Virus record (IMG/VR): IMGVR_UViG_3300032805_000004
Location: 14,256 to 78,255 of that record
Strand: one strand, 5' to 3'
Length of the DNA: 64,000 nt
Source of the DNA: a virus
The first letter of the stretch is position 1. Each line of letters begins with the position of its first letter. A program made the position numbers and the translations under genes. Of the stretch, positions 1 through 64,000 are shown piece after piece. The notes beneath the pieces were generated by a model, which had not been told where the DNA came from, did no database searches, and saw nothing but the letters and a program-made list of their open reading frames with translations.

Positions 1-212
1 TAGCCGCCTGTCACGGTCAGGTTGAAATCCCTGGCGCACCGGGCACACACATTCCGGCCACCCTTGCTGTCCCAGCGGACATGCCGCTGGCACACCGCCT
101 CCCGGCACAGAGCACAATCAGCCACCGGATCGGACTTACGCGCCGCCCGGCCCCGCTGCGGACCGCCGCACAGGCCGCACAACCCGGCGTGGCCTCCGGT
201 GCGCCGCCTCAC
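1..212 (-). CDS. Cys-rich small zinc-binding protein, runs off window edge
   Basis: Manual translation from GTG 212 gives CGLCGG, CALC, VCQRH, CARC; not in the ORF track. Confidence 0.45.
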   Translation of the reverse strand, partial: MRRRTGGHAGLCGLCGGPQRGRAARKSDPVADCALCREAVCQRHVRWDSKGGRNVCARCARDFNLTVTGG

Positions 213-225
213 ACGCCCCCAGGAA

Positions 226-873
226 TCACGCCGCGGCGGACAGCCGCTCGATCAGCTCAGGCTTAGTGCCCTTACCTGACAGGCCCCTTGTCGCCGCGAG
301 CCGCTTCAACTCGCTGTACGGCAACGCAGCCAGATCCAGCGGCGGCTGGTCAGCAGGCGGCTCCGGGAGCGGCACATCGGCCACTACGTACGAGTCCACC
401 GCGAACTCGGGCGATGGCGCATCTGGCACCAGCCCGGCCACGGCCGGGTCACGGGCACCGCACTCCGTGCAGAACCGCTGCCCGGCGGTCACGTCCACCC
501 CGCAGTCACGGCACGGCACCACCGCGGCTACGGCTACTTTCTGCCCGGCTACGAGCGCGGTCAACGCCTCAAGGATGCCCGGCATCTTCGCCAGCTCCTC
601 GAGCGCGACCCCGGTCGCCTCCGACTGTTCTTTAGCGCCGCGTTTGTCCCGGTCCTCCCGGACGCGGGTTTCGTCGGGTGTTTCGGGGATCTCGGAGACC
701 GTACCGGCCCACAGCGGATCACCCTTCAGCACAGCGCAGCACCGGGGGCAGTCCAGTACCCATATCTTCGCTGGGGCGCCGTCTTTCACGGGCCGGCTGT
801 GCAACTGGCCACAGCCTCCGCTGGAGACGGGAATGATCGCGCCCTGAATATCCGAGCGCGCGTGCAAAACCAT
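226..873 (-). CDS. Zinc-ribbon protein with C-terminal SAP-like domain
   Basis: CRDC..CTEC ribbon; C-terminus LPYSELKRLAATRGLSGKGTKPELIERL matches SAP consensus. Confidence 0.7.
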   Translation of the reverse strand: MVLHARSDIQGAIIPVSSGGCGQLHSRPVKDGAPAKIWVLDCPRCCAVLKGDPLWAGTVSEIPETPDETRVREDRDKRGAKEQSEATGVALEELAKMPGILEALTALVAGQKVAVAAVVPCRDCGVDVTAGQRFCTECGARDPAVAGLVPDAPSPEFAVDSYVVADVPLPEPPADQPPLDLAALPYSELKRLAATRGLSGKGTKPELIERLSAAA

Positions 874-876
874 AAG

Positions 877-1161
877 CTACTCCGTTTCGGTTGGTGTGCT
901 GCAGCGCGGGCAGGCGTCCGCCCACCGCTGCGCCAGGAACCGGCACCGAGGACAACGCCGGCCGCCTTTAGTGCCGATCGCGTACGCCTTCGACGCGGAC
1001 AACATCCCGATCCGCCCATGCTGCGACGTCCTGATCGCCGCGGCGTGCCGGTCGGCCACATCGACATGGCCACCGGGTTTGCCGTCGTACTTGGTACCGT
1101 CCGCGCATTCCAGCCCATAACAGCCAGGGGGGAGCTCGACGCGGGTACTCATGCGGTCCAC
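877..1161 (-). CDS. Small zinc-ribbon hypothetical protein
   Basis: CPRC..CPRC; coupled to neighbours. Confidence 0.6.
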   Translation of the reverse strand: MDRMSTRVELPPGCYGLECADGTKYDGKPGGHVDVADRHAAAIRTSQHGRIGMLSASKAYAIGTKGGRRCPRCRFLAQRWADACPRCSTPTETE

Positions 1162-2189
1162 GGCTCAAAAATCTCGTACGCCACGACACTCGTGTCAGCG
1201 GTGCCATCGACGGCTGTGTTCGTAGATCCGATCGTGAAACTCGTTCCTGGAATCCTGCTCGCCACGTACGGCGAACCGGTTATCCCTGGGGCAGTAGCTG
1301 GCACCTGGACAGTGAGGAAGATCCGCGAGTTGGCTGAAACGGACGTGTTCGCCACTGTCACCTGGCCAGGAACCGGTGGATCATCCGTGCCGAGAGTCGC
1401 TACGCCCTGTTTCCCGTTCGAACCCTCAGAGACGATCAGCCCCTGACCGACGGTGCCGATACCGAGGCTGCCGCCGATGATGGACCCACCGGACAGCGGC
1501 AGGTACGAGCCGGTCCCAGCCTGCGTGAACGTCCTCGTCGCGCCGTCGGTGCAGATCCAGATTTTCCCGGTCTGGTCAATGACGAAGTCGCCGTTGGCGA
1601 ACGTCCCCGATACGGGTGCGCCGCTAGCGGTGGCACCCGCATACCGGCTAGCGGCGGTCGCACCTGGCATAGATGCGGCGATGGCCGGTACGGTCACGGA
1701 ACCTGTAAAAGTGGCACCGGCCAGCAGCGCGACACCGGCCGCAGCGACAGCGGCGGACACCCATATACCGGGATTACCCGCGTCGGTGCAGATCCACAGG
1801 GCACCGTCCTGCCCGATCACCCAGTCGCCTTTGGCGAACGTGCCCGTGATCGGCGCCCCCGACGCGGTGGCCCCAGCGTAACGGGACACCGCGACAGCGC
1901 CTGTGGCCCCGGACGCGGACACGGTTTCAGCGGTGATATCGCCGCTGATCTGGCCGCCGCCATCCAATGACAGGAACGTCCCGGAACCGGCCTGTGCCCA
2001 TACGGCGGGCGGCCCAGGATCGGTGCAGACCCAGATCGCCCCGTCCTGCGCGATCACCCAGTCGCCGAGGCAGAACGTTCCCGTATCCGGTGCACCCGTC
2101 GCGGTACCGCCCGCATACCTAGATGCGGCAGTCGCACCGGTGACCCCGGAGACGGCTACGCTTACCGCACCGAACTCTGAGCAGGCCAT
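1149..2189 (-). CDS. Putative virion fibre/decoration protein with three internal repeats
   Basis: Three copies of approximately SRYAGxTAxGAPxxGTFxxGDxVIxQxGxxWxCTD; Gly/Ala/Thr-rich. Confidence 0.7.
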   Translation of the reverse strand: MACSEFGAVSVAVSGVTGATAASRYAGGTATGAPDTGTFCLGDWVIAQDGAIWVCTDPGPPAVWAQAGSGTFLSLDGGGQISGDITAETVSASGATGAVAVSRYAGATASGAPITGTFAKGDWVIGQDGALWICTDAGNPGIWVSAAVAAAGVALLAGATFTGSVTVPAIAASMPGATAASRYAGATASGAPVSGTFANGDFVIDQTGKIWICTDGATRTFTQAGTGSYLPLSGGSIIGGSLGIGTVGQGLIVSEGSNGKQGVATLGTDDPPVPGQVTVANTSVSANSRIFLTVQVPATAPGITGSPYVASRIPGTSFTIGSTNTAVDGTADTSVVAYEIFEPWTA

Positions 2190-2453
2190 TCAGGACACCC
2201 ACCATTCGTCGCCGTGAAGCTCCCAGTACACAGTCGACGTATCACTGATACTGGAACTGGAGATCACAAACACCTGGCTGATTTTGCTAGCGACACGAAG
2301 CTGACCGGGCGTGCCGGATTCCTGCTGGCATGTCAGCAGGACGCTGGTCCGGGATGTCACCGACGGATTGATAACGGTCGCCTCACCTGCGACGAGTGTC
2401 GCGGTGCCGCTGCGAGCAGCGGTGGCCGCCGCGGAACCACCTGATCTCGGCAT
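2190..2453 (-). CDS. Small putative structural protein resembling the C-terminal domain of 1149..2189
   Basis: GTATLVAG...VLLTCQ...SDTSTVYWE parallels GVATLG...IFLTVQ...ADTSVVAYE. Confidence 0.6.
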   Translation of the reverse strand: MPRSGGSAAATAARSGTATLVAGEATVINPSVTSRTSVLLTCQQESGTPGQLRVASKISQVFVISSSSISDTSTVYWELHGDEWWVS

Positions 2454-2468
2454 AACTTGCCCCTCCCG

Positions 2469-2756
2469 TTAACTGTCCGTGACGACGAGCACGTTCACCG
2501 TCGAGGTGCCCGCGCAGAACCCGTACAGCGGCGTGCTCCGCGAACCCGGATAGGAGGAGATAGTCACCGGCACCACCGGCAGGGCCGTCCCCGACGCCGG
2601 AAGCACCGCCCCGCTAGCCGTACCAGGCGTACCCGGACCGAACGTCACCGCCGCCGTACCGACATTCCACAGGCTCACCCGGCACTCACCCGGCGGCACA
2701 GTCACCAAAGGCACCGGCAACGTCCCCGACACCACAACCTGGCTCGCTGAGATCAC
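2469..2756 (-). CDS. Small putative structural protein
   Basis: Shares V.L.N.G...V..G and LY motifs with the two upstream genes. Confidence 0.55.
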   Translation of the reverse strand: MISASQVVVSGTLPVPLVTVPPGECRVSLWNVGTAAVTFGPGTPGTASGAVLPASGTALPVVPVTISSYPGSRSTPLYGFCAGTSTVNVLVVTDS

Positions 2757-2757
2757 C

Positions 2758-3243
2758 TCAGCACGACGCTTCCGTATGAATAGCCGACCCGGCAGGTGTC
2801 ACCGGCCCAACCGGTGACGCCGTCCGGTGGTCATACTTCAGCGCCGACACCGTCAACGTCCCGGTCCCGCCACCAGCAGTGATAGACACAACCTCGGCGT
2901 TGCTACCGGTGCCGATCTGCGCCTGCCCGCCATTGACCGCCGCGCTGTAAAAAGCGCCAGCGAACGTCAAAGACGTCGCGCCGCTGTTGAACACCGCATT
3001 CGTGTTGATCGTCGTACCGGCAGATGCAACACCAGAAGCGGCGTACAGCGCTACCGGGGCGAACGGCAGCGACACCTCCTGCGACGGCTGCAACGGCATG
3101 CCGTTCGCCGAAGTCACCCCCGCCTGCCCGATGTAGACGATGGACGAGCCCTCGTTGATGAGAGTCACGTGCGGGGTACCGGCCGACGCCGGGGTGTAGA
3201 TCAGCGTCGGTACTCCGCTGACCGGTGTGTGAATAGTCGCCAT
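2758..3243 (-). CDS. Small putative structural protein
   Basis: VTLINEGSSIVYIG...GMPLQP...LYAA; position downstream of capsid gene. Confidence 0.6.
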   Translation of the reverse strand: MATIHTPVSGVPTLIYTPASAGTPHVTLINEGSSIVYIGQAGVTSANGMPLQPSQEVSLPFAPVALYAASGVASAGTTINTNAVFNSGATSLTFAGAFYSAAVNGGQAQIGTGSNAEVVSITAGGGTGTLTVSALKYDHRTASPVGPVTPAGSAIHTEASC

Positions 3244-3248
3244 GACGG

Positions 3249-3545
3249 TCAGTCCACCGCCAGGACCGTCGCGAGCCCGGCCTCAACGTAGGCGGTCCCG
3301 GACGCGGTGATGCCCCACAGGTTGACCGCCGCCCCAGACAGGGTCACCTGGCCGCCTGCGGCGACCGGGAAACCGGTGACAGCCGGGGACGACGTGCCGC
3401 CGATGAACAGCGTCGCCGGGCCGGAGTTGACGACGGTCACGTTCTGGGGGCTGACCAGGCCCGACGCACTGATGTTGTAGACGGTTCCGGCGCTGCTGCC
3501 GATGGCGGCCTTCTGGTAGCCGGGTGTACCCGCGAATATGGCCAC
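3249..3545 (-). CDS. Small putative structural protein (start re-assigned to GTG 3545)
   Basis: GAAAGGGG SD before GTG; VTVVNSGPATLFIGG motif paralogous to neighbours. Confidence 0.6.
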   Translation of the reverse strand: MAIFAGTPGYQKAAIGSSAGTVYNISASGLVSPQNVTVVNSGPATLFIGGTSSPAVTGFPVAAGGQVTLSGAAVNLWGITASGTAYVEAGLATVLAVD

Positions 3546-3576
3546 GGAGGGCCCCTTTCTCTTAGACCTTTGCATA

Positions 3577-3582
3577 TAGAAT
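3577..3582 (+). promoter_or_regulatory. Putative -10 box (TAGAAT) for leaderless LAGLIDADG mRNA
   Basis: TANNNT hexamer 6 nt before GTG 3589; no SD. Confidence 0.55.
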
Positions 3583-3588
3583 GTGTCT

Positions 3589-4395
3589 GTGAGCGGAAAG
3601 CGCGGCGGCTACTCGCCCCCATGGACCGATGAAAACGTGCAGTTCCTGCGCGACAACTACGCGACTATGACCGCATCGCAGATCGCCGAGAAAATCGGGC
3701 GAACCTGCATCGCAGTTCACGTGCGCGCACACCTTGAGGGCCTCAAATCCCTGCACCGCACAGGCGTCAACTCGCTCATCCCCGGCTACTTCCGGGTCAT
3801 CGACACGCCAGTTAAGGCGTATTTGCTCGGCCTCCTCGTAGCCGACGGCTCAATGTCGAAAGCAGGCCAGCTCAAACTGGAGCTGCACGAGAAGGACGCC
3901 TGCCTAGTTGAGCTAGCGCGCGACGAGATCGCACCAGGCGCCCGGATCGGGCATTACCGGACCCGTACCACTCCGATGGTCCGGTTCATGGTCAGCGCAC
4001 CGGATCTCGTGGCCGACCTCGCCAGCCACGGTGTGGTTAATGCTAAGAGCCTCATCACCCGCTGGCCCGACGATGTACCGCCCAAGCTTGAGAGCAGTTA
4101 CATGTGTGGCTATTTCGATGGTGACGGCAGCCTTCGCGCAGAACCGCCGTACCGGTGGACGGTCGTCTCCGGAAACCCGGACTTCCTTGAGGTGATGCAG
4201 GACCGCATCAAGACGCACACGGGCGTCAAAGTCGGCGGCCCTTACCGGGACACGCGGCACAAAGCGGCGTGGTCGATCGTGGCGACCGGCAAGCCAGTCC
4301 AGGCACTAGATGCATGGCTGCACCGCGACGTACCCGGACTGGCCCGCAAACGGCTCCCGCAACCCAGCCAGATGGAACTGGACATTACGGGATAA
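3589..4395 (+). CDS. Free-standing double-motif LAGLIDADG homing endonuclease with N-terminal HTH
   Basis: AYLLGLLVADGS and SYMCGYFDGDGS motifs; opposite strand to the structural operon. Confidence 0.9.
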   Translation: MSGKRGGYSPPWTDENVQFLRDNYATMTASQIAEKIGRTCIAVHVRAHLEGLKSLHRTGVNSLIPGYFRVIDTPVKAYLLGLLVADGSMSKAGQLKLELHEKDACLVELARDEIAPGARIGHYRTRTTPMVRFMVSAPDLVADLASHGVVNAKSLITRWPDDVPPKLESSYMCGYFDGDGSLRAEPPYRWTVVSGNPDFLEVMQDRIKTHTGVKVGGPYRDTRHKAAWSIVATGKPVQALDAWLHRDVPGLARKRLPQPSQMELDITG

Positions 4396-4400
4396 AACGG

Positions 4401-7400
4401 TCAAGAATACGGAGTTGTGTCACTGACTTGCAACCCCTGGAGAATACCGGAGTAGAAAGGCGCCGACGCAACGAGGGCGCCAAAGAGGAAGCGATCTGTT
4501 ACCCCCCGCTAAGCGGGTGGGCTGGTCATTTCTGCCAGCCTCTGCATCTTTCCCATCGATGCAGACCGGACTGTCTCACGCTCTGCGGCCGGGCGCCCGT
4601 AATGCCCCGGGTGGCCGTCCATAACACAGAGCCAGCACGTACAGTCTCTACACTGCGGCGGGCATCGCCGCAGCTCGGGATTCCCCAGCAATTGGAGGGG
4701 TTCCCCGAACAGTGCCGTTTTCCACGGCAGGTCACCCTGCCGCGCCACCCATTCAGTTCAGCGAGAACTGGACGTTGTTGATGGAATAGCGGAACGAGGC
4801 ATCGATGACGGGCCAGGCGATAGACGCGTAATCTTGTACACACGTCATTTCCCAGGCATTAGCGACATTCGTCCACGTCTGTGGCAACTGGTAGGACATC
4901 AGGAGTGCGGTGCCCTGGGTGAGCCACGGGTGGACGACCAGCTTGAGGATGGATCGGGTGATGGGGTTCTGGAACTCGCTGACCGCTGCGCCGACGCGGA
5001 CGCCGGCGACGTCGGGCTGGTCGAGGAACAGCCGGTAGTTCGTGGCCGTGCCCTGCGAGATCACATCGTTGGACAGGCGCATGATGTCGCCGCCGTCACC
5101 GACCAGCTCAGCCGGGTCAGCGCGGAACGCACCCGGCGTAGTAGAACCGGTCTGCGACTCCCACAACGCGTCAAGCGCCGTGTAGATGGTGTTGTACCCG
5201 AGGTGGGTGCCCACACCCTGGTTGACGTAACCGCCCTGCCAGTTCGCCGGGTACACACCCGCAGTCGCGGACCTGCCGGTCAGGGTGGGGATGATCCCCT
5301 CCATGCGGGTCGCCGCACCAGTACCGGTGTCAGCCGCCGGCGGCGCCGCAGTCGTAGTGATGATCGCACCCTGAACCGTGTAGCGGAGACCGCCGATCCC
5401 GGACACCTGCTTGAGGCAGGCCGTCGAAGCCGACGCGCCTGTAGCGGAGAAGGCGTAGATATTCCACGACAGGGCACCTGGCGGCAGGGTCACCGTCAGG
5501 TCAAACACGGATGTACCGGACGTGTACACGGCGTCGATCACATTGGATGCGACGGTTTCGCCGTAGTAGTTGGTTGCGGTCACACAGAACGACAGGTGAG
5601 TGCTGACGTCCGTTACTGCGGTCTCGTTCGAGCCGGGAGTCCGGGCAGTCGCCGACACCAGCGTTGGCGGTATCAGGGTTGTCGATGTGCCGGCGAGCAT
5701 CATGTACTCTTCCGCGCTGTTACCTCTCGCTTACTGAAAAGCGAGCGGGCTGGTCATTTCTGCCAGCCTCTCATGCTTTCACATGAGGCCGGACCATATC
5801 TTCACCCCACGTGGGGTGCCACGTACATGGTCTCTGAACCATCCCGTCGGAGCGAATCCAGGCGGGCTCGGCTGCTGATTTTCCCTACCCTTGGCTTCTC
5901 GAACCGTCGCGCTCGGGCTTTCGCCCCACGCTGTGGTGCCAAGGTCTAACAGGATGTCCCAGCAATTCTCGCGGTTTAGGCTGGGCAAAGAGGTCTCAAC
6001 CCAGCATCATTTCCTGTAGCAAAATGCACGCTTGTTACTCACCATCCCTGGGATGGCGGGGCTGGTCATTTCTGCCAGCCTCTGCACGTCTCCGTGCAGG
6101 TCAGACTATGTCTCCATCTGGTTTAGGTATCGGACGCAGGTTTCTTGCCCCTCCGGCTGCGGATGATCGCAACCGGGTCCTCCTCCGGATACAGGCCGAA
6201 CCGCTTAACGAGATGCTCAACACAGCCATCTACATCGGCTTCGACCTGCTCGTTGGTGAACCGGACGACCGTGTAGCCAGCATCGCTGAGCGCGGCATCG
6301 CGCTGCCTGTCGAACTCTGCGGCTGCTGGCATCTGGTGTCCCCAGCTGTCGATCTCAACAATGACCGGCTGCTGGTGGAGCTTGATGTCAGGGTAGTAGC
6401 GGTCCAGCTCGCGAGACTGTGTCTCGAAGCTGAGCGCGGCCCTGATTAGTGTCTGCTGGAACAACTGCTCCTGCGGCGAGTTCATCTTCGGCGACTGCAA
6501 TCCGAGTCGCCGGAATCGCTCACGCTGGGCTCCCTGGAAGGCGCCGCGTTCTGTAGCTTCGCGGCGCTTCTCGTACTGCTCCGGCCCCCATGTCCAGCCG
6601 TCGTGGCCGCTCCTGCGCATTTCCGTACCAGACATCCAGAGCCGCAGGTAGATGCTGCTCTGACTGCTGTGGAATCGCTCAGCAAGTTCAGAGGCGGTAG
6701 CGCCGTCCTCGTAGAGCTTGCGAAGCTCGTCAGGGTCTAGGTGTTCTTGCCGCCATCGTCTACGGCTGTTGACGCCTAGTTCTTTGGCCTTGCGGCTGAC
6801 GGTTTCGGGAGCGACACCGTACTCCTTCGCTACGGCCTTGAAGGAACCCAGTCGTTCGTAGTCCGCCCGGAGGTTGTTCCAGTCCAATCCAGATGCTCCG
6901 CGTGTAGTCGTTACGGCTCGCCCGCTACGTGCGGGATTGCCTCGGCGTTGTCCACATGACCCATCATATCATGGATGATGATGGCGAAGGAGGTTCACCG
7001 ATACAGCGGAGATCCCATCCGCACGTCACCGTGCGGTGGCCCCCTAATTGAGGTTTGCTAGCGCGGAAATGTCTTCGAATCCTTGCCCGGCGAATTGGGC
7101 GAGCCAGGAAAGGGATTCCGTAAGCCCGAAGAAGCGGTACGGTACCGCCAGATTCACTTCGGTCTGTGCGCCGGCGCCTGGCAGGTTGTTCGGCCAGTTC
7201 GCGGCACCGAGGCCACCGCCGGCCTGCACCAGTTCGGGGATCGAGATGTCGACGACGCCCTGGCCGCCGGTCTGTGATCCGGAGATGCCGGTGATGACAC
7301 GTTCTTGCCGCATGGTGCCTTGGCCTTGTGGCCGAGGTAGCTTGTTGCGGAAAACGGTATAAACCGGATAAATGAGACGAGATGGTGCAAGAAGGTCAAA

Positions 7401-7850
7401 CGGGACCAAACCGGACACGGTGCCGATCCCGAGATTCCCTGCGGTGAAGGACTTGAGCGCGTCGGCGCCGCCGGGCATGCCGCTCACGAGCTGGGTGAGC
7501 TGGTCACCGATCGACGGCATCGACAGGGCGGCCTTCAACCGGCCGAACTGGTTGAGGAAGCCCTGGTCGAAGCCTTTGTTGACGACCGCGTGTTTGTCGT
7601 TGTAGCCGCGCCATGTTTCGGTGCGGAGTGCCATGGTGGCGGTGTGGGTGCGGGTAGCGATGTCGGCCTGGTCGGTCAGCGGGGTGTTCCCGCCGGGCTG
7701 GGAGAACCCGGCGCCTTTGACCATGGCAGGCATCCGGGCTTTGATCATGTCGCCGGTGCCGCGTGCCCCGGCTGATTCTGCTGCGGCCTGCTCGAAGACG
7801 CCGCCGGGGGCGGTCGCTCCGTCGATGGCCGGCGGTGTGGTGGTTGCCAC
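4401..7850 (-). CDS. Major capsid protein, about 616 aa after splicing; exons 7850-7051, 6026-5999, 5712-4781, 4491-4401
   Basis: Exons join in frame (800+28+932+91=1851 nt): ...ISALANL|ILLQEMMLG|EEYMMLAG...WPVIDASFRYSI|FLFGALVASAPFYSGILQGLQ...; directly follows the protease/scaffold gene. Confidence 0.85.
4492..4780 (-). ncRNA. Group I intron 3 in capsid gene (289 nt, no ORF)
   Basis: 5' exon ends in U (CCAU|C pairs with GGUGG); P7 GACUGU/ACAGUC; ends GUAACAGAUCG. Confidence 0.85.
4519..6083. repeat. Identical 25-nt element in all three introns (4519-4543, 5747-5771, 6059-6083)
   Basis: GGGCTGGTCATTTCTGCCAGCCTCT read directly three times. Confidence 0.95.
5713..5998 (-). ncRNA. Group I intron 2 in capsid gene (286 nt, no ORF)
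   Basis: P1 exon GCUGGGU pairs with GCCCAGC with U.G at splice site; AAUUGCUGGGA/AAUCAGCAG P4-like; P7 GACCAU/AUGGUC; terminal G. Confidence 0.9.
6027..7050 (-). ncRNA. Group I intron 1 in capsid gene (1024 nt, carries endonuclease ORF)
   Basis: Exon ends ..AACCU; P3 CUCCGC/GCGGAG; P7 GACUA/UAGUC; ends GUAACAAGCGUG. Confidence 0.85.
6123..6887 (-). CDS. Intron-encoded homing endonuclease: two HTH repeats plus VSR/DUF559-like nuclease
   Basis: YYPDIKL..VIVEIDSWGH..DRQRDAALSDAGYTVVRFTNEQV; lies between the intron P7 strands; GGAG SD 8 nt before TTG. Confidence 0.85.
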   Translation of the reverse strand: MDWNNLRADYERLGSFKAVAKEYGVAPETVSRKAKELGVNSRRRWRQEHLDPDELRKLYEDGATASELAERFHSSQSSIYLRLWMSGTEMRRSGHDGWTWGPEQYEKRREATERGAFQGAQRERFRRLGLQSPKMNSPQEQLFQQTLIRAALSFETQSRELDRYYPDIKLHQQPVIVEIDSWGHQMPAAAEFDRQRDAALSDAGYTVVRFTNEQVEADVDGCVEHLVKRFGLYPEEDPVAIIRSRRGKKPASDT

Positions 7851-7877
7851 ACGCCTCCTATGTGGTGATAGGCGCGC

Positions 7878-10595
7878 CTAGGGGAGTCCGAGGAGCCGCT
7901 GGATCGCCTTGTAGGCGTTTTCGCGGGTCGCCGGGTCCGGGTCGGTGCGCCACGTCTGGGTGAGGTCGTTCAGCAGCGTCCCTTGTGCGGTGGACGCTGC
8001 TTTCTGGACCGCGCTGGCAGGCTCCGCCTGGGCACGCGCGGGCGGGTAGCCGGACATGAGTCCCTTGAATGGGGGGTCTCGCGGGTCCGGCATGCGTGCC
8101 ATTTCCTCGACCTGGGCCCGGAGTTCGTCGTAGTCGCGCCGCGACTTTTCGAGCTGGGCGTGCAGATCACCGATCTGCTTGGTGAGGTCTGGGCTGGTGA
8201 TGGTGTTGCCGACCGCCGCCTTGTTGACGGTGGAAGTTTTGTCGGTCCCGGCCTGTGGTGGTGGGACTGGCTCGGGTTCGGCTGTCTTAGTCACATCCGG
8301 TTCGGGCTGGGCCGCGGGCGGCTGGGCCGTCTTGCCGGACATGGGGCACAGGTCGGGGAACGTCTGCGCGATGTGGTCGTGCATGGACTGCATCGCGCTG
8401 CGGGCCGAGTCGCGGGTGGCGTTCGTGTAGAAGGTGCGGCCTGGGCGTCCCGTCGCCGCGGGCGGCGTGACTTTGTCGTTGGAGCCCTCGTCGCTGGACG
8501 GGGACGGCCGTTCGTGGCCGGCGGTGACCGGGCCGCGGTTGTAGTCACCCGCGTCCGGCCTGGTCGTCGGAACTTTCACGTCCGGTTTGCCGACGGTGTA
8601 GCCGGTGGAGGGCCGTTCATGCCCGGCGGTGAGCAGCGGCCGGTTGTACCGCCCGGCCTGCATGTCCCCTGGTGTCAGCGGTGAACCGGGGCCGGGGTTG
8701 GCGTCCTGGAACGCCTTGTGGAGCTCGTCGTGGACGCGGGCCAGCTCATCCGGGCTGGCCTCTTTCAGGGTTTCGGCGTGCCGCCACAGATCGGTCGCGT
8801 GGCGGGCTTCGTCGATGGGTGCCCCGGCGGCCTTGTCGACTGCGCGGTCCCGCCAGTAGCTGATGTCGACGGCGTCGCGGACGTCGGCGAGCCACGGGTA
8901 GGTGTCGCCGAGGGTTTTCGCTGAGTAGGCGGGGCAGAGCAGGTCGTGGAGGATCGCTTCGCCGGGGTGGGCGCCGGTGGCGGCGCGGCGGCGGGCGGCT
9001 TTCACCTCGAGCGGCGCGTCGGGGACGGTCGGCAGCCCGGCGTCGTGTTCGAGTGCTTCGATGGCGGGGCCGTCGGGTTCGCGGTGTTCCGGTACCGGAT
9101 CGACGTTGATGCCCATTGCGTCGTCGCCGGGGGTGGGCTTGGCGGTCTTCTCTACGGCAGGGAGTTTCTTCCCGCAGTTCTCGCAGAATCTCGCCGGCGA
9201 GTCGGAGTGGTAGTTTTTCCCGCAGCCGTGGCAGGCTTTGCCGCCGGATTTGAACGCGGCCTGCGGCAGGCTGCCGCCCACCTGCTTCTTCGTGGTCTCT
9301 TCCTCGCCGGGGCCGCCGGGAGTGATGGCGCCGTCGCCGGCGCAGTCGGGGCATCTGCGGTTGCCGGCGAGGATTTTGCCGGAGCCCTTGCATGTCTTGC
9401 ACTTCGTACCGGCCGTTTTGACCGCTGCGGCGCCCTTGGCTGCTTTGCGGGCGGCCTTGGCGGCCTTCTTCCCGGCCATCTCGTCCCGCCATGCCTGCGG
9501 CAGCTCCGCCACAAACGACGGGCCTTTCCGCTTGGCGATGCGGATGATGTTCGACTTCAGTTTGTCTGAGCTGAAATTGTCTGCGCCTGCGCGGCCGATG
9601 GATGATGCGGCATCGGACACGTCGCCGGGTGTGACGATCGGGAAGGACCGGTTTTTCCCGGCGAAGTCCTCGGCGGGGATCTTGTCGCGGTCTACGCCGC
9701 CTCCGACGTCGGGGTCCATCTTGCGTTTGCTGATGCTGGGGGCGCCGCCGGTTTTGCCTACTTGTTCGTCGGCGTCGTCGGCTTCGATTTCGGCGTCGCT
9801 GGCCTCGGCGTCCTTCTGCTCACCCGAGTCGTCGCCGGATGCCCCATCCCCATCGTCTCCGTCATCGTCCCCGTCGTCCCCGTCGTCCCCGTTTCCATCC
9901 CCGTCGTTGTCATCACCGGCCTTACCGTTGCTACCGTTGCTGCTACCGCCTTTCTCCAGCTCGGCGCGCAGCCGCAGCAGTTTCGCCATGTCCGCCGGGG
10001 TGAACGTCACCGTCCCCGTGATCCCGCCGTCGTCTGGTGCGGCGGCCTTCGCGAGGAAATCCTCCGCGCCGAACACCTTCCCCGTCAGCTCCGCCGTCCC
10101 ATCCGCAGCCGACTTCACCAGCTGGATGGAGCAGTTACCATTCGCCGGCCGGTCCACCAAGCTGAGCTCAGACAGCACCCCGCCTTTGATCAGGCCACCG
10201 CGGGCCTTACCGGTGATATCCCGTTCAATCACCGGCCGGGAGATCCCCACGCTGTAGGCGCGCAGTACCCCTTTCTCGACGAGACGCTTCGCTACGGGTT
10301 CGACGATGAGGGCCTTGACGTAGTGACCGTCCTCGGTGAACTCAACACCGACGCCTTTACCGGCCGGGTCGCGCTGCGCCTGATGCTGGACGCGGACGTT
10401 CCCGCCTGTCTCCAGCCAGTCGGCGAGCGCTTTCCGGGACCAGGCCGGGTCCACGATTTGCTCATCGCTGTCCACGGTCCCGTCTGTAGCGCGGCCAAAG
10501 ACCAGGAGATCCCCGTCTGCGTCCTTCTCGAATTTTTCGATGGGGAAGTGGGCGTAGGTGAGCAGATCGCTGTCAGCGGTCATTGTGGCGGCCAC
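7878..10595 (-). CDS. Prohead protease fused to scaffold/accessory modules (start GTG 10595 or ATG 10583)
   Basis: VFGRAT..VDSDEQIVD..VRVQH..AYSVGI..LSELSLVDRPAN protease motifs; acidic linker; CxxC zinc fingers; coiled-coil near C-terminus; AGGAGG SD. Confidence 0.85.
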   Translation of the reverse strand: MAATMTADSDLLTYAHFPIEKFEKDADGDLLVFGRATDGTVDSDEQIVDPAWSRKALADWLETGGNVRVQHQAQRDPAGKGVGVEFTEDGHYVKALIVEPVAKRLVEKGVLRAYSVGISRPVIERDITGKARGGLIKGGVLSELSLVDRPANGNCSIQLVKSAADGTAELTGKVFGAEDFLAKAAAPDDGGITGTVTFTPADMAKLLRLRAELEKGGSSNGSNGKAGDDNDGDGNGDDGDDGDDDGDDGDGASGDDSGEQKDAEASDAEIEADDADEQVGKTGGAPSISKRKMDPDVGGGVDRDKIPAEDFAGKNRSFPIVTPGDVSDAASSIGRAGADNFSSDKLKSNIIRIAKRKGPSFVAELPQAWRDEMAGKKAAKAARKAAKGAAAVKTAGTKCKTCKGSGKILAGNRRCPDCAGDGAITPGGPGEEETTKKQVGGSLPQAAFKSGGKACHGCGKNYHSDSPARFCENCGKKLPAVEKTAKPTPGDDAMGINVDPVPEHREPDGPAIEALEHDAGLPTVPDAPLEVKAARRRAATGAHPGEAILHDLLCPAYSAKTLGDTYPWLADVRDAVDISYWRDRAVDKAAGAPIDEARHATDLWRHAETLKEASPDELARVHDELHKAFQDANPGPGSPLTPGDMQAGRYNRPLLTAGHERPSTGYTVGKPDVKVPTTRPDAGDYNRGPVTAGHERPSPSSDEGSNDKVTPPAATGRPGRTFYTNATRDSARSAMQSMHDHIAQTFPDLCPMSGKTAQPPAAQPEPDVTKTAEPEPVPPPQAGTDKTSTVNKAAVGNTITSPDLTKQIGDLHAQLEKSRRDYDELRAQVEEMARMPDPRDPPFKGLMSGYPPARAQAEPASAVQKAASTAQGTLLNDLTQTWRTDPDPATRENAYKAIQRLLGLP

Positions 10596-10633
10596 ACGCC
10601 TCCTAGGCGGGGATGACGGACAGTGGAAGGTGT

Positions 10634-13600
10634 TCAGGCGGGCCGCAGGAGGACCGCGGGTTGCTGCGTGATGAGCTGCTGCCCCGGCGGGTCGATGTGC
10701 GCGGGGGCAGCAGGGGCGATACGCCCTGGTGGGGTGACATCGACGCCCATAGGTGGTGCGAAGACGACGTCGATGGTCATCGGTGCCGCCGGGTTGATGA
10801 CGATGGTCATCGGTGCTGCGGGTGCGGCGAGAACCGTGACGGGTGGCGGCACCGCCGCCGGCGGCGGCGGTGGCAGGTTGACCGGGCCGGTGATGCCGTG
10901 CGGGATGGTGACCCCGCGTGCGGGTGGCGACTGGAACCTGATGATCGGGACCGTCGGCTGCGGCGTGCCCAGCGGCGGCGGTGGTGTGACGACCCGGGAG
11001 GCGAACCCGCGCCACAGAACCCGGTGCGGGGCTGGCCGGATCGCCTGCGGCGGCAGCGGCCGGTGCAGTACCGGGAGGCTGCCGAGCGGGGTGACGATCG
11101 CAGATGCGATCCCTGCGGCGATCTGGCCGCGTGGGCCGACCTGTGCCCGCGCCGGACTGGGCCGTTTAACCTGCGGCGCGGGCCGCTGGTAGGCGGTGAC
11201 AACGGGTGGCGCCGGCGGCAGGTTGGTCGGGCCGTGAACAGGGCGGGGGCCTGTGTGGGCGCGTGCCGGTGGTGGTGGCCGGTATTCGACGATCGGGACG
11301 GTTGGCTGCGGCGCGCCCAGTACCGGGGGTTTGGCGACGGCCAAACCGTGCCAGATAGCCCGTGCCGGGGTGGGACGCCGGATCTGCGGTGCGATGCGCT
11401 GGTAGGCGGTGACCGGGATGGGCGGCGGGGCGGCGGGGCCGGCGGCTCCGTACCACAAGACGCGCCGTGGCGGCGGCGGCCGGTATTCGACAACCGGGAC
11501 AGTGGGCTGGGGTGTGCCGAGCGCGCGGAGTATGTAGGAGGCGATGCCACCTGCGGTGCTCCCGTGCCCGACCCAGGCGCGGGCCGGGGCCGGGCGGCGG
11601 ATCTGCGGTGCGATGCGCTGGTAGGCGGTGACAACCGGCGGTACCGGGGTGACGATCCGGGATGCGACACCGCCGGCCAGGGCTCCCCGCGGGCCGAGGC
11701 ATGCGCGGTGCGGTGCGGGACGCTTGACCTGGACCGGTGGGCGCCGGTAGGCGGTGACGACCGGTATGAACGGCGGCGCAGACCCCGCGAGGCCGCCCCG
11801 CAGTCCACGGGGGACACGTACCGGCGGCCGGTATTCGACCACCGGGACTGTGGGCTGGGGGACGCCGGGGGGGATCGGGGGGTAGACGAGGGACCGCTGG
11901 ATGTGCCCGGCGCGCAGGAAGACGACGCGGACACCGGCTGGCTGCGGAAGCCCGGGTGTGACGGCCGGCTGGTAGGGCGAAACGGCGGAGGTGAATACCC
12001 GGCCGTAGCGGCTGAGCGGCCCTCCGCTGCCGCCGGTAGCTGCGGGTGCGGCGGCAGCGGCACCGGATGCGGGCAGCGGCGAGACGGGCAGCCGGGCGGT
12101 GACCGGGCCATGGAGCGGGTAGAACTGTGGCCCGGCTGTACCTGGGGGCAGGTTGGTGAGGCCGCGGACGCCGCCGGCGACTGGGTTGTGGCCGGTCCAT
12201 GCGCGGGTGATCTTCGGCGGGAACTGCGGGATCTTGCGCGCTGGCGGGGTCGACCCGAGTGGGGTGACAATCCGTGACGCGATACCGGCGCCCAGCGCGT
12301 CCCGGGCACCGGTTCTGGCGCGTGCGGGGGCAGGGCTGCGGAAGATGAACGGGTACGGGCGGGCTGGTGTTCCGTACGGGGATGGGTTGACCAGCCCTAT
12401 CTGGCCGGCGCCGACGGTACGCCGCCCGGCGGTAGCGCGCGTGGTTTTCGGCGGGAAGATCGGGACTTTCCGCGCGGGCGGGATCTGCCCTAGCGGGGTA
12501 ATGATCTGCGAGGCGTAACCGGTGGCGGGCAGGCCGCGGGGGCCGAGGTGCGCCCGCGCGGGTGCGGGACGCTTGACCTGGACCGGTGGCCGCTGGTAGG
12601 CGGTGACGACCGGTGGCAGGTTCTGGGTGGCGAGCCCGCGCCACAGGATCCGGTGCGGCGGGTGCTGGATGACCGGCCGGGGTGGCGGCTTCGGGGCGCT
12701 GCCCAGCGGGGTGGCAACCGCAGAGGCGATACCGGACGCTGCCAGGCCACGCGGGCCGAGCCTGCCACGCGCCGGGGCGGGGGACCGGAAGACGAACGGC
12801 TTCGGCCGTGACGGTGTCCCAAGCGGCGGTGTGACGGCTGTGGCGGCGATACCGCCCGCGACCACACCACGGCCGATCCGGGCACGTGCCGGTATGACGG
12901 ACCGGAAGACGATCGGTGAGATGAACGGCTGCGGGTAACCCAGCGGGGTGACGATCTGCGACGCGAGACCATCGCCGCATGCCAGGTTGCTGCCGAGCCG
13001 GGCACGGGCGGCCGGCGGGGACCGGAATATGAACGGGTGTGTCCGCAGCGCCGCCACAGCCGACGGGTAGTTTCGGGTGGCGACGCCGCGCCACAGCACC
13101 CGCCGTGGGGGCAGATGCTGGATGACGGGCCGTGGGGCAGGCTGCGACGGTGAACCAAGCGGGGTCGAAACCGCGCTTGCGACACCGCCCGCAGCCTGAC
13201 CACGCAGGCCAAGCCGTGCCCTCGCCGGGGGGACGTGGACGAAGACGGGGCGGGGCGGTGGCTGCTGCCGGAACCCGAGCGGGGTGACAATCTGGGATGC
13301 GACCCCGGCGGCGAGGAATGTGCCGGGGCCGATCTTTGCCCGGTGCGGCGGCAGGTGAACGATGACCGGACGCGGCGCAGGCTGCGGCGGGTAGCCCAGC
13401 GGTGTCACAACATGGGATGCGACACCTGCTGCAACTGTTCCGCGTGGCCCGCAGCGGGCACGAGCAGGCGCCGGGCTGCGGAACACGAACGGTTTCGGCG
13501 TTGCAGCCGCGCCGAGCGGGGTCTGCACCCCGCTGCGGCCAGCGCCCACCGCCCGCGCCAGCGGCCCGACCTGGCCTAGCTGCGAGACCGGGCGACGTAC

Positions 13601-14002
13601 CTGCGGCGACGGCCGCTGGTAAGCGGTGACGACAGCGAATACGGGGAACGGGGCTGCGATACCGCCGCCGATGGTGCGGCTACGCGGTCCCAGCCGGGCC
13701 CGTGGCCGGGTCTGCAGCAGCGGGCGCCAGATGAACGGCTTCGGCCGCGACGGTGAGCCGAGTGGGGTGCTGATCGGGGATGCGACACCGCCGCCGGTGC
13801 GGCCGTAGCCGGTTACCGCGCGGGGCGCTGGGCGCCGTGTCCGCAGCGCTGGCGACACCGACTGGATCGTGATCGCCGGAACCGCCGGTTTGTAGACGGC
13901 GACACCGCCACCGCATTGGAACCTGCCGCCGACCTTCGCCCGGGAACGTTTCGGCCGGGTGACATACAGCGGCGCTAGTGACAGCGGGTCGCCAGCGGCC
14001 AT
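10634..14002 (-). CDS. 1122-aa Pro/Arg-rich repeat protein, putative virion component
   Basis: Many degenerate repeats of P.PARARxGxRG..AxGxASxIVTPLGxP and VTAYQR; almost no acidic residues. Confidence 0.7.
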   Translation of the reverse strand: MAAGDPLSLAPLYVTRPKRSRAKVGGRFQCGGGVAVYKPAVPAITIQSVSPALRTRRPAPRAVTGYGRTGGGVASPISTPLGSPSRPKPFIWRPLLQTRPRARLGPRSRTIGGGIAAPFPVFAVVTAYQRPSPQVRRPVSQLGQVGPLARAVGAGRSGVQTPLGAAATPKPFVFRSPAPARARCGPRGTVAAGVASHVVTPLGYPPQPAPRPVIVHLPPHRAKIGPGTFLAAGVASQIVTPLGFRQQPPPRPVFVHVPPARARLGLRGQAAGGVASAVSTPLGSPSQPAPRPVIQHLPPRRVLWRGVATRNYPSAVAALRTHPFIFRSPPAARARLGSNLACGDGLASQIVTPLGYPQPFISPIVFRSVIPARARIGRGVVAGGIAATAVTPPLGTPSRPKPFVFRSPAPARGRLGPRGLAASGIASAVATPLGSAPKPPPRPVIQHPPHRILWRGLATQNLPPVVTAYQRPPVQVKRPAPARAHLGPRGLPATGYASQIITPLGQIPPARKVPIFPPKTTRATAGRRTVGAGQIGLVNPSPYGTPARPYPFIFRSPAPARARTGARDALGAGIASRIVTPLGSTPPARKIPQFPPKITRAWTGHNPVAGGVRGLTNLPPGTAGPQFYPLHGPVTARLPVSPLPASGAAAAAPAATGGSGGPLSRYGRVFTSAVSPYQPAVTPGLPQPAGVRVVFLRAGHIQRSLVYPPIPPGVPQPTVPVVEYRPPVRVPRGLRGGLAGSAPPFIPVVTAYRRPPVQVKRPAPHRACLGPRGALAGGVASRIVTPVPPVVTAYQRIAPQIRRPAPARAWVGHGSTAGGIASYILRALGTPQPTVPVVEYRPPPPRRVLWYGAAGPAAPPPIPVTAYQRIAPQIRRPTPARAIWHGLAVAKPPVLGAPQPTVPIVEYRPPPPARAHTGPRPVHGPTNLPPAPPVVTAYQRPAPQVKRPSPARAQVGPRGQIAAGIASAIVTPLGSLPVLHRPLPPQAIRPAPHRVLWRGFASRVVTPPPPLGTPQPTVPIIRFQSPPARGVTIPHGITGPVNLPPPPPAAVPPPVTVLAAPAAPMTIVINPAAPMTIDVVFAPPMGVDVTPPGRIAPAAPAHIDPPGQQLITQQPAVLLRPA

Positions 14003-14035
14003 ACCTGCGCCCCCTCCCGCCCGGCTAGCGGGGGG

Positions 14036-15457
14036 TCATCTCCACATCGAGATCCCGCGTGTCATCGTCGTCACCGACGCCGCCGGGGCTGCGGTCGTGG
14101 AGAAGACGGCGACAAGCGCGGCCCCGTAGGCGGTGGTATCGGTGGAGAACTGGCCCTTGTCGTTGAGCGTCGCGCCGGAAGGCGGGCTGGCTGCCACACC
14201 GATGTAGGTCTGGCACACCGATGACACGTTGTTCCCGGACAGCAGCGCACCGAAGTAGCCCCCGGTGCCTGAGTCGGTCCATCCCCAGATACCCGCCGCC
14301 CGTTCCTGGCAGAACACGGCGATAGCGAACTCGCCGGCCGCTGCGACGTTGCCGGTGGTGGTGGCGGTGAACGTGGCCGCAGCCAGCGTGGCGGTTGAGC
14401 TGCCGGAGGCGAACACGCCGGACGTGTCGATCGGGGTGGTCGTGTTCGCGGCGGTGAGCTCGAGCAGCATGCAGTCCATCGCCCCGGTGCCGGACAGGGT
14501 CGAGGTGAAGGTAGGTGCCGCGTCGTTGCCAAGGGCTGTCAGTGTCCAGATGGCGGCGCGGGCGTGCGCGGTCGTGGAGTTGGGTTCCTCGATGCCGTGA
14601 CCGGCGGCCTGTGACCAGCTTGACGAGGTGGCCGTGGCGGTGCAGCTGGTGGCGGCGGCTACGGTGACGGCGGCGACTAGCAGGTTCCCGGCTGTGGTGG
14701 TGTGCCCGGCCCAGGAGCCGGTGACGCTGCCGGAGGTGGCGTGCACGTTGACCGGAAGGTTCGCCACGGTGATGCCGGTACTCGCAGCCGGTACGGTAGC
14801 GGTCCACACGGACGCTGCCTGGTCGACGGCGGTGCTCGGGGCGACGGCACGCTGGGTCCAGGTGAGGCCGCCGCCGCTGACCGTGGTGGTGATACCGGAA
14901 CCGCCGCCGGAGCCGCCGACCACGACCATCGCGACGATAACCGATCCGGCCGGGGGCAGGAACGTCGCGGTGGTGATGGACACCGAGCTGCCGTTGCTGG
15001 CTAGCGCCGGGGATGATGCGTCGACTACCGGGGTAGACGCGCCGGATGGGGGGACTTCGTAGACGGCCCAGCTGGACTGGTCCGGGCTGCCGATGTTAGC
15101 GGACGCCCCGCAGGTGATGGGGGTACTCGCCGTGACGGTACCGGAGTAGTACCCGGAGCCGTATGCCCAGGTGTCGGTGGTGTTACCAAGATTCTGGTAG
15201 GCGGTGTTGTTCGCGGCGATGGTGAACGAGGGGGTGGCGCTTATGTTGTCTGCTGAGATCGCCCACACTGGCAGCGAGTTCGTGAAGTTCGGGGTGATAG
15301 TTCCTTGCGGTGCGGCGCCGGTGAGGGAAACCCCGGACGTGGAGGCCCCCCCGGCCTCGGTGGCTCCGGTCAGCACCCGCACCTCAAGGTAGACGCCTTT
15401 GTTGGCGCTGCTGCCGCTTTCAGCGGCGGTGACAGCCATGACCGTTGAGAAGCTCAC
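14036..15457 (-). CDS. Thr/Ser/Ala-rich putative virion structural protein
   Basis: Beta-rich composition; N-terminal domain paralogous to 18591..19394 (DASSP...TTAxFxPPxG). Confidence 0.65.
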   Translation of the reverse strand: MSFSTVMAVTAAESGSSANKGVYLEVRVLTGATEAGGASTSGVSLTGAAPQGTITPNFTNSLPVWAISADNISATPSFTIAANNTAYQNLGNTTDTWAYGSGYYSGTVTASTPITCGASANIGSPDQSSWAVYEVPPSGASTPVVDASSPALASNGSSVSITTATFLPPAGSVIVAMVVVGGSGGGSGITTTVSGGGLTWTQRAVAPSTAVDQAASVWTATVPAASTGITVANLPVNVHATSGSVTGSWAGHTTTAGNLLVAAVTVAAATSCTATATSSSWSQAAGHGIEEPNSTTAHARAAIWTLTALGNDAAPTFTSTLSGTGAMDCMLLELTAANTTTPIDTSGVFASGSSTATLAAATFTATTTGNVAAAGEFAIAVFCQERAAGIWGWTDSGTGGYFGALLSGNNVSSVCQTYIGVAASPPSGATLNDKGQFSTDTTAYGAALVAVFSTTAAPAASVTTMTRGISMWR

Positions 15458-15471
15458 GCCGTCACCTTCAT

Positions 15472-16860
15472 CTAAGGTCCCCGCAGCACAAGAAGCCAGT
15501 CGGCCTCGCCCAGCGAGTTGGTGCCGGGATGGTTGTAGGTGGGTGCGATCGTCGCCGCTGTTGTCGCGCCGCTGACCGGGTCGATCCAGTGGGCGGTGTA
15601 GCCGCTGACCATCAGCGCCCCGTTGACGGTGATCGTCGCATTCGACGGGATGTAGATCACCGCGAGGGTGCCGCCAGGTGTGATACTCGCCGTCACGTAC
15701 GTATTGCCGCCGGTGTACTGGGTTCCGGCGCCGCCGGACTGGATCTGCGGGGCGTGGGTGCCCCGCCCGGCGGTCACCAGCGTGCTGCCGGTGTCTGGTA
15801 CCAGCAGATGCCAGCCGGGCAGCGCACCGAACGTATTCCAGATGATGTTCAGGTCCGAGTTGTCGAACTCGTTATTCGTCAAGTTCGCCAGCGCACTCGT
15901 GTCCCAGCCGTAGATGGACTCACGGCCATACAGGAAACCCCGCGACCCCGAGCTCAGCGACCACCACTGCAGGATCCGGTTGAAGTCGCGGTACGTGTTG
16001 TCGCCGCCGTTGCCCTGGTCGTAGTAGCCGTCGGAGTGCAGCACCGTGATAGGTGACGCTTCCGTATAGGCGTATTCGAGGACGTCATAGCCGACATTGT
16101 AGGAGTAGCAGAAGTTGAAGTTCGCATACGCAGTACCCAGCGCAAACACCGAGTTGTTGTAGCAGTCGAACCGGCTCGTTGATTCGTCGTAGTTTTCAAC
16201 CGACACAAGATGTGTGTCACCAGTGTTTTTGATACCGGTAAGCAGCGCACCCAACTGGGTGTCATAGGTCCCGAAGTAATCTTCACCGACCGTCCAGATA
16301 ATGTTCGGGTAGCCTTTGTACCGGTTCCCGAGCGCGGTGCCGTAGTTGGTGAACTGGCCGGTGGTCTTGTTGTACAGCGCCCCGCCGGAGTCGTCTAGTG
16401 ACGTGGTGGTCCCGACGTTCATGAACACGGTCATGCCGTTGTTGCGAGCTGATGTCAGCAGGTAGTCGACCCGCGCCCAGTAGGCGTTTGTGAGCGTCCC
16501 CGGGTCCCCGCCAACGAACGGGAGGATCCCATCCCACGTTTCGCCGTTGACGTTCACGCCGCCGTGGACCGTGGTCGGCGGAACCGCTATCTCCGTGGCG
16601 TTGAAACCTTGTGAGGCGCGGATCGACATGTAGTTGTCGATGTCCGACTGCCAGGTGACCGAACCCCCCGCAGCGCCGGCGTTGACCGGCAGTGCCCAGA
16701 CTGTGTCGGACCGGACCATTATCGGGTTGCTGTTGGCGTCGGTGAAGTATTTCGCCGCACCAGACCCCGCAGTCCCGGTGATAAACGACGGGCCGCTCAC
16801 ACCCTGCGGGGAGGCAGTGTTCACCGATGCGACCCAGGCCGGGTTCACTATTGGGCGCAT
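15472..16860 (-). CDS. DUF4038/GH140-like glycoside hydrolase domain protein, copy 1
   Basis: YFTDANSNPIMVRSDTVW, RASQGFN, YWARVDYLL, LGNRYK..PNIIW, C-terminal W.DP..G and DWLLVL. Confidence 0.7.
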   Translation of the reverse strand: MRPIVNPAWVASVNTASPQGVSGPSFITGTAGSGAAKYFTDANSNPIMVRSDTVWALPVNAGAAGGSVTWQSDIDNYMSIRASQGFNATEIAVPPTTVHGGVNVNGETWDGILPFVGGDPGTLTNAYWARVDYLLTSARNNGMTVFMNVGTTTSLDDSGGALYNKTTGQFTNYGTALGNRYKGYPNIIWTVGEDYFGTYDTQLGALLTGIKNTGDTHLVSVENYDESTSRFDCYNNSVFALGTAYANFNFCYSYNVGYDVLEYAYTEASPITVLHSDGYYDQGNGGDNTYRDFNRILQWWSLSSGSRGFLYGRESIYGWDTSALANLTNNEFDNSDLNIIWNTFGALPGWHLLVPDTGSTLVTAGRGTHAPQIQSGGAGTQYTGGNTYVTASITPGGTLAVIYIPSNATITVNGALMVSGYTAHWIDPVSGATTAATIAPTYNHPGTNSLGEADWLLVLRGP

Positions 16861-16863
16861 GGT

Positions 16864-18594
16864 TTAGCCGCAGACCACGACGGCGGTCCACACCCCGGCG
16901 TAGCCGCTGACAGTTGCAGACGACGAATAGTTCACCGTCAGCGACACGTAGTCGACGGATTCGGTCGCCCCGGCAGATGCGGTGCCCTGATGCCCGAAGA
17001 TCCGCACCCGCAAGGTGGCGAGCTGGCTGTAGCTGACCCCGGTAAACGTGGCGGTTGACACGTTCGAGCTGGAAGTAGACGCCGTCCCGGTCTGGGTGGT
17101 GCCGATCTGCGCCGTGCCGGCGTCCCACAGCTGGAAGGTGCACGCCCCCATCGCCGACGTGGACTGGAACTCGCCGATGCTGACAGTGACCGAGTTGATG
17201 ATCGAGGTGGAGTCGATCCCAGCGAAGCTGCCGAACCCGGATACCTCAAGGGCCGGGGAGGTTTCCGGGACGGTGGACTGCAAAACCAGCAGCCAGTCCG
17301 CGGCGCCTGCCGAGTTGGTGCCGGAATGGTTGTAGGTGGAGGCTTTGGTGGCTGTTGTCACTGCGCCGTTGACCGGATCGATCCACTTTGCGACGTAAGG
17401 TTTGGCCATCTGGGTGTCGCTGACCGTGATCGTCGCGTTTGACGGGATGTAGATCACGGCGAGGGTGCCGTCGGCGGTGATGCCTGCCGTGACGTAGGTG
17501 TTTCCGCCGGTGTACTGGGTTCCGGCGCCGCCGGAGGCGATCATCGCTTTGTGGGTGCCCCGCCCGGCGGTCACCAGCGTGCTGCCGGTGTCTGGTACCA
17601 GCAGATGCCAGCCGGGCAGGCTGGCGAATGTGTTCCAGATGGTGTTCAGGTCGGAGTTGTCGAACGTGTTGTTCGTCAGGTTGGTGAGGGCGCTGGTGTC
17701 CCAGCCGTAGATGGCTTCGCGGCCGTAGAGGAAACCGCGTGATCCGGAGCTGAGAGACCACCACAGCAGGTTACGGCAGAACGAGCGATAGGTATTATCG
17801 CCAGCGTTGCCCTGATCATAGTAGCCGTCGGAGTGCAGCACCGTCAGCGGTGACGCCTCACCGTAGGCGTATTCGATGACGTTATAACCGGTGTTGTATG
17901 AGTAGCAGGTGTTGTACTGCGCGTAGGTGGTGCCCCATGCCATCACGTTGTTGTTGTAAATGTCGAAACGGCTGGTTGACTCGTCGTAGTTTTCGATTGA
18001 CACCATGTGCGTGTCACCGCTGCTACGGATACCTGTCAGCAACGCGGTCAGCCGCGAGTCGTAGGTGCCGAAGTAGTCTTCGCCGACGATCCAGATGACA
18101 TTCGGGTATGTTTTGTACCGGTTCCCGAGCGCGGTGCCGTAATTCTGGAACTGGGTGGTTGTCTTGTTGTACAGCGCCCCGCCGGAATTATCAATGGCGG
18201 TGGTAGTGGCGACGTTCATGAACACGGTCATGTTCTGGTTCTGCGCCGACGTCAGCAAGTAGTCGACCCGGGCCCAGTAGCCAGAAGTCAAAGATCCCGG
18301 GTTGCCGCTGGCAAACGGCAGGATCCCGTCCCACGTTTCGCCGTTGTCGCTGACAGCGCCATGCACACTGGTCGGCGGCACTGCGATCTCGGTGGCGTTG
18401 AAACCCTGCGACGCCCGCGTCGACATGTAGTTGTCAATATCATTCTGCCAGGTGACCGCGCCGCCTGCCGCGCCCGCATTCACCGGCAGCGCCCACACCG
18501 TATCGGCCCGGACCATGATTGGGTTGCTGGAGCCGTCGGTGAAGTACTGGCCGGTGCCCGATCCAGCGGTTCCGGTGATGAACGGCCCGCTCAC
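16864..18594 (-). CDS. DUF4038/GH140-like protein, copy 2, with extra C-terminal beta domain
   Basis: Closely paralogous to 15472..16860; 69-nt identical block at 15754-15822 and 17551-17619. Confidence 0.7.
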   Translation of the reverse strand: MSGPFITGTAGSGTGQYFTDGSSNPIMVRADTVWALPVNAGAAGGAVTWQNDIDNYMSTRASQGFNATEIAVPPTSVHGAVSDNGETWDGILPFASGNPGSLTSGYWARVDYLLTSAQNQNMTVFMNVATTTAIDNSGGALYNKTTTQFQNYGTALGNRYKTYPNVIWIVGEDYFGTYDSRLTALLTGIRSSGDTHMVSIENYDESTSRFDIYNNNVMAWGTTYAQYNTCYSYNTGYNVIEYAYGEASPLTVLHSDGYYDQGNAGDNTYRSFCRNLLWWSLSSGSRGFLYGREAIYGWDTSALTNLTNNTFDNSDLNTIWNTFASLPGWHLLVPDTGSTLVTAGRGTHKAMIASGGAGTQYTGGNTYVTAGITADGTLAVIYIPSNATITVSDTQMAKPYVAKWIDPVNGAVTTATKASTYNHSGTNSAGAADWLLVLQSTVPETSPALEVSGFGSFAGIDSTSIINSVTVSIGEFQSTSAMGACTFQLWDAGTAQIGTTQTGTASTSSSNVSTATFTGVSYSQLATLRVRIFGHQGTASAGATESVDYVSLTVNYSSSATVSGYAGVWTAVVVCG

Positions 18595-19394
18595 ACCACA
18601 GTCCAGACCGCGTAGGAGCCGTCACCGGGACCGTCCGCGTTCGTAGGGTTCGTCCAGGTGCCGGAGCCACCCGCCAGGCCGGTGGCTGACCCGCCATAGT
18701 TGGGGCCAGCGTTCTGGGGCCCGGTGGAACCGCCCCATTTCATCTGCTCAACCCAGGTCAGGGAACCGTTGTCGTCGGTCACCTGCACACTGACGTTGGA
18801 GCCGGCGGTGGCGACCTGGGCGATCAGCAGCGCCCCCATCGGCGGCTGGAAACGGGCAGTGGATACCGTCGTCGCCGCAGCGGTAGAAACCGGCGACGGG
18901 CTAGACGCATCCTCGGCGAGCGTGCCGGTGGCGCGGATCTCCACGGCCGTGATCCCACCACCCGACGTGCCGTCCCCGTTGGTAGCGCCAACAGTGATCG
19001 GGGTGCTGGCGGTCGTCGTACCGGTCGAGCGGAATGTGCCGTAGGCGGCGCTGTTGGTGGAGTCCGCGACGTTCTGGGTGAACGTGGACCCGGTCATCGC
19101 TGTCCAGGCGGTGGCCGTGTCGGTGCGGTTCGCCGCCCCGTACACCCATGATCCGGTGCCGTCCGGGGTGACCGTTACCTCAGCGGGTGCATAGGCGCTG
19201 TTGCTTCCGGCCGCTCCGGGCAGCAGGGCGTACTGGTAACTGCTGGGGCCTATGTCGATGATGGCCGCGCCGGTGACTACCTTGACGGTGAGCACCATCC
19301 CGTTGTGCGTACCGGAACCGGTCTGGGTGGCGGTGACCACCGGGGCGACAGCGTTGCACTGCCGCCACGGCATGATATGGATCCCGCCGATCAC
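18591..19394 (-). CDS. Putative virion structural protein
   Basis: Paralogous to the N-terminus of 14036..15457. Confidence 0.6.
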   Translation of the reverse strand: MIGGIHIMPWRQCNAVAPVVTATQTGSGTHNGMVLTVKVVTGAAIIDIGPSSYQYALLPGAAGSNSAYAPAEVTVTPDGTGSWVYGAANRTDTATAWTAMTGSTFTQNVADSTNSAAYGTFRSTGTTTASTPITVGATNGDGTSGGGITAVEIRATGTLAEDASSPSPVSTAAATTVSTARFQPPMGALLIAQVATAGSNVSVQVTDDNGSLTWVEQMKWGGSTGPQNAGPNYGGSATGLAGGSGTWTNPTNADGPGDGSYAVWTVV

Positions 19395-19404
19395 GGCAGC
19401 CTCC

Positions 19405-20016
19405 TTATCCGACGGCCACGTCGATCCAGAAGTTCCCTGACGAGCTACCCGTCGACGGGTAGTTCACGGTCGGATCCGAACCGGCGGTGCCGAATGAGCC
19501 CTGCGCGCCGCCGAACGGGTCCGGGGTGGTGCCGCTGGAATCGGAGTAGGCGAACAGCGGCCCGCTGGTGATCCCCGCATAGTACGGTTCAGGGAACCCG
19601 CCGAACTGGTTCCCGGTGAACGGGAAATAGTTGCTGAACCCGGTGACCGCCTTGTACTCGGTGCCCGAGGTCAGCGGGACCGGCGTCAGATACGGCACAT
19701 AGTTCCATTGCCCGATGCTCAATACCCCAGACGAAACTGCCGAGCCGGCGACGAAACTGCCAGCGGAGACACTGGTGACTGTCCACAGGCCGAAGTTCTG
19801 CGCCGCGACGGACTGGTTCGCATCAGCGACCCACCAGTTGAATCCCCGCAGCGACAGCCCGCTAGAAGTGACTTTGAACGCGACACCGACCGTGATCGCC
19901 CCGAAGTAGGAGGTGGACGCCGCCGGGCCGCTCACGGACGAGAAAAGAGAAAAGGTAGGTATCGGCGCCGGTGGCTGCACGTGGGCGACATACACCGGGT
20001 TCATGGCAGTTCTCAT
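19405..20016 (-). CDS. DUF4082-like domain protein
   Basis: TVGVAFKV..LRGFNWW..QWNYV..TPVPLTSGTEY..YPS....NFWIDV pattern. Confidence 0.65.
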   Translation of the reverse strand: MRTAMNPVYVAHVQPPAPIPTFSLFSSVSGPAASTSYFGAITVGVAFKVTSSGLSLRGFNWWVADANQSVAAQNFGLWTVTSVSAGSFVAGSAVSSGVLSIGQWNYVPYLTPVPLTSGTEYKAVTGFSNYFPFTGNQFGGFPEPYYAGITSGPLFAYSDSSGTTPDPFGGAQGSFGTAGSDPTVNYPSTGSSSGNFWIDVAVG

Positions 20017-20026
20017 CGCATCCGCC

Positions 20027-21622
20027 TCAACGCCGCCCGGCCCGGTTCGGCACCGTAACCGGCGGCTGAGCAGGACCCGGCCAGCCGCCCCTAGCGGGCG
20101 GCGGCGGGCTGGAGTTCAGAATGCTCCCCGCGTCCTGGCTGGACGGCGGCGCCTGCCACATCGGCCACGGCAGCGGGGCGCTGCCGAGCTCGTGTGACAT
20201 GTACAGCCACGGCCCGTTGTAGACGTTGCCGGAGAACACGTTGTTCTGGTTGTAGGTGATGTTGTTCTCGACGAACTGGCCTGTGTACGGCGGGTAGGTA
20301 CCCGATTCGGAGAACACCCCGTTGAAGCCGCAGAAACCGGGTGTCGGGTTGCAGCCTGATCCGATCACCGACGGGGTGAAGTTGAATACGTTGCCGGAGA
20401 CGGTCACGTTCTGCGTCTTCCACCGGCAGTCGTCGATGTAGGGCGTCATGGCCAGATCGGTCGCGTTCGCACAGGTGGTGAGGGTGGCCACGGTGGGGTT
20501 GACCAGGGTGCAGTAGCCGGTGGAGGTGTTCGCCGAACTTGAGCAGTACCGGTTAGCGTTCTCCCACAAGACAACACCGCCCCAGTTGTCAGTGAACGAA
20601 TTGTTCGTGACATCCATCGCTGTATAGCCGAACGCGTTCGGTGCCCGGCTGTCGAACCCCGACTCGGAAATATAGACCGCAGAGCTGGGGAAACCGGTTC
20701 CGGCGTTACCGCTGCCCCAGGCGTTGTCCACAAACGTGTTGTCGTTGATCAGCGCGTTGTAGCTGATCTCATAAATGATCCCCGGCCCCCAGTTGCCGCT
20801 GATGTAGTTGTTCTCGAAGTCGAATCCGGAGTTGTCGGTGTCCGCCCACAGCCCGGTCGACAGGTTGTCATGCACGTAGTTGCTGGTGACAGTCACGTCG
20901 TAGGCGTCCCAGAACTTCCCGCCGCCGGTGCAGCCGCAGCCCGGCTGGACGGTTTCCCAGTCGTAGGTATCGTTGTGGTCGATCTCGTTGTGGTCGATCG
21001 TCACCCCGGACGGCCCGGCCGCCGAATACACCTGAAACCCGTACTGCTGGTTGTCTTTCAGGCAGTTATAGCTGGCGCTGTCGCCGGAGCCGAGGAACAG
21101 CCCGGCGCCGGCGTTGTCCCGGATCGTGTTGTACTCGAACACCCATCCGACGCCGGAGTCATGGTTGACGACACCTTCGTTCTGGTCACTGCCCCATGTG
21201 CCGAAATTCTGGATCGTCAGGTAGGTGATCGTCACATCCGTGGAGCCGCCGACGAACGCGTACAGGTTGGTCTGCTTACCGTCGATGACAGCACCGGGCG
21301 CGCCCGTGAACGTTGATCCTGAGCCTGGGTTGATCTGCGAGAACGCGCCTGTGCCGAGGGTGTGGGTGCCCGGCGCGAACCAGTAGGTGGTCGATGCCAA
21401 GCTGAAGTTGACACCGGAGTCATCCCCGGCTGGGACGGTCACCGCACCACCCGGCGGGGTGACGGGGCCGCCGCCGAGGATTGCCGGGTTCCCGCAGATC
21501 ACCGGGGACCGCGACGACGGCGCCGGCATGTGCGCCTGCGTATGCACGAACAGCAGGATCAGCGCGACCGAGGTAGCGACCGCGGCCAGGTCCCGCATCA
21601 GCCCCAGGCCGTACCGCCGCAC
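20027..21622 (-). CDS. Right-handed beta-helix (pectin-lyase-like fold) protein with N-terminal hydrophobic segment; start uncertain (21622 or 21598)
   Basis: Asn-ladder repeats (NTIRDN, NEIDHN, NYVHDN, GLWADTDN, GIIYEIS). Confidence 0.75.
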   Translation of the reverse strand: MRRYGLGLMRDLAAVATSVALILLFVHTQAHMPAPSSRSPVICGNPAILGGGPVTPPGGAVTVPAGDDSGVNFSLASTTYWFAPGTHTLGTGAFSQINPGSGSTFTGAPGAVIDGKQTNLYAFVGGSTDVTITYLTIQNFGTWGSDQNEGVVNHDSGVGWVFEYNTIRDNAGAGLFLGSGDSASYNCLKDNQQYGFQVYSAAGPSGVTIDHNEIDHNDTYDWETVQPGCGCTGGGKFWDAYDVTVTSNYVHDNLSTGLWADTDNSGFDFENNYISGNWGPGIIYEISYNALINDNTFVDNAWGSGNAGTGFPSSAVYISESGFDSRAPNAFGYTAMDVTNNSFTDNWGGVVLWENANRYCSSSANTSTGYCTLVNPTVATLTTCANATDLAMTPYIDDCRWKTQNVTVSGNVFNFTPSVIGSGCNPTPGFCGFNGVFSESGTYPPYTGQFVENNITYNQNNVFSGNVYNGPWLYMSHELGSAPLPWPMWQAPPSSQDAGSILNSSPPPPARGGWPGPAQPPVTVPNRAGRR

Positions 21623-21642
21623 TAGCCACGTAACGATGAGCG

Positions 21643-22143
21643 CTACTCGCTGAACACGCATTCGATGCTGAACTCGGTGGATGTCCCAGCGGCCGAGCAG
21701 GTCAGGAAGATCGCCGCATATGCTGCCGCGCCGGAGCTGCTGGTCGGGCCGATGCGCCATTCACTTCCGGGGGTGACCCATTCGGCCCAGTTCGCCCCTG
21801 CGGTGAACGGCAGCACCTGCCCCCACAGGATGGTTCCGAATGTGGGGGCCAGCGACCAGGACGCGATCGTCCACGCCGTGTTCGCGGCGATGTCGGCCGG
21901 GTTATGCGGCCGCGGTATCACCCCGGTCCCGCCGGTTGGGCTGTTTCCGGCGCGGGCGAGGTAGCACTGCACGGTCCCGTTCGGTGGGTAGGAGACGCCA
22001 GAGCCGGAGAAGGTGCCGATGCGGATGGCCTGAATGTCGCAGATGGCGGTGGTGGTGGTGGTGACCAGCAACATCGGGGTCTGCGCGGTGGAGGCGAGAG
22101 TGATCTGCCCTGAGTCGACTGTGTAGGTTCTGCCAAGCGGCAA
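21643..22143 (-). CDS. Hypothetical structural protein, paralog of 28066..28554
   Basis: LWGQVLPFTAGANWAEW vs LWEQELPQTTGSSWEEF. Confidence 0.6.
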   Translation of the reverse strand: MPLGRTYTVDSGQITLASTAQTPMLLVTTTTTAICDIQAIRIGTFSGSGVSYPPNGTVQCYLARAGNSPTGGTGVIPRPHNPADIAANTAWTIASWSLAPTFGTILWGQVLPFTAGANWAEWVTPGSEWRIGPTSSSGAAAYAAIFLTCSAAGTSTEFSIECVFSE

Positions 22144-22158
22144 CGGACTGCCTCCTTG

Positions 22159-22860
22159 CTAAGTCCCGGATGCGACCTTGCGCAGTGCCCGGACGGTGGC
22201 CACGTCGGCTTCCATCCGTTCGGCCCGCCACGTCTCGTACGCCTGCTTGTCAGCTGGCACGCCTTCGAACGCCTCCCAGTAGGTGGCATCGAACTGGCTG
22301 CGGCCTGCGGCGGGATGGTTGTGCCGCACTGTCACGTCCGGCAGGTAGGCGAGGCAGTCGGCTTCGCGGCCGATGACGGTGATGACCTCGTCGACCCACC
22401 AGTGCTTCAGAGTCGGTTCGCACATCCAGCCGAGCGCGCGGACGATGTCGGCGGACATGACCCAGGCTTCGCCGACGTCGTCGCGGATCCCGTCGTCGGG
22501 GTAGGCGATGCCGGTGCCGCCCATGCCGGCGATCGCATCTAGCAGCGACTTGTCCCAGCCGTGGGTCTGCGGCACGTGGTCATCACCGAACGACGCGAGG
22601 GCCCGGTAGTCGACGGCGAAAGTAGCGGCGAGCTCATTCGTCCACGCGCCGAGCCCTTTACGGGGGGCGGTGACGACGATGACTGGTACCTGCGCGGAAT
22701 GCGCGGCGCTGATCGACTTCTGGAGGTCGGGGTCGTCGTTGTCGAAACCGAACACGATGTCGGTCTGGGCGGTAGATGTCGCGGCGACGGCGCGGACGAA
22801 GCGGGCCACGTTGCCGGGCCTGCCCCGTGAAGGGACGATCACGAGGAGGTCACGTGGCAT
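22159..22860 (-). CDS. GT2-like glycosyltransferase (start ATG 22860)
   Basis: LLVIVPSRGRP, FDNDD, FGDDH (DxD-like), HWWVD, VRHNH. Confidence 0.8.
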   Translation of the reverse strand: MPRDLLVIVPSRGRPGNVARFVRAVAATSTAQTDIVFGFDNDDPDLQKSISAAHSAQVPVIVVTAPRKGLGAWTNELAATFAVDYRALASFGDDHVPQTHGWDKSLLDAIAGMGGTGIAYPDDGIRDDVGEAWVMSADIVRALGWMCEPTLKHWWVDEVITVIGREADCLAYLPDVTVRHNHPAAGRSQFDATYWEAFEGVPADKQAYETWRAERMEADVATVRALRKVASGT

Positions 22861-22873
22861 TAGCCTTCTTCCT

Positions 22874-23641
22874 GTGAAAGTTGCGATCATCGGATACCGG
22901 GGCGTCGTCGGCAGCGCCCAGATGCGCCTGTGGGCCGGGCATGACATCGTCGGCTACGACACTGCGGACGGTGGCCCGTACCCGGCTGAGATCGCGAGCT
23001 GTGATTTCGCTGTGGTGTGCGTGCCGACCCCGACCGTGCCCGGCGGCGGCGCCGACCTGAACTACCTTCACCAGGCGCTCGGGCAGCTACCGGATGGAGT
23101 ACCGGTGCTGATCCGCTCGACTATGCCGCCCGGCACAGTGGACTCCATCGGCGTCACATGGCCGGACAAACTGGTCGCCCACGCCCCCGAATTCATCTGC
23201 GAACGTGCTGGTGCGCGGATACGCGAATCCGCTGATGTGCCATGGATGCTCCTCGGTGGCACCCCGGCGGCCCGTGAGTTTTTCCGCCCACGGCTCGCTG
23301 AGGTGTACCCCGATGACCGCATCCACGAGTGGCCCGCTATCGTCGCCGAGCTCGCCAAGTACACGGCCAACCTGCACTGGGCAGCCAAGGTCACATTCGT
23401 CAACGAAATGGCGCAAATCTGCGAGGCGACCGGCGCCCAGTGGGAGCAGGTGCGTGAGGCGTGGCTAGCCGACCCGCGGGTCGCGCGGGACTACACGGCG
23501 ATGGACGGGTTCCCGCCTGGGTTCGGTGGCCCCTGCTTGCCGAAAGACCTCGCCGCCCTGATCGCGGAAAGCCTTGACGCAGGCTACGAACCGGAGTTCC
23601 TCATCGCCATCGAAGATGCCAATGCCAGGTTCCGCGGGTGA
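22874..23641 (+). CDS. UDP-glucose/GDP-mannose 6-dehydrogenase-like protein lacking the C-terminal domain
   Basis: IIGYRGVVG, VCVPTP, RSTMPPG, HAPEF, AELAKY..N, GFGGPCLPKD. Confidence 0.85.
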   Translation: MKVAIIGYRGVVGSAQMRLWAGHDIVGYDTADGGPYPAEIASCDFAVVCVPTPTVPGGGADLNYLHQALGQLPDGVPVLIRSTMPPGTVDSIGVTWPDKLVAHAPEFICERAGARIRESADVPWMLLGGTPAAREFFRPRLAEVYPDDRIHEWPAIVAELAKYTANLHWAAKVTFVNEMAQICEATGAQWEQVREAWLADPRVARDYTAMDGFPPGFGGPCLPKDLAALIAESLDAGYEPEFLIAIEDANARFRG

Positions 23642-24660
23642 GGGTCCTGCTCACCGGCGCGGCCGGGTTCATCGGCGGCTACGTCGTCCGCGAGCTCCTC
23701 GGCCGCGGCTACGACGTCACCGGGCTGGACAACTTTTCCAAATACGGTCGCCTGACCCGCGACTACTTCGCCGATCCCCGCTATCGGCACGTCGCCGGGG
23801 ACGCCCGCGACGTTGGCCTGATGCGGCGTCTCGCTCTCGACGCCGACTATCTCATCGCTGCGGCGTCGATGATCGGCGGGATCAGTTTCTTCCATGCCTA
23901 CCCGTATGATCTGCTCGCCACTAACGAGCGGATCATCGCCTCCACCTGCGACGCCGCGATCACTGCGCATCAGGCCGGGCGGCTGCGCAAGGTCACCTAC
24001 GTGTCCTCGTCGATGGTGTACGAGTCGGCGACCTCGTGGCCGACCGCCGAGGGCCAGGAACTACTCATGCCGCCGCCAATGTCCAGCTACGGGTTCCAGA
24101 AGCTCTGCGGCGAATACTTTGTCGATGCGGCCTGCGACCAGTACGACCTGCCGTACACGATCGTCCGCCCGTTCAACGCTGTCGGGATCGGTGAACAGCG
24201 CGCCATCGGCGAGCGCGAGGTGAAGTCCGGGAACCTGCGGCTGGCCATGTCCCACGTCGTCCCGGACCTGGTGCAGAAGGTTCTGCGGGGGCAGGACCCT
24301 TTGCACATTCTGGGTGATGGAACGCAGGTGCGGCATTACACCTACGGCGGTGACCTGGCCCGCGGGATTGTGACGGCGATGGAGCACCCCAGCGCCGAAG
24401 GTGAAGACTTCAACCTTTCCACCGCAACATCCACGACGGTGGTGGAGCTGGCGGAAATGATCTGGCGGAAGATCAGAGGCCCGCGGGTGCCATTCCGTTA
24501 CGTCCACGATCCGCCGTTTGAGCATGATGTCCAGTGCCGTATCCCCGCCACCAGGAAAGCGTGGGAGGTGCTCGGCTTCGAGGCCGCTACGCCGCTGGAT
24601 GTGATGCTGGACGAGGTGATCCCGTGGGTGGCTCAGGCCATCGAAGACGGCTCAATCTGA
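23638..24660 (+). CDS. NAD-dependent epimerase/dehydratase
   Basis: TGAAGFIG, SSSMVY, YGFQK, RPFN, GDGTQVR. Confidence 0.9.
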   Translation: MRVLLTGAAGFIGGYVVRELLGRGYDVTGLDNFSKYGRLTRDYFADPRYRHVAGDARDVGLMRRLALDADYLIAAASMIGGISFFHAYPYDLLATNERIIASTCDAAITAHQAGRLRKVTYVSSSMVYESATSWPTAEGQELLMPPPMSSYGFQKLCGEYFVDAACDQYDLPYTIVRPFNAVGIGEQRAIGEREVKSGNLRLAMSHVVPDLVQKVLRGQDPLHILGDGTQVRHYTYGGDLARGIVTAMEHPSAEGEDFNLSTATSTTVVELAEMIWRKIRGPRVPFRYVHDPPFEHDVQCRIPATRKAWEVLGFEAATPLDVMLDEVIPWVAQAIEDGSI

Positions 24661-26369
24661 ACCTGATCCACGGGCGGGATGCAGATACGGCCTAGCCCGT
24701 ACCGGCCGAAACCAATCTCCTCCCACGCCAGGCCGTTCTCGGCGCAGTAGGTGTCCAGAGCCTTGGCGACGGTGTCACCGGGCCAGTTCAGCGTGTCATG
24801 GCACAGCACCACCCCACCGGGCAGCACCGACGGCACAAACTTCCGCAGCTCCGCGAGAGTGTGCTCGTACTCATGCGAGGTGTCGATGAACAGCACGTCA
24901 CACGGCCCCGGCTTGATGTCTTCGGACATGTCGTCAGCAACGTACAGATCCCACCGGCCAGACCTGGCCCAGTAGTCCGGCACCTTCGGCTGCTCCAGGT
25001 CAACCGACCACACATGCCCGTCTACCTCTTCGGCTGCGGCGAGAAACGCCACCGTTGAGGCACCCTGCCGCACCCCAAGCTCAGTGACCTGAACTTGCGG
25101 GTAGCGGGCCGCGGTTTCGCGGAGGACCGGCATGTAATGCTGCATGTCGGATGGCTGCGCCCAGCATTTCAGGTAGTCGGCTTGCAGATCCGTCCCCGGC
25201 TGCGGGGCCGCGGCGGCGCGGCCGGTGACCATCTCCTCGAGCTTGGCGAGCACCGGCACCCAATACTGCTCGAACACCGCGTCCACGTCGTATTGCAACG
25301 CGAACTCGCGGGCCTCTTTCCGCCGTGCCTCGTTACCGGGCCATTCGGCGTACGCCTCCTCGTAGGCGTCGAGGATACCTTTGACCGAGGGGCGGACCCA
25401 CCACGCCTCATGTCCCGTCGACCAGTGCGGCTCACCTGCGACTTTCCACCCAGAACCGCACAACTCGGTCATGGCGGACCCGTCGGTCACCACCACCGGG
25501 ACACCGCACGCCTGCGCCTCCAGCGACGGCAACCCGAACCCCTCGGCGAGGGAACACCCCGAGTACAGGTCAAGACACTGGAACCACTCGGCCATCGTCT
25601 CGTCCCCGATGAGGCCGCAGGTGTAGGCGTGCTGGTCTGGGAACATCACATGGTCGGCGACGCCGAGGCTGGTGGCGATCGCTTTGAGGTTCAGGCCGCC
25701 GATCGGCTTCGCGTCGATCACCGAATGGACGACGAGCATGGAGTTCGGGTGACGGCGGTGGAACTTCGCGAACGCGGTCATCTGCTCCGGGAGTGCTTTG
25801 CGGTTCCCGGAGTCCTTGTTGATCGCGCAGATGCCGATCAGGAACGTGTTCGCCCCGATCCCCATGTCTTCCCGCAGCTGGTCACGGTCCGCGGCGGGCC
25901 GGAACAGGGCGGTGTCGATGCCGTGGGGGACGTAGAACGGGTCCCAGCCGGCTTCGCGGAGTTTTGTCTCACCGAATCGGCTGAACGCGATCGGTGTCCC
26001 CCCGGACTGTTCCAGTTTCAGTTTGTCGAGCGCGCCGAGGGGGTTGCAGTCGATCGGCATCCAGTGGGCGACGTTGAGGCTCTTCAGTTTTTTGGCGTCC
26101 ATGGCGAATACGTCGCACAGGGTGATGAGGAGGTCGGCTCCGGCGTAGCGGTAGTGGGCGTCGATGACGTCACTGCCGAAGGCGTCGAGGCCGCCGGGGA
26201 GGACGGTGTGGCCTTCCCAGGCGAAGGCGTTGCCGAAGAAGCTGTAGGGGGAGGAGACGGTGACGTCGTGGCCTGCGGCGGCGAGCCGCCGCACCAGCAA
26301 GCCAGTCTGAATACCGTACCCGGTCTTAAGGAATGGCGCATTAGAATTAACGACTATTTTCACAAGCAC
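24633..26369 (-). CDS. GT4 glycosyltransferase fused to class I SAM methyltransferase
   Basis: TGYG, VPHGID, EGFGLPSLEAQACGVPVV; C-terminal ELGVRQGAST, LFIDTSH, PGGVVLCHD. Confidence 0.85.
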   Translation of the reverse strand: MLVKIVVNSNAPFLKTGYGIQTGLLVRRLAAAGHDVTVSSPYSFFGNAFAWEGHTVLPGGLDAFGSDVIDAHYRYAGADLLITLCDVFAMDAKKLKSLNVAHWMPIDCNPLGALDKLKLEQSGGTPIAFSRFGETKLREAGWDPFYVPHGIDTALFRPAADRDQLREDMGIGANTFLIGICAINKDSGNRKALPEQMTAFAKFHRRHPNSMLVVHSVIDAKPIGGLNLKAIATSLGVADHVMFPDQHAYTCGLIGDETMAEWFQCLDLYSGCSLAEGFGLPSLEAQACGVPVVVTDGSAMTELCGSGWKVAGEPHWSTGHEAWWVRPSVKGILDAYEEAYAEWPGNEARRKEAREFALQYDVDAVFEQYWVPVLAKLEEMVTGRAAAAPQPGTDLQADYLKCWAQPSDMQHYMPVLRETAARYPQVQVTELGVRQGASTVAFLAAAEEVDGHVWSVDLEQPKVPDYWARSGRWDLYVADDMSEDIKPGPCDVLFIDTSHEYEHTLAELRKFVPSVLPGGVVLCHDTLNWPGDTVAKALDTYCAENGLAWEEIGFGRYGLGRICIPPVDQVQIEPSSMA

Positions 26370-26387
26370 CCTGCTTTTGTGTAGGCT

Positions 26388-27170
26388 TCAATAGCGCGGC
26401 CGGAACCATTCCGGCGGGCATCTGCGCTTATAGATCCACTGCGGCCACGTCTCGTCCACATCCACCGGGATCAGATGCTGCACACCTTCCTGCTGGACAC
26501 CGTGCCGGACCGCACCGGCCTCACCGAACCGGTACCAGCGGGTGGCACCATCCATCACCTGCGCGTACAGCTCCAGATGGCACATCACCTTCGCTTTCGC
26601 CCGGATCGCGTCCGGGCCACCGAGCCAAGTCAGGTGCCAGCCGCCGTCGTCCAGTACCGGGTACATGCCGCGGCCGTCCCGTGCCGTGGTGAAACACGAG
26701 ATCGCGTCCGCGCGTGCGGCCACCGCCCCCTGCCACGGGACAGGGACCAGCCAGTCCACCGCGTAGGCGGCGAACCTTTGCGCCAGCGAGATGAACGGCT
26801 TCGGGCGGCAGGCGACTGCGGCAGGTGACGGGATCTCGTCCACATCGCAGATGAGGACCGTGTCACCCTTGGTGGTGCCTGCCTTGCCGAGCCCGTCCCA
26901 CGTCCAGGACCGGTGGACGTGTTCCCGCGCCCACGGGTGGGCCTGCCAGCCGTGGGTTTCGTCGGCCACGATGTGCACGATCCGGTCTTTCCACGGCCCG
27001 AACCTGCCGTTCGCGTTGTCGGCGTAGTGCAGGGGTTTCGGTTTGCCGTGGTGATCCCATGGGGCTTCGACGAGGATGTGCCGGTAGATGGGGGTGCTGT
27101 CAAGTTCGGTGAGGCGGCATTCGAGCATGTCCAGTTCGTTGTTGAACAGGAACGCGTCGAAAACCCTCAC
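26388..27170 (-). CDS. GT17-like (beta-1,4-GlcNAc transferase family) glycosyltransferase
   Basis: FDAFLFNNELDMLECRL, ILVEA..HGKPKPLHY, DVDEIP, GGWHLTWLGG. Confidence 0.8.
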   Translation of the reverse strand: MRVFDAFLFNNELDMLECRLTELDSTPIYRHILVEAPWDHHGKPKPLHYADNANGRFGPWKDRIVHIVADETHGWQAHPWAREHVHRSWTWDGLGKAGTTKGDTVLICDVDEIPSPAAVACRPKPFISLAQRFAAYAVDWLVPVPWQGAVAARADAISCFTTARDGRGMYPVLDDGGWHLTWLGGPDAIRAKAKVMCHLELYAQVMDGATRWYRFGEAGAVRHGVQQEGVQHLIPVDVDETWPQWIYKRRCPPEWFRPRY

Positions 27171-27183
27171 AGGCGGCTCGCTT

Positions 27184-27414
27184 CTACGGGACCACTCTCA
27201 CCAGGGCGTGGTCGCAGTCGTTCGGCAGGTCACTGAACGCCGGGCAGGTAGATGGAATCGTATAGGTGATCTGGGTTGTGCCGTCCGGGCAGAGCAGGAT
27301 CAGCTGTGTGCCGGGTTGAAGGTTGCCCATTTGCTGCGGGTCACCCAAGATGCTCATTCGCTTGCCTGCTGTCTTGCATCCTGCGGCGTCTTTGACGCAG
27401 GTGGTCACATTCAA
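27184..27414 (-). CDS. Small Cys-containing hypothetical protein
   Basis: ORF fills the gap in the operon. Confidence 0.45.
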   Translation of the reverse strand: MNVTTCVKDAAGCKTAGKRMSILGDPQQMGNLQPGTQLILLCPDGTTQITYTIPSTCPAFSDLPNDCDHALVRVVP

Positions 27415-27493
27415 CGCTAGTGACAGCAGGGCTTCACGGGCCCCCCTACCGGATGACTTTGATCACACCGTGGAAACCCAAGACCAGACACGA

Positions 27494-28033
27494 TCACTCA
27501 CTCCGTTCGTGGGTTGTCCCGCAGGTCGGACATACGCACACAGCATTCAGCCGTTCTCTCCACCGGCTACGGCGGTTTCGCGCCTGCTGCGCCCGTGTAG
27601 CCCACTGGACGTTGCCCGGCTCGTAGTTGCCGTCGTTGTCCATACGGTCGAGCGTCGCTCCACCTGGTCGCGGGCCGAGTTCCTGATTCAGGTCATCCCG
27701 GAAACGGGTGAACTCGTGCCACGGCTCGTACAGGATGATGCCCCGGCCACCGTAGTAGCGGTAGTCGTAGTAGGTCACCTGGTAACACTTGACCTTGATC
27801 CTGCGCCACAACCGGTACAGGTAGTCGTCGTACCCGCTGCCGTGCTTGTAGCGACGCTTTCCCGTGGTCTCTCTTGTCAGGCAGCCACAGGACTGTGATG
27901 TACCAGTTGTCAGGCTGCTCCGCAGGACTTCGCGCTCTGTACCGCAATCACAGCGGCACAGAGCCTTCGGGTTGCATCGCTCAAGAGAGAGGACAGTCCA
28001 GCGGCCGTACCGATCGGCTGCTTTTATTCTCAT
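27494..28033 (-). CDS. Free-standing HNH-type endonuclease
   Basis: CRCDCG..SQSCGC..YYGGRGI..TLDRMDNDGNYEPGNVQWAT; TACGAT -10 box 7 nt before ATG. Confidence 0.85.
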   Translation of the reverse strand: MRIKAADRYGRWTVLSLERCNPKALCRCDCGTEREVLRSSLTTGTSQSCGCLTRETTGKRRYKHGSGYDDYLYRLWRRIKVKCYQVTYYDYRYYGGRGIILYEPWHEFTRFRDDLNQELGPRPGGATLDRMDNDGNYEPGNVQWATRAQQARNRRSRWRERLNAVCVCPTCGTTHERSE

Positions 28034-28065
28034 GCAGCCAATCGTACCGCAACCTGATGGAGACT

Positions 28066-28554
28066 TTACTCACTCCAGATGAGGTCCACGTTGTAGGTGC
28101 CGGGGAACGAGGACTGGTTGAAAAACATGTGCACTCCGCCCGAGGCGACCGCGGTGCCGGAGCCGAGGGGGACGCCCCATTCGTAGCCGGCCGGGGGGAA
28201 CTCTTCCCAGCTTGAGCCGGTGGTCTGGGGTAGTTCCTGCTCCCACAGCACGGTGCCGATGTTCGGCGGGGTACCCCAGCTGGTGGCGATGGTGCCGAGC
28301 GACGGCGGCGCGGAGTAGTCGTGCGCGCCGGCGGTCTGGATGTTGGTGACGGTGCTGGCCTGCCCGGAGCGGCACAGCTGGAATAGCACGTTGTTCCCGG
28401 CTGCGGCCGTGGTGGAGATGATGTCGATCCGGACGCCGACGACCCATAGCCGCTTGGTGCCGGTGGCGTACAGGGACAGGCAGGGGATCGCGGTCGTCGA
28501 GGTAGCGCTACCGAACAGGCTCGCCCGACCCACGTAGATGTCGCTGATGGGCAT
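28066..28554 (-). CDS. Hypothetical structural protein, paralog of 21643..22143
   Basis: Shared W-rich motif; both end in SE*; GGAGG SD. Confidence 0.6.
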   Translation of the reverse strand: MPISDIYVGRASLFGSATSTTAIPCLSLYATGTKRLWVVGVRIDIISTTAAAGNNVLFQLCRSGQASTVTNIQTAGAHDYSAPPSLGTIATSWGTPPNIGTVLWEQELPQTTGSSWEEFPPAGYEWGVPLGSGTAVASGGVHMFFNQSSFPGTYNVDLIWSE

Positions 28555-28645
28555 GGTGCTTCAACCTCCGTTGATGTTTCCGCCGCCAAGGGCAAGGCGG
28601 CCTGATATTTGCCCCGGCGAATCTGGGCAGGGCGAAAAGTGAAAG

Positions 28646-29038
28646 CTAGGGCGCTGGTGCGCCCTCGATCAGCAGCGAGCCGTCGAACACGGCCAACGCG
28701 GCCGAGGTGCCTGGGTTCATCCACAGGCAGTGGTAGTAGGTGTCCGGCGCCAGAGTCGCCGTCGCAGTCGCCGTCATCACGAGCAGCACCTGGGACAGGA
28801 TCGCGGTCTGGGTGACGGTGATCTGCCCATCCGGCCCTGATGTGGTGTTGATGGAGATGAGCGGGCCGGAGATGTCGGTCGGTGTGATGCGGGCGACGTA
28901 TTCCCAGGTGGCGCCGTTCGGGATGGGGTAGGGCACGTATCCGCTGGGGGATTGTGTGGTGAGGGTGAACGTCCACTGCTGCGCACTACCGGCGGGCATG
29001 CGCAGGGTCCAGGCGGCGACGCTGGTGGAGACGGCCAT
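28646..29038 (-). CDS. BppU-like Ig-fold virion protein
   Basis: GQITV...TATLAPDTYYHCLWM...VFDGSLLIE pattern. Confidence 0.5.
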   Translation of the reverse strand: MAVSTSVAAWTLRMPAGSAQQWTFTLTTQSPSGYVPYPIPNGATWEYVARITPTDISGPLISINTTSGPDGQITVTQTAILSQVLLVMTATATATLAPDTYYHCLWMNPGTSAALAVFDGSLLIEGAPAP

Positions 29039-29338
29039 CGGGTCACCTCCGGGTCAGGGCGATCCCGATGTCGATGGCGAGCCATATGAACAGGGCTGCG
29101 ATGAGCACGGCGACGGCGGTGTTGAGCAGCAGGTCACGTACCGGGTGGGGGGGTGGTGTGGCGCGCCATACGGGGGTGGACGGGACGTCGGTGAAGGGTG
29201 GTTTGGTGCCGGTGGGTGGTCCGCACATGGGCCACTGTCCGGGCATTGGAACCCACCACCGTAGTTTGTCCGTCTAGGTTGACGATGGTCGGCTGGCTCC
29301 GATAGATTGTCTGTGTAGCCAGACAAGGAGAACCCCAG

Positions 29339-31748
29339 ATGACCAGCACAGACGGCGCACCGGCCCTCGACCCGGACACCGAATACTTCTACCGCCTTGA
29401 GCAGTGCGACGAGGAGGAACTGTGACCCGCCGCCAGCTCACCCCGATCAACGTCACCGCCCGCCACCGCAACTTTCGCACCGGACGCCCAGAGATCTGGG
29501 CCGCGCGGTCCCGCGACGGCCGCTGGACCTACGACCGGGAAGAGACCCCCGGCACCCCGTGGATCGTCCAACACCGCGAAACCGGCGAGGAACGCTGGTT
29601 CGGCACCCTCGGCGCCGCACGCGCCGCCACCGCCAACGGCTGGGGCAACAACCTCGCCATCTGCCCGGACTGCCAGATCCGCGGCGGCCACAACGACAAA
29701 TGCCCCGCCCTCACCTAAAGGACACCCCCGATGACCACCACGACCCGCTACGCCGCCCTCATCGGCCAAACCATCACACGCTGGGACGGCCAAACCTTCC
29801 GCATCGCCACCATCGGCGAACCCACCATCGGCGGACTGTTCCTCCCCGTCACCGCCATCAACGCCAACTGCGAAACCTGGCCAGCGCTCCTCGACGCCGG
29901 GTTGGCTACCCTCGGTGATGCTGTCGTCTTCTGCACCGACATGGCCGCTACGTCAGCGTAGCCCTACACTGACAAACCATGGGCATCCAGATCATCCAGC
30001 AACCAGACGGCAAACTCTCCGTCTACTCAACCATCGTCAGCGACTGGATCTACACCGGGAAAACAGCGCAGGAACTTGAAGACATCTACGCCGAGGAAGC
30101 AGCCGAAGATGCGCGGTCTTCGATCAGGCGGATCACCGGCGCTGTCCTGTCCGGCGAAGCGCGCAAGGTGTACCACCAGTTCACCATGACCTTCGAGCAG
30201 GCCGAGAAGCAGATCAAGTCCGATCAGCAGGCCCACGAAGAAGGCGACGGCCAATGACCACCCGGCGCAAACCCACCCTCGTCTTCGGCGTCGCCGGCGT
30301 CGCAGCCTGGCTCGGCGTCCAACCCGGCACCGTCACCCAATGGCTCGAACGAGAAAAACGAGGCGAAGTCCCCCCAACGCCGCCACCAGACGTCCTGCTC
30401 ACACCAGGCCGGTCCGGTGTCCCAGACCGCGGTTGGCTCGTGACCCGGCGCCCCGAATGGGAAGCGTGGAAAGCGGCCCGGCCTGGCCGCGGCGCACCCG
30501 GCGTGCCCAGATCCCGCGACACCGTGGATGCATCTGGACTGCGGATCTGCTGTGGCACCAAGCCCGATACCGGACATCGGGGCACTTGCCAATACTCGAC
30601 AATGCGCTCCGCCCGCACCCCCGGGTAACGCGCACCAGCGACAAGGAGACCGATGATGCCTGACGAGCATGGCATGACCAAAGGCGCCGGGATCTGCCCC
30701 GTGTGCAACCGCTCATACATGATCAAAGATAACGGCACCCTGCGGAAGCACTGGTCGCGTGACGGCATGGGCAAGGCCCTGCCGTTCAGCAACCCCTGCG
30801 AGGGCTCCGGTAAACGGCCGTTCGTAATTGGATCAGCCGCCCCGGGTCCATCGACAACCCAGTGATCCCCTGGCCTGCCAGCGACAAGGAGACCGGCGAT
30901 GGATGAAAAACTGAGCCCACGTAAGAGCCCATGTCCGTCGTGCCCTTACCGGATCGACGTTCCATCCGGTCTGTGGCACGCCGACGAATACGACAAGTTA
31001 CCCCGCTTCGACGGCGACACCATCGAGCAAGCGAAAGCAGGCGCATACGGCGTATTCCTGTGCCACCAAGCCGATGGGTTCCTATGTGCTGGCTGGGCCG
31101 GATGCCATGACATGCACCAAAGCCTCGCGCTCCGCATGGCCACCAACGACGTTGACCTCGATGCAACGGTTAGCTACGTCTCGCCGGTCCCACTCTTCGG
31201 CTCTGGCGCTGAAGCGGCTGCACATGGCAAGCGCGACATCGCAGCTCCTAGCCCGCAAGCTCAGATCAAAATACGCCAGCTAGCACGGAAGAAGGAGACA
31301 AAGCGATGAAACGGCTCGCGTTCGCGGCCCTGTGCGCCTTCGTAGGCGTCATGGGAATCCTCTGCCTGACTTCCACCAACCGGATCACACCACCAGGACT
31401 GCAGCACACCAGATTCGCAGCTGTGCACTCCGGCATATGCCCCACCGGGTGGCGCTTCCAGTGGCACTGGTGGCTCCCACACGGCACCTGCGAGGAGCAG
31501 TTCTGATGTCGCATAGCTACCGCACCCACATAGCCCGCAACCCTGACGGGTCCACTACCCGCACCGTCACCCGCCTGCACCCAGGATGGCGACGCATCGG
31601 CCGGGCCATCTGTGTCTGGGTGGCGCTCGTCTGGCCGCTCACCATCGGCGCCCACAACGGCACACCCACCGTCCTCGGCTGGGTCCTGTTCGCCTGCTGG
31701 CTACCCGTAGCAGCGGCCGTGCTGGTGTGCATGCCCCGGAAGCACTAA
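29339..31748 (+). other. Counter-oriented cluster of small genes: 29339-29425, 29422-29718, 29731-29961, 29979-30257, 30254-30628, 30653-30865, 30899-31309, 31306-31506, 31506-31748
   Basis: Coupled ORFs, several with AAGGA(G) SDs; 30254 is HTH-like; last two are hydrophobic. Confidence 0.65.
30899..31309 (+). CDS. DUF6283-like Cys/His protein
   Basis: PCPSCPYRIDVPSGLWHADEYDKL...FLCHQ...CAGW. Confidence 0.65.
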   Translation: MDEKLSPRKSPCPSCPYRIDVPSGLWHADEYDKLPRFDGDTIEQAKAGAYGVFLCHQADGFLCAGWAGCHDMHQSLALRMATNDVDLDATVSYVSPVPLFGSGAEAAAHGKRDIAAPSPQAQIKIRQLARKKETKR

Positions 31749-31809
31749 CCAGCTCTTCGCTTGGCACCGGTGGTTCCCATACGGCACCTGCGAACAGCAG
31801 TTCTAGCGG

Positions 31810-32280
31810 TCACGGCAGTGGGATGAGACAGCCAGCGCTGCCCGTCCGCCCCGGCCAGAACCGGTCAAAATCCGCCGCATACGCTATTTCCGCCTGCGGA
31901 CGCCCCGCCAGGACAAGCTGCCGCGCCGCATCTGGCGGGAACCCCATACACGCCCGCAGCACACCGTAGGCCATGCTCGGCCCGCGGTTGACCCCGGCCG
32001 CGCAATGCGCATACACGCAGGTCCCGAGGCGGCTATACGCCCCGGTAGCGAACATGAGCCCCGACGACCACCACGTGTCAGGTTTCGGCAGCCCATCATC
32101 CGCTGTGGGATCCCACAGATACGTCAACCCGGCACCGGCGAGCAGTTGCGCATCGTCGAACTCGGCGCGGCAATCCAAAACGTGGGTGACCCCGGCGCGG
32201 ATCAGTGCGGTCACATCGGCCTGGTCGGTGATCGCGGCGCCGGTGGCCAGCCGGGCTGTGATCATCCCGAAATCAGCCAC
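31810..32280 (-). CDS. Dual-specificity/tyrosine protein phosphatase
   Basis: HCAAGVNRG = HCx5R signature; GVTHVLDC. Confidence 0.85.
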   Translation of the reverse strand: MADFGMITARLATGAAITDQADVTALIRAGVTHVLDCRAEFDDAQLLAGAGLTYLWDPTADDGLPKPDTWWSSGLMFATGAYSRLGTCVYAHCAAGVNRGPSMAYGVLRACMGFPPDAARQLVLAGRPQAEIAYAADFDRFWPGRTGSAGCLIPLP

Positions 32281-32285
32281 GACGC

Positions 32286-35200
32286 CTACTTGCCGCGTTC
32301 CCTGGCGGCGTGCTGCGCAGGCCAGTACCCCAGCGCCTCGTGATGACGCAAGTTACAGAACCCGTGCGCCTGCGCCTCAGTCATCTTCGCGTGCTCCATA
32401 ACCAGCCGGGTGCACCTGTCGAAGTCCCCGGGACTGCCCCATTTGATCTCTTCGGCATAGGCGAAGTGGGTTGGGCCGCCGTGCGCCTCATGCGTCCAAT
32501 ACTCCCGCAAAGTCTCGGCGTTCCCGGCCTTGGCCACCGGGGCGGGCTCCCAGCGGTCGCACACGTCCGCCGGGTCGATCACCCCAGCCACCAGACTGCA
32601 CGCATGATCTTCGTACATGCTGCAGGTGCCGCACGAACGGTCCGGGTCGGTCGCGGCGCGGTAGCGGACACTGTTCTTGCTCACCTTGACCCGCTTCGCC
32701 GATGCCGTACCGAGCGCGGCGAGGACCGTGTCGAGGTCGCCGGCGAGTTCGGGCCGCACCGCCGGGTTGTCCCGCAGTAGGGCCGGGTCCCACCAGGCGA
32801 TCGCCTCGACCTGGTCGCCGTCGGGGTCGTCGGGGTTGGTGACCTGCCCGCGGCCATCGTCGATGGGCACGGTGTCCTCGTCGGGGACGGCGTGGACGAA
32901 TCCTTGGTAGACGCCGTCTGGGCTTGTCCAGCCGCCAACAATGTCGCCGTCGGGTACCGTATGGCCGGTTTCTTCGGCCCACTCCCGCTTGGCGGCCTCG
33001 AGCGGTGTCTCACCGGGGTCGAGCTTCCCGCCGGGGAACTCCCAACATCCGCCGTCAGGGTCGTCTTCACCGAGGGCGCGCTGCAACATGAGCACCCGCC
33101 CAGTCCCGCGAGCCTGCACCGCCAGCCCCGCAGCGGTAGGGCCGGCGGTCGTCTTGTTCGCCGGATCGGCGCCCTGATGGAACTGGAACGAATGCGTCTC
33201 ATCCCACGGGCCGCCGTCATGGTCCACGAACCCGACATACGCCTTCACCGGCCGACCCAGCTTTTTGTACGCCAACGTCCGGTGATGCCCGTCGATGATT
33301 TTGACCTTGTCGTCGCCGGGTTCCTGCACCGCGACCACCGGATGCAGATGCGCCCGTTCATGCTTGATGTCCGCAGTGAACTGTTTCACCCGGTCGGGCT
33401 GGTGCGACGCCGCCCACGAGCCGACGTCGTCGTAGTCGACCCGGTCCTGGGGGATCAGCACCGGCCCGATCCACCGGGCGTCATCGATCCAGCCGAGCGC
33501 ATGCTCGGGGTAGTTCTTGCGGAGCTGGTTCTTGACGTGCTCCGGCTCGACCGGGTTGGGATCCGTGAGGTCGGCGGCGTTCTTCACCAGAACAGGTACG
33601 GCGGCGAGGGTCACGGCACCGATCGCAGCCGGCGCGAGAGCGCACCTGCAGTTATGCGCTATGATTCCGTTGGCGAAATACCATCCGTCAACGGTTTCGA
33701 GATTGTAGACATGACCAGACCAGTCGCAATGACGCCTGAGCTCAGCGACGCGATCGACGCCTACAAGAGCGGCAAGTCGCTCAGTGAGTGCGCGGCCATG
33801 TGCGGCATCGTTGGGCCAACCTTCAGGAACCGCCTCATCAAACTGGGCATCCCCCTGCGAGACACGCACTGGCTCGCCACATCCCAAAAGCTCGCCCTGC
33901 CAGTCGCTCTCATCGAGGAGTTCCACGGCGGCGCGACCATCAAATCCCTCACCCTGCGCTACGGCCTGTCTGGTAATACCATCCGCCGGAGACTCACAGA
34001 GTCCGGGGTCAACGTCAACCGACGCATACACCCGACCCCACCAGGCCTTATCGAGGATTACCTCGGCGGACTCGCCGTCAAGCCCATCGGCGCCAAGTAT
34101 GGACTGGACCGCAACACCGTCTACAGGATGCTCCGCGAAGCAGGTATCGACGGCCGGAACCGGTCGGAAGCAATGCAACTGCGCTGGCAGCGCGCGAACG
34201 TGGCCGAACGGCGCATCATGCTTGACCGGGCCCACGAGACGGCCCGTGGACGAGTCGCCAGCGCTGAGGAACGCGGCCAGATCGCTACCGCGAAAACAGG
34301 CGTGACCTTCAGCGGCAATGAGACAATCCTCGGCACACTCCTCGCCGACCTCGGCTACGACATCGCCTACGGTGTCCCCTGCGGCCCATACAACATCGAC
34401 GTAGTTATCGCCGGAACCGTCGCCGTGGAAGTCAACGGCGGTAACTGGCATGAGACCGGACATCACCGGGCCCGCTTCGGCGAGCGTGCGCGCCACATCC
34501 TCGATGCGGGCTACAGCCTGGCGATCATCTGGGCAGACGATCGCCGCTACCCGGTCAGCGCTATCTGTGCGGAGCAACTCGGAACCCTCACCGAGATCAC
34601 CCGCGGGCACCCATCCATCGGGCGTCAGCACTGGGTGATTCGGGGTGACGGGCACTTCCTTACCGTCCGCGAAGACGATGGTGACGAGGTCCCCTTTATA
34701 ACGTCGAGCGGTCGCCGCGACAGCTGACGGCCCAGTTACCACCACGCCAGCAGGGAAACAACGCGGGTGGCCCGGCGGTGACGGCACCCCCGACGGGAAC
34801 AGATCCCCCGTCGGGATCGGCCCGGCGTCACGGTTCGCCTGGCAGGCCACGCAGACACGCCCATCATCCGGTGCGGTCAGCCACTCCGTACGCGTCACCC
34901 CAGCATCGCTGTAGCGGTCCATCGACGCGGCGGACACGGCGCGGGCGATCTCCGTGTGGGCGATCATCTCCGCCCGGTTCTTCACATCAAGAATGCCCGG
35001 CAAGTCACGGGCGACCGTGTCCACCGGCTCACCCGCCCGGACACCCTCACTGATCGCCTGCGCGAGGTCGTCCATCTTGCTGTCCGCGACCGCGCTGATC
35101 CCCCGGACGTCGTACTCGTCAAGGAGGTTCCGCAGCCCAGTCTCATCGGCGATCTTTGCGGCGGCTTTCGGGTCGCCGGGTTTCCAGTCGCCCCAGTCCG

Positions 35201-36200
35201 GCGGCCCCGCATTCAGCACAGCCGTGGCGGACGCGTCACCCAGCGCGTAGCCCTCAGTCCACACGTTCGGCAGGATCGCGTCGAGCGCGGCCCGGATGAT
35301 GTCAGCGACCGCACCGATCAACGACTGGACGGTGACCGGCAGTTTCCCCGCCTGCCAGTCAGCGATCAGGTCACGCGCCTTGCCGATGGCCGCGGCGAAC
35401 GCCTGGCCGATGCGTTTCGTGTAGACGGCGACGAGGGCGAGGTCGCGTTGCCAGCCGGGCCAGTCAGGCTGCCCGCCACCACCGGGGGGCGTCTGCCCTT
35501 TTGGGCCCGCATCATCTGCCTTGACGAGCTCGACGTCTGCGGCGGATTTGATATGACCGGCGGCGAGAACAGCTTTCGCCTGGTTGAACAGCTGGGTGGC
35601 CTGGCGGCGCAGTACGCCGGCCTTGTTCTCCAGCTTCGTGATCTGCTTCGTCTTCGTCGCGACACTGCTCGCCGTAGACGGTTTCTTCGCCGCTGCTGGT
35701 TGTTTCCCAGACGCTGCGGCCGACGACGCGGCAGGTTTCGCTGCGGTAGCCGGCTTCTTCCCAGTCGCGGTCGCCCGCGACGTCGCCGCCGCCACCGTAG
35801 CTTTAAGCGCGGCGACCTGCAGATCAATCTGGTGGGCTTGTGCGAGCAAAGCACGCGCCTGACTGCGAAGATCGGCGGCCTCCGCCTTCGCTGCGGCGGA
35901 GATTTTCGGCTTACCGCCGCCGCTGGGCTTCTTCGCCCCGCTAGCGGGCTTCTTCGCAGCCGGTGCCTTCGCCGGTTTCGCCGCGGGCTTCGGCGCCGAG
36001 ATGCCGCCGGACTGGTTGTAAGCGGCAATCGCCGATTCCTGCTGCTGCACCGGGGTGCCTTGCCCGGTCGCCGAGAACTGGCCACCCTGCGTGGTGCCCT
36101 GCGGTGCCCGTAGCTCCTGTTTGGTGACGGTGTCGAACGCGGCGAGGGCAGCTTTGAGGACTGCCCCGGCCATCAGGTCCTCAACGTCGTTAGCGGTCAC
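32286..36200 (-). CDS. MuF head morphogenesis polyprotein with intein, ParB-like, Nudix and HiPIP-like modules
   Basis: RAEMIAHTEIARA..WLTA..RVCVAC..PPGHPR[intein]CRC; IIDGHHR; PGGKLDPGETPLEAAKREWAEETG; CGTC..C..C. Confidence 0.9.
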   Translation of the reverse strand: MTANDVEDLMAGAVLKAALAAFDTVTKQELRAPQGTTQGGQFSATGQGTPVQQQESAIAAYNQSGGISAPKPAAKPAKAPAAKKPASGAKKPSGGGKPKISAAAKAEAADLRSQARALLAQAHQIDLQVAALKATVAAATSRATATGKKPATAAKPAASSAAASGKQPAAAKKPSTASSVATKTKQITKLENKAGVLRRQATQLFNQAKAVLAAGHIKSAADVELVKADDAGPKGQTPPGGGGQPDWPGWQRDLALVAVYTKRIGQAFAAAIGKARDLIADWQAGKLPVTVQSLIGAVADIIRAALDAILPNVWTEGYALGDASATAVLNAGPPDWGDWKPGDPKAAAKIADETGLRNLLDEYDVRGISAVADSKMDDLAQAISEGVRAGEPVDTVARDLPGILDVKNRAEMIAHTEIARAVSAASMDRYSDAGVTRTEWLTAPDDGRVCVACQANRDAGPIPTGDLFPSGVPSPPGHPRCFPAGVVVTGPSAVAATARRYKGDLVTIVFADGKEVPVTPNHPVLTPDGWVPAGDLGEGSELLRTDSADRVAAIVCPDDRQAVARIEDVARTLAEAGPVMSGLMPVTAVDFHGDGSGDNYVDVVWAAGDTVGDVVAEVGEECAEDCLIAAEGHACFRGSDLAAFLSAGDSSTGRLVGPVKHDAPFGHVRALPAQLHCFRPVPAVDTCFAEHPVDGVAVQSILGADGLDGESAEVILDKAWWGRVYASVDVDPGLCESPADGITRQAVAQGEGFDGRAAVELLDESDWQGELLGCGEPVRVSQGDAQFDEAVPEGWPNDAAHGRALTERLAALVGVDRVAELRRHCDWSGHVYNLETVDGWYFANGIIAHNCRCALAPAAIGAVTLAAVPVLVKNAADLTDPNPVEPEHVKNQLRKNYPEHALGWIDDARWIGPVLIPQDRVDYDDVGSWAASHQPDRVKQFTADIKHERAHLHPVVAVQEPGDDKVKIIDGHHRTLAYKKLGRPVKAYVGFVDHDGGPWDETHSFQFHQGADPANKTTAGPTAAGLAVQARGTGRVLMLQRALGEDDPDGGCWEFPGGKLDPGETPLEAAKREWAEETGHTVPDGDIVGGWTSPDGVYQGFVHAVPDEDTVPIDDGRGQVTNPDDPDGDQVEAIAWWDPALLRDNPAVRPELAGDLDTVLAALGTASAKRVKVSKNSVRYRAATDPDRSCGTCSMYEDHACSLVAGVIDPADVCDRWEPAPVAKAGNAETLREYWTHEAHGGPTHFAYAEEIKWGSPGDFDRCTRLVMEHAKMTEAQAHGFCNLRHHEALGYWPAQHAARERGK
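33651..34760 (-). mobile_element. Intein (370 aa) inserted in the MuF HPR|CRC motif
   Basis: Block A CFPAG, block B VTPNHP, block F VYNLET..WYFANG, block G IAHN followed by Cys+1. Confidence 0.92.
33711..34727 (+). CDS. Antisense endonuclease nested in the intein: 3 HTH repeats plus VSR/DUF559-like nuclease
   Basis: Three Y/F..G.S/T....A...G....T....L...G repeats; ETILGTLL..GPYNIDVVI..VAVEVNGGNWH..ILDAGYSLAIIW. Confidence 0.82.
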   Translation: MTRPVAMTPELSDAIDAYKSGKSLSECAAMCGIVGPTFRNRLIKLGIPLRDTHWLATSQKLALPVALIEEFHGGATIKSLTLRYGLSGNTIRRRLTESGVNVNRRIHPTPPGLIEDYLGGLAVKPIGAKYGLDRNTVYRMLREAGIDGRNRSEAMQLRWQRANVAERRIMLDRAHETARGRVASAEERGQIATAKTGVTFSGNETILGTLLADLGYDIAYGVPCGPYNIDVVIAGTVAVEVNGGNWHETGHHRARFGERARHILDAGYSLAIIWADDRRYPVSAICAEQLGTLTEITRGHPSIGRQHWVIRGDGHFLTVREDDGDEVPFITSSGRRDS

Positions 36201-36233
36201 GGCTCACCCCCGGGTCTCGGCAATAATGCGGGG

Positions 36234-36557
36234 ATGAGCACCGAACTGCTGCGGCTCCCGCCAGGACACAAGCTATACAGCTTTGATGCTCGTGAGGTCG
36301 CTGCTCCAGGGGCCATCTATCTAGCTTGGATGCCTGGCGACCTCGAAACATTGTTCGGGCCAGCACGGGAACTCCGCGACCGGGAGTTCCTGCTAGAGGT
36401 GGACGGTGAACAGTGGCTTGCTACTCCGATGCCGGATCTATTCATGGCTACCAATGATGATCACGTGATGGTCCTCGATACGGCCAGCATCAACGCGCGG
36501 ACCAACGGCGAGATAACTACGATCGACTTCAAGCTACTGCGTCCTATCCAGCCTTAG
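36234..36557 (+). CDS. Counter-oriented hypothetical protein between portal and MuF
   Basis: Fills the gap; lower GC; AATAAT 6 nt before ATG. Confidence 0.55.
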   Translation: MSTELLRLPPGHKLYSFDAREVAAPGAIYLAWMPGDLETLFGPARELRDREFLLEVDGEQWLATPMPDLFMATNDDHVMVLDTASINARTNGEITTIDFKLLRPIQP

Positions 36558-38679
36558 CGAGCGCGGTCTTAGCATCCGCTATCGCGGTGGTGACGGACTG
36601 CCCGTCACCGAGATCGAACCGGACCACGTCGAGGACGTCGCCGGGTAGGTGACGCGCATCCCACGAGGCCGGGTCACGGCCTTTGCGGAGGTGCCGTTCG
36701 AGGGCGTCGAGCTCGGCCCACGCTGCTTTCCCCACAGCCGCAGCCGTAGTCGGCCCGCTCGGGCTGCCTTGGCCGCGGCCGCCAGTATGCACGTCCGCGC
36801 CGGCCTCGCTGGCGGTGTGACCCGGGGTTTGTCCCGTGTTACCCGCACCCGACTGTGGTTTGTTGCCGCCGCCAGCCTCCGCCGGGGCGCTCGCAGGCCC
36901 GGCCGGCGCCGCGCCAGCCCCGGGCGGCTTCGGCGCACCCGGCGGAGGTGCCCCCCCTGCAGCCGGTGCGGGCGGCCCGCCCGGCTGACCAGGCAGCGGC
37001 GGCTGACCGGGCACAGGCTGCGGACCGGCATTCGGATCCGGCTGTCTCGTCTGCGGATTCATCGCACCCAAAGGAACCACACCAGTCTGGCTGGCCCACA
37101 CCGGATCCGAAGTGATCGGGATCCCCCACGGGTCCCGGTTCAGCTCAGCCCGCGCCTCATCAATGGATGACAGGCCGGCGCCGATCTGGGTGACGAGCAG
37201 CCCGGTCAACGTTTCCTCGTCTTCGTCCTGCTCGAGGCCTTCGGGCATCCATTGCAGGTCGTCTTGGCCGCACACGACCTGGAGGACCTTGTCGAACAGG
37301 GATTGCTTCAGGAACTCCAGCGTGGGGATCAGCGATTTGCGGGCGTGAACGTCCTTCGTCATCTTCGACATCTGGTTCGCGGCGCCGACGGACATCGTGG
37401 TGGATGCGCGTGGGGTGAGGCCGAGTTCCATCGGCATCACCTGGAAGGCCATGCAGACCTCTATCGACACGATGGAGTCGAACTCGGTGGCGAGTTCGGG
37501 TGGTTTCTGCGGGTCGGTTTTGGATCCCGGCGGCAGAACGACGATCTTGTGTTTGAAGCCGACGTCACCGGCCAGCGCGTTCAACGCGTCCTGCAATTCG
37601 CGGATCTGCGACGGGGTCATGTTCACGTCACCAGGGCTGACGAACATGCCGGGGATGGAACCTTCGCGGTAGAAGTCCATCTGGTACTGCTGCTTACCGA
37701 GCCCGGTCATGACCGGGACGAGGGCTTGTTCGATCGGTGGCATCCCGTACGGAGATGTTGTCTGCCGGGTGTACGGCAGGTACAGCAGTTGATCGCCGCG
37801 GTATTCGGCGACCTGGCCGGCTTTGAGTTCGTCGGTGAGGTCGTTTTGGTTGATGAGCTGCATGAGGTCGACGCGGGGGACGCCCCACAGGTACTGCTGG
37901 AACGCTGGGGCTGGTGGTCGTGGGCGGGAGCCGTGGAGGTCGAACAGGGGGCGCAAGGTGTCACCGGCGATGAGCTCGAGCGCGGTGAGGTCGGAGCCGA
38001 GGAGGCCTTTGCCTTTGCCCCAGGTGGGGCGCAAATAGACGGACATGGCGTCGATGGCGTAGAGGTCTTCGAGGAGGGTGTCGAGCCACGATGACCAGGA
38101 GCCGTATTCGGGGTCGGGGTTTTTGAAGAAGGCGACGGCTTGGGCTCGTCTCTCGCCGAAGTCGGCCATTGCTTTGTGGTCGCCGCGCATGGCTTTGGCG
38201 GCGTCTCGGGTGGGGATGATGTCCCATTCGAGGCCGCGGATCTCGGACTTGAGTAGCTGGATGCATGCCCTAGCTACCGAGTAGAGGGATGCGAGACTGC
38301 GAAGTACCTGGAAGTCGGCGAGTTTGACGCCTTCGGTGCCCGGCTGGCCGACGGGGAGGTTCCATCCGACCTGGTAGGGGAGCCGGCGTGGCATGGCGCG
38401 TTCGGCGCCTTCGGGTGGCTCGTCGATCGCCATCGGGTAGATGGGTGCGAACGGTCCGAAGGCGCCGGCTTGGAAGTTCTGCGGCGACCTGGGGAGGAAA
38501 CTGCCGTAGCCCGAGGCGTAGCCGGCTTGTGGTCCGCCGCCTAGCTGTGCGGCGAGTGGGCTGATCTGGCCGGTGGAGGGTCCTGTGGGGCCGGTTGGCA
38601 TGGCGAGGGCGCCTTGGCCGGATGGTGAGGCGGCGCGGGCGGCGCGGGCACCACCGATGATGGCTGCTGGGCTTGCCAA
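36544..38679 (-). CDS. Portal protein
   Basis: VARACI..LEWDI, FFKNPD, LLYLPY..SPYGMPPIEQAL, SIDEARAEL; position after terminase. Confidence 0.88.
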   Translation of the reverse strand: MASPAAIIGGARAARAASPSGQGALAMPTGPTGPSTGQISPLAAQLGGGPQAGYASGYGSFLPRSPQNFQAGAFGPFAPIYPMAIDEPPEGAERAMPRRLPYQVGWNLPVGQPGTEGVKLADFQVLRSLASLYSVARACIQLLKSEIRGLEWDIIPTRDAAKAMRGDHKAMADFGERRAQAVAFFKNPDPEYGSWSSWLDTLLEDLYAIDAMSVYLRPTWGKGKGLLGSDLTALELIAGDTLRPLFDLHGSRPRPPAPAFQQYLWGVPRVDLMQLINQNDLTDELKAGQVAEYRGDQLLYLPYTRQTTSPYGMPPIEQALVPVMTGLGKQQYQMDFYREGSIPGMFVSPGDVNMTPSQIRELQDALNALAGDVGFKHKIVVLPPGSKTDPQKPPELATEFDSIVSIEVCMAFQVMPMELGLTPRASTTMSVGAANQMSKMTKDVHARKSLIPTLEFLKQSLFDKVLQVVCGQDDLQWMPEGLEQDEDEETLTGLLVTQIGAGLSSIDEARAELNRDPWGIPITSDPVWASQTGVVPLGAMNPQTRQPDPNAGPQPVPGQPPLPGQPGGPPAPAAGGAPPPGAPKPPGAGAAPAGPASAPAEAGGGNKPQSGAGNTGQTPGHTASEAGADVHTGGRGQGSPSGPTTAAAVGKAAWAELDALERHLRKGRDPASWDARHLPGDVLDVVRFDLGDGQSVTTAIADAKTALAKAG

Positions 38680-38881
38680 CTTTGGCTCACCCCCGCGCGT
38701 CTTTCCTTATGATTTGTGACTCTCGGTCCCCTCGACGGCATCATCCACCCCACAGCCGGACAGGGGACCGAGCCATTTACCAACACCTAACCGCCCAGCA
38801 ACCCCCCACACACCCACGCCCCGCAAGCTTGCAGTGTGCTGCTGACGGACACCGACGGCCGCCGCTACGTCCGCACCCAAC

Positions 38882-39824
38882 CTACGAACTGGACTCCCGC
38901 AGCGCTCGTTTCACCCGCCGCTCAAGCCGCTTCGCCGCAGCCTTCGCCGTCTTCGGACCCCCATACCCCATCGCCCTGCCTACCTGCGCCCACGTCGCCC
39001 CGTTAGCGATCGCCTCACCCACCAGCTGCAAGCGGAGCGCATCGCGTTGCACACCTGGTTCCGGCATCACCGGGTTCGTCCCCGCCATCGCGGCCAACGA
39101 CGCCAACTGCTCAGTCTCAGACGGTGAAGTCATGGACGTCCCAAGTTGCGCTCAGTTCATCCCGCGTCAGCAGCCCATCCCGCGCGATAGCAGCCTCAAG
39201 GCGCAAGCGCTCTAGTTCCGCTTGCAGCAGGTCGAACAGCGCATCCCTCCGCTTCGCCTGCTCGGTTTCAGACGGTGGGGCCACGGACCGGTCGCACCCC
39301 GCAATGCTTACACGGCCCCGGCAGCAAATCCGGATGCTCACGGGTCAGGTCGTAGCAGTGGCCGCCGCGCTGCACGCACATCTCCTGGCTGACGGTCTGG
39401 CGGTCGGAGGCGAGCTGTTCCGCCTCGGCTTCCGGGTCGGTGATGATGCGGACGACCCCATGGGGGAACCCGGGCGGCAGGGTCACGCAGCAGGCCCCGG
39501 CTCGTACGGTGGCCGCTCGATGGTGGCCTGGTCTGGTTCTGGCCGGTCGTTCGGTGTCTCGGCTACGGCGAGCTGGTCGGCGCGGAGGACGATGGCGCGG
39601 ACCCCGGCTTGCTGCAAGGTTTGGGTAACGCCCTGCGCGTATTGGGCGAACACCGGATCGGGCATCGTCACCGGCAGACGGATGATCAGCATCTCGCCGG
39701 GACGGACAACCGTCGCGCATTCGCGGACGGCGCGGAGCAGCAGGTCACGGTCGATGACGGGGGTGCCGTTGCCGAGGAGATGCGCGCCAGGCGGAATGAT
39801 CGTACCCGGGTTGATCAAGTTCAC
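38882..39824 (-). other. Four small hypothetical genes: 38882-39133 (HTH-like), 39117-39284, 39268-39486, 39483-39824
   Basis: Overlapping start/stop coupling; GATWAQVGRAMGY HTH-like segment. Confidence 0.55.
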
Positions 39825-40387
39825 AGGGTCCCCTCCTCCTCATCGCCGTCATCTTCTGCCACGTCTTCCGGCCACAGGATGCTATCGGTGGGCCATTTCC
39901 CGTGCGGCCAGTACCGGACCGCCGAAACCATCGTCCCGTCACGGCTAAACGACTTCACCCGCGGGCACGCCACACCCTGCGCGGCGTGGATACCGGAGCA
40001 GTATTCGCAGCCGCCTTCGGCGAGGAGTTTGCGGGCGTCTTCCTTCTGCTGCGCGGTGAGCCTCGGCCGCCCCGTCGTCCCATCCCATGACGGGACATGT
40101 TCATCTGGGAGCAACCTGGCAGGCGGTACACCCAGCGCTGCTGCGATGACGAGCAGTTCGGCGATGCTGAGAGCTTCCCTGTGGCCGTTCTCAAGATTCG
40201 TCAGCACCGAACGCGGAACCGCGAAACCTAGCTGCTCGCAGCGGTCGGCTAGCTTCTGTGCGCTCATCTTGTGCCCTATCCGGTGCCGCCGGATCTCGGC
40301 GGCGATGGCGCAGGTGAGCCACTGTTGCCAGTCTTCTTGTTCTGCAGTTGCGTGGAATTGCGTTTCGGGCATGAGCGGCTCCAGCAT
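39821..40387 (-). CDS. XRE-family HTH protein with C-terminal Cys/His domain
   Basis: IRRHR..MSAQKLADRC..RSVLTNLENGHR..AAALGVPP; CEYC..H..CPR. Confidence 0.7.
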   Translation of the reverse strand: MLEPLMPETQFHATAEQEDWQQWLTCAIAAEIRRHRIGHKMSAQKLADRCEQLGFAVPRSVLTNLENGHREALSIAELLVIAAALGVPPARLLPDEHVPSWDGTTGRPRLTAQQKEDARKLLAEGGCEYCSGIHAAQGVACPRVKSFSRDGTMVSAVRYWPHGKWPTDSILWPEDVAEDDGDEEEGTL

Positions 40388-40403
40388 GCGGTAGCAATGA
40401 CGG

Positions 40404-41006
40404 GTGGCGGCGGATGGGGTGGAGCACGGCCGGATCATACGGCTCGGTGTAGCCGCCGCCGCTGCGGTCACATCCGCGTTCGCCTGCTCCCGGCTGTTCG
40501 GCACGGGTGGCACCCTCATCGGTACCGCTGTCGGCGCGGTCGTCTCCGGTGCCGCAGCTGAACTGTACGGGCGCGCCGCAGCCGCCGCCAAAGCACGTCT
40601 GCCGCGGCCGGAGCTGAACGGCCGCCTGGTCGCCGAGGTCGCGGCAGGCTGCGCGGTGGTGGCTGTGGCGGCTTTCGGGGTCGTCTACGGTGTCGAGAAG
40701 GCGACGGGGAGGCCCCTGTCGGCGGTGACGACAGGGGCGGATGTGCGCGGTGACTCGTTCACCGGTTCAACGCCGTACACGCCGCCTGCCGCACCTGCGC
40801 CGTCGGTGTTGCCGACGGTGGATCCGTCGGTGCCGCTGGCCACGCCGTCGCTGTCATCGGTTGCGAGCCCGGGTGTGGTCACCTCGAGCGCGGCGCCGGG
40901 CCCGTCACCGTCGGCGACCGAACCCGCCGTATCGCCCAGCGAACAGTCGCCGGAGGTTCAGGCGCCGCAGCCCGCCGGGACACCGATCGTTACCTCGTCG
41001 CCCTAA
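40404..41006 (+). CDS. Membrane protein with Pro/Ser-rich tail
   Basis: Hydrophobic N-terminal helices, GTLIGTAVGAVVS; opposite strand. Confidence 0.6.
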   Translation: MAADGVEHGRIIRLGVAAAAAVTSAFACSRLFGTGGTLIGTAVGAVVSGAAAELYGRAAAAAKARLPRPELNGRLVAEVAAGCAVVAVAAFGVVYGVEKATGRPLSAVTTGADVRGDSFTGSTPYTPPAAPAPSVLPTVDPSVPLATPSLSSVASPGVVTSSAAPGPSPSATEPAVSPSEQSPEVQAPQPAGTPIVTSSP

Positions 41007-42568
41007 GCGGCCTCCGGAACAGGCTGACCACAGTGCGGGCACGCCGTCTTCCCCGCCATAAACGGCCGGCCACACCCATCACACCGCGTCACACCGTAAG
41101 CATCCAGCCACGACACACCATCGATCCAATACGCCTGGATCACCGCATCACCGTCATCGGTGGACCGGCCCAGCCGCTTCCGGATGTCATCCTTCGACTC
41201 AACCTGAATCTTCCCACCCGACAAAACCTTCCACCCAGGCGCCGACAGATCACCCAGCAGCATGTCATCATCAGGCAGGCACACATCCGGAGTCGCCGAC
41301 GGGTCGAGCTGCTCCCGCAGACCCCACCACGCGGCGGAACGGATGTTGGTGAACGCGAGCTCACCGGTGGCGTCCCGTTTGCGGGTACCACCCGATGCGG
41401 TGAACGGTTCCGCTTTCGCGCCCATCTCACGCAGCCGGTCCAGCACACCGGCACCGATCCCGATCACATCGACCAGTGCGGTCGCCTCCGGGTCGGCGTC
41501 GAGGGCGCCTTTGACCCGGCCGGTGGTCTGCATCGTGTCCTCTTTGGCGGAGCGGCGGAGTTCGACGAGGACGGGGCCGCGGCGGATCGCCTGGACGGTG
41601 CGGTCTTCACCGGAGCGGGCGACGTCGACACCGATGATGTGCGGGCCTGGCAGGTCGGGCCGTCCAGCGTGGTCCCATTCGTGCCAGCGTTCGACAGCGG
41701 CCTCTGCCCAGGCCAGCGGCACGACGGAGTCCTCATCGCCGGCGTGGAAGTCACCGAGGACACGGTTTACGTAGATGGCGGACTGTTCGCCCCATTGGCG
41801 GGCGCGTTGTTCGGCCCAGTCCTGTGAGATGCGGCCCGCGTCGATCGCCTCGGCGAGGGTGACGTGGCGGGCGTGCCAGTCTTCGTAGCCGGGGCGGTGG
41901 GCGTGGATGTCGTAGAACCGGCCTTGCGGCTGCCCGGGTGTCGACAAGGCCAGGGCGTACGCCTCGCCGAGGCCGGAGAACGCGCCTTCGCAAGCATCGA
42001 ACGTGCCCGCGGGGATGCTTTTCGACTCGTCATAGATGAACAGGAGCCGGTCGGCGTGCGCGCCTTCGATCAGGGCGGGGTTAGTGCAGGCGGCGGCGAA
42101 CGCGGCGCCGTGACCGAGCCGCATGTTCAGGTTCAGCAGTTCAGCTTTGGTGAAGGTGCGGTCGCGGACTTTGTCCCAGCGGAGCCGCCCGGCCCATTTG
42201 TGGATCTCGGGCCACAGGTAGTTGATGAGCTGCCGCCACGCCCCGGCGGTGGTGACCGCTTTCCATTCGACTCCGGCGGCGTCGGAGGTGAGCGCAAACC
42301 ACAGCAGCGTGATCGCAGCGATCGCTGACTTGCCGAGACCGTGGGGACCGCGGACAGCGCAGCGTTTCCGTTCGGCTAGGCCACCGATGATGTCTTGCTG
42401 GTAGGGGGTGAGACCGTCACCGCGCCAGTCGATGCAGTCGGCGGCGAACCCGAGCGGGTCGTCGTAGTAGAGGGCTACGCCTTTTTTGATCCTCGCCGCG
42501 CGCTGCTGAAGTTCCCGCAGGTAGCGGAGACGGTCAAGGGGTGCCTGAATGATCTGGGTTGAGGGCAA
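41003..42568 (-). CDS. terL: Terminase large subunit
   Basis: Walker A GPHGLGKS, Walker B FIYDE, STP, nuclease GVDVARSGED and RSTDDGDA. Confidence 0.92.
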   Translation of the reverse strand: MPSTQIIQAPLDRLRYLRELQQRAARIKKGVALYYDDPLGFAADCIDWRGDGLTPYQQDIIGGLAERKRCAVRGPHGLGKSAIAAITLLWFALTSDAAGVEWKAVTTAGAWRQLINYLWPEIHKWAGRLRWDKVRDRTFTKAELLNLNMRLGHGAAFAAACTNPALIEGAHADRLLFIYDESKSIPAGTFDACEGAFSGLGEAYALALSTPGQPQGRFYDIHAHRPGYEDWHARHVTLAEAIDAGRISQDWAEQRARQWGEQSAIYVNRVLGDFHAGDEDSVVPLAWAEAAVERWHEWDHAGRPDLPGPHIIGVDVARSGEDRTVQAIRRGPVLVELRRSAKEDTMQTTGRVKGALDADPEATALVDVIGIGAGVLDRLREMGAKAEPFTASGGTRKRDATGELAFTNIRSAAWWGLREQLDPSATPDVCLPDDDMLLGDLSAPGWKVLSGGKIQVESKDDIRKRLGRSTDDGDAVIQAYWIDGVSWLDAYGVTRCDGCGRPFMAGKTACPHCGQPVPEAA

Positions 42569-43034
42569 CTTCGGCCTCGAGCCGCCGGATTTCGGCTTCG
42601 ATCATGTCTTGGGTGACGACTTCGATGCGGGCCTGTGCGGGGGCGTAGAGGCCGCGGAGTTTGTATTCCTCGACGTCGATTTTCACGAGCCGGTCGACGG
42701 CGGCGAGTATCGGGAGCAGGTCGGGGAGGGGGGTGCCGTCAGGGCCAGTGACGATTTTCCCGGATGGGCTGGTGATGTAGTGGCGGCTGGAGGCGACGCG
42801 CCAGGCGAGGCGGCGGTAGTCCTGGAGCCGGTCGAGCATCATTTGCATGACTTCGGGGCTGCGCAGGGTTTCGCTGGCGGCTGTTTTGGCGTGGCGGCGG
42901 ATGGCTTCGCCGACTGATCTGGTGCTGCGGAGGCCGACTTGGGGCATGATCTGCCGGTAGGAGAAGCCTTTGCAGTAGAGGTCGGCGCATTTGGCGTCGC
43001 GTTCGAGGGTTTCTACTGAGGGGCGGCGTGGCAC
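42534..43034 (-). CDS. terS: Terminase small subunit (putative)
   Basis: N-terminal HTH (GFSYRQI), KLRGLYAP; overlaps terL. Confidence 0.7.
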   Translation of the reverse strand: MPRRPSVETLERDAKCADLYCKGFSYRQIMPQVGLRSTRSVGEAIRRHAKTAASETLRSPEVMQMMLDRLQDYRRLAWRVASSRHYITSPSGKIVTGPDGTPLPDLLPILAAVDRLVKIDVEEYKLRGLYAPAQARIEVVTQDMIEAEIRRLEAEVALNPDHSGTP

Positions 43035-43088
43035 GTTTTGTTCACCGTCCCTTGCGTTGCGTACACGTTAGGTGGTTTGACCTGCTGC

Positions 43089-43592
43089 TCACTGCGGGAT
43101 GAACTCGACGCCGCACGCTGGGCAGATGATCGGCGGTTTCTCGTCGGCGTGGAGTTGCTCTTCTTCAGGTGTGGGTGTGAAGTGCGGCGGCTCGATCAGT
43201 TTCGCGACGTCTTCAGCGGTCCAGCCTGTGCCGTCGTAATCATCGTCCAGATAGGACAGGAGTTCGGCGAGTTCGTCGGGGTCGTCTGTCGCGATGTCCG
43301 AGAGCCGGTTGTCGGCGACGTTGACGCGTCGGGCTTCGTCGTCGGTGCAGCGGATCAGCCCGCAGTGCGCGGTCTGGTGTCCTTCGGCTTGCATGGCTTG
43401 GATGGTGTGGTTCCCGGCGAGGACGACGAACGATGGGGGTTCGTTGATGACGCGGACGACAACGGACCTGTATTGGCCGAGGCGGCGCACCGATTTGCGG
43501 ATCTCATCTAACTGGCCGCGGCGGGCGTTGCCGGGGAAGAGGGTGAGCTGGCCGATGTCGATGTCGCGGACTCCGAGCATCTCAACCGCCAC
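43089..43592 (-). CDS. ParB N-terminal-like domain protein
   Basis: PGNARRG..IRKSVRRLGQ..VLAGNHT..VADNR; C-terminal CPACG. Confidence 0.8.
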   Translation of the reverse strand: MAVEMLGVRDIDIGQLTLFPGNARRGQLDEIRKSVRRLGQYRSVVVRVINEPPSFVVLAGNHTIQAMQAEGHQTAHCGLIRCTDDEARRVNVADNRLSDIATDDPDELAELLSYLDDDYDGTGWTAEDVAKLIEPPHFTPTPEEEQLHADEKPPIICPACGVEFIPQ

Positions 43593-43958
43593 TATGCCTC
43601 CACGACTGGCCGGAAGTGGCGGTCTTCGGGTTCGGGTAGCCATCCGCACATGGCGGCGACGACCGTGACCAGATGGGGGGTGGGCGAGGTGATGTCGAGG
43701 TCGCCGGGGAGATCGAACACGATGCGAGGTTACAGGCCGCGGCCGGGCGGGGGGTGTGCTCCGACTCCGTCCCGGCCGCGGCACCTAGCGCCCAGAAGGT
43801 GGTGGACTATTGGGCACCAGGTAAACAAGGAGCGCTGACAGGCACGCGGTGACTGCGGGGGCCCATTGCGCCTGCGGGTAGGCGGTCTGGACGATGGTCA
43901 GCGCGGCGCCTGCGGCGGCGACGAGCAGCTTCGAATACTGCCCGGCGTTCCTCATCGG

Positions 43959-44525
43959 TTAGGGCGTGGGGGGCTGGTCTTCGGGGGTGCCCTCGGTCAC
44001 CACCAGCGACGTCGCCGCACCAGACACAACCGTCAAAACGAGAGCGCCGGTGAGGGCCGGGTTCGCGGTGTCGGCGACGGTGATGTTCGCGACACCGGGG
44101 GCACCGGCGACGAACTCGGCGCTGTAGGTGTCGGTGGAGACGTTGAGGACACCGGCGGCGGGGTTGTCAGACGTCCAGGTGAGGGTGTCGGCGGTGACGG
44201 GTTCGCCTTTGGCGTCGGTTTCGGCGACGGAGAGGAGGACTTGCTGGGTGTCGGTCAGGGTTGCCATGTGAATACTTCCTTCGTTGTAGATGGTGGGCGT
44301 GCCGTGACCGGCGCGGGGGGCGTTCTGCGGATAGGTGAACGGGGCGATCTCCGTCTTCAGCCGTATGGGGGTAGTGAGCCAGCGGTAGAAAATGTCAGCG
44401 ATCTGGGTGACGGTGGTCGCATGTTGCAGCGGACCGGGGCCGTATTGCGGGCCTGGGGTGGTGACGGCGGTGTAGTAGGTGACGGCCTCAAGGAGGGCGG
44501 CCTGCCGGTTATCTTGCCCGTGCAA
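43959..44525 (-). CDS. Hypothetical protein with C-terminal Ig-like domain
   Basis: LSVAETDAKGEPV..LTWTSDNP..GVANITV. Confidence 0.55.
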   Translation of the reverse strand: MHGQDNRQAALLEAVTYYTAVTTPGPQYGPGPLQHATTVTQIADIFYRWLTTPIRLKTEIAPFTYPQNAPRAGHGTPTIYNEGSIHMATLTDTQQVLLSVAETDAKGEPVTADTLTWTSDNPAAGVLNVSTDTYSAEFVAGAPGVANITVADTANPALTGALVLTVVSGAATSLVVTEGTPEDQPPTP

Positions 44526-44552
44526 AAGCTCACCCCCTTCCGTTAGACGGCT

Positions 44553-44789
44553 TCACGCCGCACGGGTCGTTTCACGGCGGGCACGCTTGCGGGTCTTGTA
44601 CTCCGCCTTCGCCACATCAGTCATGCGGTACAGGGAGCGGCCCTGCTCATCGATCCCCGCCTTGGGGAGGTGCCCGCGGTGCACCCACAAGCGGATCGCG
44701 GCAGCGGTCACGTTGGCGAGCTGCGCGGCCTGGGCGCCCGTGACGAGACCGTCCGGGTCGTAGGAGACCACATCGTTCATCGTGATCAC
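44553..44789 (-). CDS. MerR-like HTH protein
   Basis: VTGAQAAQLANVTAAAIRLWVHRGHL..GRSLY. Confidence 0.75.
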   Translation of the reverse strand: MITMNDVVSYDPDGLVTGAQAAQLANVTAAAIRLWVHRGHLPKAGIDEQGRSLYRMTDVAKAEYKTRKRARRETTRAA

Positions 44790-44800
44790 CCCCGGGCGTC

Positions 44801-44826
44801 AAAAAAGACCCGCCCGGGGCGGGTCA
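44801..44826 (-). terminator. Intrinsic terminator
   Basis: Minus strand GACCCGCC-CCG-GGCGGGTC followed by TTTTTT. Confidence 0.8.
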
Positions 44827-44901
44827 AGGCATGGGTGTACTGCTGTTACGAACGTTACGCGATACAGGACCCGGTGAACGAACCCGCCGCGTAAAGATTT
44901 T

Positions 44902-45636
44902 TCAGGAGGCGGCGCGCAGACCGGCGGCCGCGGCAGCATAGGCGTCGTAGTCGGCGCGGGACAGCAGCCTTCCACAGTCTCTCGTGGAGCAGCGGATGTA
45001 CTCTTCGCCTTCCCGCAGCGACAGGCTGATCTGGTCGCAGCGGGGACACGGCAACGGCTTGTGCTGCACACCGGTTCCGGTTTTGGCGCGGATGTGGAGT
45101 AGCCGGTGCCAGTCGCGGATCTCTTCTCCGAGGGGTACGCCGATGTCGGGGTGGGAGATCATGCCGGGGAAGTGGTCGAGGAGCCATAGGACGGTATCGG
45201 TGAATTTGTCTGCTAGGTAGCCGCGGCGGTCGGGTGGGCCGGGGCGGTGGAATCGGGTTTCCCACCAGGCGCATTCCCAACCGTAGAGGACGCTGTACGC
45301 CTCGTCGATGACGTCGAAGTTGGGGCTGGGGGAGCGGTGGCCGGGTGTGCCGGAGACTCGTTCTCCGAGTGCGACTGCGGCGGCGTAGCCGTCGGCGTTG
45401 CCGGATAGGTGCGCGGCGAGTGTACCGAGCTCACTGAGTTCGCGGCGGATGGTGGCTTGGCATCCGCCGCACCACGGATTACCGGGTGTGGCGGTGATGT
45501 CGGGTTTGACGGGCCGTGACTGATCTTTGTCGAGGGGGTCGTAGGCGGCGATCGCTTCGAGCCAAGCGTCGCGGGCTTTGCGGAAGTGGGTGTTGCAGCG
45601 TCCTGGGCATGGACTTTCGGTCATCGGCAGCACCAT
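44902..45636 (-). CDS. Zinc-finger protein, candidate late-gene regulator
   Basis: WCGGC and CPRC..C...C; located just upstream of the terminator and late genes. Confidence 0.5.
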   Translation of the reverse strand: MVLPMTESPCPGRCNTHFRKARDAWLEAIAAYDPLDKDQSRPVKPDITATPGNPWCGGCQATIRRELSELGTLAAHLSGNADGYAAAVALGERVSGTPGHRSPSPNFDVIDEAYSVLYGWECAWWETRFHRPGPPDRRGYLADKFTDTVLWLLDHFPGMISHPDIGVPLGEEIRDWHRLLHIRAKTGTGVQHKPLPCPRCDQISLSLREGEEYIRCSTRDCGRLLSRADYDAYAAAAAGLRAAS

Positions 45637-45677
45637 CCCCGGCGGGAGTTACACGACCGTGATTAGTCTGCCACCTG

Positions 45678-45872
45678 CTAGAAGCCGGCGAAGTAGGCGT
45701 AACGCTTGATATCGGCAAGGAACGCCGCCCACGCCGGGCGGGTGAACGACAGGTGCGGGCCGTCGGGGTTTTTCGAGTCGCGGACGAGGATGCGGTCGTC
45801 TAGGGCTGCCGCTTGGACGCAGCAGCCGTTGGCTGCGGAGTGGGTGGATGTGCGCCAGCGGGTGTCGTCCAT
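45678..45872 (-). CDS. DUF397 protein
   Basis: WRTSTHS..CVQAA..VRDSKNPDGPHLSF...W.AF. Confidence 0.9.
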   Translation of the reverse strand: MDDTRWRTSTHSAANGCCVQAAALDDRILVRDSKNPDGPHLSFTRPAWAAFLADIKRYAYFAGF

Positions 45873-46112
45873 GGTGTGTCGCCTTCTTTGCGTTTGTCGT
45901 GTTCGGGTAGTACGACGGCGAGGATGGCTGCCATGCCTGCGACGTCGGTGGGGAATCCGTGTCGGGCCCAGACACGCCACGCGATCTGCGCCAGGTCAGG
46001 CGTAGCCACGTCGCCGCTCACTGGCCGCGCCGGTTCCGCCACCGTTTCCACCAAATCAAGATCGCTACGGTTACGGCTCCTGAGACGAAGGCGATAAGAG
46101 AACTTATGCTGC

Positions 46113-46340
46113 TCACGCCACCTCCTGCCGGTCAGGTACGTACTCATCCCGTTCCTCGTCATATCTCGTGCAGTGATTGCACCAGTGGCCGTCATCCCGC
46201 ATCAGCCAGCCGTTGTCTTCAGCGTCGTTTACCGCTCCGTCCTCGTCGGACCACGCGTACCAGTCGGTCCCGTCCTGGGCGGATTTGCCGCAGCGGTCAC
46301 AGACGAGCCGGTACATGGTTACTTCGATGATCGCCATCAC
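46113..46340 (-). CDS. Small zinc-binding hypothetical protein
   Basis: CDRCG..GW..HWCNHC. Confidence 0.55.
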   Translation of the reverse strand: MMAIIEVTMYRLVCDRCGKSAQDGTDWYAWSDEDGAVNDAEDNGWLMRDDGHWCNHCTRYDEERDEYVPDRQEVA

Positions 46341-46633
46341 GCCGCCTCCTGCTCCAGTTGCGCGCGCCGGTCCCGCCGCAGCACCCGCCGCTCAGGCGCC
46401 GTCAACCCACCCAGCACCCCATGCTCATCCTCATCGGATGTGAGACTCAACGCCCATTCCAGGCACTCAGCGCGTACCTCACATCGTGCGCAGACCTGGC
46501 GGGCTTTCCGGGCGGTTTCACCTTTCTCCGGGAAGAACAGGTCCCGGCCGATCTCGGCGCACAACGCCTCGTGACGCCAGTCCGCAAGGTCCGGCACATG
46601 CGGGCGGATGATCCCTCTCGGTGGCCAGGTCAT
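46337..46633 (-). CDS. whiB: WhiB-family regulator
   Basis: ALC..LFFP..VCARCEVRAECL..HGVLGGLT..ER. Confidence 0.9.
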   Translation of the reverse strand: MTWPPRGIIRPHVPDLADWRHEALCAEIGRDLFFPEKGETARKARQVCARCEVRAECLEWALSLTSDEDEHGVLGGLTAPERRVLRRDRRAQLEQEAA

Positions 46634-47016
46634 GATGTCCCCTCCTCGCCTAGGTCATACTGCGCCCGGTACTGGATCTGCCGGCAAGTAACGGAGATAG
46701 AAGCAACTGGATCTTCAGTTACGGCCGTACTCAGGTTTTCCGACCAGTCGATGCCCTGCGGGAGGTCTTGCACTAGCAGGGGTCTCCCATCTGCGGCGCT
46801 GAGCGTCACCGTCGTTATTTCCATCGTCACTAGCTTCGCGAGCCGCTGCTCGTCGCTGACGACAACGACCGCGCATTGATCGTCGTCGTAGGATGCCCGG
46901 CACCGGTCCCGGCCGAACTGGTCGCGCCACCGCTCCCCAGGGTTACCGCGCGTGACTTGTTTTCCGCAGCGGGTGCATTTGCCGGTCTGGAAGGGTATCC
47001 GGGCAAGTTCAGGCAT
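46630..47016 (-). CDS. Hypothetical protein
   Basis: Coupled ORF, CTRCG. Confidence 0.5.
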   Translation of the reverse strand: MPELARIPFQTGKCTRCGKQVTRGNPGERWRDQFGRDRCRASYDDDQCAVVVVSDEQRLAKLVTMEITTVTLSAADGRPLLVQDLPQGIDWSENLSTAVTEDPVASISVTCRQIQYRAQYDLGEEGTS

Positions 47017-47257
47017 GGTCTGTCTCCTCTTCGTAGACGGTGGCGAGCAGCCTCAGCCGCCGTTCCACGCTTCCGTCGTGCTGGTGGCCGGTGAGCAGGT
47101 CTTCGATGAGTGCCCGTTTGAACGCGATCTCGCGGAGTACGCGGGCCGGGTCGTTGTAGGCGATGAACACCGCCCCGTCACCGTGGGCGATCCGTTCGTC
47201 TCTTTCGATGTGGTTGTTCAGGATCTCGGTCAGGTCTGGGATGCGGGTTTCGCTCAA
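47009..47257 (-). CDS. DUF6221-like protein
   Basis: DPARVLREIAFKRALI..LRLLATVY. Confidence 0.6.
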   Translation of the reverse strand: MSETRIPDLTEILNNHIERDERIAHGDGAVFIAYNDPARVLREIAFKRALIEDLLTGHQHDGSVERRLRLLATVYEEETDHA

Positions 47258-48036
47258 CGGGTGGCCTCCTTGGCGGCGACGAGGTGGGGGCGTCTCATGT
47301 CGGCTTTCCACCGCTGGGCGGTGCGTTGCGTCACCCCGCATTTGCCCGCCAAGTCGGCGGCGGAGATCGCGGGGTTGCCGGCGACGAGCCGGGCTGCTTT
47401 GGCGCGTTTCTTGTCGCCCCCGGCGATGGTCGCCTGTCGTGTCCGTATCGTCATCCGTGTCGTCGTTGTTGTCGTGTCGCCTGTCGCGACATCTGCCGTG
47501 TCGCCTGTCGTGTCATCAACCGGTGCCACCGCGACAGCTGGTGGCGCAGCGACCGCGACGGGCTCAGCGGCCAGCGGCACCTCGGGCACCACCGCAGGCA
47601 CAGCCACAGGCCCAGTGTCGCCGGAGCGCAGCAGATGAACCAGAGCCGTCCCGAACGCCAGCGTCACAACCGGCATCACCGCAACCACAACCACGATCGG
47701 CCACGGCGCGCGCGGAAGATGCGCCGCGGCGAGGAGGTGATAGATGACCTGACCGGCGCACCCCAGCGCGAGCGCGCCGAGCGCGGACCGGCGGGCGAAC
47801 CTGCGGGCCCGCGTATCGCCGGTGCCGGTGAGCCAGGTGCCGAGCGCGAACGCCGCATACGCCTCAACCCCCACCGGCAGCGTGATCGCCGTGTTCAACC
47901 GGATCCCATCCACGATGCCGGGCAGCGGCTGGACGACACCGAACCCGGCCATCTCACCCAAGCCGACCCAGCCACTCCAGATCGCGATGGCGGCGGGGGC
48001 GGCGATGAGGAGCAGCGGCCACCGCCGGGCGGGCAT
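47254..48036 (-). CDS. Spd-like/DUF2637-like membrane protein with C-terminal HTH
   Basis: Multiple TM helices (LPVGVEAY, VMPVVTL), ISAADLAGKCGVTQRTAQRW. Confidence 0.65.
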   Translation of the reverse strand: MPARRWPLLLIAAPAAIAIWSGWVGLGEMAGFGVVQPLPGIVDGIRLNTAITLPVGVEAYAAFALGTWLTGTGDTRARRFARRSALGALALGCAGQVIYHLLAAAHLPRAPWPIVVVVAVMPVVTLAFGTALVHLLRSGDTGPVAVPAVVPEVPLAAEPVAVAAPPAVAVAPVDDTTGDTADVATGDTTTTTTRMTIRTRQATIAGGDKKRAKAARLVAGNPAISAADLAGKCGVTQRTAQRWKADMRRPHLVAAKEATR

Positions 48037-48481
48037 CACAGCCGCCGCCAAAGCTGGAGACCTAACAGGACGACAGCGACGATGACGAGGAAAGTGATCA
48101 TTAGATCTCCTTGCGGGCTGCGATGTCACGCAGCGACAGCCGGTGGACGGGGATGTCTTCATGGCGTCCTGCGGGGGGAAGTTCCGCGCGCCTCTGCGGC
48201 GCGGCGACAGCAGGTTGATGCCGCCAACTGTTGACGCGCACCATGTCGCTGCCGTTGTCGCCACGCACAGCGGCACGTGGCGACGCGAGCAGCGCCATGA
48301 CACGCCACACCGCCAGCGACACGACGGCGACAACGACCGTCACCTCAGCGCCGATGAGAACCGGCATCATCTCCGTGACCGCGTGCGCCACCATCAGCGC
48401 CCCACCACCGACGCCGGCCACGCAAACGGCGACAGCAACTGCGGCGGCTCCTGCGCCGCCACCACCGGCCGGTCTGCACAT
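48036..48481 (-). other. Two small membrane proteins: 48036-48101 (21 aa) and 48101-48481
   Basis: Hydrophobic ORFs coupled by TAATG and TGATG overlaps. Confidence 0.55.
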
Positions 48482-50337
48482 CAGGTCACGATCCCTTCCC
48501 GGCTCCTCGCCGCCGTGTAGGCGTCGATCTCGTCCACGTCGTACAAGTACGTCCGGCTGCGGTAGTCACGCGGCTCCGGGAACGCCTTGTCCCGTTCCCG
48601 GTCACCATGCAGAGCACGGATCGTTTTCCCATGCGTGCGGCCCATGTCAACCGCCTCAGACAGGCTCACCAGCGTCCTTGTGACAGATGCGGTGTTTTCC
48701 GCGTCGTCTAGCGCTGACCTGCTGTTTCCCAGGTCTGTGATTGTCACAGCCCCCTGATCTGTGACAGGTACAGACGTCCCGTCGAGACGGCGACCGGCCC
48801 GTGCGTAGTCCCGCCAGATCGCCGCTGACTTGTTCGCGTCCAGATCCGCGATGATCGCCTGCACCCAAACCTGGGTCGAGCCGTTGACCAGGCACCAGCG
48901 GCCCTTCTGCGGCGGCGCCGCAGGCACCGGAGTGGTGCCGACAAGCGCTTTCCAGTTCTGCGGCTGGTAGCCACCGAGCAGCCGCAGACCGATCGAGTTG
49001 CGGATACCGCGGATCGTCGCCGACTCGATGTTCTGCCCGGCGGTCAGGAAGTTTTTCTTCACGAACGCGCCTTCCCAGACGCCCTTCTTGGGGACCCGCC
49101 AGATCGGCGGGGTCTTCTTCGCCCGCTTCGGCTTCCACAAGATCGTGCCCCGGTAGTCCTCGTCTTCCTCAGGCCAGTTCTCCCAGAACTCGTCACACAT
49201 CTCCGAGAACTGGTTGACCTCCTCGATTACCAGCAAGTCCCGGCAGAACTCGGCGGTGGGATCTTTGGTCCGCTCATCGATCCGGGTGTCGAGGTCGTCG
49301 CCCCACGCCTGGATCGCGGCCCAGATACCGGGCATGTCCCGCGGGTTGTCACACAACGTCAACCCCGGCAGGCCCTTCAAACCCTGGATCGACGTCCGCT
49401 TCACATCGATGTACGTCACCCGGCCGCCCTTGCGCAGCACCTGGCAGACCATGCCTTCCTCGGTCTCCGTCTTACCGTGCCTGCTTCCAGCGTTTATGAG
49501 GCCGTGGGGAGATTCGGAGCCCCAGTCCCAGCAGACGAGCTGGCCCTGGTCATCAATACCGATGGCGGTCTTGTCCTCCGGGAGGGCCTCAACCTTCTCC
49601 AGCACCGAATGCAGGTAGACGATGCGTGGCAGTTCATGAGCGCGGGTGAGGACCAGGGCTGGCCGCTCATCAGACGTGCGCCACTGCGGGACCAAGTCGA
49701 GACCGGTGCGGGTACGCCACAGGTCCTCGACAGCGGCGCGTTCCTTGCCGGTGGCTTTGAACCCGGCGGGGAGCCGCCAGGCAGCGACCTGGTCACCCGG
49801 CTTCGCGTTGGCGTAGTCCGGGTTCCATGTCACCCCGGCGCTGATGGCTTTGGGTGCGGTGCCGGTGATGGTGGCGAGCGCGGTAGCCATCGGCTGGACA
49901 CGGCGGCTACGGTGCAGCACACGCAGCAGCCACACCGCCGCCCGTGTCTGCGATACGCGGATTGCCCCCCACGTCACCAGCCCTGCGGCAGTAGCCCCCA
50001 ACACGACCAGGGCCACCAAAGGCGCTACGAGCAACCCCACTAGGGCGACCACTGCCGCCAGCAGCGACCCGGCTCGCCACGCCAGCCTCGTCGCAAGATT
50101 GCGGTGCTGCCACGTCGACGCGTGACCCGACCGGTGCAGCACCTTCACGTCCTCACGTCGCGTGAACCACCCGGCGTTCGTCCAATGATGTCGGCCGTGC
50201 ATCAGGTCCACCCCGGTCAGCCACCGGCCCCACACCGTCCACCAGCCATGCGCCCCCGCAGCCTTCCGAACATGCGACACTGCCGCGCCGGCAGTGATCG
50301 CCGCGGCGGCGAGGATAAACAGGCCGAACCACAACAC
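48481..50337 (-). CDS. FtsK/TraB-like membrane ATPase with C-terminal HTH
   Basis: N-terminal TM; PHGLINAGSRHGKT Walker A; IDVK; LLVIEE Walker B; GQ; KGR. Confidence 0.75.
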   Translation of the reverse strand: MLWFGLFILAAAAITAGAAVSHVRKAAGAHGWWTVWGRWLTGVDLMHGRHHWTNAGWFTRREDVKVLHRSGHASTWQHRNLATRLAWRAGSLLAAVVALVGLLVAPLVALVVLGATAAGLVTWGAIRVSQTRAAVWLLRVLHRSRRVQPMATALATITGTAPKAISAGVTWNPDYANAKPGDQVAAWRLPAGFKATGKERAAVEDLWRTRTGLDLVPQWRTSDERPALVLTRAHELPRIVYLHSVLEKVEALPEDKTAIGIDDQGQLVCWDWGSESPHGLINAGSRHGKTETEEGMVCQVLRKGGRVTYIDVKRTSIQGLKGLPGLTLCDNPRDMPGIWAAIQAWGDDLDTRIDERTKDPTAEFCRDLLVIEEVNQFSEMCDEFWENWPEEDEDYRGTILWKPKRAKKTPPIWRVPKKGVWEGAFVKKNFLTAGQNIESATIRGIRNSIGLRLLGGYQPQNWKALVGTTPVPAAPPQKGRWCLVNGSTQVWVQAIIADLDANKSAAIWRDYARAGRRLDGTSVPVTDQGAVTITDLGNSRSALDDAENTASVTRTLVSLSEAVDMGRTHGKTIRALHGDRERDKAFPEPRDYRSRTYLYDVDEIDAYTAARSREGIVT

Positions 50338-50501
50338 GCTCTGTCACGCCCCTCTTTCGGTCATATTCAGTTACCAACTACTCTTCGCAATCAGTCACGC
50401 TCTGTGACAGATCCGGTCCTCTCGCGCTCTCCGGGGGAAGCCGGCGCCGGAGGCGCCGTAAATGCGGCCGGCTTCCCCCTTCTTGCGCGTCACAGTGATG
50501 C

Positions 50502-51143
50502 TCATCTGTCACATTCCTGACGGTCACTGCCACGTTTGCGGGCTGCTCGACGCTGCCGCGACCACGGTGTGTAACGGCGGCAGAGGTGGCGGAGCCATCC
50601 CCGACGCGGTGACGGAGTGTGAGCGGCCCGCTGTTGGGTGCGCAGCACGAGGTTGGTCTCCTCGTCGAGCACGTGCACTTCGTAGCGCACGTCCAAGTCC
50701 GCCTGCCGTGCTGCCGCTTCCCGTTCCCGCCTCACCCGGTCGGCGATGTTCTCCGGCTCGGAGCCGTAGACGAGGTTGGTGCCGTTGCCTTCGCCGCCGG
50801 GTGCCCAGTAGTTGCGGGCCGGGTTGTCGTCCAAGTGCCGGATGAGCGGCTTGCCGGGCGGCGGTGGGCCCTCGAAGGCGAGGAGGACGAGCTGGTGAAC
50901 GAGCCGTCCGGAGTCTTTGCGGCCCGCATGGGAGAGGTTGACCCGCTGGTAGAAGGGGGGGCCGTCTTTGGGGCGGTTGTGGTCGCGTTGCTGGAGGATG
51001 GTGCCGCCGCAGGTGCGGCCGTCGGCGAGGGTGCGGAGGACGGAGCGGATCCGGCCGTGGCTGGACGCCTCGTAGGGCGGTGTGACGCCTTCGGGGAGGC
51101 CGGCGGGCCAGGGGATGGGTGCCCATTCCTCGGGTGGAATCAT
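50502..51143 (-). CDS. NUMOD4-HNH endonuclease
   Basis: YEASSHGRIRS, VHQLVLLAF.G, RHLDDNP..N..NL.YG...EN. Confidence 0.8.
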   Translation of the reverse strand: MIPPEEWAPIPWPAGLPEGVTPPYEASSHGRIRSVLRTLADGRTCGGTILQQRDHNRPKDGPPFYQRVNLSHAGRKDSGRLVHQLVLLAFEGPPPPGKPLIRHLDDNPARNYWAPGGEGNGTNLVYGSEPENIADRVRREREAAARQADLDVRYEVHVLDEETNLVLRTQQRAAHTPSPRRGWLRHLCRRYTPWSRQRRAARKRGSDRQECDR

Positions 51144-51226
51144 GGTGTTCTCTCCTTGGCCGGGGAGTTGCCCGGTCCCTTGGCGCTGTCTTGCCGGATC
51201 ACGGCCAAGGGACCGGGCGCGGGATC

Positions 51227-52268
51227 CTACTTGCCGCGTAGCCGCCTGGCTGCTTCGGCTACGGCTTTCTCGTTTTCGGCTGCGCTGCGTTCCTCGATGG
51301 TGGTGCCGCAGGTGCAGTCTTCGTGCCAGCAGTCGGGGCACACGTCGGGCTGGCTGTTCCGCTTGGCCATGTCGGTCTCCTATTTAGGCTCAGAACCAGT
51401 GCGGCCAGTGCCAGCCTTCGCGGAGGCACACCATCTGCTTAGCGACGTATGCCATGTGAGTGCCGGGTTTGCAGGGCGGCCAGCTCCACGCCACATGCCT
51501 GCTAGGTGTTCCGCAGGCCGCCAGGACGGCCGCGATGACCGCGATGGCGGCGATAGCGCCGAGAACGGCAGCTAGGGTGCGGATCATTGTCGCGTTCTCC
51601 TAGGCGGGTGTGAGGAGGGTGAGCGGCGGGTGCGGGGCATTCATGAGGACGGCGGCTGCGGCTTGGGATGCGGTGAGCGCTCTCCGTAGCTCGTCGACTT
51701 GGTGTCGCAGCGCGGCGTTCTGCTGTTCGAGGGTGTGGCGGCGGACTTGGCGTTCGACGAGGCGGGTTATTGTGGTCATCGGGTCGAAGCCTTCCTGTGT
51801 GGGGTTGGGTTCGGTCATGGGGTTCTGTCTGGTGGTCCCGGTGTCCCATCGCACCGGGACCACCAGTTGTCCGGGGGTTAGATCAGTTATCGCCGTGCAG
51901 CCGCTTCGCTTCCTTGACGGCGTCCTCGCTGGCCGAGCACCAGCAACCACCGAAAATCTGGTGACAGCTAGGGCAGCAGCCTTCCCGCACAGCCGTCTCG
52001 TCGGTGAAAATGCCCATCGGGTTCCTTCCTTTCATCGCCGGGCTGAGAGCCCGGCCGTGGTACTGCCATGTCATCGGGTTCTCTGACTTTCTTCCGCAGC
52101 GCGGGCGCTGGTGATGCCTGGACGACCGCAAGACCAGCAGTCCGGAGCGGTGAACGGGGCCCACGAAAGTCCGCATTCGAGGCAGATGATCGCGCCGCGG
52201 GGAAGGTCCGTCGCCGGGTCGATGCTCTCTGGTGTGATCATCGCTGCGGCTGCCTCCATGCCTGCCAC
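51227..52268 (-). other. Small hypothetical genes (51227-51370, 51390-51587, ORF ending 51600, 52071-52268)
   Basis: Short ORFs, several CxxC; 51390 has a lipoprotein-like LAAC. Confidence 0.45.
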
Positions 52269-52282
52269 GATAGCTCTTATAT

Positions 52283-52314
52283 CCTAGGATGAGCAACCAG
52301 CCTAGGATGAGCAA
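52283..52314 (+). promoter_or_regulatory. Tandem 14-bp direct repeat CCTAGGATGAGCAA, candidate GntR operator and -10 box
   Basis: Exact copies at 52283-52296 and 52301-52314; TAGGAT 8 nt before ATG. Confidence 0.7.
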
Positions 52315-52316
52315 AC

Positions 52317-53078
52317 ATGGCAGTGGCTAAGTATCAGCGGATCGCGGCGCACCTCCGCGAACTGATCAATACTGGTGATTACCCGGCAGGATCGCGGCTC
52401 CCCACTATCGTGGAGATAGCCGCCCAGCACGGCGTATCGAAAGCGACGGCGAACGCCGCTATCTCGTTACTGGAGGCAGAGGGCCTCGTCCGGCCGATGG
52501 AACGGACCGGAATCAGAGTCCTCGATCAGCGGGCGGTGCGGGTGCCACTCAGCCGGTATTCCCGTGTGCTAGCCCCAGGCGGCCGTCTCGGCCCGTGGGA
52601 GACGGCCTTGGCGGCCGCGGGAATCCCCGGTCAGATGGTCCTCCTTGAGGTAGAGCACATGCTGGCGGAACCGGATGTTGCGGTCGCGTTGGAGCTAAGC
52701 CCTCTCAGCCGGGTGGTGCGGCGTGTCCGGCACGCTGTTATCGGTGTCGAGCCGGAGCAGGTTGTCCAGCTTCATGAGGCGTTTTTCCCGGCCCGTCTGG
52801 TGGCGGGGACGCCGATCGCCGAGGACGGGAAGCTTGTCGGTGGTGTCTACGCCGCGCTGGCTGCGGCGGGGCTGATTCCTGCGACGGCGGATGAGACGGT
52901 GACGGCGCGGACTGCAACTCCGGATGAGATCGCACGGTTGTATATGCGGGGGGGGACGGTGATTGCGGTTGAGCGTGTCACCAGGGATGCGAATGGTCAG
53001 CCGCTTGAGTTGCTGCGTGTTGCTGCTGATCCGGCGCGCACAGTGCTGATCTACGATGACCTGCCGCTTAACAGGTAA
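52317..53078 (+). CDS. GntR (HutC-type, UTRA) regulator, KorSA-like
   Basis: YQRIAAHLR..G.YPAGSRLPT..GVS..T..A...L..EGLV; UTRA-like C-terminus. Confidence 0.88.
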   Translation: MAVAKYQRIAAHLRELINTGDYPAGSRLPTIVEIAAQHGVSKATANAAISLLEAEGLVRPMERTGIRVLDQRAVRVPLSRYSRVLAPGGRLGPWETALAAAGIPGQMVLLEVEHMLAEPDVAVALELSPLSRVVRRVRHAVIGVEPEQVVQLHEAFFPARLVAGTPIAEDGKLVGGVYAALAAAGLIPATADETVTARTATPDEIARLYMRGGTVIAVERVTRDANGQPLELLRVAADPARTVLIYDDLPLNR

Positions 53079-53351
53079 CGACGGGCGCAGTGTTCAGCCT
53101 GGGCCTCCCCAGGTGGTCTTCCTGATGTTCGCCTGGCGTTGCCGGTACTCGAATTTGGCGAGTTTCCGGAAGGTGTACCAGGTGCCGACGCGGAGACCGC
53201 CGGCGAGGCCGAGGACGATGCCGATGCAAAGTAACACCACGTGTTTACTGTGCGCTCACGGGGCGGGGCGGCGCAAGTGAGGGTTAACTCACCGCGACCA
53301 TTGGGGATCTATCCGTGGGAAGCAACCCGGCCGAGAGGGAGGACTGAGGGG

Positions 53352-54395
53352 ATGGCTGTGAGGCGGTTACCGGTCATGTGCTGGACGGTGGAGCACGACG
53401 ACGGGTGCGTGACCCACTACCAGGACCGGGCTGAGGCGGTCAGCGATCACGGTGAGGCGGTGGAGCTGGCCGCGTTCGGGCCGTGCTGGGTGGTTGCCTG
53501 TGGTTGCGGGCGGACGTTGAGCACGCGGGAGTATCCGGAGTTTCACCTGTTCAGCGAGTTGGAGGCGCTGGTGCAGGCGCTGGTGCAGGATTGGCGGGTC
53601 GCCGCAGATGGTGACGCCACCTGCTGGGAGTGTCAGGCGATCGAGGGTCTAGGGGCTGCTGGTGGGTGCTGACGGGAACAAGCGCATCGGGTGGCGTTCC
53701 AAAGCCTCTCGCTCCGATGAGAACGGGAACGCGACGTTCGCGGAGTGGGGGATCGCTTTCGGTGCTGATCTCAACCCGGACAGTGTGCTGCTCACTTACG
53801 ACAACCGGGCGGCGGCGGAGTCGGATCTGGGGTTGTCCGGGGCGACGTTTCTGGTGCGGCGTCCGGTGACGGTCGGCCCGTGGGAGGTCGTGGAGCCCGG
53901 CCCGGAAGTGGATGGCGGGTGAACGGAACGGATCTGGTCACTTTCCAGCACGCGTGGGCAACTGGCTGTTAACGTGGGTGGTGACAGCCGATGAGAGTCG
54001 GCCTCGTCGAACCCCTGTGCCGCGTCTCTCCGGGATTCCCCCGACTACTGGAGGGGCGCGGCACCCCCATGTTCACGAGGAGTTGGCACAGGGTGGGGTA
54101 AACCGGGCGGCGTGGATGCGCGTCCTCAGAAAGTTTGATCGCAGGACCTATCAGCGGGGGGATCCGCCGGGGAGGGCTTGACGGGCACGTGGATATGTCG
54201 CGTAGGGGGATGAGGCTGCGGATTGAGCAGCTGCAGGTGGAGAATGAGCGGCTGCTGCGGGAGCTGGCGGCGACCCGGGCGGTCTGCGCGGGTTATGTCG
54301 CGGCGCAGGTGGCTGCTGTCGTTGCTGGGCAGCCGCGGCGGGACGAGCTTGGGCTGCGGCGGGCGAACAGGACCCTGGGCGGCGGCCTGGTTTAG
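53352..54395 (+). other. Small hypothetical genes 53352-53672, 53662-53922, 54189-54395
   Basis: ORFs with plausible SDs. Confidence 0.45.
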
Positions 54396-54877
54396 GCGCG
54401 GCGGCGGTGGTCTTCCATCCGGTCGCGGCGGGCTTCGTCGAAGGTGGTGTTGACGGCGTTCTCGCCGGGGGGGGTGTTGACCATCCGCCAGAACGCGACC
54501 ATGACTTCTTTGACGCGGCGTGATGCCCGCAGGCTCCACAGGATGCGTTCGTTCTCGTCGGCCAGGTCGATGACGAACCCGCGGGCGGGGGTTTCGGCTG
54601 CTGCTGTCTGACCGCGGGTGGCGAAGGCCCGGTAGCCGGCGGCGATGAGGAGCTCGGTGGGGAGTGTGCCGAGGCCCTGGTATTTGGTGCGTAAGAGGTC
54701 GGTGAGGGGGAGCAGGGCTTCGACTTTGGGGAGGTGGTTGCCGTGTCGCCATTGGTTGACTTGGCTGCGGCTGCGGCCGGTGATGTGGCCGATGTCGTGT
54801 TCGGTGAGGTGAGTGCGGTCGATGACTTCGTTGAGGAGGTCAGCGAAGCGTTGCTCGTTGCGTTCGGAGTCGGGCAC
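54392..54877 (-). CDS. HTH repressor (CI-like)
   Basis: HDIGHITGRSRSQVNQWRHG.HLP; divergent from Cro-like gene; TAACTT 7 nt before GTG. Confidence 0.7.
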   Translation of the reverse strand: MPDSERNEQRFADLLNEVIDRTHLTEHDIGHITGRSRSQVNQWRHGNHLPKVEALLPLTDLLRTKYQGLGTLPTELLIAAGYRAFATRGQTAAAETPARGFVIDLADENERILWSLRASRRVKEVMVAFWRMVNTPPGENAVNTTFDEARRDRMEDHRRRA

Positions 54878-55053
54878 GCGGCACAAGTTAACACACGGTT
54901 GCATGTGCGCGTGGCTACGAACGGTCTTCGGATACCCGGGTCTTACTTGATGGTTATGTAAGTCTTACCTTCGGCGTGTACACCAAAAACTTTTGCGCGC
55001 GTCTCGGCGGACACCCCTAGCGCGCGTACGAACAAGCGCGCTACTGTCTGGCT

Positions 55054-55347
55054 ATGAGCAAACCCCTGGAGCCAGGTATCCGTCTCCGGGTCGACAAGTT
55101 CAAACAGCGCTGCTTTGAACGCGACCCCGACAAGGGCACCTCCGCTGGGCGCGCCGAGATAATCGGCATGTCCAGGCCGGCAGTCGCCCGAGTCCTCCAG
55201 CAGACATATCCACCTGGCACAACGTTCATCGCCGCGACGCTCCTCGCGTTCAAAGACGACTACGCCTCACTAGGCAGCGTCTTCGACGATCTTTTCGAGG
55301 TAGTCCCCGCCACCGCGCAGCGGCATGACGTCCCCGAAGCCGCCTGA
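55054..55347 (+). CDS. Cro-like HTH protein
   Basis: RAEIIGMSRPAVARVL..P...FIA; first gene of the rightward operon; TACTGT -10 box. Confidence 0.65.
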   Translation: MSKPLEPGIRLRVDKFKQRCFERDPDKGTSAGRAEIIGMSRPAVARVLQQTYPPGTTFIAATLLAFKDDYASLGSVFDDLFEVVPATAQRHDVPEAA

Positions 55348-55453
55348 CAAAGGAGAAAGCCCCCGCCTCAGACCCATGAGACGGGGGCCAACCAGAACAA
55401 GGAGAACAAATCTCAATGACCAGCAACAACGACGATACCACGGGCGGCCAATC

Positions 55454-56818
55454 ATGACCGGCCCGGAGCACTACCGCGAAGCGGAACAGCTACTCAAAAG
55501 TGCGGAAGAACTCATCGCACACGATGTTACGAGCGCCATAGCTTCTCTCACCGTCAGCCACGCGCAGGTGCACGCGACGCTAGCGCTCGCCGCCGCCACC
55601 GCCATGGCACCCACATACGCCGGCATCACAGAGCTGGCGACCTCCGCGTCGGCACCTGGTACATCCTCCCTGGCCGAATGGGCCAGAGAGGGCAGCAGGT
55701 CACTGTCCGAATGGACCGAGGTGATCTCATGACCGCCGCCGTTGACAGCAGGCCGTGGGCCGCGGACATCTCCTGGATGCTCATCGCACCCCTCCCCGGC
55801 CCGCCCACCGACCGGCGGCTGCTCCCCCTCACCGGGACCAGCCCCCGCCGGACCGCACCCACCATCGTGTGCGAACTGATCTGGTGCCCCGGCGGGTGGC
55901 CGTGGGTTTTCGCCGACGCCGACGCCTGGTCCGAAACGGAATGCTGGCAGGTCGCCATGCACTACGGCTGGGTCAAGGACTGGATCGGGCGCCGCGCGTG
56001 CCCGGCGTGCAGGCAGCATCCGGAGTTCCGCCCGGCCCCGGCGACGTGCCTGCCGGTGCCGTTCAAGGCGCCGCCGGGTAAACACAAGCGGCAGCCGGAC
56101 GAAACTTGGCATGGCTTGTCCCCATGCCCGCCGCCGCTGCCGGAGATGATCGACGACGACACCGACGTCATCACCGCCGCAGCCTTCGACTGGGACACCC
56201 CACCCGCCGACACACCCCTCCCGCACCGCCGCTGGTCACTCCCGTGGAACAGACCATGAACGGCGTCAACTGGGGCGCCTGCCGCGCAGCCGAACTCCGC
56301 CGCCTCAGCCAGCTACGCCACTTCGAGTTGCTCGCTGAACTGTCCCCGCACATCACCGACCCGTGGCACGAGGCCCAGTTCGCCGGGATGACACGCGACG
56401 GGCTCATCGCCAGGCTGCTGGAACTCAAACGCGGGCAGGAGGTGCCGGAATGACCGCCCCCGCCGAGATGGAAACCTGGCTCACCTTCGATGAGTGCGCC
56501 GACAGGTGCGCCCGCGCCTACTGGCTTGAGCGGCTCGCTGACCAGGTCGCGTACACGCCGGAGACGCTCTGCGAGTACGCGCTGCGCGAGCAGCTCACCA
56601 GGTACGCGCATCACACCCTCAGCGCCGAGGAACGCAGCAGCCTGTTCGATGACCACGTCGCCGCGCTGCGGCGCCTCGCCCAGCTCGACACCAGCGCTAT
56701 CACCTGGGCGGATGTGGACGAGAACCTGACCTGCTGCGACCGGACCGCTGCGGCGCGGGAAATCCTCGACGCCGCCGCCGAAGACGCCTTCGACAGGCTG
56801 CTGAGGGGGCGGAAATAG
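55454..56818 (+). other. Early hypothetical genes 55454-55732, 55729-56259, 56256-56453, 56450-56818
   Basis: ATGA-coupled ORFs. Confidence 0.55.
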
Positions 56819-56987
56819 TGACCGGTCTCGAAGAGATCATCACTGGATACCTGAATCCGGGCGACGACCTGATTGACCGGCTAGCCGCCAGGTATGCCCA
56901 TCCCAGCCTCACCGCTGAGGAGCGGCAGGACGCGGTCCGGCGCAGGGATTTCGATGTGCTGCTGAACGGCAAGAAGGGGGGGACCCG

Positions 56988-58085
56988 ATGACCGCCGAGG
57001 TGGAACGGTTCCAGCCGCGGGACGCGATGCCCGCCAAAATCCAGTACGCGGAGAAACTCGCGAACTCGGGGCTGCTGCCTGCGGCGTTCCGGAAGCAGCC
57101 CGCGAACGTGCTGTACGCGGTCGAGTACGGCGACATGCTCGGCCTCGCGCCGATGGCCGCGATCACCGGAATCCACGTGATCGACGGCAAGCCGACCGCA
57201 TCCGCCGGCCTCATCTCGGCGCTGGTCCGCCGGGCCGGGCACAAACTGCGGGTTTCCGGCGACGCAGCCAGTGCGACATGTGAGATCACCCGCGCTGACG
57301 ATCCTGGTTACACGTTCAGGGTCACGTTCACGGTTGAGGACGCGAAAACAGCCGGACTGGTCGGCAAGCCCGTGTGGAAGCAGTACGGCACGTCGATGCT
57401 GAAGGCACGGGCGATCACCCAATGCGCTCGGGATGCCTGCGAGGAAGCCCTGTTCGGGTTGCATTACACCCCGGAGGAGCTCGGCGCCGAGGTCGACAAT
57501 GACGGCGCGCCTGTGCCGCCGCCAAGGCAGGAGCCGAAACCGGCTGCGGATCCTGCGGTCGAGGACATTCAGGACGCCGAGATCGTCCCCGACGATCCGC
57601 ACGGGTGGTTGATGGAGGCAACTGTCAAGGCCAGCGTCTTCGAAACCGTCGCGGACGGGCGCCGGTTGTGGGACGAGGTGGCAGCTATGCACCGCGGCCG
57701 CATGTGCTCCGGCGACGACCGCAAACACCTCGAAGACTTGATGACGGCACGGTTCGAGGATCTCCAGCGGCCAGCCGAGGAGGTGACCCCGTCTGCGGTG
57801 ATCCCACCCGGGGCACCGGCGCAGGAGACGGGTGTCGCCGCGTCACGTGGCCAGATCGGTGTCATCCACCAGCATTTCCAACGCCTCGGATACGAAGACC
57901 ACGAAGGTGACCGCGAGGAACGCCTCGTCTTCACCGGCCGCCTCGCCGGGACCGGCCCACTCGAAACCAGTTCCAGCCTCACCAGCGAGCAGGCCAGGCA
58001 CGTCGCACGGCAACTCGAAGTGCTTAAAAACCGGGCCGAGCTTGTTGCCCTGCTCCACCCGGCAGACCAGGAGACAGCAGCATGA
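56988..58085 (+). CDS. RecT/Bet-like single-strand annealing protein
   Basis: SGLLPAAFRKQPANV..GLAPM..IHVIDGKP..MLKARA..YTPEEL. Confidence 0.75.
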   Translation: MTAEVERFQPRDAMPAKIQYAEKLANSGLLPAAFRKQPANVLYAVEYGDMLGLAPMAAITGIHVIDGKPTASAGLISALVRRAGHKLRVSGDAASATCEITRADDPGYTFRVTFTVEDAKTAGLVGKPVWKQYGTSMLKARAITQCARDACEEALFGLHYTPEELGAEVDNDGAPVPPPRQEPKPAADPAVEDIQDAEIVPDDPHGWLMEATVKASVFETVADGRRLWDEVAAMHRGRMCSGDDRKHLEDLMTARFEDLQRPAEEVTPSAVIPPGAPAQETGVAASRGQIGVIHQHFQRLGYEDHEGDREERLVFTGRLAGTGPLETSSSLTSEQARHVARQLEVLKNRAELVALLHPADQETAA

Positions 58086-58603
58086 GCCTCGCAGAAGACG
58101 CTATCCGGGTCGCTGTCATGCGGACCCTCGCCGATGACGTGGACCGGGCTCTCAAAGAGGACCGGGCCGCGTTGCTCGAGACGATGGCCGAGGAAGGGAT
58201 CACCGGCCTGAAAGCCCGGCTACCCGATGGGACGAAAGTCGCGAACCTGCCCTATGTGGGCGGTGAACCGCGGGCCCAGGTCGATGACAACGCCGCCTTA
58301 GTTGCCTGGATGGAACGGAACCGACCGGACGAGGTGGAGGTGGTGAAAACGGTCCGCCCGCAGACGTTGAAGGCGATCCTCGATGCGGCCAACACGCACG
58401 GCGCGGCGGTCGACCCCAAAACGGGGGAACGGATTCCCGGGATTGGGTTCGGGATCAGCACCCCGTACATACAGGTCAAGTTCGTCAAAGGCAACGGACC
58501 GGGTGAGGGTGGCCGGGATCTGATCCGTGAGGCGTGGCGGTCCGGGTCGCTGCAGGCGCCGGATCCGCGGACCCTGCCGGCGGGTGGTGACGGGGATGCC
58601 TGA
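58082..58603 (+). CDS. Hypothetical recombination-module protein
   Basis: Coupled to annealase; DPKTGERIPGI motif. Confidence 0.5.
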   Translation: MSLAEDAIRVAVMRTLADDVDRALKEDRAALLETMAEEGITGLKARLPDGTKVANLPYVGGEPRAQVDDNAALVAWMERNRPDEVEVVKTVRPQTLKAILDAANTHGAAVDPKTGERIPGIGFGISTPYIQVKFVKGNGPGEGGRDLIREAWRSGSLQAPDPRTLPAGGDGDA

Positions 58604-58810
58604 CGAGACGTGGACGGCGCGCGGCCGCGAAGTGTGGGACTTCTACCGCAACCTGAACTATCCGCAGCGTCCCTTGTATGACCTGTGCGCGGCCGACAGA
58701 TGCGTCTGCGGACATTTGGTGTACGTCAGCGATGACGGGCATTGCCAAGTGCAGGGCTGCACCGGCTGCGAAAACCACACCTCCAAGAACCTCCCTGCCG
58801 GGGGCACCCA

Positions 58811-59209
58811 GTGAAACGGGTCACGCCGCTACGGCGAACCAGCCAGCTCGCACAGGTGATCCCACTCCACCGCAGGCAACCTCTGGCCCGGGTCGTCGAG
58901 ATCCGGCCCCGCAGCCCCAAACAGGCCACCCTGTACCGGGACCGGCGGGTACCGCTAGTGAAAGAACTCCTCACAGTCAGGCCATGGTGTGAGATCCGCT
59001 GGGACGAGGGATGCCAGGGCCGGGCAGCCGAGGTCCACGAACCGGGGAAACGGTCCCAGGGTGTGGACATTTGCGACCTGGCTGAGTGTGTGACCACCTG
59101 CTGGTATTGCCATCGGCAGGTTCACGGGAATCCGGCTGTTGCGGTCCGGCGGGGGTGGCTGCGGTCGAAGAAGGCCGCGCATCCTGCCGGCGGCGGTGAT
59201 GCCGCGTGA
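58811..59209 (+). CDS. HNH-like zinc nuclease
   Basis: WCE..C..VHE..RSQG..CWYCH..VH. Confidence 0.6.
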   Translation: MKRVTPLRRTSQLAQVIPLHRRQPLARVVEIRPRSPKQATLYRDRRVPLVKELLTVRPWCEIRWDEGCQGRAAEVHEPGKRSQGVDICDLAECVTTCWYCHRQVHGNPAVAVRRGWLRSKKAAHPAGGGDAA

Positions 59210-59772
59210 ACATCGCATTTATCGACACGGAGACCACCAGCCTGCGCCATGACCGGCGCGCGTGGGAAATAGGGATCATCCATCGCCAACCCGGCCACGC
59301 CGACACCGAGCACCACTGGTTCATCAGGTCCGATGACCTAGACCTTGGAAACGCCGACATCGTGTCACTGAAGATCGGCAACTTTTATAGCCGACACCCG
59401 CAGTACCGGTCATCCATTTCGGTTTCTCATCAGCGTGAAGCCGATGTGCTACGGAATGTAGAGAAGCTCACCCGTGGCGCCCACCTGATCGGCGCACTGC
59501 CATCCTTCGACGCCGAAGTGCTCGCCACCCGGATGCGCGCCAACGGCATCTGCCCGTCGTGGCATTACCACCTCATCGACATCGAACCGGTGATGATCGG
59601 CTACCTGCGGGGGCTCGGGAAACCGGTCCCGGATCTGCCGTGGCCGTCGGATGAGCTGTCCCGCATGGTCGGCGTAGAACCACCCGGGGATGCTCAGCGG
59701 CATACCGCGCTCGGGGATGCCGACTGGGTGCGCCGCATCTGGGACAAGTTGATGGGCGGTGATGCCGCATGA
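59206..59772 (+). CDS. DnaQ-like 3'-5' exonuclease
   Basis: IDTETT, PSFD, HTALGDA (DEDDh). Confidence 0.85.
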   Translation: MNIAFIDTETTSLRHDRRAWEIGIIHRQPGHADTEHHWFIRSDDLDLGNADIVSLKIGNFYSRHPQYRSSISVSHQREADVLRNVEKLTRGAHLIGALPSFDAEVLATRMRANGICPSWHYHLIDIEPVMIGYLRGLGKPVPDLPWPSDELSRMVGVEPPGDAQRHTALGDADWVRRIWDKLMGGDAA

Positions 59773-60854
59773 TCGGGTTCGTGGCGACCTGCCTCCTGAT
59801 CGGCCTCGGTGTCCTCACTCTCCTCAGCATCGCCGCCGCAGGGCTGTTCCTGTGGATCGACCGCTGGTTCACGCGGCGCCGTGAAACTGTGGCAACGATC
59901 CGCCGGGCCGCGCAGATCAACTTGCGCAGGCAGCGGGACTGCCGCCTGGATCGTCTGTGGGGCCGGTACGGCGTCACTTTCGAGGGCGAGTTCCGGGACG
60001 ACGAGGCCGTTGCGGCGCTGTCCCGTGATCTAGCGCGGCAAGACGAAACCGGGCGGCCAGGTGAGACGTCATGACCGGCGGCCGGTGCGGCGCTATCTAC
60101 CTCGGCCACGGCGGCGCCAGATGGGTCTGCGCACGCAGCCCAGCCGCCATGTACCGGCGGTGCTGCCAGCATGAGCATCCACGCGAAGTCCTGCTGTGTG
60201 CTTTTCACGCCGGAACACTCAGCGATGGACTTTGCAGGGAGTGCCTTAACCATCCGACGGATCCGCATGAGTGCGGGATTCATGTGCAGCCGCTGGCAGA
60301 TAAGAGGGCGCTATGACCGACGGCAGGTGGGTCTGGGGAGGGGACATCCTAACCTCTACCGCCGCAGCCGTTGCGCGGGAGCTGGACCGGACCCGCGTCG
60401 AACGGGACGCCTACCGGAACGCCCTCGAGCAGGTCACCCACGACTTCACACCGCAGCGGCCCGGTAGCGACGTGTGCGGTGTTTGCGGCTGGTTCGACGG
60501 GCCGGAGCATCAGACACCCGGCAGGGTCCACGCCGGGCTGGCTCTCGGCACACCGGGGGCACCATCGATCGCCTGCCCGAAGACACACATCCCGGAAATC
60601 CCTTGCGATTGCGGCGCGAACCGCAGCCCTGGGGCGGCCTCATGACCTCGGCGGGGCGCGTTGCTACAGAGGCGGGAAGGGGAAGCCCGGTCTCCCAAAG
60701 CGCGCGCCCCGCTGAGCACCACTGCACATGTGCCCACTCGGCGGTGCTTCACAACCTCAGCCCCACACGGGGGCGCACCGGCTGCTCGTTCATCGGCCCG
60801 CGCGGCGTGGTGTGCGGCTGCCGCCTATTCACCGAAGGAGACACCGATGGATGA
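59769..60854 (+). other. Small hypothetical genes 59769-60074, 60071-60316, 60313-60645, 60642-60854
   Basis: ATGA-coupled; several Cys-rich. Confidence 0.5.
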
Positions 60855-62190
60855 ACCACTAACCGCCGTGTCTCTGTTCGCGGGAATCGGCGGCTTCGAC
60901 GAGGCCCTACGGCGCTCCGGAGTGCACGTAACCGCAGCCGTTGAGATCGACGCAGACTGCCGCAGAATCCTCGGCCGCCACTTCCCGCAAACTGCCCTGT
61001 TCAACGACGTGACGGAGGTCACTGGTGACCAGCTACGAGCAGCCGGATTTGTTCCCGCCCGGGGAATCATCACCGCCGGGTGGCCCTGCCAGGGAAACTC
61101 GGTCGCGGGCCGTCGCAGCGGCATGGCTGACCCACGTTCTGGCCTGTGGCGGCACGTCGTGCGACTCCTGGCTGAGACACGCCCCCGTTGGTTCATCGGC
61201 GAAAACGTTCCTGGGCTCCTTTCCATCGGCGACGGCCGCGACTTCGGAACGGTCATCGCAGACTTGGATGACCTGGGGTACGGCGTGGCGTGGCGAGTTC
61301 TGGACGCGCAATGGTTCGGAGTGCCCCAACGACGCCGTCGTGTCTTCATTGCCGGATGTCTTGGAGACCCAGCGGGACCTGTCGAGGTATTGCTTGAGCC
61401 CGAAAGCGGCGCAGGGTATTTTGCGGCGGGCGGAGCGGCGGGGGCGGACGTTGCCGGAACACTTGGCAGCCGCGTTGGAGGGTCTCGCACAACAGACCTC
61501 GATGGGAACGGCGCCTATTTCACAGTCGGAACCCTCGGAACCTCAGGTCCCGGCGGGGGATGGCGGGTAGGGGCGGACGAGGCCGCTGCGGGACAGCTCG
61601 TGACGACGCTCCAGGGTGGGGGACGGCGTGGGCACCGGGTCGATGCCGAGGGCGCCGCCGGTGGTCATCTGATCGCGTTCGACGCCGCGCAGATCACCAG
61701 CGCGGAGAACCGGGTCAATCCGCAGCCGGGTGATCCGCAGCCGATGGTGGCTTACGCCCTGACGGCCCGCAACGACCGCAACGACCGCGAGAACCGCGAG
61801 AATACGTGGATCCCCGTCACTTGTGAGCGAATGGTCACCCATGCGCTCACAAGTGACGGGGCGGACGCGTCCGAGGACGGCACAGGACGCGGCACACCGC
61901 TCATCTCACTCGCCGTGGCCGGGGACTTCAGCGCAGGCGAGAACGTGGCTCAGGCAGTCCGTGGGGCGCACGGCCAGCCCGGCTGTGTCACAGCCGGGCT
62001 GGCCGTCAGAAGACTCACCCCGACCGAATGCGAGCGTCTAATGGGCCTACCCGACGGATGGACCGAAGGCCAATCCGACTCCGCCCGCTACAGGCAGTTG
62101 GGCAACAGCGTTGCCGTCCCGGTCATCGAATGGATCGCCCGCCGTGTCCTGGCGGTAGAGGCAGCGAAGGAGGTCGCTCGTGCGGCATGA
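60847..62190 (+). CDS. DNA (cytosine-5) methyltransferase
   Basis: SLFAGIGG, GWPCQ, ENVPG, PQRRRR, RRLTPTECERL, QLGNSV. Confidence 0.92.
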   Translation: MDEPLTAVSLFAGIGGFDEALRRSGVHVTAAVEIDADCRRILGRHFPQTALFNDVTEVTGDQLRAAGFVPARGIITAGWPCQGNSVAGRRSGMADPRSGLWRHVVRLLAETRPRWFIGENVPGLLSIGDGRDFGTVIADLDDLGYGVAWRVLDAQWFGVPQRRRRVFIAGCLGDPAGPVEVLLEPESGAGYFAAGGAAGADVAGTLGSRVGGSRTTDLDGNGAYFTVGTLGTSGPGGGWRVGADEAAAGQLVTTLQGGGRRGHRVDAEGAAGGHLIAFDAAQITSAENRVNPQPGDPQPMVAYALTARNDRNDRENRENTWIPVTCERMVTHALTSDGADASEDGTGRGTPLISLAVAGDFSAGENVAQAVRGAHGQPGCVTAGLAVRRLTPTECERLMGLPDGWTEGQSDSARYRQLGNSVAVPVIEWIARRVLAVEAAKEVARAA

Positions 62191-62464
62191 CGAAACCTGG
62201 CGCGACCACGCAGCCTGCTACGGAAAGCCGCGGGAATGGTGGTTCCCCGAAGGCGACCGCGGCGAAGCCCTCCAGCACCTCCAGGCCGGGAAACGCATCT
62301 GCCTCAACAAGTGCCCCGTCCGCGAAGAATGCCTCGACTACGCCCTCGGCCGCGGTGAAAAGTTCGGCACCTGGGGCGGTCTCAGCGAAAAAGAACTGGA
62401 TCATGAGCATAGGAACCGGCCGCGCAGGGTCGGGGCGAAACGGGCCGTGAAGGACGCGGCGTGA
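62180..62464 (+). CDS. whiB: WhiB-family regulator, second copy
   Basis: WRDHAAC..WWFP..C..KCPVREECL..FGTWGGLSE. Confidence 0.88.
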   Translation: MRHDETWRDHAACYGKPREWWFPEGDRGEALQHLQAGKRICLNKCPVREECLDYALGRGEKFGTWGGLSEKELDHEHRNRPRRVGAKRAVKDAA

Positions 62465-62787
62465 CCCCGCGGGCCCGCGACAACAGGGATACGGGGTGGC
62501 GGATCAACCGTGCCCGTTCCACCGCCGAAGCTGTCGGGTCGGCGCGGAACGCTTCCAAGGATTCGTGGCGGGGTGCTGATGCGATGACCGCCGCGAATGA
62601 TCTGACGCCGGGGCAGCGGGCGGATGCGGTGCGGTTTGTGCAGCGGCATGAGGTGGAGGGCTGGGTGATGGAGACGTTGCTGGCGTTGGGGTTGCGGCAG
62701 CCGGGGACACGGGTGGTGCGGTGTCATCCGACGGGGACGCGGATCAAGACTGGTGCGTACCGGGTCGTCAGCGACGGCCAGCCATGA
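62461..62787 (+). CDS. Hypothetical protein
   Basis: GTGA-coupled to whiB. Confidence 0.45.
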   Translation: MTPRARDNRDTGWRINRARSTAEAVGSARNASKDSWRGADAMTAANDLTPGQRADAVRFVQRHEVEGWVMETLLALGLRQPGTRVVRCHPTGTRIKTGAYRVVSDGQP

Positions 62788-62795
62788 ACGGCAGG

Positions 62796-63020
62796 TCAGG
62801 CGCAGGCTGCGGAGAGCTCGCCGCGCTTGCGTGCCTCACGGACGAGCCGGGCTACGTAATCGTAGGTGTAGACGTACCCGATGGCACGGGTGATGGTGGC
62901 TGGTTTCTCACCAAGCGCCGCAGCCTTCACGATCGCGGCACGCAGCCGCTCGGGTGCGGCCACGTAGGCGTCCGCTGCTTCCTTGAGTTCCTGTGTCATA
63001 GCGGGCTCCACGCTTTCCAT
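62796..63020 (-). CDS. Small HTH-like protein
   Basis: LRAAIVKAAALGEKPATITRAIG..YT.DYVARLV. Confidence 0.55.
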   Translation of the reverse strand: MESVEPAMTQELKEAADAYVAAPERLRAAIVKAAALGEKPATITRAIGYVYTYDYVARLVREARKRGELSAACA

Positions 63021-63130
63021 CGTGCCATGTTCACGACCCTGCGTCACGCACCGGGCTTATCACCAAGGATAGCGTAGTAGTATCTTGATCTGAGTTAGTG
63101 AACATAGGACCCACCTAGAGGGGGGGCAGC

Positions 63131-63841
63131 TTGACTGAGATCCGGACGCCCCCTGATCACGCCACGTGCAAAACGCATCGTCACTACAAACTGAACTGTG
63201 ATCAATACGAAAGCCTCCTTCGCCGCAGCGGGCAACACTGCGAGATATGCCAGCGTTCGTGCGCAAAGACATCACACGGCAAGCTCTTCATAGATCATCA
63301 GTACGCACTGTGGGGCGTACGCGGGCTGCTCTGTAACCCGTGCAACTCACGACTGAGGAGCGGGCCAAGTAGTTGGCAGCGCGCTGAACGGTACTTGGCG
63401 AACTCCTGGTGGGAGCAGCAATGCTCAGCGCTCGGGCTTCCCGCCGGTCGTCGCCCAGAGCCAGGGGTCGGATCTGCAATCCGTAACCAGTGGGGAACTA
63501 TCTGGATCAACGCAGGGGACTGGTGGCGTGCGCCAACGCAAAAAGGCCACGGCTGGAGTCCAACCAACTGGCAGGGCCTCTACCGCGCATACGGCCCGCA
63601 CAATCTAGTGCCTTTTAACATGGCGATCATCGCCGATGAGCCAGGCATGTGGATCCTGCGAGTAGAGCTGACCGGATCTCCCGTCGTCTGGGCGCAAGTA
63701 TGCGAAGTGACAGGCATCGCCTTGAAACCCGGCGATGTCTACGATCCAGCCTTCACTGGGGCGTCAAAGCCGTACGCCTCCTCGACGGGTGCCGACCAGC
63801 CACGCGAGGCCCGGACAGGACTGCGTACGTGGACTGGGTGA
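63131..63841 (+). CDS. Endonuclease VII-like protein
   Basis: HYKL..QY..L...CEIC..IDH..VRGLLCNPCN. Confidence 0.75.
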   Translation: MTEIRTPPDHATCKTHRHYKLNCDQYESLLRRSGQHCEICQRSCAKTSHGKLFIDHQYALWGVRGLLCNPCNSRLRSGPSSWQRAERYLANSWWEQQCSALGLPAGRRPEPGVGSAIRNQWGTIWINAGDWWRAPTQKGHGWSPTNWQGLYRAYGPHNLVPFNMAIIADEPGMWILRVELTGSPVVWAQVCEVTGIALKPGDVYDPAFTGASKPYASSTGADQPREARTGLRTWTG

Positions 63842-64000
63842 AGCTGTCGGCCCGCTACTACCTCGACGTAGCGATCGCGAACCTCCCCGACGCCGACACC
63901 GAAGTCATGTTCACACGCGCACTCGCCTACGCAGGCGACCAAGAGACAGGAGGCTGGATCCCCACGGGGATGCTCCCCGCGTTCTGCCGGAACAGGCGGT
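63829..64000 (+). CDS. Probable replication initiator N-terminus (partial)
   Basis: VDWVKLSARYYLD..MFTRALAYAGDQETGGWIP; runs off the window. Confidence 0.55.
   Translation, partial: MDWVKLSARYYLDVAIANLPDADTEVMFTRALAYAGDQETGGWIPTGMLPAFCRNRR

Follow-up and report, generated by a model that had tools for sequence, protein, structure and literature searches.

The 64,000-nucleotide stretch of phage DNA analysed here (the window, from IMG/VR record IMGVR_UViG_3300032805_000004) carries a class-1 intein in a MuF-like head gene, and most of this intein is also read on the opposite strand, in codon register, as a nuclease gene. We propose, with a probability of about 0.8, that the two constitute one composite selfish element, in which the antisense homing endonuclease mobilises the whole unit. 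What was established directly is the anatomy of the locus, the fold of the antisense product, frame-specific selection, conservation across the family and the natural presence and absence of the unit. The layout was already described in a 2025 preprint discussed below, and the window provides a further example of it rather than a new kind.

According to this proposal, the minus strand would be translated straight through as part of a MuF precursor, in which folding would be limited to the terminal HINT parts, and these would excise the insert from the essential head protein by splicing. From the plus strand would come a 338-aa protein with three helix-turn-helix (HTH) modules and a Vsr-like nuclease. 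In a mixed infection, this nuclease would most likely cut the intein-less MuF gene at the HPR|CRC junction, and repair would then copy the entire 1110-bp unit into the cut allele.

The host gene and its intein

The host gene adjoins the portal gene, its product is classed as a head protein by PHROG, and homologous genes are annotated as MuF-like. Pfam matched Phage_Mu_F at aa 378-481 (E 6.8e-6; 27.2 bits, with a cut-off of 29.6) and NUDIX at aa 1026-1142 (E 3.7e-18). The gene and the intein form one unbroken 1304-codon ORF, not two ORFs, and the intein splits the HPx|CRC motif of MuF, which is HPR|CRC in the window. Both the boundaries and the motifs agree with an earlier sequence-only reading, which had recognised a complete intein at this position: the Cys1 codon is at 34760-34758, the terminal Asn at 33653-33651 and the +1 Cys at 33650-33648, and the motifs are CFPAG, TPNH (aa 39-42), GHVYNLET and AHN|C. 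The Intein_splicing match of the window intein (E 2.4e-5) scores 24.6 bits, under the Pfam cut-off of 35.8, and the same domain was matched in 52 of 54 family members (best E 1.5e-16).

In the structural model of the intein, about 70 N-terminal and about 40 C-terminal residues have pLDDT >90, and sense-frame residues 171-316 (segments 171-258 and 269-316) are nearly all at pLDDT <50. No nuclease family was matched by Pfam in the sense frame of the window intein or of its 54 relatives, and the in-frame LAGLIDADG or HNH domain of a canonical bifunctional intein is absent here. The earlier impression that the intein center holds no nuclease motif was thus borne out, and no folded sense-strand nuclease came to light. 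The intact motifs, together with the need for a functional MuF protein, suggest that the intein undergoes protein splicing.

Table 1. Coordinates of the features of the element, numbered from the first letter of the window
Feature	Position	Strand	Basis
MuF-like head morphogenesis gene with C-terminal NUDIX, 1304 aa	32286..36200	-	ORF
Class-1 intein, 370 aa, Cys1 to His-Asn	33651..34760	-	motifs, Pfam, model, empty allele
Intein block B (TPNH)	34635..34646	-	minus frame better conserved here
Intein block F (GHVYNLET)	33693..33716	-	family codon bias
First 12 C-extein codons, CRCALAPAAIGA	33615..33650	-	compared with intein-less allele
Antisense gene for the predicted homing endonuclease, 338 aa	33711..34727	+	ORF, Pfam, AlphaFold, family start column
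Three helix-turn-helix modules, aa 9-44, 63-97, 113-143	33735..34139	+	secondary structure, Pfam, structure matches
Vsr-like PD-(D/E)xK core, aa 199-321	34305..34673	+	structure and profile matches
Candidate promoter element, -10-like box TATGAT	33660..33665	+	family-guided search

The antisense gene and its product

The nuclease ORF is codon-aligned with the intein frame (plus position 1 faces minus position 3), and about 1 kb is read on both strands. Its stop codon, TGA, faces intein codon 12 (Ser), hence the overlap with block B, which stands opposite WVIRG in the C-terminal beta-hairpin of the nuclease and is therefore a dual-coding stretch. At its other end the ORF reaches block F, its ATG being the plus-strand reading of the block-F His codon CAT (33713-33711); alternative starts are at 33654 and 33729.

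Profile search and structure prediction returned the HTH repeats and the Vsr-like nuclease that had been expected from the sequence. The Pfam matches of the 338-aa product were REase_MTES_1575 (E 3e-7) and HTH_28/23/58, and its AlphaFold model (pLDDT 90) shows an alpha/beta nuclease core preceded by three HTH modules. The tandem HTH part matched 2lvs in a profile comparison (E 8.5e-9), with HTH structural matches at Z 5-6. In a wide search with VIA-align, the top structural match of the model was Vsr 1cw0 (Z 11.1, rmsd 2.4, 114 residues), with an alignment extending to residue 321, followed by I-Bth0305I (3r3p) and 3hrl (Z 8.8); the profile matches were 3hrl, 3r3p (E 2.5e-4) and 1cw0 (E 0.016). 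When the full-length model was compared with the PDB by Foldseek, nothing matched at E <=0.001, the score being diluted by the multi-domain model. Residues Y227, N228, D230 (34398-34400), E240 (34428-34430) and H247 (34449-34451) are conserved, the last three at >=90% among 83 sequences. The modelling confirms the antisense product as a predicted nuclease of Vsr-like PD-(D/E)xK fold with conserved acidic and His residues, the putative active site, on its core sheet.

The homing endonuclease I-Bth0305I (PDB 3R3P), which belongs to the EDxHD family and is encoded by a group I intron in a phage recA gene, and E. coli Vsr (1CW0) have the nuclease fold in common with the window protein. However, the window protein differs from both in its DNA-binding modules and in its genetic vehicle, which is an intron in the one case and a cellular repair gene in the other, and the EDxHD motif of I-Bth0305I is not literally evident in the window nuclease, which reads VAVEVNGGNWH. 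On the sense strand, DFHGDG..VDVV was considered as a real intein motif and ruled out, as it is a codon-by-codon mirror of the nuclease segments VAVEV and YNIDV.

A protein of this kind might instead have been domesticated by the phage, as a DNA-binding regulator, to exclude competing phages or to process DNA, with loss of its homing role. Its three HTH modules, the very large size of the family and its strong conservation, which includes lineages described as vertically inherited in the preprint, would all fit such a history. However, D230, E240 and H247, residues of catalytic type, hardly vary, the gene lies inside an intein, as expected of a mobility enzyme, and the unit is polymorphic in presence and absence within one habitat, so that domestication appears quite improbable.

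Selection and expression signals in the two frames

Amino acid identity and synonymous changes were compared per frame among 60 non-redundant family members. In the core (34056-34595), identity was 0.26-0.65 in the plus frame versus 0.14-0.53 in the minus frame, and 62% of the single-base codon differences were synonymous in the plus frame versus 23% in the minus frame. The termini showed the opposite pattern: identity was 0.27-0.51 in the minus frame versus 0.15-0.33 in the plus frame, and 77-80% of the single-base codon differences were synonymous in the minus frame. The per-frame check put forward in the sequence-only reading therefore shows that selection switches frame: it conserves the nuclease reading through the middle of the intein and the splicing protein's reading toward either end.

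High GC content had been offered as the reason why both frames stay open. This explanation holds for the window, where the chance of both frames being open at 66% GC is about 0.13, but it fails for relatives of 44-52% GC, where the chance is only 1e-2 to 5e-10. The 80 fetched viral contigs span GC 44-71%, and the codon-aligned opposite frame, in which stops among close homologs would have been evidence against the arrangement, is open over 268-1604 codons in all 80 of these IMG/VR loci, while the other two frames close. Since the same layout persists at 44-52% GC, openness is kept by selection and not by composition alone, and the high-GC explanation is sufficient only locally. The figure of 0.13 could also be cited for the view that high GC has left the plus ORF open by chance or during its decay, in which case the intein would be a mini-intein that has filler sequence and no mobility. 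However, the frame is intact in the 44-52% GC relatives, changes in the core are biased to synonymous ones in the plus frame, and the product has a Vsr fold (Z 11.1, in a model of pLDDT 90) and homologs at E down to 1e-124, all of which makes such a frame very improbable.

Several codons of the intein blocks are biased across the family in ways that may serve the opposite strand. The start column of the nuclease is conserved, the block-F His codon is CAT in 39 of 48 cases (17.4 expected), and the block-F Leu codon is CTC in 44 of 54 (14.8 expected). The TATGAT box, a 5/6 match found by the looser family-guided search only, lies 45 nt upstream of the nuclease ATG, opposite the block-G Ile-Ile codons ATC ATA. 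ATA is used for none of the 32 Ile codons in the window MuF extein, whereas the family uses it in 12 cases of 25 versus 2.3 expected. A sigma-70 consensus scan upstream of the nuclease ORF found no plus-strand promoter, and in the window there is no clear Shine-Dalgarno sequence before the nuclease ATG (GAG only) and no -35 box. From the conserved start, RBS and -10 signals, expression of the nuclease independent of MuF is plausible, and with these signals placed inside block F/G codons the protein could be made apart from the late MuF transcript.

Distribution, empty site and known systems

The nuclease family comprises 2348 cluster representatives at E <=1e-3. The best 150 of these 2348 matches are 216-444 aa long, except for two (720 and 836 aa) that match the HTH part alone. 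A C-terminal CxCGCG extension was seen in the metagenomic protein matches P0018-P0020. In nearly all of the 80 loci, Cys1 follows H-P-x and the intein ends in [H/S/K/Q]N|C(R/K)C, which is the same MuF site; the window intein is the longest of the set. The layout is also present in phages of 44-52% GC, namely Salmonella Jerseyviruses, Vibrio and Klebsiella phages. A megablast search of 33400-35000 against the phage collection gave no match.

A contig from wetland metagenome run X5 carries a related MuF allele that lacks exactly 33651-34760 (1110 bases). In this contig, 33614 and 34759 are linked by 34 letters, for a net loss of 1110 bases, and HPR is followed directly by CRCAAAPAALGT, a diverged copy of the C-extein start. 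Run X4 has matching loose ends. The stretch 33615..33650 joined with 34761 onwards is the presumed homing site. The strain behind the intein-less contig differs by about 7% in the flanks, and the contig accordingly represents presence and absence among relatives, not a homing event. Within the intein, the single listed variant is 34172 A>G, a silent change for the nuclease that replaces Cys by Arg in the intein frame; the flanks have 22 listed variant sites, although so few variants within the intein carry little weight because rare variants are dropped by contigs.

Alternatively, the antisense gene could encode a free-standing homing endonuclease in its own right, a parasite of the intein that targets mini-inteins lacking an endonuclease, or another site, without mobilising the unit. 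A second HTH + DUF559 endonuclease in the same phage (6123-6887) and the presence in Pseudomonas phages of intein homologs without this nuclease agree with such a history, and an origin through a free-standing endonuclease gene invading an intein is proposed in the preprint (10.1101/2025.01.02.630785). However, the nuclease lies within an intein in 80 of 80 fetched loci, nearly always at the same MuF site, the natural empty allele lacks intein and nuclease jointly, and the nuclease start and promoter-like signals are made of block F/G codons, which points to long co-evolution. A free-standing parasite is therefore unlikely, if slightly less so than domestication, and a composite element mobilised as a whole is preferred.

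The preprint in question (Gosselin, Arsenault, Gogarten, bioRxiv 10.1101/2025.01.02.630785) describes 'VSR -1 ORF' inteins in the MuF-like minor capsid proteins of 16 actinophages, including Malisha, Vivi2, Fosterous and Affeca. These four are direct homologs of the window element, matched by tblastn on the strand opposite MuF at E 2e-26 to 3e-24. The shared characters are a MuF host, a contiguous intein, an unfoldable sense core, an antisense ORF in frame -1 and a Vsr-like fold, with Z 10.6 to 1CW0 in the preprint and Z 11.1 here. In contrast to those PhagesDB members, the window copy belongs to a 78-kb wetland phage that is uncultivated, and its nuclease includes a third HTH module. The breadth beyond actinophages, with the spread to 44-52% GC, the switch of selection between frames, the expression signals in blocks F/G and the natural empty site do not appear in the portion of the preprint consulted.

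The preprint also cites antisense LAGLIDADG inteins (Synechocystis DnaX and others; Gorbalenya 1998, Gogarten 2002) and reports an antisense LAGLIDADG ORF in the MuF inteins of DE1 Gordonia phages. According to the preprint, they resemble the window element in having the endonuclease on the strand opposite a contiguous intein, but the window nuclease is a Vsr-like PD-(D/E)xK enzyme with HTH modules. The earlier statements that no description of the arrangement was known, and that known intein endonucleases are in-frame domains, are both superseded by these reports. A further comparison is offered by the 'fractured genes' of Dassa et al. 2009 (PMC2677866), in which a free-standing Vsr-like or GIY-YIG endonuclease gene lies between the halves of a split intein. 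There too a Vsr-like homing endonuclease has its own gene within the intein locus, with short overlaps with the intein parts. However, in fractured genes the intein and host gene are broken in two, with the original orientation kept and the endonuclease gene between them, whereas the window intein is one uninterrupted frame with the nuclease antisense over about 1 kb.

Since gene callers annotate one strand only, they miss a large nuclease family in phages, among them Salmonella and Gordonia phages that are candidates for therapy. As a natural example of long sense/antisense double coding the element is clean, and the strand read by selection is visible place by place. With both the filled and the empty site, the wetland data provide a sequence that could serve directly as substrate in a cleavage assay, and they support the 'splicing domain first, endonuclease later' view of intein origin. 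A more tentative idea, which we hold at somewhat less than even, is that the layout is an old, obligate two-strand element in the MuF genes of phages of many bacterial phyla, with its promoter, ribosome-binding site and start codon in block F/G codons, rather than a rare accident of invasion. If so, the splicing function would be locked to nuclease expression, synthesis of the nuclease might start early, ahead of the late head gene, and a two-strand element would have spread across over a thousand protein clusters.

Anatomy and genomic setting of the element

The window comes from one contig of 78,255 bases and represents a tailed-phage genome (GC ~66%), near-identical copies of which were found in five wetland metagenome runs. 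The genes flanking the element lie on the minus strand (see the table), and the MuF-like gene that hosts it matches Phage_Mu_F (aa 378-481), Intein_splicing (aa 494-850) and NUDIX (aa 1026-1142). At 1304 aa the protein is unusually large for MuF; it has a long N-terminal region rich in Ala/Pro/Lys, and a NUDIX hydrolase domain (E 3.7e-18) is fused to it in the C-extein. The product of the small downstream gene contains an HCxxGxxR-type motif and weakly resembles dual-specificity phosphatases, at a score below the cut-off (DSPc, E 0.0025). Between the portal and MuF genes, a lone plus-strand ORF of 107 aa in a lower-GC pocket (0.58-0.60), for which no match was found in Pfam, may be an inserted gene.

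Coordinates of the intein, its antisense ORF and other features of the window
Feature	Position	Strand	Basis or remark
HTH + Vsr-like endonuclease gene	6123-6887	-	HTH_7 E 2e-7, DUF559 E 5.5e-12
Small phosphatase-like gene	31810-32280	-	directly downstream of MuF
MuF-like gene, 1304 aa	32286-36200	-	Pfam domain matches
C-extein	32286-33650	-	
Intein, 370 aa	33651-34760	-	Cys1 at 34760-34758 after HPR; terminal AHN at 33653-33651, then CRC
TAnnnT box (TATGAT)	33660-33665	+	family comparison
Antisense nuclease ORF, 338 aa	33711-34727	+	wholly within intein
Lone ORF, 107 aa	36234-36557	+	
Portal gene	36544-38679	-	Phage_portal E 6.9e-17

The intein carries the splicing motifs CFPAG, TPNH (block B, aa 39-42) and GHVYNLET (block F), and its first cysteine, motifs and AHN end followed by CRC were all found where the sequence-only reading had placed them. 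That reading had also claimed an antisense ORF inside the intein, codon-aligned with it and overlapping block B, with which the coordinates and stop position agree: position 1 of plus-strand codons pairs with position 3 of minus-strand codons, and the TGA stop is the complement of intein Ser codon 12, so the nuclease ORF spans block B. Moreover, the codon-position GC pattern of the host gene flips inside the intein (host GC1 > host GC3), as it should if the coding frame there is on the plus strand. In many related IMG/VR loci (e.g., L002, L015, L025, L035 and L075), the nuclease stop is formed by the complementary bases of intein codon 2 (Leu TTA/CTA) or 3, and the antisense gene covers almost exactly the length of the intein.

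Products of the two frames and selection on them

In Pfam, the product of the plus frame is similar to REase_MTES_1575 (E 3e-7) and to several HTH families. A profile built from 83 homologs gave E values of 8.5e-9 for the tandem-HTH protein 2lvs, 1.6e-5 for the endonuclease-like 3hrl, 2.5e-4 for the homing endonuclease I-Bth0305I (3r3p) and 0.016 for Vsr (1cw0). An AlphaFold model using the same alignment as input (mean pLDDT 90) shows three three-helix modules (aa 9-44, 63-97 and 113-143), a long helical linker and an alpha/beta core. In a wide structural search, the top match was Vsr 1cw0 (Z 11.1, rmsd 2.4, 114 residues, model residues 199-321), followed by I-Bth0305I and 3hrl at Z 8.8, clearly above the other matches, and D230, E240 and H247 each show a conservation of at least 90%. 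The profile matches, the model and the similarity to 1cw0 thus bear out the antisense HTH + Vsr-like nuclease. A second HTH + Vsr-like gene lies elsewhere in the window, which the sequence-only reading takes to be the intron-1 endonuclease of the capsid gene; the HTH part of its product distantly resembles the antisense nuclease (E 2e-6).

The only match of the intein frame, for the window as for 52 of 54 relatives, is to the intein splicing domain; the domain search of the window and all 54 relatives found no nuclease family in that frame. Its model is confident for only ~70 N-terminal and 40 C-terminal residues, and residues 171-316 are almost entirely at pLDDT <50, in keeping with the claim of a core without a nuclease. 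The sense-frame motif DFHGDG..VDVV is, as proposed, a codon-by-codon mirror of the nuclease VAVEV and YNIDV.

Selection on each frame was examined in a codon alignment of the whole element from 60 non-redundant members. Pairwise identities within the core (34056-34595) range over 0.26-0.65 for the nuclease frame versus 0.14-0.53 for the intein frame, with most differences at plus codon position 3. At the two ends (33651-33740 and 34596-34760), the order is reversed (0.27-0.51 in the intein frame versus 0.15-0.33 in the nuclease frame), with differences at plus position 1, i.e., minus position 3. Among the four pairs with a nucleotide identity of at least 70%, the synonymous share of single-base codon differences in the core is 62% for the nuclease frame versus 23% for the intein frame; at the two splicing ends it is 77-80% for the intein frame. 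The nuclease frame is thus conserved in the core and the intein frame at both ends, and these patterns argue for ~1 kb read on both strands, with amino-acid selection on one strand only at most places. The clearest truly shared stretch is the C-terminal beta-hairpin of the nuclease opposite block B, which is included in the Vsr-fold alignment.

Breadth of the family and expression signals

By tblastn, homologs of the plus-strand ORF sit opposite annotated MuF or head-morphogenesis genes in the Gordonia phages Malisha, Vivi2, Fosterous and Affeca, in many Salmonella Jerseyviruses, and in Klebsiella, Escherichia, Vibrio and Pantoea phages. The N-terminal part of the intein also has matches in fourteen Pseudomonas phage records, Pseudomonas not being named among the organisms matching the nuclease; these may be MuF inteins with a different or no endonuclease at the same site. 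An exhaustive HMMER search returned 2348 cluster representatives at E <=1e-3 (1020 at E <=1e-10), and nearly all of the best 150 of the 2348 are 216-444 aa long. Three homologs (P0018, P0019 and P0020) have a C-terminal extension with a CxCGCG...GH motif absent from the others.

A pattern scan of IMG/VR gave 295 relatives, the best 80 of which were fetched. Stops in the antisense frame were looked for, and in 80/80 loci (GC 0.44-0.71) the codon-aligned frame of the opposite strand stays open over 268-1604 codons, the other two opposite frames closing within 0-181 codons. Nearly all 80 have Cys1 after H-P-x and an [H/S/K/Q]N|C(R/K)C end, i.e., the same MuF insertion site. High GC had been proposed to keep both frames open. 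Estimated from the TTA, CTA and TCA frequencies in each locus's own extein, an open run of this kind would arise by chance with a probability of ~0.13 in the window but 1e-2 to 5e-10 in loci of 44-52% GC; high GC is therefore sufficient only locally, and across the family selection maintains two-strand openness.

Opposite the block-F His, 48 of 60 members have ATG (39) or GTG (9), often with an in-frame stop a few codons upstream, and of the 50 members with a start codon there, 39 have GGAGG, GAGG or GGAG within the preceding 3-18 nt. In accord with such start and RBS-like signals on the opposite strand, the block-F His codon is CAT in 39/48 (17.4 expected from extein usage) and the block-F Leu codon is CTC in 44/54 (14.8 expected), neither value being reached in 200,000 simulations. 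In the window's subgroup, a TAnnnT box lies opposite the Ile-Ile codons of block G, 45 nt before the ATG. The Ile at this place is ATA in 12/25 members (2.3 expected), and ATA is used for 0/32 Ile codons of the window's MuF extein. The window's Shine-Dalgarno match is poor (GAG only), no -35 box was found upstream of its nuclease ORF, and the start could alternatively be 33654 or 33729. Judged from these signals, independent expression of the nuclease gene is plausible. Another subgroup (L020, L025, L034, L054, L055 and L074) has a perfect TTGACA-17 nt-TATAAT on the plus strand in the last ~20 intein codons, followed by GGAGG and ATG, all antisense of the intein's ...LYIANGILSSN end.

Natural empty site and relation to described inteins

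Contigs from four wetland runs were compared over 33300-35100. In a contig from run X5, 33614 is joined to 34759 with 34 other letters between, a net loss of 1110 bases, exactly the intein, and the minus strand reads HPR and then CRCAAAPAALGT. This is an intein-free MuF allele from a strain ~7% diverged in the flanks, and it confirms the DNA boundaries of the intein; in run X4, loose ends at 33620 and 34759 match it. These contigs show presence or absence of the unit among co-occurring relatives, not a homing event. The single variant listed within the intein, 34172 A>G, leaves Ala unchanged in the nuclease frame and replaces Cys by Arg in the intein frame, and 22 listed variant sites lie in the flanks. 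The extein flanks 33300-33600 and 34790-34910 are highly polymorphic among the runs, and contigs that carry the intein end 90-220 bases beyond it on each side, a pattern to be expected where strains with and without the intein have sequence in common.

The sequence-only reading was mistaken in knowing of no description of this layout. Antisense VSR-like endonucleases in full inteins are described in a preprint by Gosselin, Arsenault and Gogarten (bioRxiv 10.1101/2025.01.02.630785, October 2025 version), whose Supplemental Table 1 lists a 'VSR -1 ORF' in MuF-like minor capsid inteins of 16 actinophages, including Malisha, Vivi2, Angelicage, Affeca, Fosterous, Sampson, REQ3 and Sejanus. The authors reported that the sense-frame cores are unfoldable and that the match to Vsr reaches Z 10.6, and cited antisense LAGLIDADG inteins from 1998 and 2002. 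Vsr-like endonuclease genes were also found between split-intein halves, with the broken gene parts in their original orientation (Dassa et al. 2009, PMC2677866). The accessible text of a Jerseyvirus paper notes an intein-containing capsid morphogenesis gene and does not mention an antisense gene.

The window element is, going by the accessible preprint text, another 'VSR -1 ORF'-type MuF intein, which is the longest of the 80-locus set and carries a third HTH module; we infer its transcription, cleavage, homing and splicing. Leaving that category unchanged, the present analysis adds to the accessible part of the preprint, within the searched literature, the breadth past actinophages, the switch of selection between frames, the expression signals within codons of the splicing blocks and the empty site found in nature.
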